This document shows positions 1 to 29,646 of a stretch of 29,646 nt of DNA, one piece after another. The stretch spans positions 1 to 29,646 of IMG/VR virus record IMGVR_UViG_2523533538_000001. One strand, written 5' to 3'. Source of the DNA: a virus. Under the pieces are notes generated by a model. The model was given only the letters and a program-made list of their open reading frames with translations. It did no database searches and was not told the DNA's origin. Each line of letters opens with the position of its first letter. The first letter of the stretch is position 1. Both the position numbers and the translations under genes were made by a program.

Positions 1-46
1 CTTAAAAAAGTGCCAGAGGTCAAAAGTTCTGATGTGAAACTTGTGT
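1..46. repeat. Left copy of 46-nt direct repeat, putative att core (attL; alternatively the overlap of a circular assembly)
   Basis: cttaaaaaagtgccagaggtcaaaagttctgatgtgaaacttgtgt is identical to 29601-29646. The repeat may extend beyond the window edges. Confidence 0.75.
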
Positions 47-117
47 GGTATCCGGCTTGGTCGCCAGATCGTATGAGTCGTTATGCCAGAATGACACTTG
101 GCATCTCAAACAGTTGA
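1..117 (+). CDS. 3' end (38 codons + TGA) of a DUF59/SufT-like Fe-S cluster assembly protein gene, partial: LKKVPEVKSSDVKLVWYPAWSPDRMSRYARMTLGISNS*
   Basis: Frame 1 is open from the window edge to TGA 115-117. The C-terminal VW.P.W..D.MSRYA...LGI signature is recalled from DUF59/SufT proteins of Firmicutes. Confidence 0.65.
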   Translation, partial: LKKVPEVKSSDVKLVWYPAWSPDRMSRYARMTLGISNS

Positions 118-156
118 TATGACAAGGTTTCTGAGGGGTTTAACAAGTTCAAATTT

Positions 157-208
157 GGGGTATCTAAACCATAAAAATTAGAATTTAGTGTGGTATCCCA
201 ACATAAAA
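157..208 (+). repeat. Two imperfect direct repeats (GGTATC..AAC(C)ATAAAA), candidate arm-type integrase-binding sites
   Basis: ggggtatctaaaccataaaaa (157-177) and gtgtggtatcccaacataaaa (188-208). GTGTGGTATCC also occurs at 43-53 straddling the core edge. A related gggtaccccacataga sits at 29420-29435 in the other arm. Confidence 0.35.
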
Positions 209-265
209 TAAAAAAATAGTTTATCACTTTTCTTGTATACCTAATAAATCAAGGGAGGTGTTTTT

Positions 266-1225
266 TTGAATGAGCTAAGATTGCTAGAAAAAGAATTTTA
301 TTTTAACTGTGAAGCAACGGGATTACAAAACAAAACAATAGTAAGATATAGAAAGTGTTTTAATATCTTTCTAAAGTATTTAGAAGAGAAGTCAGACTAT
401 ATAGAATTAGAGAGCATTACAGCAAATCAGATTAAAGCATTTTTGCTTAGCTTGAAGCACAAAGGCAGAGCAGAGAGTTATTTAAATACACACATCAAAA
501 CAATTAGAGCATTTTATAGATTTTGTGTAGACGAAGAGTACTTAGAACAATCTCAAAATGTTGCGCTGAAAGTTAAATTCTTTAGACAAAAGAAAACGAT
601 TATTAGAACATTCAACGATGATGAAGTATTGCAAATGATTAACGCTTGTGACAGAAGCAAATTTGGTAAGAAAGATTCACTGTTTAGCAAGTATTTATCA
701 CAACGCAACAAATTTATTATTATGCTATTAGCTGACACTGGTCTAAGATGTGATGAGATGTGTCACTTGCGAAATGATGACTTTTCTGAAAACTCAATAT
801 TCGTTGAAAGAGGCAAGAACAACAAAGAAAGACAAGTTTATACATCCTTGCCAGTTATAAATCAGTATTTTAAATATATGCGAATTAAACAGCTTTATTT
901 TAAAGATAAGCTACATGCAGATTATTTGTTGCTGGGCGCTTATGACGGTACAAGGCTATCAGTTAATGCAGTTGAAGGATTAATTAAAAAATTGGGAAAA
1001 CGGTGCAATATTAGAAAAGAAATAAGATGTGCGCCTCATGATTTTAGACACTATGCAGCGATTAAGCTATTACAGCAAACTGATGTATATCAGACTTCAA
1101 GAATCCTAGGACACTCGTCAACTAGAGTTACAGAGATATATTTGCGCAGTATGCAAACAGATCAAATCATAAAAAACACTAGAAATAAGTCACCACTTAG
1201 CCAATTAAAAAAAGGGAGATATTAA
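266..1225 (+). CDS. int: Tyrosine recombinase / phage integrase (XerC/D-like, 319 aa)
   Basis: TTG start 5 nt after AAGGGAGGTG (251-260). Catalytic signature is visible: TGLRCDE (Arg), HDFRHYAA (His-x-x-Arg), GHSSTRVTEIY (His...Tyr). N-terminal SAM-like core-binding domain. Position is adjacent to the att repeat. Confidence 0.9.
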   Translation: MNELRLLEKEFYFNCEATGLQNKTIVRYRKCFNIFLKYLEEKSDYIELESITANQIKAFLLSLKHKGRAESYLNTHIKTIRAFYRFCVDEEYLEQSQNVALKVKFFRQKKTIIRTFNDDEVLQMINACDRSKFGKKDSLFSKYLSQRNKFIIMLLADTGLRCDEMCHLRNDDFSENSIFVERGKNNKERQVYTSLPVINQYFKYMRIKQLYFKDKLHADYLLLGAYDGTRLSVNAVEGLIKKLGKRCNIRKEIRCAPHDFRHYAAIKLLQQTDVYQTSRILGHSSTRVTEIYLRSMQTDQIIKNTRNKSPLSQLKKGRY

Positions 1226-1226
1226 A

Positions 1227-1658
1227 ATGACATATACTAAAATAATCAAAGCAACTAATAACTTATCAATCGACAACGCAATTTTTGGACAAGAACTATT
1301 TTTAATCTCTAACAATGAAAAAGATGAAGTAGCTTTACTAGATGCGTTAAAGAAGTATCTAAACACAAACGCAAATACGACAGGAGACATTAAAGAAGAC
1401 TTGATCAGCATTTTGATTAACAGTGAAGAAGATCATGATAAACTTGCACAAGTATTAAAAGTAGACGACATATCACTAACGCTAGATCAAACGGTAACAG
1501 CATCTGATTTAAATTTTGAAGATAGTTTTGTTTATATAATAGAAGACAATAAAATAAAACAACTAACGCTTGCAGATGCAGAAGAAGAAGTTGAGATTGA
1601 TAAAGATGAATTTGATGCGATTTTAGCAGAGAATGGTATCGACAGCAACAACTATTGA
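1227..1658 (+). CDS. Hypothetical highly acidic protein (143 aa), co-transcribed with int
   Basis: ATG lies 1 nt after the int stop. By my count there are 32 D/E versus 11 K and no R. No family recognised. Confidence 0.7.
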   Translation: MTYTKIIKATNNLSIDNAIFGQELFLISNNEKDEVALLDALKKYLNTNANTTGDIKEDLISILINSEEDHDKLAQVLKVDDISLTLDQTVTASDLNFEDSFVYIIEDNKIKQLTLADAEEEVEIDKDEFDAILAENGIDSNNY

Positions 1659-1718
1659 CACAACAACAAACATATGATATAATGGATACATACAAAGAAG
1701 GAACCCCTGTTTTTTTAA

Positions 1719-1751
1719 GGCTTTTAGCAGAAATGCTAGAGGTCTTTTTTT
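1719..1751 (+). terminator. Rho-independent terminator ending the int-acidic ORF unit
   Basis: Stem cttttagca / tgctagagg (with G-U pairs), loop gaaa, followed by a run of 7 T (1745-1751). Confidence 0.6.
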
Positions 1752-1790
1752 ATGTGTTAATATATATAGTCAAGCGATATACATCATAGA

Positions 1791-2013
1791 AATATTGTAA
1801 TTTTATCTATATAGCTATTTTTTTAATTAGATTGATGCGGTATATCGCAGAGAACTTAAATCCATTTTGAGTAAATATTACTCAAATAGGTCACAAGCGT
1901 CAGTTTATTAAATAGAATATTGTAATTTTATCTGTATAGCTATTTTTATTAATATATAATTATGTAATTTTATCTGTATAGCTATTTATTTATTTCAAAA
2001 ATATGTAATTTTA
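1791..2013 (+). repeat. Iteron-like direct repeats, core TGTAATTTTATCTGTATAGCTATTT, 3 full copies + 1 partial
   Basis: Copies at 1796-1820 (one mismatch), 1921-1945 and 1963-1987 (identical 25-mers), with a partial copy at 2004-2013. The last three are spaced 41-42 bp apart. Copies 1 and 2 extend to 31/32 identity (1791-1822 vs 1916-1947). ATCTGTA half-motifs recur at 2163-2169 and 2174-2180. Confidence 0.8.
1866..1886. repeat. Palindrome TTTGAGTAA-ata-TTACTCAAA between iteron copies 1 and 2 (possible protein-binding site)
   Basis: 9-bp perfect inverted arms separated by 3 nt, lying in ORF-free DNA. Confidence 0.5.
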
Positions 2014-2321
2014 CAGAAATAAGCCCGTTTTTGTGCACTAAGAAACAAAGACATATAAGAAACAAACACAATATAAGAATAAAGAAGAGAGTATAATACT
2101 CTAACTTCACTGCTGACGCAGTTCGTTTACGAGCATCTTAAATTGTCATTAAATAATAATTTATCTGTAACACATCTGTAACCAAAATCATTTCCACCCT
2201 GGCATACTTTTTGGCAATAATAGTGAAGGGGTAAATAATTTATTAAATAGTATGTCAATTGCTTTTTTGAATTATTTAATAAAAATTGAAAAACACAGTG
2301 TTATCAAGGGTTTATTAACTA

Positions 2322-2350
2322 TTGACAAATTTTTAGATATATGTTATAAT
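2322..2350 (+). promoter_or_regulatory. Consensus sigma-A type early promoter
   Basis: TTGACA (2322-2327), 17-nt spacer, TATAAT (2345-2350), with an extended -10 TG at 2342-2343. It lies ~70 nt upstream of the first early ORF. Confidence 0.8.
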
Positions 2351-2418
2351 GAATGTATAATAATGAGAGACCAAAAACTTCACACAAAAGTTTGAAAAAT
2401 ATGCAGGGAGTTTTATAA

Positions 2419-2610
2419 ATGAGACCAATTCAATATACAGCTTTTTATTGCTATGACAAAAAACTATCACTAATGCTAAAAGACAAAGGCTATACACGCT
2501 TAGCAGTTGCAACAAATCAAAGCTCTAATAATCAATTTGCTATTTATGTTAGAGACGAACAATTAGACAAAGAAATAAAACAATACTACAAAACAAATAA
2601 AATTAAATAG
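2419..2610 (+). CDS. Small early protein (63 aa), possibly DUF5659-like
   Basis: AGGGAG (2405-2410) lies 8 nt before the ATG. The pattern F..yd..La..L...Gy.......F.F....L...I..YY resembles small phage DUF5659 proteins as I recall them. Confidence 0.6.
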   Translation: MRPIQYTAFYCYDKKLSLMLKDKGYTRLAVATNQSSNNQFAIYVRDEQLDKEIKQYYKTNKIK

Positions 2611-2623
2611 GAGATTAACAAGC

Positions 2624-3838
2624 ATGAAGTCATTTTACTCGATTACAAATAAGATTTACGATTTACAAGATGCAACAGAATTTGATTATGCGGTAGCAGC
2701 AATGATAGCTACTTACAATTTACCTTTTTCAACAGATGAAGTTGTTGATGAAATAGAAACATTTACATTTACAGTAAATGAAATCTTCACAAGATTAAGA
2801 CTTGACTATGATAACAAAACTTACTACACAAAAAAGATCAGAACATCAATTAAAAAATTACATGATGCAAATGTAATTAATATTTCAAACTATGATCAAA
2901 TTGACTTTAACGATAATAGTAACGAAAACAACAACAATGAAATATTCTATCTTTCACAAGTTGTTGATGAAGCTGGCGAGTATGCAGGCTTTGCTTCATT
3001 GGTCTGTAAAGAGTTGATGAACGCTCTAGAGATACCTAAAATTTCTGATCGCATACAAGCAATTGCATTTTATGTATCTGTCAATCAACGCATCTTCCGT
3101 GCTAAAGCAGAAGACACAAAAGCAGATATTAGCAGATTTATTAACTGGGAATGCATTGCAACAATTGCTAACAAATACGGACGCAGTCGCACAATTGGTT
3201 TGAAGTCATTGCAACAGTTGCAAAAAGTAAAAGCTTTATCATTTGCTATTGTTAAGTTGAACGGTGCTTTAAAAGATGCAGAAAAAAGCAGTACAAAATA
3301 TGTAATTAGCAGATACGAATACAACAACAGTTTAAACGCATATGTAAACGAAAAGCTAAAAGAAGGCTTGTACAAATCAATTGTTGCAAATGCTGAATAT
3401 TTACAAAATGATGAATTAAAAGACGACAGATACTATTACAACGAAGAAGATAAAGAGGCGTTTAATAGTATGAAGCGTGTTAAAAAGGTCGCTACAACGC
3501 AATCTGATGAAGATGAGACGATTGTAGAAAGTACTAAAGAAGATACTAAAGAAGAAGTTAATAATATAGAAGAAACAGAACAAAAAATAGAAAAGGAAGA
3601 TGAAGAATTGGTAGACAAAGAAATAGAGCAAAAACAAAACTTTGATGATTTCGGCGACTTTTTTGCTAGTGAATATGACGATGTGATTAACAAACAAGAA
3701 CAAAAAGTTGAGTTAGTTGATAGCGCAAAAGTTGTACAGTTTAAAAAAGTTGCAAATGAAGAAATTAAAGTTGAAAAAAATAAAGAAGATTTAGAAGCGA
3801 GAATGAAAGCAACGCTTGCAAAAATGGAAGGAAGATAA
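2624..3838 (+). CDS. Early protein (404 aa) with acidic/lysine-rich low-complexity C-terminal third; candidate DNA-binding / replication initiator by position only
   Basis: AGGAG 9 nt upstream of the ATG. The central segment YGRSRTIGLKSLQQLQKVKAL looks helix-turn-helix like. It lies downstream of the iterons. No family recognised. Confidence 0.6.
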   Translation: MKSFYSITNKIYDLQDATEFDYAVAAMIATYNLPFSTDEVVDEIETFTFTVNEIFTRLRLDYDNKTYYTKKIRTSIKKLHDANVINISNYDQIDFNDNSNENNNNEIFYLSQVVDEAGEYAGFASLVCKELMNALEIPKISDRIQAIAFYVSVNQRIFRAKAEDTKADISRFINWECIATIANKYGRSRTIGLKSLQQLQKVKALSFAIVKLNGALKDAEKSSTKYVISRYEYNNSLNAYVNEKLKEGLYKSIVANAEYLQNDELKDDRYYYNEEDKEAFNSMKRVKKVATTQSDEDETIVESTKEDTKEEVNNIEETEQKIEKEDEELVDKEIEQKQNFDDFGDFFASEYDDVINKQEQKVELVDSAKVVQFKKVANEEIKVEKNKEDLEARMKATLAKMEGR

Positions 3839-3842
3839 AAAA

Positions 3843-4028
3843 ATGACTAGAGAAGAATTACTTAAATATGTTAAAACAGAACAAGCTAAGTTAGATGCAG
3901 ACATCAAAAAACGAAAAGAGGCAGACGAACAACAAGACAAACAATTAGATGAACAATTTAAAAATATGCAAAAGCAAATAAATGAGTTAAAAGTCGAAAT
4001 GGACGAACTTAAAAATAGAATGAAGTAA
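3843..4028 (+). CDS. Small coiled-coil protein (61 aa from ATG 3843)
   Basis: GGAAGGAAG ends 8 nt before ATG 3843. The TTG at 3816 given in the ORF track lies inside the previous gene and has no RBS. Confidence 0.6.
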   Translation: MTREELLKYVKTEQAKLDADIKKRKEADEQQDKQLDEQFKNMQKQINELKVEMDELKNRMK

Positions 4029-4040
4029 AAAAAATAAGGG

Positions 4041-4072
4041 GCATCTTCTGTTTAAAAAAATAGCAGAGGTGC
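4041..4072 (+). promoter_or_regulatory. Hairpin that pairs with the Shine-Dalgarno of the next gene
   Basis: gcatcttctg (4041-4050) pairs with cagaggtgc (4064-4072), giving 9 bp with one bulge. The 3' arm contains the SD AGAGGTG, 5 nt before ATG 4077. Confidence 0.4.
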
Positions 4073-4076
4073 AAAA

Positions 4077-4862
4077 ATGCAAGAGTATCAAAAACAAGCA
4101 ATAGAACTAGTAAAAAACGAAAAAATTAAAGAGCGAGTATTTAAAAATGATGGAAGTTGGTCAGTTAATAAAACATGTGCAAAAGCTAATATTGAAAATA
4201 TGTATAAATGTTTTGAAGCAATGTATTTGTTCGATAATTTACTAGAAAAATATAACGAAGTGCCAAATCAAGATTTTTATGTTGAAGAATATATTAAGTT
4301 GTATAGACAAAAAATAAAAACTAATGATCCTTTTATGTTTGAAGTTGGCGATGACTTTATAAATAGTTGCATTAAGTGGCGAGCGGATAGAGCTTATAAA
4401 GCAGCGATAATTGAATTAGTAACACAGGCACAATTAGAAAAAATGGGATATGAAGTAATCGCAGACAAATATTTGGACTGGGTCATGGGCGTTGATATAG
4501 TAGCTTTTAAAGCAAGTAAAATGTGGTTAATACATATCACAAAAGACACAGATTTTAGCAGAGAAAAAATGACTAAAAAGGGAAGTTATAGCGGTTTTAA
4601 AATTAACAAACAATCAGTAAAATTTAGACGAGATTTTACTGAACATGTTGCGCTGTATTATCAAAATGAAGAGTGTAAAGCAAACACAATTGAAAATGGA
4701 CTACCATTTTTTAGATGCAGATACATCAGACAACAGTTAAATGATGATAAAGCGATAGATGTTAATGACGAAGACAACGAGCTTAATCGTTTTGTAAAAC
4801 GAATAAATGAAATTGAAGAATATAGTTTGATGTCAAACAAATTTACATATGTTTTTATGTAA
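4077..4862 (+). CDS. Hypothetical early protein (261 aa)
   Basis: Long ORF with an SD. The segment GVDIVAFK...IHITKD is faintly nuclease-like, but I cannot assign a family. Confidence 0.7.
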   Translation: MQEYQKQAIELVKNEKIKERVFKNDGSWSVNKTCAKANIENMYKCFEAMYLFDNLLEKYNEVPNQDFYVEEYIKLYRQKIKTNDPFMFEVGDDFINSCIKWRADRAYKAAIIELVTQAQLEKMGYEVIADKYLDWVMGVDIVAFKASKMWLIHITKDTDFSREKMTKKGSYSGFKINKQSVKFRRDFTEHVALYYQNEECKANTIENGLPFFRCRYIRQQLNDDKAIDVNDEDNELNRFVKRINEIEEYSLMSNKFTYVFM

Positions 4863-4884
4863 CATATAACAATAAAAATAAGGG

Positions 4885-4914
4885 GCATTCTTTTAATAAA
4901 TCAGAAAAGAGTGC
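4885..4914 (+). promoter_or_regulatory. Second SD-sequestering hairpin, paralogous to 4041-4072
   Basis: gcattctttt (4885-4894) pairs with aaaagagtgc (4905-4914), giving 10 bp including one G-U. It has the same left flank AAAATAAGGGGCAT and the same right flank GTGCAAAAA-ATG as the first copy. Confidence 0.4.
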
Positions 4915-4919
4915 AAAAA

Positions 4920-5822
4920 ATGAAAAAAGAAACAGAATTAAAAAATGAAATAATTGAAAAGTTGCTAAAGTCAAGATGGTTAAATGTTTATACTAAAAAG
5001 TTAAATAAAAAATTTGGTAAGTATGCGACAAAAACAAATGGAATTGAAAGTAATCCTTCAAAAGATTCGCTAATCTCGAATTTATGGGAAAGTTTAGAAA
5101 TATACAATCGCAATCACAGTTTAACTGATGACTATGACAAAATTGAAAAGTATTGTTATCAAAAAGCTTATACAATGACAAGTGATGAATTTGTGAGTGA
5201 AACTGGCAAATTTCGATATGGCAAAAAGAAAGAGTGGGTACAAAGACAAGTTGAGTTTGATGATGTCAAAGCGAATCAAATAGAATGCTGGGACGAGTAT
5301 CCAGTTGAAAATGGGTATGTGTATACAGATAACGAGACTGTTAATAAAGCATATGCGATTGATATATTAGAAAAGCATTTTACTAAGTCGCAAGCAGTGT
5401 TTTGCAAGTCAGTTTTAACTTTGGGGACTAAAGCAACGAGAAAGAATTTTGAACTGACAAAACAGACTTTTAACAATCGTTTTAATCGGACAATTAGAGC
5501 GATTGAGAAGAAGAGACATTTGTATATTGATGAAGTCGTAACTGAAGCAGAAAAAGAGATCAATGACAAATTAGAATTGATTGACAGAGTTATTAAGTAT
5601 GTTGAACAAGAAAATAGTAATGAAGTGCAGTTGTTTAAGTTGCTGTTGAATTTATGGGATAATGAATTGAGATATTTATACTTTGAAACTTTTGGGGATT
5701 ATGAAAAAGAATTAGCATTGATGAATTTTAGAAATAATGACGGACGAAAGCAAGCATATAAATTAATAAACGCAGTTTATGCAGAAAGAGATCAATTGAA
5801 TGATTTGCTGAGGTGTGCGTAA
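4920..5822 (+). CDS. Candidate late-gene transcription regulator with sigma-70 region-4-like HTH (300 aa from ATG 4920)
   Basis: ATG 4920 was chosen by analogy with ...AGAGGTGCAAAAATG at 4077. FTKSQAVFCKSVLTLGTKATRKNFELTKQTFNNRFNRTIRAIEKK resembles sigma region 4, and DSLISNLWESLEIY resembles region 2. It is the next-to-last gene before the late operon. Confidence 0.35.
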   Translation: MKKETELKNEIIEKLLKSRWLNVYTKKLNKKFGKYATKTNGIESNPSKDSLISNLWESLEIYNRNHSLTDDYDKIEKYCYQKAYTMTSDEFVSETGKFRYGKKKEWVQRQVEFDDVKANQIECWDEYPVENGYVYTDNETVNKAYAIDILEKHFTKSQAVFCKSVLTLGTKATRKNFELTKQTFNNRFNRTIRAIEKKRHLYIDEVVTEAEKEINDKLELIDRVIKYVEQENSNEVQLFKLLLNLWDNELRYLYFETFGDYEKELALMNFRNNDGRKQAYKLINAVYAERDQLNDLLRCA

Positions 5823-6037
5823 TGCGTGAAGCTTTAAAGTATATAGACGAACAAATAAAAGAGACTAATACAGCAATAGCAGCAGTGTATCTAGCTAATA
5901 AGTTTTTTGATATTAAGAAAGATGATGAAGCAATTAAAAAGGCTAGTTTAAAAGTTGAAGCGTTAAAAGAAGTGAGATTGAAAATATTAGAAGATATTGC
6001 TTATAATAGCGAATATGAAGAAGTTACAATGTTATGA
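5822..6037 (+). CDS. Small hypothetical protein (71 aa)
   Basis: ATG 5822 overlaps the TAA of the upstream gene (TAATG). GAGGTG ends 6 nt upstream. Confidence 0.6.
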   Translation: MREALKYIDEQIKETNTAIAAVYLANKFFDIKKDDEAIKKASLKVEALKEVRLKILEDIAYNSEYEEVTML

Positions 6038-6079
6038 ATAAAATGATTGTGTTTGTAGTTAAGATGTTGTTAAAGTATG

Positions 6080-6109
6080 TAGACTATTTAAACAAACACA
6101 TGATATAAT
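6080..6109 (+). promoter_or_regulatory. Extended -10 promoter in front of the late region
   Basis: TAGACT (6080-6085), 18-nt spacer, TG-a-TATAAT (6101-6109). Confidence 0.5.
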
Positions 6110-6130
6110 AGTTGTGCGATATTAATAGTG

Positions 6131-6164
6131 AGAGTGTGCAGAAGCATGCTCTTATTTTAATTTT
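6131..6164 (+). terminator. Rho-independent terminator, unit A
   Basis: agagtgtgc / gcatgctct stem with loop agaa, followed by tattttaatttt. It starts ~20 nt downstream of the 6104-6109 -10 box. Confidence 0.6.
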
Positions 6165-6216
6165 AATGATAAGCGTAGTATATAATATAGATGATAACTT
6201 TGCGATGTGTTGTTAG

Positions 6217-6247
6217 AGAGTGTGCGATTGCATACTCTTTTTATTTT
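6217..6247 (+). terminator. Rho-independent terminator, unit B (paralogue of unit A)
   Basis: agagtgtgc / gcatactct stem with loop gatt, followed by tttttatttt. Like unit A it is preceded by a TGCGAT motif, plus a TATAAT at 6181-6186. Confidence 0.6.
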
Positions 6248-6292
6248 GCGTTTAAACTGTATTAGTGTATTAATACAAAGGATAATGATTAT

Positions 6293-6685
6293 ATGAGATT
6301 AACGAATAACAGAGAGTTCTATCTATCGAACAAATGGCAGACTAAACAACGAAGAGTGTTGAGAAGAGACGGATACGAATGTCGAGAAGCGAAACGATAT
6401 GGCAAAGCTAAAACGGCAGAGATGGTACATCACATATATGAGATAGAGTATTATCCAGAATTGGCTTTTGAAGATTGGAACTTGATTAGCTTATGCAATG
6501 GTAATCATAACAAGATGCATAATAGGACTGCAGACACAGTGACGAAGCTGGGGTTATATTGGCAAGAGAAACGAGCAAGTGAGTTCGTTGATTATTACGC
6601 TGAGCATATCGAATGTGTCGATGAGATTGTAGTCGAGAAGATGAAGCAGCTGAATGTGTATCAGATGTATGTCGACAAGATATAG
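6293..6685 (+). CDS. HNH endonuclease (phage packaging-associated)
   Basis: C..C...HH....N...LC...H..H motif (YECREA...VHHIYE...NLISLCNGNHNKMHN). Typical position immediately upstream of the terminase genes. Confidence 0.85.
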   Translation: MRLTNNREFYLSNKWQTKQRRVLRRDGYECREAKRYGKAKTAEMVHHIYEIEYYPELAFEDWNLISLCNGNHNKMHNRTADTVTKLGLYWQEKRASEFVDYYAEHIECVDEIVVEKMKQLNVYQMYVDKI

Positions 6686-6869
6686 AATATACAATATAAT
6701 ATCTTGTATAACAAAAGTAATATACAATATATTTCTAAAATGAAATAATATATGATAATTGAAAAAATATAATTAATAATACAGAATAGCCGAAAAGGTT
6801 GATATGACAACAATATCCCCGCCACTAGAAAATAATATATTGTATATTAAGGGAGACCGAGCAAGGGGA
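6686..6869. other. Candidate cos / terminase-recognition region
   Basis: The 13-mer AATATACAATATA occurs at 6686-6698 and 6719-6731, with an inverted copy at 6836-6848. Two G+C-rich islands lie in very AT-rich DNA: CCCCGCC (6817-6823) and gggagaccgagcaagggga (6851-6869). The region sits between the HNH and TerS genes. Confidence 0.3.
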
Positions 6870-6917
6870 TCATTTCCAAGTGTACAGGCTATGAGAATAA
6901 ATTTTTGAAGAAAGCAG

Positions 6918-7289
6918 GTGAAAATTGACTTGAAAAACATACCAACTGTCGAAACTATTAAGCGCAGAACTGTTAAGAACATGAAAGAGTTGGGTACTTA
7001 CAAAGTTCAGTTTTCACCTATAATTTCACGCTATGCTGAAACGGTGTGGCAATACAATTTATTGTATAGACGATTCGAACAATCTGATTTTGTCGTAGAA
7101 GTTGCGACAGGAGCAAGTGGTGTAAAAAAAAGTCCGATTGTAGCAACGCTGGAAAACTTACGGAAAGACTTAACGACATACGAAGATCGTTTGTTACTTA
7201 ATCCTAAATCGCTTAAAGATAGCGATAATAAAACTGATAATGAACCTTCAGCATTTGCAAAATTTCTAAATAGTTCTGGAGTTGATTGA
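6918..7289 (+). CDS. terS: Terminase small subunit (P27-family-like)
   Basis: GTG start. 123 aa with G.Y...D...I..Y......Y......I...G.........KK.P....LE........L.L.P.S pattern. Directly precedes and overlaps TerL. Confidence 0.7.
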
Positions 7290-7290
7290 T

Positions 7291-9111
7291 ATGAATATCT
7301 CTCATATCACTTCCGACAATTTTAAAGTAGCAATTAAATATGCAGAAGATTTAGTTAGCAAAAAGCGAATAGCTTACGAAGATGAAATCTTATCAGCACA
7401 ACGATTTTTAGATGATTTGAAGTCTGACAAATGGGATTTTAAACAAGAACAATTCGACTTCATAATAGGCTTAATCGAAGGCACAATCACACATGTTCAA
7501 GGTCAAGATTTAAACGGTAATGATTTAGCACACACACCGTTAAAATTAATGCCGTTTCAAAAATTTATCATAGTGAATCTGTTTGGGTTCTTTGAAAAAG
7601 ATTCTAAGATTAGAAGATTTAATGAGTCATTAATCTTCCTCCCGCGCAAACAAGGTAAAAGCTTATGGGCAGCTAGTTTAGCATGGGCAAAAGGTGTTCT
7701 TGATAGAAAATCTGGTGCTAAGACTTATATAGTTGCAAATAGTCTAAAGCAAACACAAGAAAGCTTTGGTGACATAGTTAAGAACATTGAACATTTAAAG
7801 AAAGATTTGAAGAAGTTGCGAATTCGTGACAACAATCAAGAACACTCAATTTATGCTGATTTTGGTGATGGTTCATCTGAAATATTTGCAATAGCAAATC
7901 AAGAAGATAAGCTAGATTCTTTAAACTGTAACTGTTTAATTCTTGATGAACTTCACAGTTGGAAGCGAGCAGGTGCCAAAAAATACACACTGATGAAGAA
8001 TGCCATGAAAGCATATCGAAATAAGCTATTAATCGGCATCTCAACCGCTGGCGATGTTCCAAACGGTTTTTTAGCGCAACGCATACAGACACTACAAAAA
8101 GTTTTAAAAGGTCAGATTAAAGATGATACTTACGATTCATATTTCATTTATATGTGTCATGTCAAACAAGACAAAAAAGGCAACATCTTAAATCCTCTAA
8201 CAAGCGATATAACAACCCCAGATGACCCACAAGTTTTAGAAGCAGTGACACCATCTTTAAATGTCACAACCACTTTAAAAGAATTAGTCGCAGATGCAAG
8301 ACAGGCGATGAACGAACCTCAACTTAAAAACGAATTTTTAAACAAAACATTAAACATATTCACAACTGCAGATAATGCTTATTTTGATATAGATGAATTT
8401 AAGTATTCAGATAGTAACTTCAATTGGAAACTAGAAGAACTAGCTAAGCTACCAATAATTTGGTATGGCGGTGCTGACTTATCTAAGTTACATGACTTAA
8501 CTGCCGCAGCTTTATACGGAGTGTTAAAAAATTATACTTACAATATTGACGGTCAAAAAGTTACTAAAGATATTGACATCGTTATCACGCATGCGTTTTT
8601 CCCTCGTGCGAAAGCAATCGAAAAAGCAGAACAAGATAATATACCTTTGTTTGAATGGGAAGAAGAGGATTGGGCAACACTATCGAATACATCAACTGTA
8701 TTGTTTGACGATATTGTCAAATGGTTTTCAGACATGCGCAAATTAGGTTTTAAAATCAAAGAAGTCCACTTTGATAAGAAATTTGGTCGTGAGTTCTTTT
8801 TAAAAATGAAGCAAGCTAAATTTAAAATGGCTGATGCTCCACAATATTTTTATCGCAAAAGTGAAGGATTTAGACACATAGAACAAAAAACTAAATTGGC
8901 TGAGTTCTATTATTTACATTCAAGAGCTTACGAATATTGTATCAGCAATGTCAAGGCAATAGAGAAAACTGATGACATGATTCAATTTGAAAAAGTGCTA
9001 CCGAATCAACGAATTGACTTATTTGATGCTTCAGTCTTTGCATGTTGTGCAAGTCTGGAAGGTAGCGAAAAGAAAGCTAAAAACAAGTCAGCTATAAATA
9101 ACGCAGGCTAA
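7291..9111 (+). CDS. terL: Terminase large subunit (Terminase_1-like)
   Basis: Walker A-like PRKQGKS, Walker B-like LILDELH, and a C-terminal nuclease domain. ATG 7291 is preferred over the TTG 7282 of the track (GGAG 7277-7280). Confidence 0.9.
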
Positions 9112-9118
9112 AAAGGCG

Positions 9119-10333
9119 GTGAACAAAAAATTAATGGGAATTTTTAATTTTAATAAGAGAAATACAGAAGAAAGTCAACAATCCAAAGTTGGCTATTTTT
9201 TAACCAAAGATGCAGAAGATTTGTTGGTGAGCGGTTATACAAGACTTGCAGACAATCCAGAAGTCCAAACCGCAGTTAATCAGATTGCTGATCTAGTGAG
9301 CAATATGACAATTCAACTGATGCAGAACTCTGAAAAAGGCGATGTAAGAGTCAAAAATGATTTATCTAAGCTAGTAGATATCAAGCCAAACGGCTATCAA
9401 TCACGAAAGAATTTCGTGTTTTGGATAGTCAAAACTCTACTGATTGGCGATGGCAACGCAGTTGTATTACCAATTTCACGAAATGGGAAAGTAGTTGAAC
9501 TAAGACCACTAGCATCATCTAAAGTTAGATTTATTTACGATGTGAATCAAGATTTTAACTATGTGATTGATTATGAAGGTAGGCAATACCAACCATCAGA
9601 TGTTTTGCATTTTGCAATTAATCCAGATGAAAATCGGCCATTTTTAGGCACAGGCTACAGGGTTAGTTTGTCTGATGTTACGCATAATTTAAAACAAGCA
9701 TCAAAAACTAAGCGCTCGTTTATGTCATCAAATTATAAGCCTTCTCTAGCAATCTATGTTGATAGCGATTCAGATTTAGACGAAGAATCACGACAAAAAC
9801 TAGAAGATAAATATATGAAGCGTTCAAACCCGAATGCGCCTTTAATGCTTCCAGATGGCATGTTAAGACTAGAACAAATTAAGCCTCTGACATTAACTGA
9901 TTTAGCATTGAACGATGCAGTTAAAATTGATAAACAAACGGTAGCAACCATTTTAGGTATTCCACCTTTTGTTTTGGGTGTTGGAACTTATACAAAAGAC
10001 GAATGGAACAATTTCATTAATACAAAAATTATGAGCATTGCACAAGTCATTCAACAAACACTCAATAATTTAATCGTTGAAGATGACATGTATTTCAACT
10101 TTAACGCTAGAAGCTTATATAACTATTCACTGACTGACTTAGTTAATAGCGGTACAGCATTAGTCAAAGTTAACGCTATGCGAAGAAATGAGTTAAGAAA
10201 TTGGCTATCATTACCGCCTGACGATGAAATGGATGATTTGCTAGTTTTAGAAAACTTCATACAACAAGCTGATGTAAGTAAGCAGAAAAAGCTAGTACAA
10301 GATGAAAATGAAGATTTGAAAGGTGGTGAGTAA
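9119..10333 (+). CDS. Portal protein (HK97 family-like)
   Basis: ~400 aa ORF right after TerL with general HK97-type portal sequence character. The start is uncertain (GTG 9119 or ATG 9134). Confidence 0.85.
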   Translation: MNKKLMGIFNFNKRNTEESQQSKVGYFLTKDAEDLLVSGYTRLADNPEVQTAVNQIADLVSNMTIQLMQNSEKGDVRVKNDLSKLVDIKPNGYQSRKNFVFWIVKTLLIGDGNAVVLPISRNGKVVELRPLASSKVRFIYDVNQDFNYVIDYEGRQYQPSDVLHFAINPDENRPFLGTGYRVSLSDVTHNLKQASKTKRSFMSSNYKPSLAIYVDSDSDLDEESRQKLEDKYMKRSNPNAPLMLPDGMLRLEQIKPLTLTDLALNDAVKIDKQTVATILGIPPFVLGVGTYTKDEWNNFINTKIMSIAQVIQQTLNNLIVEDDMYFNFNARSLYNYSLTDLVNSGTALVKVNAMRRNELRNWLSLPPDDEMDDLLVLENFIQQADVSKQKKLVQDENEDLKGGE

Positions 10334-10912
10334 ATGCAAAATGAAAGACTCACCCACCAATTTCGATCAATTGGGAAATTGAATACAAGAGATGAAGCCA
10401 GTGATGAATACAAAATCAGTGGTTATTTTATTGTCTTTAATTCTGAAACGAAACTTGGCGAAGGTATGTTTGAAGAAGTAGCTCCAGAAGCATTAGTAGA
10501 TGTTGATTTGTCTGATGTTCGTGCGTTAGCAGACCATGACACCGCTAAGGTTTTAGGTCGAACAAAATCTAGCACATTAGAATTATCAGTTGATGACAAA
10601 GGTTTGTACGGAGAAATCTCTATTAATCAAAACGATACAGATGCAGTTAATTTATACGAGCGTGTTAAAAGAGGAGACATTGACCAATGTTCTTTTGGCT
10701 TTGACATTTTAGAAGAAGACTATGAACAGCGTGAAGATGGTATGAAATGGACAATACGAAAAATTAAATTATTTGAAGTATCAGTTGTAACATTTCCCGC
10801 TTACGAAGATACGGCAGTAAGCGCTCGTTCACAACAAGTTAAACAAATCGAACAAAGACAACTAGAACAACGAAAAGCAAAATTGAAGGAGAGAATACAA
10901 AAATGGCATTAA
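10334..10912 (+). CDS. Prohead maturation protease (HK97 family, S78-like)
   Basis: ISGYFIVFNSET..GEGMFEEVAPEAL...DH and S.GF motifs. Lies between portal and capsid. Confidence 0.85.
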   Translation: MQNERLTHQFRSIGKLNTRDEASDEYKISGYFIVFNSETKLGEGMFEEVAPEALVDVDLSDVRALADHDTAKVLGRTKSSTLELSVDDKGLYGEISINQNDTDAVNLYERVKRGDIDQCSFGFDILEEDYEQREDGMKWTIRKIKLFEVSVVTFPAYEDTAVSARSQQVKQIEQRQLEQRKAKLKERIQKWH

Positions 10913-12162
10913 GAAAATTAATTTTAGCTAAGAAAATTTCTGAGCGCTCAAGCAAAATTGAAGCTTTACGAGCAGATGAAGACAAGCTAAAAGACGAAGA
11001 AAAAGAAGTAGCTAAAGCAGTCGACGAAGCTGAAACTGATGAAGATATGAAAGTCGTGGAAGATTCAGCTGACGAATTAGAAAAGAAATTAGATGAAAAT
11101 GCTAAAGCTATTGCTGATCTAGAAAAAGAAAAAGCTGAGTTAGAAGCAGAATTAGCAGACATCGAAGAAGATCAACCGAAGGCAAAAACTGAAGAAGATG
11201 AAGAAAAAGGAGAAGAAAGACAAATGGCTAAAAAAATTAATACTCGTGATACAGGTGTAATGTCTATTCGTGAATCATTACAAGTTGATGAAGTTCGTTC
11301 ATTCTATCAAAATATTGCTAATGCAATGACTGAAAAACGCTCATTGACTGGCGATGAAAAGGTAGTTCCACAAATCGTAGTTGACCGAATCGAATCAAAA
11401 TTAGGTGACTACTCAACTTTACTTGCAGAAGTTACTGTAGAACAAATCGGTGGTACTGGCCGTGCAGTAATCGCTGGTGACATTCCAGAGGCTGTTTGGT
11501 TTGAGCTAGGTAAAAAAGCACTGGCAGAATTAGAAGATGAGTTCAAAGGTATCGAAGTAGACGGCTTTGGTTTAGGTGGATACTTGCCAGTTCCAAACAT
11601 CATTATCGAAAACTCTCTCATTAACTTAGCTGCTCATGTTGAAGATCGTTTAGCTAAATCAATTGCTAAAGCATTAGACAAAGCAATTTTAAAAGGTGAA
11701 GGACTTGCTAAGAAACAACCGATTGGGATTGTTCCTTCAATTCCTGAAGAAAATAAAGTTGAATCTGATGGAAATGTAGCAGATTTGATTGCCCAACTTG
11801 GCTTGGTTGACACTGACGGCACAGGCGGAGAAGTGGTAGCAGTCATGAATCGCAAGACATACTACTCTAAAATCGTTCCTCAAACCTTAGCAGTTGCTGC
11901 TAACGGAGTCTTAACAGGTTCTTACGCATTGCCATTTAGAGTTGTATTGTCTGCATATGCTGACGATAACACCGTAGTCTTTGCTGATTTGAAACAATAC
12001 TTGTTATCTCAACGGTCTGCTATCCGTGTTGAATCGTCTACTGATGTTCAATTCACATCTGACAACACTGTATTCAGAGGCGTTGGCTACTTTGATGGCA
12101 AACCAATGAAAAATAATGCATTTGCATTAGTAACAATTACAGATACACCAGCTGAAGCGTAG
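10903..12162 (+). CDS. Major capsid protein (HK97 family) with N-terminal coiled-coil delta domain
   Basis: 419 aa. The first ~100 aa are E/K-rich coiled coil, followed by an HK97-fold-like body. Overlaps the protease stop. Confidence 0.9.
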   Translation: MALRKLILAKKISERSSKIEALRADEDKLKDEEKEVAKAVDEAETDEDMKVVEDSADELEKKLDENAKAIADLEKEKAELEAELADIEEDQPKAKTEEDEEKGEERQMAKKINTRDTGVMSIRESLQVDEVRSFYQNIANAMTEKRSLTGDEKVVPQIVVDRIESKLGDYSTLLAEVTVEQIGGTGRAVIAGDIPEAVWFELGKKALAELEDEFKGIEVDGFGLGGYLPVPNIIIENSLINLAAHVEDRLAKSIAKALDKAILKGEGLAKKQPIGIVPSIPEENKVESDGNVADLIAQLGLVDTDGTGGEVVAVMNRKTYYSKIVPQTLAVAANGVLTGSYALPFRVVLSAYADDNTVVFADLKQYLLSQRSAIRVESSTDVQFTSDNTVFRGVGYFDGKPMKNNAFALVTITDTPAEA

Positions 12163-12167
12163 TCAGT

Positions 12168-12198
12168 AGAAGGGATTAATTTCCCTTCTTTATTTTTT
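12168..12198 (+). terminator. Rho-independent terminator after the capsid gene
   Basis: agaaggga / tcccttct stem with a 6-nt loop, then ttatttttt. Confidence 0.6.
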
Positions 12199-12217
12199 AT
12201 GAAGGGAGTCATGAACT

Positions 12218-12391
12218 TTGAAGTATAAAGTATTAGTAGATTTTACAGATAAAGAAACAAAACATATCTATTACAAAAACGATAAATATCCTTTTAAAGG
12301 CAGAGCCAAAAAAGCTAGAATTGAAGAATTATTATCTGATGAAAATCTTAGAAATAAACCTTTAATTGAGGTGGTTGAAGATGAAAGTTGA
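12218..12391 (+). CDS. Small head-module protein (57 aa, TTG start), not in the ORF track
   Basis: GAAGGGAG (12201-12208) lies 9 nt before TTG 12218. Sequence LKYKVLVDFTDKETKHIYYKNDKYPFKGRAKKARIEELL... resembles small proteins found after HK97-type capsid genes. Confidence 0.5.
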   Translation: MKYKVLVDFTDKETKHIYYKNDKYPFKGRAKKARIEELLSDENLRNKPLIEVVEDES

Positions 12392-12656
12392 AGACATTTT
12401 AGCGCTAGTCAAAGCTACTTTAGGATATAAAACAACCGTTCGTGATGAACTGTTAACTCATACAATTAAATCTGTGATTGATGAATTAGAACAAGAAAAA
12501 GGTATTGCACTAGATGCTACTAATTCTGCACATGTCATGTTTGTATGTGATTTGTCTGTATTCCGTTATGAAAATCGTGGTGGCGGTGTATTGCCTCGCA
12601 ATCTCGAATACAGATTGCGTAACTTAATTGTGAAATTTGGTGGTTCAAATGTTTGA
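12381..12656 (+). CDS. Head-tail connector (gp6-like)
   Basis: GAGGTGG (12368-12374) lies 6 nt before ATG 12381. Size and position are typical. Confidence 0.6.
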   Translation: MKVEDILALVKATLGYKTTVRDELLTHTIKSVIDELEQEKGIALDATNSAHVMFVCDLSVFRYENRGGGVLPRNLEYRLRNLIVKFGGSNV

Positions 12657-12954
12657 TTTAGAAGTCACTTTACTACATCAAGACGGCTTCACAGAAAATA
12701 AAGTTGGCGATAAAGTTCCGCTTTATAAAGAAATAGAAATATTTGCAAAAGAATTACCTATTTCTCGATCAGAATACTACTTTGCAGGTCAAGCTAATAT
12801 TGAAATAAGTCGCTTAATCGTGATTCATCCGTTCGAATATGCGAATGAAAAAATCTTAAAAATTGAGGGTGAACAATATTCAGTTATCAAACAATATAAA
12901 GTTGACAACGAGAATCTAGAGTTAACTCTTAAACAAAAAGTGGGCAATAAATGA
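12649..12954 (+). CDS. Head closure / head-tail adaptor protein
   Basis: ATG 12649 overlaps the upstream stop. ~100 aa. Assigned by position and by SPP1 gp16-like C-terminal pattern. Confidence 0.6.
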   Translation: MFDLEVTLLHQDGFTENKVGDKVPLYKEIEIFAKELPISRSEYYFAGQANIEISRLIVIHPFEYANEKILKIEGEQYSVIKQYKVDNENLELTLKQKVGNK

Positions 12955-13307
12955 TGGATGATTTAGCGAAACAAATCTTAGAAGCGCTTGAAGATTATAG
13001 CGAAGAAGTCGAAGAAATAGTTGAAGATGAAATTGAGAATGTAGCTAATGAAGCCGTTAGCGAACTTAAAGCAAACAGTCCGAAGCGCAAACGCAATGGT
13101 GGAAAGTATGCTCGAAGCTGGCGCAAGACTAAAGTTAAAGATGGTTATTCTGTGCATAACACGAAAGCTGGACTAACACACTTGTTAGAAAAAGGTCATG
13201 CTAAGCGCAACGGTGGTAGAACAAAAGCTATGCCACATATTGCGCCAGTTGAACAAAAAGTTATTCAAGACTTAGAAGAAAATATAAAGAGGAGGGTGCA
13301 GAAGTGA
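12951..13307 (+). CDS. HK97 gp10-family tail-head joining protein
   Basis: ATGA overlap. Basic motif SP.R.....GKYARSW......DGY.V.N......HLLE.GH. Confidence 0.7.
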   Translation: MMDDLAKQILEALEDYSEEVEEIVEDEIENVANEAVSELKANSPKRKRNGGKYARSWRKTKVKDGYSVHNTKAGLTHLLEKGHAKRNGGRTKAMPHIAPVEQKVIQDLEENIKRRVQK

Positions 13308-13624
13308 AGCTAATAGATTTTAGAAAATTACTAGAGCAAACTGATTTAACAGTTCAATACAGAGCTTTTAAAGAGGGCCAAGCACCTCACCTTCCTTATA
13401 TTTTATTTTATGAAGAAGACAATGGCGGCACAATCAAAGCTGATAATTTTAACTATTATCCAGTGAAAAATGTGACAGTTGAGCTGTATACAGACGAGAA
13501 AGATTTTGAGTTAGAAGAGAAATTAGAAACAATATTTGATGACAATGGGTTTGAATATGACAGCTATGAAGCATATTTAGATACAGAAAATATGTTTGAA
13601 AAAGCATATGAAATTACAATTTGA
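13304..13624 (+). CDS. Tail completion / tail terminator-like protein (position-based)
   Basis: GTG start overlapping the upstream TGA, with GGAGGG 7 nt upstream. 106 aa, immediately before the major tail gene. Confidence 0.55.
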   Translation: MKLIDFRKLLEQTDLTVQYRAFKEGQAPHLPYILFYEEDNGGTIKADNFNYYPVKNVTVELYTDEKDFELEEKLETIFDDNGFEYDSYEAYLDTENMFEKAYEITI

Positions 13625-13637
13625 AGGAGAAAAAATA

Positions 13638-14222
13638 ATGGCTAATAAAGAAAATAAAGTCGTTTACGGTCTTAAAAATGCGCATTACGCAAAACTATCG
13701 TTTGACGAAACAGGCGCACCAGTTTATGCAACGCCCGTTGCGATGAAAGGCGCAGTTGAATTGTCGCTTGAACCAGAATCAAATGATATTCAGTTCTCAG
13801 CAGATGATGATGCGTCATTCTTTGCTGAAAGCGAAAATCAAGGGTATAGCGGAACATTAACACTTGCTAACTTATCGTATGCGTTCAGAGCAGACATTTT
13901 GGGTGAGTTAGATGACGATACCGACGGAACAATTACAGAGATTGCGGACGCTAAGATGTCACCGTTTGCTTTACTGTTCCAATTTGATGGTGATGTTAAT
14001 AAAACTAGACATCTAGTTTACTATTGTATTCCATCTCGTGCTAAGTTAGGTTCAAAAACTGGTAAGGATATTGAAGGTGTTGAAATGACTTTCAAAGCCA
14101 AACAATTGGATTTGGGCGAAAGCAAACTAGTTAAGACACAAACGACTACTGAACAATCTGCTAAATATTTAGACTGGTTCACACAAGTCTATGTTAAAGG
14201 TCAAACACCTGCAGAAGGGTAA
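13638..14222 (+). CDS. Major tail protein (phi13-family-like)
   Basis: GAAGGAGA (13623-13630) lies 7 nt before ATG 13638. N-terminus MANKENKVVYGLKNAHYAKL matches the vyGl.n.hyA.l start of phi13-type major tail proteins. Confidence 0.8.
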   Translation: MANKENKVVYGLKNAHYAKLSFDETGAPVYATPVAMKGAVELSLEPESNDIQFSADDDASFFAESENQGYSGTLTLANLSYAFRADILGELDDDTDGTITEIADAKMSPFALLFQFDGDVNKTRHLVYYCIPSRAKLGSKTGKDIEGVEMTFKAKQLDLGESKLVKTQTTTEQSAKYLDWFTQVYVKGQTPAEG

Positions 14223-14236
14223 TTTTTAGGTTTTTT

Positions 14237-14263
14237 AAGAGTGGCTTATGTCACTCTTTTATT
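14237..14263 (+). terminator. Rho-independent terminator after the major tail gene
   Basis: aagagtggc / gtcactctt stem with loop ttat, followed by a T-rich tail. Confidence 0.55.
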
Positions 14264-14296
14264 ATATGACAAAACAATCAAAAGGAATGAATAAAC

Positions 14297-14662
14297 ATGG
14301 AAAAAACAATCTATATTGATGATAAGCCAGTGAAATTAAAATCAACTGCTGGTACGCCTAGGCGGTATAAAGCGCAATTTAGAAAAGACTACTTTGCTGA
14401 GTTAATGAAGCTTGCTAAAGTTTTTAATCAAACAGCTGAGAATGACGGACAATTCGATTTAAACACTGTTTCATTTGAAGATTTAGATCATTTAGACTTT
14501 GAACCGATGTACAATTTTGTTTGGGTATTAGCTAAGACAGCAGATAAGACAATACCTGAGCCAGACGAGTGGCTTGATGAGTTTGAAGCTATGCCACTGG
14601 CCGATGTATTTCCTCAAATTACTGAATTGTTAGAAAGCTCAATACAATCAAAAAAAAAGTAA
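14297..14662 (+). CDS. Tail assembly chaperone (G-like)
   Basis: 121-aa acidic ORF between the major tail and tape measure genes. It ends in a slippery A-run. Confidence 0.8.
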   Translation: MEKTIYIDDKPVKLKSTAGTPRRYKAQFRKDYFAELMKLAKVFNQTAENDGQFDLNTVSFEDLDHLDFEPMYNFVWVLAKTADKTIPEPDEWLDEFEAMPLADVFPQITELLESSIQSKKK

Positions 14663-14886
14663 ACGATGTAAGCGGTAGTGATGAGCAGTTTACAGAAGAA
14701 TCATTCTATTATATCTGTCGTCAATGCGGTTTAACCTATGAAGAAATCGAAGATATGAATATCGGTCAATGTTTAGATCATATACAAGAGTGGATAGATA
14801 ACAACGCAGTCGATGAAAACGGTAAGCCAATTGAAAAGCAATCGCAAGCTAGAAAAGCAAATCAAGCCGATTTTAATGCTTTCTAA
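14297..14886 (+). CDS. Tail assembly chaperone G-T-like fusion made by -1 programmed ribosomal frameshift
   Basis: Slippery heptamer A_AAA_AAG (14653-14659) lies inside a run of 9 A. The -1 frame is open from 14659 (GTA AAC GAT...) to TAA 14884-14886 and has no start codon of its own. Confidence 0.75.
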
Positions 14887-14945
14887 TTACTCTCATGAGC
14901 ATTCTCGCAAAAGATAAATAACAAAACTGAATAACTATACATTTA

Positions 14946-14982
14946 AGAGTCTCAGAATGCGTTTCTGTGGCTCTTTATTTTT
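14946..14982 (+). terminator. Hairpin + T-run between the chaperone and tape measure genes
   Basis: agagtctcaga / tctgtggctct pair at 10 of 11 positions with a 7-nt loop, followed by ttatttt. Confidence 0.5.
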
Positions 14983-15002
14983 AACGAAAGGAGAGTGAAC
15001 AC

Positions 15003-17501
15003 ATGGCAGGAAGAATTAAGGGTATTACTATTGAAATCGAAGGTAAAACACAAGGCCTTCAAAAAGCTTTGAAAAGTGTAAATGATGTTTCTGTCAATTT
15101 AAATAGAGAGTTAAAAGATGTTAATAAATTACTTAAATTTGATCCAAAAAATCAAGATTTAGCAGCTCAGAAACAAAAAATATTATCAGAAGCAATTGAG
15201 AATACTAAAACAAAATTAAATGCGTTAAAAGATGCTCAATCACAAGTAGCTTCTCAATTTGCAAAAGGTGAGATTGATGAAGGTCAGTATAGAGCATTTG
15301 AAAGGGAAATAGCCGAAACAGAAGGATCTTTGCGTTCATATCAAAGTCAGTTAAATAAAACACAAACTGAACAAGATAGATTTGATAAAAATACACAACG
15401 ATTACAAACATTATTTGATGCGACTGGTACAAGTATTGATGATTTTAGTGATATTTTAGGAACTCGTTTAACTAATGCAATTAAAGATGGTACTGCATCA
15501 AGTGATCAGTTAGAACAAGCAATTAACAAGATTGGTCGTTCTGCTATTGGTCAAGACGGCGATATTAATCAACTCAAAAACGCATTAGACAAAATTGATG
15601 ACGGAGATTCTATTGATGTTGTTAAACAAGAAATCGAAGAGCTAGGCGATCAATCGTTAGATTCGAAAGAAAAGGTCAATCAACTTGTTCAAATAGCGCA
15701 AAGTGATGCCTTTAATCAATTGGCTGATAAAGCTGGGGCGATATCAGATAAGATATTCGAAATTGGTGGTAAATCAATCGAAGCAGCTGCAACAGTTCGA
15801 GCAAATAACGCACAGTTTACGCAGGTGTTTGGGGACTTAGAAGATGCAGCTACTAAAAGCGTTGACACCATGGGCGACAAGATGGGCATACTCCCAGAGC
15901 GTTTAAAACCTGGTTATGCGGCCATTAGCTCACAATTGATGTCTTTGGGTGTGTCACAAGAAGAAGCTATGAGTTTAGCAGAACAAGCATTAACATCTAG
16001 TGCTGATGCGGCAGCATTCTATGATACATCACTAGAAGATGCACAAGGATCAATTCAGTCTTTTATTAAAGGTAACTTATCCGCAGCTGAGGGCGTAGGT
16101 ATTTTTGCAAGTGCAAACGGATTAAGTCAATATGCGTTAGACAACGCTGGTAAAGCCGCTAATAAATCTGGTAAAGAATATGAAAAAATGACTGAGGCTG
16201 AAAAGCAAAGTTTAAGAACAAACTATATTAGTGATATGCAACAAAAAGCAGAAGTTACTGGTCAAGCAGCAAGAGAATCAGATGGATATGAAAATGTCAT
16301 GGGCAATCTAAAAAGTACAATAGATCAATTCATGGCAGCAATAGGCGATGAAGCACTGAACATGTTTTCTGAAGCTATACAGGCTTTAATACCATTCATT
16401 CAAAGTTTAGTTGATTGGTTTACTAATTTAGACCCAGTTGTTAAACAAATAATGACTGTTATAGTTATTGTCACAGCATTAGTTCTAGCATTAATACCTA
16501 TAATAGCAGCTTTTGCGTTAGCACAGACAGCGTTAAATATAGCATTACTACCTATGATTGCAATAATAGTTGCCGTTATAGCTGTTATTTCATTAATCGT
16601 CATTGCGATAATGAATTGGGGGGCAATAACCGATTGGCTATCTGAAAAGTGGCAAATCTTCAAAGATTGGCTAAGTCAATTGTGGGATAGTATTTCTACA
16701 AAGGCAGGCGAAATTTGGAGTGCTATAACTTTAGCAATTTCTAATTTTGTCACAAGTTGTATCACAACTATACAAGGTCTTTGGGACTCTGCTAAGAACT
16801 ATATCAGTGGTATCTGGAATAGTATATCTACAACTGCTTCAACGATTTGGAACAATATAAAAACATCTATTTCAGATGCAATTACGAATGCTAAGAACAA
16901 AGTTGCAGAAGTTGTGAATAGCATTAAAACAAAAATATCTGGGGTTTGGGAGGATATTAAATCTACCACCTCAAGAGTATGGAACTCAGTTAGAGATGCA
17001 ATTGAAAAGCCAATCAACAAAGCTAAAGATATTGTAAGAACGGCAATTGACACCATCAAAGGTTTATTTGATTTTAACTTTAGCTGGCCTCATATGGAAA
17101 TGCCACACTTTAGCATTAGTGGTTCGATGAACCCACTAAAATGGCTCGATGAGGGTGTTCCGTCAATAAGCGTTGACTGGTATGCAAAAGGTGGTATTTT
17201 AACTAAACCGACTGTATTCGGTCAAAACGGAAACTCATTAATGGTTGGTGGTGAAGCTGGTAAAGAAGCAGTAGCACCACTATCTGATTTGATGGCTTAT
17301 GTTCAAGCAGCAGTTAAAGCTGAAAACGAAACACAAAATGTAGCATTTTTAGAGATGATTAAAATATTAAAAGAGATTAAAGATAAAGATACAACAATTG
17401 TCATGAATAAAAAGATAGTCGCTAAAGAATTAGCATCAGACATCAAAAAAGAAAATGACAAAAACGAATTTCAAAAAAATAGAGGTAGGGGATTAGCATA
17501 A
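15003..17501 (+). CDS. Tape measure protein
   Basis: 832 aa. Coiled-coil N-terminal half, central hydrophobic segments, and W..I/W..V periodic repeats. Canonical position. Confidence 0.9.
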   Translation: MAGRIKGITIEIEGKTQGLQKALKSVNDVSVNLNRELKDVNKLLKFDPKNQDLAAQKQKILSEAIENTKTKLNALKDAQSQVASQFAKGEIDEGQYRAFEREIAETEGSLRSYQSQLNKTQTEQDRFDKNTQRLQTLFDATGTSIDDFSDILGTRLTNAIKDGTASSDQLEQAINKIGRSAIGQDGDINQLKNALDKIDDGDSIDVVKQEIEELGDQSLDSKEKVNQLVQIAQSDAFNQLADKAGAISDKIFEIGGKSIEAAATVRANNAQFTQVFGDLEDAATKSVDTMGDKMGILPERLKPGYAAISSQLMSLGVSQEEAMSLAEQALTSSADAAAFYDTSLEDAQGSIQSFIKGNLSAAEGVGIFASANGLSQYALDNAGKAANKSGKEYEKMTEAEKQSLRTNYISDMQQKAEVTGQAARESDGYENVMGNLKSTIDQFMAAIGDEALNMFSEAIQALIPFIQSLVDWFTNLDPVVKQIMTVIVIVTALVLALIPIIAAFALAQTALNIALLPMIAIIVAVIAVISLIVIAIMNWGAITDWLSEKWQIFKDWLSQLWDSISTKAGEIWSAITLAISNFVTSCITTIQGLWDSAKNYISGIWNSISTTASTIWNNIKTSISDAITNAKNKVAEVVNSIKTKISGVWEDIKSTTSRVWNSVRDAIEKPINKAKDIVRTAIDTIKGLFDFNFSWPHMEMPHFSISGSMNPLKWLDEGVPSISVDWYAKGGILTKPTVFGQNGNSLMVGGEAGKEAVAPLSDLMAYVQAAVKAENETQNVAFLEMIKILKEIKDKDTTIVMNKKIVAKELASDIKKENDKNEFQKNRGRGLA

Positions 17502-18946
17502 TGAAAAAATTACAAGTTTTGTTTGATGGCTATGATCTTACTTCTGTTTTAAGTGTTATCAGTGGCTTTAAAAGAGGCGTTGGACATCTTGATGCGGATA
17601 AAGTTATTACAATGCCTTTTATCATTTACAACTTCAATAGTAAAAAGCGTAGAACATTAGCATATCTATTAAATGTTGACGAACCTAAACAACTGATCTT
17701 TAGTGATGAGCCAGATAAATATTATCTTGCTACACCTACAAAAATTGATTTAGATGAATCTGAAGAGCGTGCGAGCGGAGAAATCGAATGGCTGATTGAA
17801 GATGGCATTGCTAGATCAATTAAAACTAAGACTATAGCTAACTTTGAAGATCAAACGCTAATTGAAGCAGATAACAAAGGTACAACAACAACTTATCCTA
17901 TTATCCGTGCGAAAATGAACGGTGAGAATGGTGTGTTTACTGTTGTTAATTCCGAAGGCGGAGTCTTACAATTTGGTAATCCAGAAGAACTAGACGGAAA
18001 TGATGCGGTGAGGTCAAACAGAGTATTGTATGCAAGTTATTATAATACTTTGCCACCTAACGCAGTTCCGAATCAAGGCATTACCACTTATCCAACTTAT
18101 GCAGGTGGAGACCCCAATGTACAAACAGGTAGCTTTAACTATGATGAGCCAGAGACCGCAGCCCCAGTCTTTAGCGACTCAGCTGTCAAACGGTGGAATG
18201 GCCCCTCTTATAAAGTACCGATTGGGACTAATACAAACGGTGTGAGAACAGGAGACTTTGAGTTTACGCATCGTTTCAGTTTTTGGAATAAGACATCCAA
18301 TAAGCAAAGGGGTCGAGTAGAGTTTGCTTTAAACTCTGATAACAAACATGGCTTTGGGTTTGTTATGCGTGACTCGTCAACGACTAAACGACAACTTATT
18401 GTGGAATGTCATATCTTTGATATTATAGGCGAACGCTCATATGATTTAGATTTGAAGAAGTTTGATGGGTCATTTTTTGAACTTAAAATTATCCGTAAAG
18501 GCGCCTCAATAACATGGCAATTAGGACAAATTGATAGTTTAAAGAATGGTGTTAATCTTAAAAAAGGCGTTATCTTCACTAAGACATTTACAAGTGATGA
18601 TTATAAAGACTTTGCTATTACGAATGTCTTTGCTTACATGATGCGTTATCAGAAGTCTGATGCAGTTCGAATGCGCTTCACAGATGCAAAATTTACATGG
18701 ATTAATACACCATATTGGAACGACATTAAGAACATCTATCAAGATGGTGATGAGTTAACGATTGATACGAAAGAACGCAAGTTGTATCTAAACGATGTAG
18801 AAGCTTTAGATAGTCGCTATCACTCGATTGACAACGAATGGGAAACTTTTGCAATGAAGCCAGGTAAGACACAGTATCAAATTGTTCAATCTGATTGGGC
18901 GGAAATACCTTCTGTTTCAGTCGAATATGAAGAACATTGGACATAA
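17501..18946 (+). CDS. Distal tail protein (Dit), enlarged ('evolved Dit'-like)
   Basis: The ATG overlaps the TMP stop. 481 aa is about twice the usual Dit length, suggesting an inserted domain. Position is immediately after the TMP. Confidence 0.7.
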   Translation: MKKLQVLFDGYDLTSVLSVISGFKRGVGHLDADKVITMPFIIYNFNSKKRRTLAYLLNVDEPKQLIFSDEPDKYYLATPTKIDLDESEERASGEIEWLIEDGIARSIKTKTIANFEDQTLIEADNKGTTTTYPIIRAKMNGENGVFTVVNSEGGVLQFGNPEELDGNDAVRSNRVLYASYYNTLPPNAVPNQGITTYPTYAGGDPNVQTGSFNYDEPETAAPVFSDSAVKRWNGPSYKVPIGTNTNGVRTGDFEFTHRFSFWNKTSNKQRGRVEFALNSDNKHGFGFVMRDSSTTKRQLIVECHIFDIIGERSYDLDLKKFDGSFFELKIIRKGASITWQLGQIDSLKNGVNLKKGVIFTKTFTSDDYKDFAITNVFAYMMRYQKSDAVRMRFTDAKFTWINTPYWNDIKNIYQDGDELTIDTKERKLYLNDVEALDSRYHSIDNEWETFAMKPGKTQYQIVQSDWAEIPSVSVEYEEHWT

Positions 18947-18963
18947 TTTTATGATTGTTTTGG

Positions 18964-18987
18964 GAGAGGTTTTTGCCTCTCTTTTTT
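18964..18987 (+). terminator. Hairpin + T6 after the Dit gene
   Basis: gagagg / cctctc stem followed by tttttt. Confidence 0.45.
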
Positions 18988-19016
18988 ATATGTATTTTTT
19001 TTGAAAGGAGTTAAAC

Positions 19017-22000
19017 ATGACTAATTTTTACTTAACAGATCGCAAGTTTAATCTGATTAGCGTTATAGCAACAACTAACGATACTCCAATTTATTTTGAA
19101 GATGTTCAAGATGTTCAATCTATCGAAGAAGCAGCAAGATCATTCACAGGAACAATAACGATTGATGAAAATAAAAGAACAATTGAAAACTGGAACAAAG
19201 CTGATGAAATGTCTAAAGTTGGTAATTATATTCTATATAAAGATAGACAAAATCAATCAGTATTTATCACAATCGAATCGCAAGAGATTGATCCAGTTGG
19301 TTGCACAATTGACATTGCAGGTCATGATGCAGGTATCGACTTAATTAATGAAGTAGTTGCTGAAGATAAGCCAGATAAGCAATATACTATCGCTGAATAT
19401 ATTAACAAATACACTTGGGATAGCGGTTGGGAAATTGGTAGAAATGAAGCTTCAAACCTAAGCAGAAAATTGACAGGTTGGGAAAGTGATGATACTGCAT
19501 TAGGAAGAATCTTATCAGTTGCCAAAGGCTTTGATGTTGAATTAGACTTCTCTTTTGATGTCAATGGTTTAGATGTTGTTCACAGATATATTAATATCTA
19601 TCGCAAAAGAGGTACAGATGACAATGTCACGCTTTATGTCAATAAAGAAATTGAAAAGATTGTAACAACAACTGACATTTATGATTTATGTACATCTATC
19701 AAAGCAATCGGTGGAGAAGATGAAAAGACTAAAAAGAATGTCACATTAAGAGGTTATAAGTGGACTGATTCAGATGGACGATTCACACTTAACGCCGACG
19801 GTATTTTACGAGATACACAATCAGTGCAATTATGGTCTCGTTTATTATCCAACGAAAACCCTAACCCTCTACACCATCATATACAACGCTATGTTAAATA
19901 TGAAAGCAAGTCACAAGCACAAATATTAAAGAGTGCATTGTCTGATTTGAAAAAGCGTTGTGAGCCAGCTGTTAACTACAAAGTTGAAATTGTTCACTTC
20001 CCAGCTTTAGTTAAAATTGGTGACACTATTAAACTTGTAGATGAACAACGCACATTGTATTTATCTGCAAGGGTATTAGAACTTAAATATGACTATGCAA
20101 TTGAAAATGCTGAAGCAACATTGGGAGATTATCTGATTCAAGAGGGTCGAATTAGTAGCGACTTACAAGACTTAGCTAATACACTTAAAGATAAAGTTGC
20201 TAATATGCAAAAAGATGTAGATCTAAAAGCTGAGTACTTAGCACAAGCAACAGCGCCAGAAAAAACGATTAATGTCATTTGGATTGATACATCTAACAGT
20301 GAAGGAACTGGTGTTGATATACCTCGAATTTATGATCCAGAGACTGAAAATTGGGTTAAAATTGTTCCGACACAACCTAGCGAAGTTCATGCGTTTTCTA
20401 AAATTGATGGCGACAAAATAGCAATTGATGTTGAACAAATTAAAGAAGATGCTAAACAACTTAGTGAAAATGTTGAACAAGCTACTGAAGAAGCTAATGA
20501 ACGCTATAAAGAAGTTACTCAGTTAAAAACAGATGTTGATACAGTATCACATACAGTTGACGAGCAAGGCAACTCAATTACATCTTTAGTGACTAAAGTT
20601 AACGACAATGGTCAAGACATTACTCAACTCAAACAAGACTCAACAGGTTTTAAGCAAACGGTAGCTAACTTAAAAGATGATGTCGAAGGCACAACAGGTA
20701 AAATCACACAGTTAGAACAAAATGTTGATGGCTTTAAGTCTACTGTTCAAAGCACTTATGCAACAAAAGATGCTTTAGAAACACAAACAGATAAGATTAC
20801 ACAAGCGACACAAGATTTATCTGGCTTTAAACAAACAGTATCAGAAAAGTATGCTACTAAAAATGCGCTAGGTGAAGTTGATTCTAAAGTTAGTAGTGCA
20901 GAACAAGATTTAAGCGGATTTAAAACTACTGTTGCTAATACTTATGCAACAAAAACTACAGTAAATAGCGTTCAGCAAGATGCCGACAAAGCACAACAAG
21001 ATGTTGATGATTTAGGTGTATCACTAGACACCCAAACCCAAAAACTCTCTCAACTCTCTCAAACCGTCGATGGCTTCAAACAAACCGTTTCAGAAACCAA
21101 CGAAAAAATCATTTCCCTTACTCCTTCAACCAGAAACCTCCTCCTAAACTCCCAAACCCTTCTCTCTGAAGACTCTACAAGCCCTATCACAGGAAGTAAT
21201 GTTTATGGATGGGATAATGGTGGGAATCTATTGTTGGGTACAAGTAGTGAGTTAAAGACTTACACTATGCCTAGTTACTACTTTGGAAAATCCAGAATTA
21301 ACCTATCCCCATTAGGTATTAAAGCAGGAGATACTTTAACCTATAGTGTTTACTTAGTTGTTCCAAGCAATGCTACAAGTGGTGTCCAAGCAAGGATTCA
21401 ATTAAGGAGCACCTCTGAATTTGAACCAAGGCAAAGCCAATTTGGTAATGCTATTGCGGCTGGTACAGAGGGTTGGTCAACGGTAACATGGACAATTCCA
21501 AGTGGTTGGGATTATTCTGTAGAAGCTTGTTATACAAGATATGAGAACCCAACATCAAGTAGTTTTAATTTTCAAGCTAAGTGTGACAAGTTAGAGGTAA
21601 ACTCAACCGCAACTCCTTATGTGAATGAGTCAAGTGGGCGGAACCTAATTCCAAATACATCTTTCATAGATGATAAAGTACCACCACGGGGTAGTGTAGG
21701 TAATCCTAACTCAGTTTTTGTCACAGAAGATGGATATAGATGCCAATACTGGAAAAATACTGACAATGTATATGACCTTGGTTGGTATATACGCAAAAGT
21801 AACTTTTTAGTTATACCTAAAGTTGGAGATAAGTTTACTGTTAGCTTTGTGGCTAAGGGAAAAGGTAGTATGAGAGCCGTTTTCATGGAAAATGCCGATA
21901 TAACAAAAGGTGACAATGGCTCTTTAAGTAGCACATGGAAAAAGTTTGTCATACAAGGTACTCACAGTGCTACTACTGGGGCTTTAATTTTCTATTTAAC

Positions 22001-23645
22001 TAATGAAGTTTCAGGCTCAGAGATTTATCTAAGAAACATTAAAGTTGAAGAGGGCATAATAGACAACCCTGTTTACTCTCCCGCCCCAGAGGACTTCACC
22101 CCATCCCAAAACCCTATTTTTCTCTCACCTCAAATAGAAGGAACAAGAAACTTTATAAGAGCACAAAGGGACTCAGATGGCTTTAGTGGAGATGTTTACA
22201 GCGGTTGGATACCAGAGGGTGTTGGTGAGAACTTGCTACAAAACTCTGACCCTGAAAGCATATCAGGGGCTATAAATGGTTGGTCAAGGGCAGGGACTAG
22301 CATAGTTACCACTAAGCACTCTAACTATTATGGCGGTCAAAAAGAGTGCTTCTTAATCAGAACTACTAATACAGCAGAATTAACCTCTGATAACACAACA
22401 AGGTTTGACATAAAGCCAAATACAACTTACACAGTGTCATTCATGGGCTTAGCTGGTGGTAATGTATCTAGCATGGATATTCAGTGGCTAAGTAGAGCTA
22501 GTGGGTCAACAGCTGATTTTGATAATGCAAGAGCAGTCATATCTAACAAAAGGCTAACCACAGGTACAGCTGATAGATACTCTGTAACATTTAAAACCAA
22601 CTCCACAGACACATCTTGTATTATCAGATTTGATAATAATGGTAGCACTGATGGAAAAGAGGCTTGGCTACTCTTTGGTGAGGTAAAAGTAGAAGAAGGC
22701 TCACAAGCCACCCCATATTACCCTAACTCATCAGAATACGCCCTAGACCACACTCAAATGGCTCTAGCAAACACAATAGGAGAAGGTTATCTAACAGACT
22801 CAATAGTCAACAAAGGCTCTATAGCGGTTCATTTCAAGGCTAGAGCAAGTCAAGAAGTAGACTTTAGTATGATGCAATGGGTAGTGTACTCAGACCAAGA
22901 GAGACTTTTACTCAAACCTGAGTCAATTCATGTCACAAAAGATTGGCAACAGTTCACACTCTACTACCCTAATCTTGGTAAAAGTGTAGATTTATTAAGA
23001 TTCAGTCCACACCAATTGCTCACTCAGGGCATTAGATTGAATGATTTTTACTTAGATTTATGTGAGTGGTATGTGGGAGCAGGGAATAAAGCCACACCAT
23101 GGGTGGCCGCTTCTGAAGATGCGTTTAATCAAATTGAAGATGCAAAAGATTCTTTAAACAATAATATCAATAATGTTAGAGAAGAGCTAACAAGCTCAAT
23201 TGAACAAACATCTAGTGAAATATTATCAACGGTATCAGAGTCTTATATTACATCTTCTGATTACGGAGACTTTGTTGAACAAACATCAACGGCTTTAAAA
23301 CAAACATCGGAAGATTTTACATTTTCATTTAAGGATTTAACTGGCCAACTAAATGACCTAGACGGAAATACATCAGAGCAATTTGATGTGATTAGAAAAT
23401 ATATTCAATTTATAGATGGAAGAATTGATATTGGGCAATCAGATAGCACAACAAAACTTTCAATTACGAACGATAAAATATCTATGATACAAGGTGGGTC
23501 TGAAGTAATGTATATCACAGACCAATTACTATATATTGACAAAGGGGTATTTGTAAGTAGCTTACAGGTGTCTGAACATATTTGGACACAGCTTAGCCCA
23601 GATCAACCAGATGTTTTGTCATTAGAATGGATGGGTGATAATTAA
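19017..23645 (+). CDS. Tail-associated protein (Tal) fused to a fibre: N-terminal prophage-tail domain, coiled-coil repeats, four CBM-like modules, gp58-like C-terminus
   Basis: 1542 aa following Dit. Five GFK.TV repeats (nt ~20640-21110). Modules are bounded by NLL.NS starts and (V/L)E.G..ATP(Y/W) ends. Confidence 0.8.
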   Translation: MTNFYLTDRKFNLISVIATTNDTPIYFEDVQDVQSIEEAARSFTGTITIDENKRTIENWNKADEMSKVGNYILYKDRQNQSVFITIESQEIDPVGCTIDIAGHDAGIDLINEVVAEDKPDKQYTIAEYINKYTWDSGWEIGRNEASNLSRKLTGWESDDTALGRILSVAKGFDVELDFSFDVNGLDVVHRYINIYRKRGTDDNVTLYVNKEIEKIVTTTDIYDLCTSIKAIGGEDEKTKKNVTLRGYKWTDSDGRFTLNADGILRDTQSVQLWSRLLSNENPNPLHHHIQRYVKYESKSQAQILKSALSDLKKRCEPAVNYKVEIVHFPALVKIGDTIKLVDEQRTLYLSARVLELKYDYAIENAEATLGDYLIQEGRISSDLQDLANTLKDKVANMQKDVDLKAEYLAQATAPEKTINVIWIDTSNSEGTGVDIPRIYDPETENWVKIVPTQPSEVHAFSKIDGDKIAIDVEQIKEDAKQLSENVEQATEEANERYKEVTQLKTDVDTVSHTVDEQGNSITSLVTKVNDNGQDITQLKQDSTGFKQTVANLKDDVEGTTGKITQLEQNVDGFKSTVQSTYATKDALETQTDKITQATQDLSGFKQTVSEKYATKNALGEVDSKVSSAEQDLSGFKTTVANTYATKTTVNSVQQDADKAQQDVDDLGVSLDTQTQKLSQLSQTVDGFKQTVSETNEKIISLTPSTRNLLLNSQTLLSEDSTSPITGSNVYGWDNGGNLLLGTSSELKTYTMPSYYFGKSRINLSPLGIKAGDTLTYSVYLVVPSNATSGVQARIQLRSTSEFEPRQSQFGNAIAAGTEGWSTVTWTIPSGWDYSVEACYTRYENPTSSSFNFQAKCDKLEVNSTATPYVNESSGRNLIPNTSFIDDKVPPRGSVGNPNSVFVTEDGYRCQYWKNTDNVYDLGWYIRKSNFLVIPKVGDKFTVSFVAKGKGSMRAVFMENADITKGDNGSLSSTWKKFVIQGTHSATTGALIFYLTNEVSGSEIYLRNIKVEEGIIDNPVYSPAPEDFTPSQNPIFLSPQIEGTRNFIRAQRDSDGFSGDVYSGWIPEGVGENLLQNSDPESISGAINGWSRAGTSIVTTKHSNYYGGQKECFLIRTTNTAELTSDNTTRFDIKPNTTYTVSFMGLAGGNVSSMDIQWLSRASGSTADFDNARAVISNKRLTTGTADRYSVTFKTNSTDTSCIIRFDNNGSTDGKEAWLLFGEVKVEEGSQATPYYPNSSEYALDHTQMALANTIGEGYLTDSIVNKGSIAVHFKARASQEVDFSMMQWVVYSDQERLLLKPESIHVTKDWQQFTLYYPNLGKSVDLLRFSPHQLLTQGIRLNDFYLDLCEWYVGAGNKATPWVAASEDAFNQIEDAKDSLNNNINNVREELTSSIEQTSSEILSTVSESYITSSDYGDFVEQTSTALKQTSEDFTFSFKDLTGQLNDLDGNTSEQFDVIRKYIQFIDGRIDIGQSDSTTKLSITNDKISMIQGGSEVMYITDQLLYIDKGVFVSSLQVSEHIWTQLSPDQPDVLSLEWMGDN

Positions 23646-25681
23646 TGGGTTTAAATTCATGGTCAACTTATACCAGAGGAATGTCAAATATTGGTATAGG
23701 TATTAGGATTAAACATGGTAATTATGATATTAATAACAATAGAACATATGTTAATTGGGAAGTCTATGCATATCGTGTTGCTGGATATAACTGGTACGAA
23801 AACCCAACATCGTACATTAACTGTACAATTAATGGTTCAAAAGTAGTTAACAACAAAGCATGTTTAATCAATGTTTACAAACAGACTTCTCATACATTAG
23901 CAAGAGGCGGATTGTGGGTTGGCCATAATTCAGATGGGAAAAAAAGTATTAGATATAACTTTAGTTTAACTAAAGCTCCTTACCCTATTAATACAGGTAG
24001 TGTTTCTGGCACCTATGGCCTTCCTACTATACCTAGAGCATCTAGTATGTCAATCAGCAAATCAAGTATGAATTACGGAGATAGGGTTACTTTTAGTATT
24101 TCAAGAGCGAGTTCAAGATTCCAACATATTATTAACGGGAACTGGGGTGCTGGCTCAAAGAATATGATGAGTAAGAGAAGTGGTACAAGTTTCACTTGGA
24201 CTTTGCCTAACTCCTATATGAATAATATTCCTAATTCTACAAGCAAGAAAGCGACAATCTGGCTTGATACCTATAGTGGTGACAAAAAGATAGGGACAAA
24301 GACATATTACATTACTGGTAATGTCCCTAGCTCTGTAATTCCTACTGTGGACTCAATCACAGCTTACGATAGAAATGACATTTCAAGAAACCTAATGAAT
24401 GCTAGTAATCAATTTATTCAAGGTGTGTCTGACATCAGAATTGATAATAACGGTGGTAATGGTGTTTATGGGTCAAGTACAACCCAAAGACAGTTCGTTT
24501 CACCTAATGGTTCAACGGTTACCACATCTTCCTCGACATGGCAATATTTCTCTGGAATAACCAATGTAACTGGTACAAAAACACTAAGCACGAGAATTAA
24601 AGACTCTAGAGGTAGATGGAGCGCATGGAAAAATGTTAGTGTTACCATTTATGCTTACTCTGCTCCACAACTAAATAGTTTCAGTATCGCAAGACTTAGC
24701 GCAGGAACAACACTACAAATTAAAGCAAAAGGTTCTATATCGAGCCTGAACGGAAAGAATAGTTATAATTTGTGGGTTGATACTTCTGATAAAGGAAGGA
24801 ACTCATGGACAAATAGATATAATTATAAGACTGGAACAAGTTTTGATGTCACAGCTAATATATCTGGATCTTATGATGTTGCCAAGTCTTATGATATAAG
24901 AGTTAACTTGACGGACAAGTTAGGTAACACGCAAAGATTGACTAGCATAGGAACTATTAAGAAAATCTTAACAGTTCGAAGGAACATTGGTATTGGCATA
25001 GGAAAGATTCATGAACAAGGTGCTTTGGATGTAGGTGGAGACATCTATTTGAGTGGAAAGGTTTATGGAAGCCTTTATCCACAGTCTAATGTTACTGATG
25101 GAAATGCGGGGGCAAGTGCCTATCTTAGTGGGATTAGCCTTACTGAAGGGAATACACTTAGTGGGGTGCCTGAAGGGTATGGAGTTATCTTAAACAGTAA
25201 CTTAGGTGCCTATAGATTTAGTCAAACACTTATTTGTAGCTACACCAGTAACACTTATGTTAGACACTGGAGAGAGACAGAAAGGTGGACTAAGTGGTGT
25301 AAGGTTGCTACTGATGTGAATGATGTTGCCCCACAGGGTATGCCTGGCAGTTGGTTCAGAAATGGCTTTGGGGACTACTCATCGGGTCAAAGGTTATGGT
25401 TTAGAAGAGAAAACAAAACATGTTATCTTTATGGAACTATGAAAAATGATAGAGATTGGTCAGGTGGTACAGATAACATAGTTTTTGCCAATGTGCCTTC
25501 ACAACATAGACCGCCACATAAATCACCCAATTATGGGCAAGGAACTGGTACAAATACTTTTTACCAAGAAGTTAATAGTAGTGGAGATTGTCAGATTAGT
25601 AGGTATCAAAATGGTGGTAGCTATTCAACTTTAAAAAAAGGCTCATGGCTGAATATTAGTTTGTGTTGGCCAGTAGAGTAA
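23645..25681 (+). CDS. Baseplate / receptor-binding protein candidate (DUF859-like N-terminus)
   Basis: The ATG overlaps the Tal stop. 678 aa, rich in S/T/N/G. Assigned by position and by N-terminal resemblance to siphovirus DUF859 proteins. Confidence 0.6.
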   Translation: MGLNSWSTYTRGMSNIGIGIRIKHGNYDINNNRTYVNWEVYAYRVAGYNWYENPTSYINCTINGSKVVNNKACLINVYKQTSHTLARGGLWVGHNSDGKKSIRYNFSLTKAPYPINTGSVSGTYGLPTIPRASSMSISKSSMNYGDRVTFSISRASSRFQHIINGNWGAGSKNMMSKRSGTSFTWTLPNSYMNNIPNSTSKKATIWLDTYSGDKKIGTKTYYITGNVPSSVIPTVDSITAYDRNDISRNLMNASNQFIQGVSDIRIDNNGGNGVYGSSTTQRQFVSPNGSTVTTSSSTWQYFSGITNVTGTKTLSTRIKDSRGRWSAWKNVSVTIYAYSAPQLNSFSIARLSAGTTLQIKAKGSISSLNGKNSYNLWVDTSDKGRNSWTNRYNYKTGTSFDVTANISGSYDVAKSYDIRVNLTDKLGNTQRLTSIGTIKKILTVRRNIGIGIGKIHEQGALDVGGDIYLSGKVYGSLYPQSNVTDGNAGASAYLSGISLTEGNTLSGVPEGYGVILNSNLGAYRFSQTLICSYTSNTYVRHWRETERWTKWCKVATDVNDVAPQGMPGSWFRNGFGDYSSGQRLWFRRENKTCYLYGTMKNDRDWSGGTDNIVFANVPSQHRPPHKSPNYGQGTGTNTFYQEVNSSGDCQISRYQNGGSYSTLKKGSWLNISLCWPVE

Positions 25682-25696
25682 GAGGAGTGAAAATAA

Positions 25697-26005
25697 ATGA
25701 TTAAGATTCAATCAGAAAATGATACATTTTTTGAAGGACAAGCACCAATGACATTGATTACTTTTAGTTGCGATGCATTATTTAGACTAAAATCGATGAC
25801 TGGTTACTTGGAAGTTGAGCAAGCGACTTGGAAGAAATTGAATGGGGAAGAAAAACAAGCGTATGTGTTGGGGGAGATTAAGAAAGATTTGTTTCCTGAG
25901 CCGTTTAATGTGGAGAAGTTGGAGGAATTGCGTGTTCAAGTAGCAGAAGGACAAGCAGAAATGATGACAATGATCAGCGAATTGTTAAGAGGGGGACAAG
26001 AATGA
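25697..26005 (+). CDS. Hypothetical protein (102 aa)
   Basis: AGAGGAG upstream of the ATG. Lies between the tail-fibre genes and the lysis genes. Confidence 0.65.
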   Translation: MIKIQSENDTFFEGQAPMTLITFSCDALFRLKSMTGYLEVEQATWKKLNGEEKQAYVLGEIKKDLFPEPFNVEKLEELRVQVAEGQAEMMTMISELLRGGQE

Positions 26006-26136
26006 CTTTTACAAAAGATAGTGCAATTGTGAAGAGTTATGTGTTCTTAATTAAAAGAGAATTGAGAACACTAGACAATGTTCCTAAAGTTTTCAATTTG
26101 TATGAAGTGGTTGAAGAGATTATAAACGAGTTGTAA
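26002..26136 (+). CDS. Small hypothetical protein (44 aa), not in the ORF track
   Basis: ATGA overlap with the upstream stop. Sequence MTFTKDSAIVKSYVFLIKRELRTLDNVPKVFNLYEVVEEIINEL. Small ORFs of this kind commonly precede holin genes. Confidence 0.45.
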   Translation: MTFTKDSAIVKSYVFLIKRELRTLDNVPKVFNLYEVVEEIINEL

Positions 26137-26168
26137 AACTCAAATTTTATAAAGTAAGAAGTTTTAAG

Positions 26169-26197
26169 AGATCAGTGAAAACTGGTCTTTTTATTTT
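26169..26197 (+). terminator. Hairpin (GAAA loop) + T-run before the lysis cassette
   Basis: agatcagt / actggtct stem, then ttttatttt. It overlaps the GTG 26175 start proposed in the ORF track. Confidence 0.55.
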
Positions 26198-26225
26198 GTG
26201 GCGAGATGGCGGTGATCAGAGGCAG

Positions 26226-26609
26226 ATGTTAAATAAATTATTAGAAGTAAATAGTGTAATTCTTTCTATTTTTGGAATGGGAGTTTTTACGATCCTTTGG
26301 AAGGGATTGAGCGTTATCACTAAAGCTATGAAAGATAAAGCAGAAGCTAAAAAAAAGATAGCAGACAACACTGAAAGCCGTTTTAAAAATATTGAAGATG
26401 GCATGGTAGCAATGTTACATAGTCGAATATACAAGATGTGCAGTGAATATTTAAATGATGGATGGATTAGCTTTGATGATTTAGATGATTTAGATTACTT
26501 ATTTAAGTCGTACAAAGCACTGGGCGGAAATGGCACAGGTGAAACCATTTACAACAAAGTCAAGGATTTACCAAACAATCAAAGGGGAGAAAATAATGAT
26601 GTTGAGTAA
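26226..26609 (+). CDS. Membrane protein with one N-terminal TM segment, putative holin / lysis accessory protein
   Basis: ATG 26226 is the first start downstream of the terminator. TM segment VILSIFGMGVFTILWKGLSVI, followed by a soluble domain with a YKALGGNGTG motif. It overlaps the next holin gene. Confidence 0.55.
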   Translation: MLNKLLEVNSVILSIFGMGVFTILWKGLSVITKAMKDKAEAKKKIADNTESRFKNIEDGMVAMLHSRIYKMCSEYLNDGWISFDDLDDLDYLFKSYKALGGNGTGETIYNKVKDLPNNQRGENNDVE

Positions 26610-26799
26610 TAAAGCATATGACACATTAAAATGGATTGTCGTGTATTTAGTACCTAGCTTAGCCACTTTTGTAGGTGCAATAGGCGCTAGTTTAAACTGG
26701 GATCAAACAACAGTTGTAGTAACTATAATCACTGCCACAGGGGCATTTTTAGGTGGTTTGATTGGTTACAGCAACAAGCAATACAACAAAGAACAATAA
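26596..26799 (+). CDS. Holin (Dp-1 family-like, 67 aa, two TM segments)
   Basis: AAGGGGAG (26582-26589) lies 6 nt before ATG 26596. MMLSNKAYDTLKWIVVYLVPSLATFVGAIG... resembles the Dp-1 holin N-terminus (LSNKQYD...). Confidence 0.75.
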   Translation: MMLSNKAYDTLKWIVVYLVPSLATFVGAIGASLNWDQTTVVVTIITATGAFLGGLIGYSNKQYNKEQ

Positions 26800-26877
26800 G
26801 CACAATTAAATATTACTGATAAGAACACATGACTGTAAAAGTTGTGTGTTTTTTGTTTTAAAGAGGGAGAGAATGAA

Positions 26878-27762
26878 ATGGGAATAAATATGGAAACGGC
26901 TATTAATTACATGTACTCTTTAAAAAACAGAGGTATTAGATACTCTATGACTGGTTCAAGGACTGGCTCAGATGGTACTGGAGATTGTTCTGGAACTATC
27001 TATCAAGGTTTAAGAAACGGTGGAGCAAGCAATGCAGGTTGGGTGTTAAACACTGATAGTATGCACTCATGGTTGGAAAAGAATGGTTTTCAAAACATTG
27101 CCACAAACAAATCATGGACTGCTAAAAGAGGAGATATAGTTATTTTTGGTAAAAAAGGTGCTAGTGGTGGAGCAGCTGGGCATATTGTAATCTTTATAAG
27201 CAATACACAGATTATACATTGTACTTGGAAAAGCAGCACTAGAAACGGTGTGTATGTAGACAATGAAGCAAGTACATGTCCTTATAGCATGGGTTGGTAT
27301 GTTTATAGATTAAAAAATCAAAGCAAGCCTAAACCACAACCATCTAAAAAGTCTAATAACACAATTGTTAATGAAGTAATCGCAGGTAAATGGGGTAGTG
27401 GAACAGACAGAACAGCTAAACTAAAAAAGGCTGGGTATGATGCTAGTGCTATTCAAAAACTTGTTAATCAAAAGTTGAATGTTAAGACACCTAAGCCAGC
27501 ACCTGCTAAATCTACTAATTGGATTAAAGAGAAAGCAAGTTTCACACCTAATACTACTATTAATGTCAGAGACAAAGCATCTACAAGCGGTAAAGTAGTT
27601 GCTACATATCATAAAGGCGAAAAAGTCTATTATGACATGTTCAAACATGATGGTGGCTATGTGTGGATTAGTTATGTAAGTTCAAGCGGTAAACGCAGAT
27701 ACATGGCAACAGGAAACTCTAAAAATGGTAAGCGCACTAGCTCATGGGGAACATTCAAATAG
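26878..27762 (+). CDS. Endolysin: Amidase_5 (Pal-like) + one CW_7 (Cpl-7) repeat + SH3_5 cell-wall-binding domain
   Basis: GAGGGAGAG upstream of ATG 26878. YSMTGSRTGSDGTGDCSGTIYQGLRNGGAS...GHIVIF resembles the Dp-1 Pal amidase. VIAGKWGSGTDRTAKLKKAGYDASAIQKLVN is a CW_7 motif. The C-terminal YVWISYVSSSGKRRYMATG...WGTFK is SH3_5-like. Confidence 0.9.
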   Translation: MGINMETAINYMYSLKNRGIRYSMTGSRTGSDGTGDCSGTIYQGLRNGGASNAGWVLNTDSMHSWLEKNGFQNIATNKSWTAKRGDIVIFGKKGASGGAAGHIVIFISNTQIIHCTWKSSTRNGVYVDNEASTCPYSMGWYVYRLKNQSKPKPQPSKKSNNTIVNEVIAGKWGSGTDRTAKLKKAGYDASAIQKLVNQKLNVKTPKPAPAKSTNWIKEKASFTPNTTINVRDKASTSGKVVATYHKGEKVYYDMFKHDGGYVWISYVSSSGKRRYMATGNSKNGKRTSSWGTFK

Positions 27763-27783
27763 ACTGAAGAAGGAAGATTGAGA

Positions 27784-27924
27784 TTGAGCCAAATCGAGGA
27801 ATATATCAAACAACGATCTGAAGAATCAGAAGAGTTTAAAATAGCTTATGAAGAAGAGTGTAGAAGATTAGACGCTGAAGATGCAGAATGGGAAATCAGA
27901 TCAAAAGCGGATCAAAACTATTGA
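27784..27924 (+). CDS. Doubtful small ORF (46 aa, TTG start), possibly a remnant of an HTH/antitoxin-type gene N-terminus
   Basis: AAGGAAG (27770-27776) upstream. Sequence SQIEEYIKQRSEESEEFKIAYEEECRRLDAEDAEW... Its stop TGA 27922-27924 overlaps the -35 box of the toxI-like promoter. Confidence 0.25.
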   Translation: MSQIEEYIKQRSEESEEFKIAYEEECRRLDAEDAEWEIRSKADQNY

Positions 27925-27949
27925 CTGGATTTTAAGCTTATAGTATACT
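27921..27949 (+). promoter_or_regulatory. Promoter of the type III TA cassette
   Basis: TTGACT (27921-27926), 17-nt spacer, TATACT (27944-27949). Confidence 0.7.
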
Positions 27950-27960
27950 ATGAGTATAGA

Positions 27961-28064
27961 TGGAGTAGCCAAGCCACAGTTGGTAATTGATAAAAATGGA
28001 GTAGCTGAGCCATAGTCAGCAGTTGATAAAATTGGAGTATCCAAGCCATAGTTGGAATTGATAG
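27961..28064 (+). ncRNA. toxI: Type III antitoxin-like RNA: 2.9 tandem repeats of 36 nt (ToxI/antiQ-like)
   Basis: Units at 27961-27996, 27997-28032 and 28033-28064. They are head-to-tail with no spacers. R1 and R2 are identical at 28/36 positions, and the stem differences are compensatory. The array lies between a promoter and a terminator, directly upstream of a ToxN-like ORF. Confidence 0.8.
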
Positions 28065-28096
28065 GGGCTGCTCTTAATGAGCAGTCCTTTTTATTT
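28065..28096 (+). terminator. Terminator/attenuator between the repeat RNA and the toxin gene
   Basis: gggctgctc / gagcagtcc stem (9 bp, one G-U) with loop ttaat, then tttttattt. The toxin SD AAGGAG follows immediately. Confidence 0.75.
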
Positions 28097-28107
28097 AAGG
28101 AGATTAT

Positions 28108-28638
28108 ATGGACAGTTCTTTTCACTTTTATACTATTAAGGATGAGTATGTACAATATTTGCGTAAATTTGATAGTAAAGTTCATTATCAATACAAAGAT
28201 AATGCTAGTACATATGTTGGGATTGTTTTAGTAAAAAACAATTTTAATTATTTTGTTCCTTTATCAAGTTATTCAAAAAAGAATCCTACTAAAGATAAAA
28301 GAATGAAAGAAAGAGACAGGATTGTCATTAGATTATTTGAATTAGGAAACTTAAATAATCCTTTAGGTTATCTTTTGTTTAATAATATGATACCTGTACC
28401 AAACAGCGAATTGCTACCTATAGTATTGGATTTAAGTATATCTAAGCATAAGATGATGAGTAAACAAATAATTTTTATGAAAGCTATAAACGATAAAATT
28501 CACAATAAAGCTGAAACTGTTTATCGTAAGTCTGTATTTGATAAGGATAAATATTATGTAAATTTTTGTTGTGACTTTAAAATTTTAGAAGCGAAGGCTA
28601 TATTATATACAAAAGGTTTAGATGAAAAACAACAATAA
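28108..28638 (+). CDS. toxN: ToxN/AbiQ-family type III toxin (endoribonuclease), 176 aa
   Basis: AAGGAG lies 5 nt before the ATG. N-terminus FHFYTIKDEYVQYLRKFDSKV...STYVGIVL...NYFVPLSS closely resembles FYTIS.KYIEYLKEFDDKV...IGIVL...YLAPLTS of ToxN, and AbiQ. Size is typical (~170 aa). Confidence 0.85.
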   Translation: MDSSFHFYTIKDEYVQYLRKFDSKVHYQYKDNASTYVGIVLVKNNFNYFVPLSSYSKKNPTKDKRMKERDRIVIRLFELGNLNNPLGYLLFNNMIPVPNSELLPIVLDLSISKHKMMSKQIIFMKAINDKIHNKAETVYRKSVFDKDKYYVNFCCDFKILEAKAILYTKGLDEKQQ

Positions 28639-28655
28639 TCTAGTAAAGTTATAAG

Positions 28656-28687
28656 ACTCAACTGAAAAGTTGGGTATTCTTGATTTT
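28656..28687 (+). terminator. Terminator after the toxin gene
   Basis: actcaact / agttgggt stem (8 bp, one G-U) with GAAA loop, followed by a T-rich tail attcttgatttt. Confidence 0.55.
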
Positions 28688-28746
28688 CACTAGAAAATTG
28701 TTTTTTAGTCAACTAAGTAGCGAAGATATATTACTTGTAAGAATAA

Positions 28747-28780
28747 GACTAGAGATAAATTTATCTCTGGTCTTTTTTTT
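28747..28780 (+). terminator. Strong second terminator (insulator between the TA cassette and the next moron)
   Basis: gactagagat / atctctggtc stem (10 bp, one G-U) followed by a run of 8 T. Confidence 0.7.
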
Positions 28781-28868
28781 GTGCAGTTTTCATTGTGAAT
28801 ACTTTTGCTTTTCACTCTATTAACAGATAGAATATAATTGAAATAAAAAATAAGGAGTGGATAAGCAA

Positions 28869-29285
28869 ATGACAAGCAGTATATCAAGTGAAAAACTAGA
28901 GAATATCAATAGGTATAGAAAAAAGTTTGATGAGTTATTTATTAAACAAGGTGAAGAGTTAGAACAAATAATAAACGAGACTTCTGACGACTACAAAATA
29001 TTAATTGAAAACGATATACCGTTTCATTTATTAATACAAGAATCTGTTAGAAACTACATTTTTATAGGTGATATTTCTTTTAATGGGAATAAGGAATCAC
29101 TTTTCTTTGATGCAGGAGATGGGAGATTTCGCATAATTGATTCAAAAACTGTAATATCAATTAGAAAGGTTATTGAATGTAATTTATTCTCAGAGGCTAA
29201 GTTAGCAATCTCAAACCCAGAAAAATTTGTAGATGAATACGAAGAGTTCATAACTAAAAAATATGCAGTTGATAGCAGAGCTTAG
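28869..29285 (+). CDS. Hypothetical cytoplasmic protein (138 aa from ATG 28869), orphan accessory gene
   Basis: AAGGAG (28852-28857) lies 11 nt before ATG 28869, whereas the GTG 28857 of the track overlaps the SD itself. It has its own TATAAT (28833-28838) and its own terminator. No family recognised. Confidence 0.65.
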   Translation: MTSSISSEKLENINRYRKKFDELFIKQGEELEQIINETSDDYKILIENDIPFHLLIQESVRNYIFIGDISFNGNKESLFFDAGDGRFRIIDSKTVISIRKVIECNLFSEAKLAISNPEKFVDEYEEFITKKYAVDSRA

Positions 29286-29309
29286 AATTGGTTTTAAAAT
29301 TTAGGTTTT

Positions 29310-29336
29310 AGAACTACTGAAAAGTAGTTCTTTTTT
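29310..29336 (+). terminator. Terminator after the orphan gene
   Basis: agaactact / agtagttct stem (9 bp perfect) with GAAA loop, then ttttt. Confidence 0.75.
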
Positions 29337-29438
29337 GTGCATAAAAGTTATAATTTGGACATTCACAAAATACAATATATAATAATGATAAAACACGAAC
29401 ATTACCCCTCAATCCTGTTGGGTACCCCACATAGATTC

Positions 29439-29467
29439 TACACAAAAACAGCTAAATTTGGTATAAT
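29439..29467 (+). promoter_or_regulatory. Extended -10 promoter pointing toward the right att repeat
   Basis: TACACA (29439-29444), 17-nt spacer, TG-g-TATAAT (29459-29467). Confidence 0.5.
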
Positions 29468-29552
29468 AGACACAAGGTATGAAAAGTGAAATATTTATTT
29501 ATTTTATTGTAACTTGCCAAACCTCAAAAAACATTGCTATATCAACATTTAA

Positions 29553-29646
29553 ATGGGTTGTCCTCTCGCAGATATTATTACAGATGAAATCCATCGGGCG
29601 CTTAAAAAAGTGCCAGAGGTCAAAAGTTCTGATGTGAAACTTGTGT
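29553..29646 (+). pseudogene. Phage-borne internal fragment of the DUF59/SufT-like frame (MGCPLADIITDEIHRA + core), runs off the right edge
   Basis: The frame starts right after an in-frame TAA (29550-29552). MGCPLA is the conserved DUF59 motif. Joined through the 46-nt repeat to 47-117 it forms one continuous 54-codon frame. Confidence 0.6.
29601..29646. repeat. Right copy of the 46-nt direct repeat (attR core or circular overlap)
   Basis: Identical to 1-46. Confidence 0.75.

Follow-up and report, generated by a model that had tools for sequence, protein, structure and literature searches.

A predicted AbiQ/antiQ type III toxin-antitoxin cassette near the right end of a Bavariicoccus seileri prophage

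Background

The locus described here raises the question of whether a phage-borne cassette of a promoter, three tandem repeats, a terminator and a toxin-like gene represents a new branch of the type III toxin-antitoxin systems or a known system in a new place. AbiQ/antiQ is the experimentally best-known Gram-positive type III system. A sequence-only reading of the window, that is, of the whole stretch of 29,646 nucleotides analysed here, had raised the possibility of an undescribed subfamily, since the repeats combine a 36-nt unit, like that of ToxI, with a copy number of about 2.9, like that of antiQ. We find instead a cassette that is very probably a functional AbiQ/antiQ type III orthologue and that belongs to the cargo of a B. 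seileri prophage, at its right end. The locus is a clear but ordinary addition to the known AbiQ/antiQ family and not a new subfamily.

Prophage context

The 29.6-kb window is an integrated prophage of Bavariicoccus seileri, a cheese-surface bacterium, and originates from a metagenome-assembled genome (MAG) of a dairy sequencing project. It contains genes for an integrase, terminase, portal, protease, capsid, tape measure, tail, holin and endolysin; an integrase, a full virion and lysis module, att direct repeats and bacterial host flanks are thus all present. A search that included the MAG flanks identified the att duplication as an exact 144-bp direct repeat, the copies of which lie 29,600 bp apart, with attL reaching over the 3' end of FeS_assembly_P, a host gene. 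The ENA contig terminates at -31 and 29678 in window coordinates, exactly where a k=127 assembly graph would be expected to branch because of the att repeat. The features that frame the cassette are as follows.

1..95, no strand: attL, in-window part (full 144-bp repeat at window -48..95, an exact match to 29552..29695)
266..1225, plus strand: tyrosine integrase (Pfam Phage_integrase and Phage_int_SAM_1; NCBIfam Xer-like recombinase matches all below cut-off)
26842..27762, plus strand: endolysin, last gene of the lysis module (Amidase_5, CW_7 and SH3_5; start at 26878 according to the gene callers)
28869..29285, plus strand: 138-aa ORFan, second cargo gene before attR (own promoter at 28811-28838, own terminator at 29310-29331)
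29552..29646, no strand: attR, in-window part (full repeat at 29552..29695)

The abiQ cassette lies between the endolysin, which ends at 27762, and attR, which begins at 29552, as the sequence-only reading had placed it; the ORFan occupies the same interval. Two exhaustive searches yielded zero homologues of the 138-aa ORFan. We considered it as a conserved partner or third component of abiQ and rejected this because it is an ORFan and is missing from the other AbiQ-clade loci; its PADLOC match to AbiTi (E 0.011) was judged to be noise.

Elements of the cassette

The elements of the cassette, all of them on the same strand, are listed below in order.

27921..27949, plus strand: sigma-A-type promoter, TTGACT (27921-27926), 17 nt, TATACT (27944-27949); 10/12 consensus matches
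27957..27992, plus strand: antiQ-like unit 1, leader-proximal; 31/37 alignment columns identical to the pSRQ900 unit
27993..28028, plus strand: antiQ-like unit 2; 28/36 identical to the pSRQ900 antiQ unit
28029..28063, plus strand: antiQ-like unit 3; 35/35 identical to the pSRQ900 antiQ unit
28063..28096, plus strand: intrinsic terminator between array and toxin; 11-bp stem and 5-nt loop (28063-28089), T-run to 28096
28097..28102, plus strand: ribosome-binding site AAGGAG, 5 nt ahead of the ATG at 28108; read from the sequence
28108..28638, plus strand: abiQ orthologue, predicted 176-aa ToxN/AbiQ-family endoribonuclease toxin; Pfam, PADLOC, PDB and pSRQ900 comparison
28745..28782, plus strand: terminator-like hairpin and T-run downstream of abiQ; terminator scan (a weaker one lies at 28656-28675)

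This is the canonical type III layout, common to the AbiQ/antiQ locus of plasmid pSRQ900. The promoter, the three 36-nt copies with a truncated third copy lacking one internal nucleotide, the terminator, the AAGGAG and the 176-aa ORF had all been described in the sequence-only reading, and each is borne out here, on the repeats by both Tandem Repeats Finder (TRF) and the alignment; the terminator stem is computed as 11 bp where 9 bp had been given.

Transcription would start at about 27956, as predicted from the promoter position. Promoter-like sites are frequent in the region (25 found versus 11 +/- 3.6 expected), and the promoter alone is weak evidence; a -10-like box, nevertheless, lies a few nucleotides upstream of the first repeat in 7/7 AbiQ-clade loci. 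Terminator-like sites number 4 in the region versus 0.4 expected. The one between array and toxin folds at -18.5 kcal/mol (z = -5.4, with 0/200 shuffles as stable), and an equivalent terminator separates repeats and toxin in all AbiQ-clade relatives. By analogy with ToxIN (PMC4147584), it is presumed to be leaky, and no consensus promoter was found between it and the abiQ ATG. Likewise, no terminator was found between the late lysis genes and the array.

The toxin

Searches with the 176-aa ORF place it in the ToxN/AbiQ family. It matches Pfam ToxN_toxin (PF13958) with E 5.3e-34 and 118 bits (cut-off 25) over profile positions 2-156 of 159, the PADLOC AbiQ model with E 1.4e-55 and 186 bits, the AbiQ structure PDB 4GLK with E 5.7e-76, and ToxN structures in PDB with E 1e-12 to 1e-20; all of its PDB matches are AbiQ or ToxN chains. 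The N-terminal motifs previously recognised as ToxN/AbiQ-like align with both proteins in the PDB sequences. ToxN_toxin is the sole significant Pfam family and AbiQ the sole PADLOC family, other matches having E values of at least 0.07, which assigns the ORF to ToxN/AbiQ and not to CptN/TenpN. None of the NCBIfam models matches the toxin.

The alignment with pSRQ900 AbiQ is free of gaps and shows 68% identity over 166 aa (E 1e-89). Ser53 aligns with Ser51, the catalytic residue of AbiQ (PMC5086642), and the PLSS motif is kept. Across the AbiQ clade this position is Ser or Thr, and the 47 positions that are invariant in the toxin alignment are intact in the ORF. This homology makes the 176-aa ORF a close orthologue of AbiQ from Lactococcus lactis.

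The repeat array and its fold

TRF reports the tandem array at 27960-28063, with period 36, 2.9 copies, 77% matches and a score of 134, and an independent repeat search finds three copies at 36-nt spacing. The array lies on the same strand as the toxin and ends 45 nt before its ATG. DNA identity to pSRQ900 is 74% in an alignment that spans the repeats into the ORF. The array is not a chance arrangement, because its unit aligns column by column with the arrays of six independent loci; by this alignment the repeats are homologous to antiQ. A scan of the whole window against Rfam at the gathering threshold gave zero matches, and a relaxed scan gave ToxI (RF02519) at 28029-28062 with 26.8 bits and E 0.004-0.007, below the gathering score of 50. 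Two ORFs that overlap the array (27901-28191, minus strand, 96 aa; 28052-28231, plus strand, 59 aa) were taken as AT-rich artefacts; the gene callers of two assemblies leave both uncalled.

Each unit contains a 5-bp stem, formed by GCCAA 27968-27972 and TTGGT 27980-27984 in unit 1, GCTGA 28004-28008 and TCAGC 28016-28020 in unit 2, and TCCAA 28040-28044 and TTGGA 28052-28056 in unit 3. AbiQ cleaves its antitoxin by the rule A^AAA (reviews, including PMC5086642). Unit 1 ends in an A-tract (27992-27996) that bears this motif, and unit 2, with a second A-tract at 28028-28031, is the sole unit that has cleavage motifs on both flanks. Unit 3 is one nucleotide shorter internally, lacks the 3' A-tract (GATAGGGG) and abuts the terminator directly. 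The last unit has this A-tract in 6/6 relatives, so that processing here may differ from theirs in detail.

The hairpin is kept by compensatory changes and is strongly supported by covariation. In the alignment 100% of the cells of the 5-bp helix are paired, double changes occur at 3/5 pairs, and 0/500 shuffles reach its covariation score, while slid controls are 20-59% paired. In unit 2 itself, three base pairs differ from those of antiQ by compensatory changes, a pattern that indicates selection on RNA structure. The rival helix UUGGA/UCCAA, which minimum free energy prefers, was rejected: it is 63.5% paired, no better than shuffles, and unconserved. Taken singly, the units have weak folds (z -0.2 to -1.6). 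A candidate second helix, in which GG would pair with CC of the loop to form a pseudoknot, is invariant across the alignment and thus carries no covariation signal; a published G32 pseudoknot mutant, known from a review, is consistent with it. Diverged copies with compensatory stem changes support the antiQ hairpin and indicate the positions that tolerate change.

Comparison with known systems

The closest known system is AbiQ/antiQ of the Lactococcus lactis W-37 plasmid pSRQ900 (NC_004959.1; PDB 4GLK), which has the same order of promoter, about 2.9 repeats, terminator, ribosome-binding site and toxin. The two loci also have in common the catalytic Ser, a homologous RNA unit with one identical copy, the A^AAA tracts and the same hairpin, and both come from dairy settings. 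On the other hand, the pSRQ900 locus is on a plasmid, whereas ours is on an integrated tailed prophage. The pSRQ900 units are 35 nt long, while two of the window units reach 36 nt by 1-nt insertions; the pSRQ900 copies match each other at 98% and those of the window at 77%, with the stem of copy 2 re-coded; the last window unit differs in having no 3' A-tract; and AbiQ has 172 aa against 176 aa here. The dairy project that yielded the window represents the same niche as pSRQ900.

Further loci of the AbiQ clade occur on Listeria plasmids (pLI42 and relatives), in an Enterococcus faecalis island, in Macrococcoides bohemicum, and in Solobacterium and a conjugative element. Their toxins are 44-70% identical to that of the window, each has a terminator and a ribosome-binding site, and their 35-37-nt units share the core GGAG..CC.AGCC..AGT.GG with the window units. 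They differ from the window locus in their setting, which is a plasmid or island that carries resolvase, integrase or Mob genes instead of a slot flanked by phage lysis genes and att, and in having nearly homogeneous arrays, whereas the window array is diverged. The order of elements is identical in all AbiQ-clade loci (n=7), and the relatives have units of 35, 36 and 37 nt in 1.9-3.2 copies.

These comparisons overturn the idea of an undescribed subfamily, because the toxin (68% identical to AbiQ itself), the RNA unit (copy 3 being identical to antiQ at 35/35 positions), the unit length and the copy number all fit AbiQ/antiQ relatives. Diverged copies are also common. In a set of about 100 ToxN-family loci, arrays normally have periods of 34-40 nt and roughly three copies, and a self-match of 60-90% is the commonest state, compared with 96-98% in plasmid arrays. 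Viral arrays look the less homogeneous, since those with a self-match of at least 90% make up 1/24 of the viral and 21/70 of the genome loci, but in this measure the loci are non-independent and two-copy arrays are under-scored, and we make no viral-versus-genome claim from it.

ToxIN of Pectobacterium atrosepticum and Bacillus thuringiensis (PDB 2XD0, 4ATO) is more remote. Its toxins belong to the same fold family as that of the window (E 9e-15 and 9e-21), and the systems are alike in operon logic and in that the toxin cuts its own antitoxin at an A-rich position. Window copy 3 also aligns end to end with the Rfam ToxI model, with the hairpin co-located, at the score below gathering given above. 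In sequence, however, the toxins are only distant relatives, and the P. atrosepticum ToxI (5.5 x 36 nt) is unrelated to the window unit.

With respect to phages, the cassette DNA gave zero matches in 50,697 deposited phage genomes, searched in distant mode, and the toxin protein matched only 3 deposited phages, at 27-33% identity. A scan of species-representative genomes gave no close toxin relative, the best being 47% identical, from Solobacterium. Phage genomes do carry type III toxins, for example in Clostridium phage D-1873, Fusobacterium phage phiFN37, Clostridioides phage pCD1602_4 and IMG/VR contigs such as L090 and L106, but these ToxN-family toxins are 26-40% identical to the window toxin and fall outside the AbiQ clade. 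In L090 and L106 the gene adjoins the integrase at the prophage end, after about three diverged 36-37-nt repeats, and the two loci thus occupy the same end-of-prophage slot as the window cassette.

Proposed mechanism and alternative explanations

We infer a mechanism of four steps by homology, on the basis of the toxin and RNA relationships, the architecture, the covariation and the prophage boundaries; antitoxin processing, toxin neutralisation and abortive infection are proposed by analogy with AbiQ and ToxIN. A constitutive sigma-A-type promoter would transcribe the three antiQ-like units. Most transcripts would end at the strong terminator, as about 90% do in ToxIN, so that antitoxin RNA is in excess, and a minority would read through and be translated into toxin. 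The AbiQ-like endoribonuclease, with Ser53 as its predicted nucleophile, would cut the precursor at the A^AAA tracts 27992-27996 and 28028-28031. The products would be one free 36-nt unit, the 5' unit, and the 3' unit with the terminator still attached. The folded units, with the covariation-supported hairpin probably inside a pseudoknot, would bind and inhibit the toxin, probably in a ToxIN-like 3:3 complex. Disturbance of host transcription or of the antitoxin supply by a superinfecting phage would leave free toxin to cleave A-rich RNAs and block phage development, which would protect the lysogen population and, with it, the prophage. Note that abortive infection is not universal in the ToxIN family, because ToxIN of B. 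thuringiensis does not show it in its native host (PMC5086642).

A role in defence is compatible with one in stabilising the prophage, in which loss of the element would leave no labile antitoxin and the remaining toxin would poison the cell. Type III systems do stabilise plasmids, as ToxIN of B. thuringiensis does (PMC5086642, PMC3475682), every other AbiQ-clade locus is on a plasmid or mobile island and is accompanied by integrases, resolvases or Mob genes, and the cassette of the window lies inside an att-bounded element. An integrated prophage, however, is inherited with the chromosome, so segregational loss should be rare; moreover, AbiQ was discovered and characterised through its anti-phage phenotype (PMC5086642), and the slot between lysin and att is a typical site of cargo that benefits the lysogen, where ToxN-family genes recur. 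We regard addiction as an unlikely main role, though one deserving of some weight. Decay into a non-functional remnant is a highly improbable reading of the same array: the copies, 77% alike against 96-98% in plasmid arrays, would have drifted, and the last one would have lost its AAAA cleavage tract. Against this, the ORF is intact with all 47 invariant clade positions and keeps Ser at the Ser/Thr position equivalent to Ser51, the changes in copy 2 are compensatory and thus point to a structure under selection, such self-match is the commonest in the family, and loss of antitoxin function beside an intact toxin would kill the cell.

The identity of copy 3 to the pSRQ900 antiQ unit at all 35 positions, in spite of toxins that are just 68% identical, could also be explained if the array RNA, made during infection, neutralised resident AbiQ toxins in new hosts. 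Late transcription could enter the array through the terminator-free stretch that follows the lysis genes, toxin-less orphan antiQ/ToxI-like units occur on the viral contigs L118-L120, and pseudo-ToxI of phage PhiTE (PMC3475682) offers a precedent for such a decoy. We nonetheless consider this explanation improbable, since a pure decoy would have no use for a toxin gene, and the one found here is complete and apparently functional. It is similarly doubtful that the array does double duty, restraining its own toxin while its antiQ RNA neutralises plasmid-borne AbiQ in the dairy community. If it did, one phage cassette would combine defence and counter-defence, copies 1 and 2, being diverged, would be adapted to the toxin of the phage itself, which is 68% identical to that of pSRQ900, and the orphan units of L118-L120 would be a toxin-less version of the strategy.

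A functional AbiQ/antiQ orthologue thus remains our preferred reading. It leaves the understanding of type III systems unchanged and extends the range of AbiQ/antiQ beyond plasmids, to a temperate phage whose host lives on cheese surfaces, which shows that in food-associated Firmicutes the cassette travels among plasmids, islands and prophages. The NCBI record already names the 176-aa protein a ToxN/AbiQ family toxin; this public record annotates the toxin only and not the RNA antitoxin, an example of how annotation pipelines miss half of such a system.

Elements of the cassette

The region that a sequence-only reading had interpreted as a prophage-borne type III toxin-antitoxin cassette of the ToxIN/AbiQ kind contains every element listed for it, namely promoter, repeats, terminator, ribosome-binding site (RBS) and ORF, as seen by consensus scanning, Tandem Repeats Finder and folding.

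Elements of the cassette
27921-27949, + strand: promoter, TTGACT, 17 nt, TATACT (consensus scan, 10/12 matches)
27960-28063, + strand: repeat array (Tandem Repeats Finder: period 36, 2.9 copies, 77% matches, score 134)
28063-28089, + strand: intrinsic terminator, 11-bp stem, with T-run to 28096 (terminator scan)
28097-28102, + strand: RBS AAGGAG, 5 nt 5' of the ATG (sequence)
28108-28638, + strand: toxin ORF, 176 aa (ORF call)

A separate repeat search also gives three copies at a spacing of 36 nt. Taken alone, the promoter match is weak evidence: the consensus scan of this AT-rich region finds 25 promoter-like sites where 11 are expected; a -10-like box lies directly 5' of the first unit, at the equivalent position, in all seven related loci. 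Terminator-like sites are scarce (4 found, 0.4 expected), and the fold of the terminator (-18.5 kcal/mol, z = -5.4) is as good in none of 200 shuffles. Since the terminator scan finds no terminator between the endolysin gene and the cassette promoter, late phage transcripts could enter the array. The gap from the endolysin stop to the cassette holds a small ORF (about 46 aa, 27784-27924) that is very rich in charged residues and was called by the gene caller of neither assembly; its stop codon falls within the -35 box.

Toxin and repeat units

The 176-aa ORF matches the Pfam profile ToxN_toxin (PF13958) over nearly its whole length (5.3e-34) and the PADLOC AbiQ model (1.4e-55). Its best solved structure is Lactococcus lactis AbiQ (PDB 4GLK, 5.7e-76), with the ToxN structures 4ATO, 2XD0 and 7D8O behind it (9e-21 to 1e-12). 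The family search proposed for this ORF thus yields ToxN/AbiQ, and no match to CptN or TenpN in the Pfam, PADLOC and PDB searches. Aligned by BLASTP with AbiQ of the L. lactis plasmid pSRQ900, the ORF product is 68% identical (85% positives) across 166 residues, ungapped. Ser51, the one AbiQ position at which mutation eliminated RNase activity (PMC5086642), corresponds to Ser53 of the window toxin, within the conserved PLSS motif; a Solobacterium relative has Thr at this position, as does ToxN. These matches and the conserved Ser show that the N-terminal ToxN/AbiQ signature first noted for this ORF is real.

At the DNA level, identity to pSRQ900 (74%) starts at the first repeat and extends into the ORF, and in a three-way alignment the window units match the pSRQ900 and Listeria pLI42 arrays column by column. 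The pSRQ900 array (35 nt x 2.9, 98% self-match) is antiQ itself, for which the literature gives 35 nt x 2.8, and the Listeria array has 2.9 copies of 36 nt. Window copy 3 is identical to the pSRQ900 unit at 35/35 positions. The period of 36 nt comes from 1-nt insertions, one each in copies 1 and 2, which also differ from that unit by 5 and 7 substitutions, respectively. Four further loci of the AbiQ clade, with toxin identities of 70% (Enterococcus faecalis), 61% (Macrococcoides bohemicum), 47% (Solobacterium) and 46% (a conjugative element), share the order -10 box, 35-37-nt units x 1.9-3.2, terminator, RBS and toxin.

Structure and predicted processing of the repeat RNA

For the covariation analysis, 18 units from the seven loci were aligned. 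In a 5-bp helix around the loop GCCRYAG, 100% of cells are standard pairs; when its 3' partner is slid by 1-3 columns, pairing falls to 20-59%. Compensatory double changes occur in three of the five pairs, and the covariation score was not equalled in any of 500 column shuffles. Window copy 2 by itself contributes three compensated pairs, with GCTGA/TCAGC replacing TCCAA/TTGGA. The thermodynamically preferred helix of the canonical unit, UUGGA/UCCAA, is not conserved: with 63.5% of cells paired, it does no better than shuffles. A candidate second helix between the 5' GG and the loop CC is compatible with all sequences, its invariance placing it beyond the reach of covariation. Such a helix would give an H-type pseudoknot and fits the G32A pseudoknot mutant in the literature. 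The Rfam ToxI model aligns with copy 3 end to end with the hairpin in register, at a sub-threshold score (26.8 bits, E 0.004-0.007; gathering score 50).

AbiQ is known to cleave antiQ at A^AAA. AAAA tracts are present 3' of window copies 1 and 2, and follow every copy in all six relatives, whereas copy 3 of the window reads GATAGGGG and continues into the terminator. On this basis, processing is predicted to cut out one 36-nt unit completely (27993-28028), leaving the leader-proximal unit on one side and, on the other, a third unit that stays attached to the terminator hairpin.

The prophage and its boundaries

The exact toxin protein is encoded on the 136-kb contig DQHO01000003.1 of a Bavariicoccus seileri MAG (GCA_003524445.1), which is 100% identical to the window, and on a 29,710-bp ENA metagenome contig (run ERR699787) of PRJEB6314, a dairy and cheese genome and metagenome catalogue.

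Prophage features
-48..95 and 29552..29695, no strand: attL and attR, exact 144-bp direct repeat (MAG flanks)
266-1225, + strand: tyrosine integrase (gene annotation)
ending at 27762, + strand: endolysin, Amidase_5/CW_7/SH3_5 (gene annotation)
28869-29285, + strand: 138-aa ORFan between abiQ and attR, its own transcription unit (promoter 28811-28838, terminator 29310-29331)

Further + strand genes encode small and large terminase, portal, protease, major capsid, tape measure, tail proteins and holin. The attL copy overlaps the 3' end of the host FeS_assembly_P gene, and chromosomal genes for a Y-family polymerase, CutC and Cys/Met metabolism enzymes lie 3' of attR. From the endolysin end and the repeat positions, the cassette sits between endolysin and attR, as had been proposed. 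The ends of the ENA contig (-31 and 29678) fall exactly where a k=127 assembly graph would branch at a repeat of this kind, and therefore confirm the boundaries independently. Ending within the att repeat on both sides, this contig has a 110-nt terminal direct repeat, which virus-calling tools could misread as that of a circular complete genome (DTR).

The 138-aa ORFan may be a second cargo gene, for lysogenic conversion or for defence. Searches of 5.8 billion proteins and, exhaustively with HMMER, of 1.84 billion representatives matched it to itself alone. In the early region (1227-7000), Pfam, PHROGs and NCBIfam give no recognisable repressor or replication genes. Beyond the integrase and a 143-aa ORF, a long intergenic stretch holds tandem repeats of 42 nt x 2.7 and 17 nt x 2.3 (1904-2013 and 2039-2079) that could be origin iterons or operator sites.

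Proposed function and alternatives

The homology, architecture, covariation and location of the cassette are direct observations. The mechanism is inferred from homology with AbiQ/antiQ and ToxIN. Constitutive transcription would supply a surplus of repeat RNA, most transcripts ending at the terminator and a minority reading through into the toxin gene. The toxin would cut the precursor at A-tracts and be sequestered by the folded units. Infection by another phage would upset this balance, and the released RNase would cut A-rich transcripts, halting phage development.

It is plausible, and compatible with this defence role, that the cassette stabilises the prophage as an addiction module: type III systems are known to stabilise plasmids, and the other AbiQ-clade loci are all carried by mobile elements. 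A role of the array as an anti-defence decoy is suggested by copy 3, a perfect match to plasmid antiQ, and by orphan antiQ/ToxI-like units on three IMG/VR viral contigs with no toxin ORF seen nearby. The intact toxin gene counts against a pure decoy.

Orphan antiQ/ToxI-like units
L118 (48.8-kb contig), 6000-6164, minus strand
L119 (20.0-kb contig), 2381-2404, + strand
L120 (111.8-kb contig), 5816-5839, minus strand

These units are single or non-tandem (sequence TTGGAGAATCCTAGCCATAGTAGGGAATGATAAAC), with no ToxN-like ORF seen within about 700 nt 3', and could be phage antitoxin mimics like PhiTE pseudo-ToxI. In L119 and L120, the unit is in a noncoding stretch adjoining tRNA-like sequence. Decay of the cassette is unlikely: it retains an intact, conserved ORF, and copy 2 has changed in a compensatory way. 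Divergence among copies is what the family shows most often, with self-match of 60-90% at 47% of the genome loci and 79% of the viral ones.

Place in the family

In its toxin, repeat array, terminator and promoter, the window locus has the sequence-level features of the ToxIN family, and in toxin and antitoxin-unit homology those of the AbiQ subgroup. Toxin homology, RNA homology and architecture support the type III interpretation, except for the suggestion of an undescribed subfamily, which is not upheld: unit length ranges over 35-37 nt in the clade and 34-40 nt in the family as a whole, and arrays typically have about three copies. Public annotation names the protein a ToxN/AbiQ family toxin and lacks the RNA array.

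Phage-borne type III loci are already documented, as in Clostridium phage D-1873 (Blower et al. 2012); others are on phiFN37, pCD1602_4 and 28 IMG/VR contigs. In two surveyed loci, about three diverged 36-37-nt repeats precede a toxin gene placed between endolysin and integrase (L090) or between a repressor-like gene and a serine integrase (L106). The novelty of the window locus is modest: within the data searched, it is the sole AbiQ-clade locus (at least 44% identity to the window toxin) in a tailed prophage. Copy-to-copy identity of at least 90% is found in 1 of 24 viral-contig arrays against 21 of 70 genome loci (L003-L117). ToxN-family arrays on viral contigs look less homogeneous by this measure, which is crude; since the loci are also not independent, this is a lead only. 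The window array itself is a natural set of diverged antitoxin copies.
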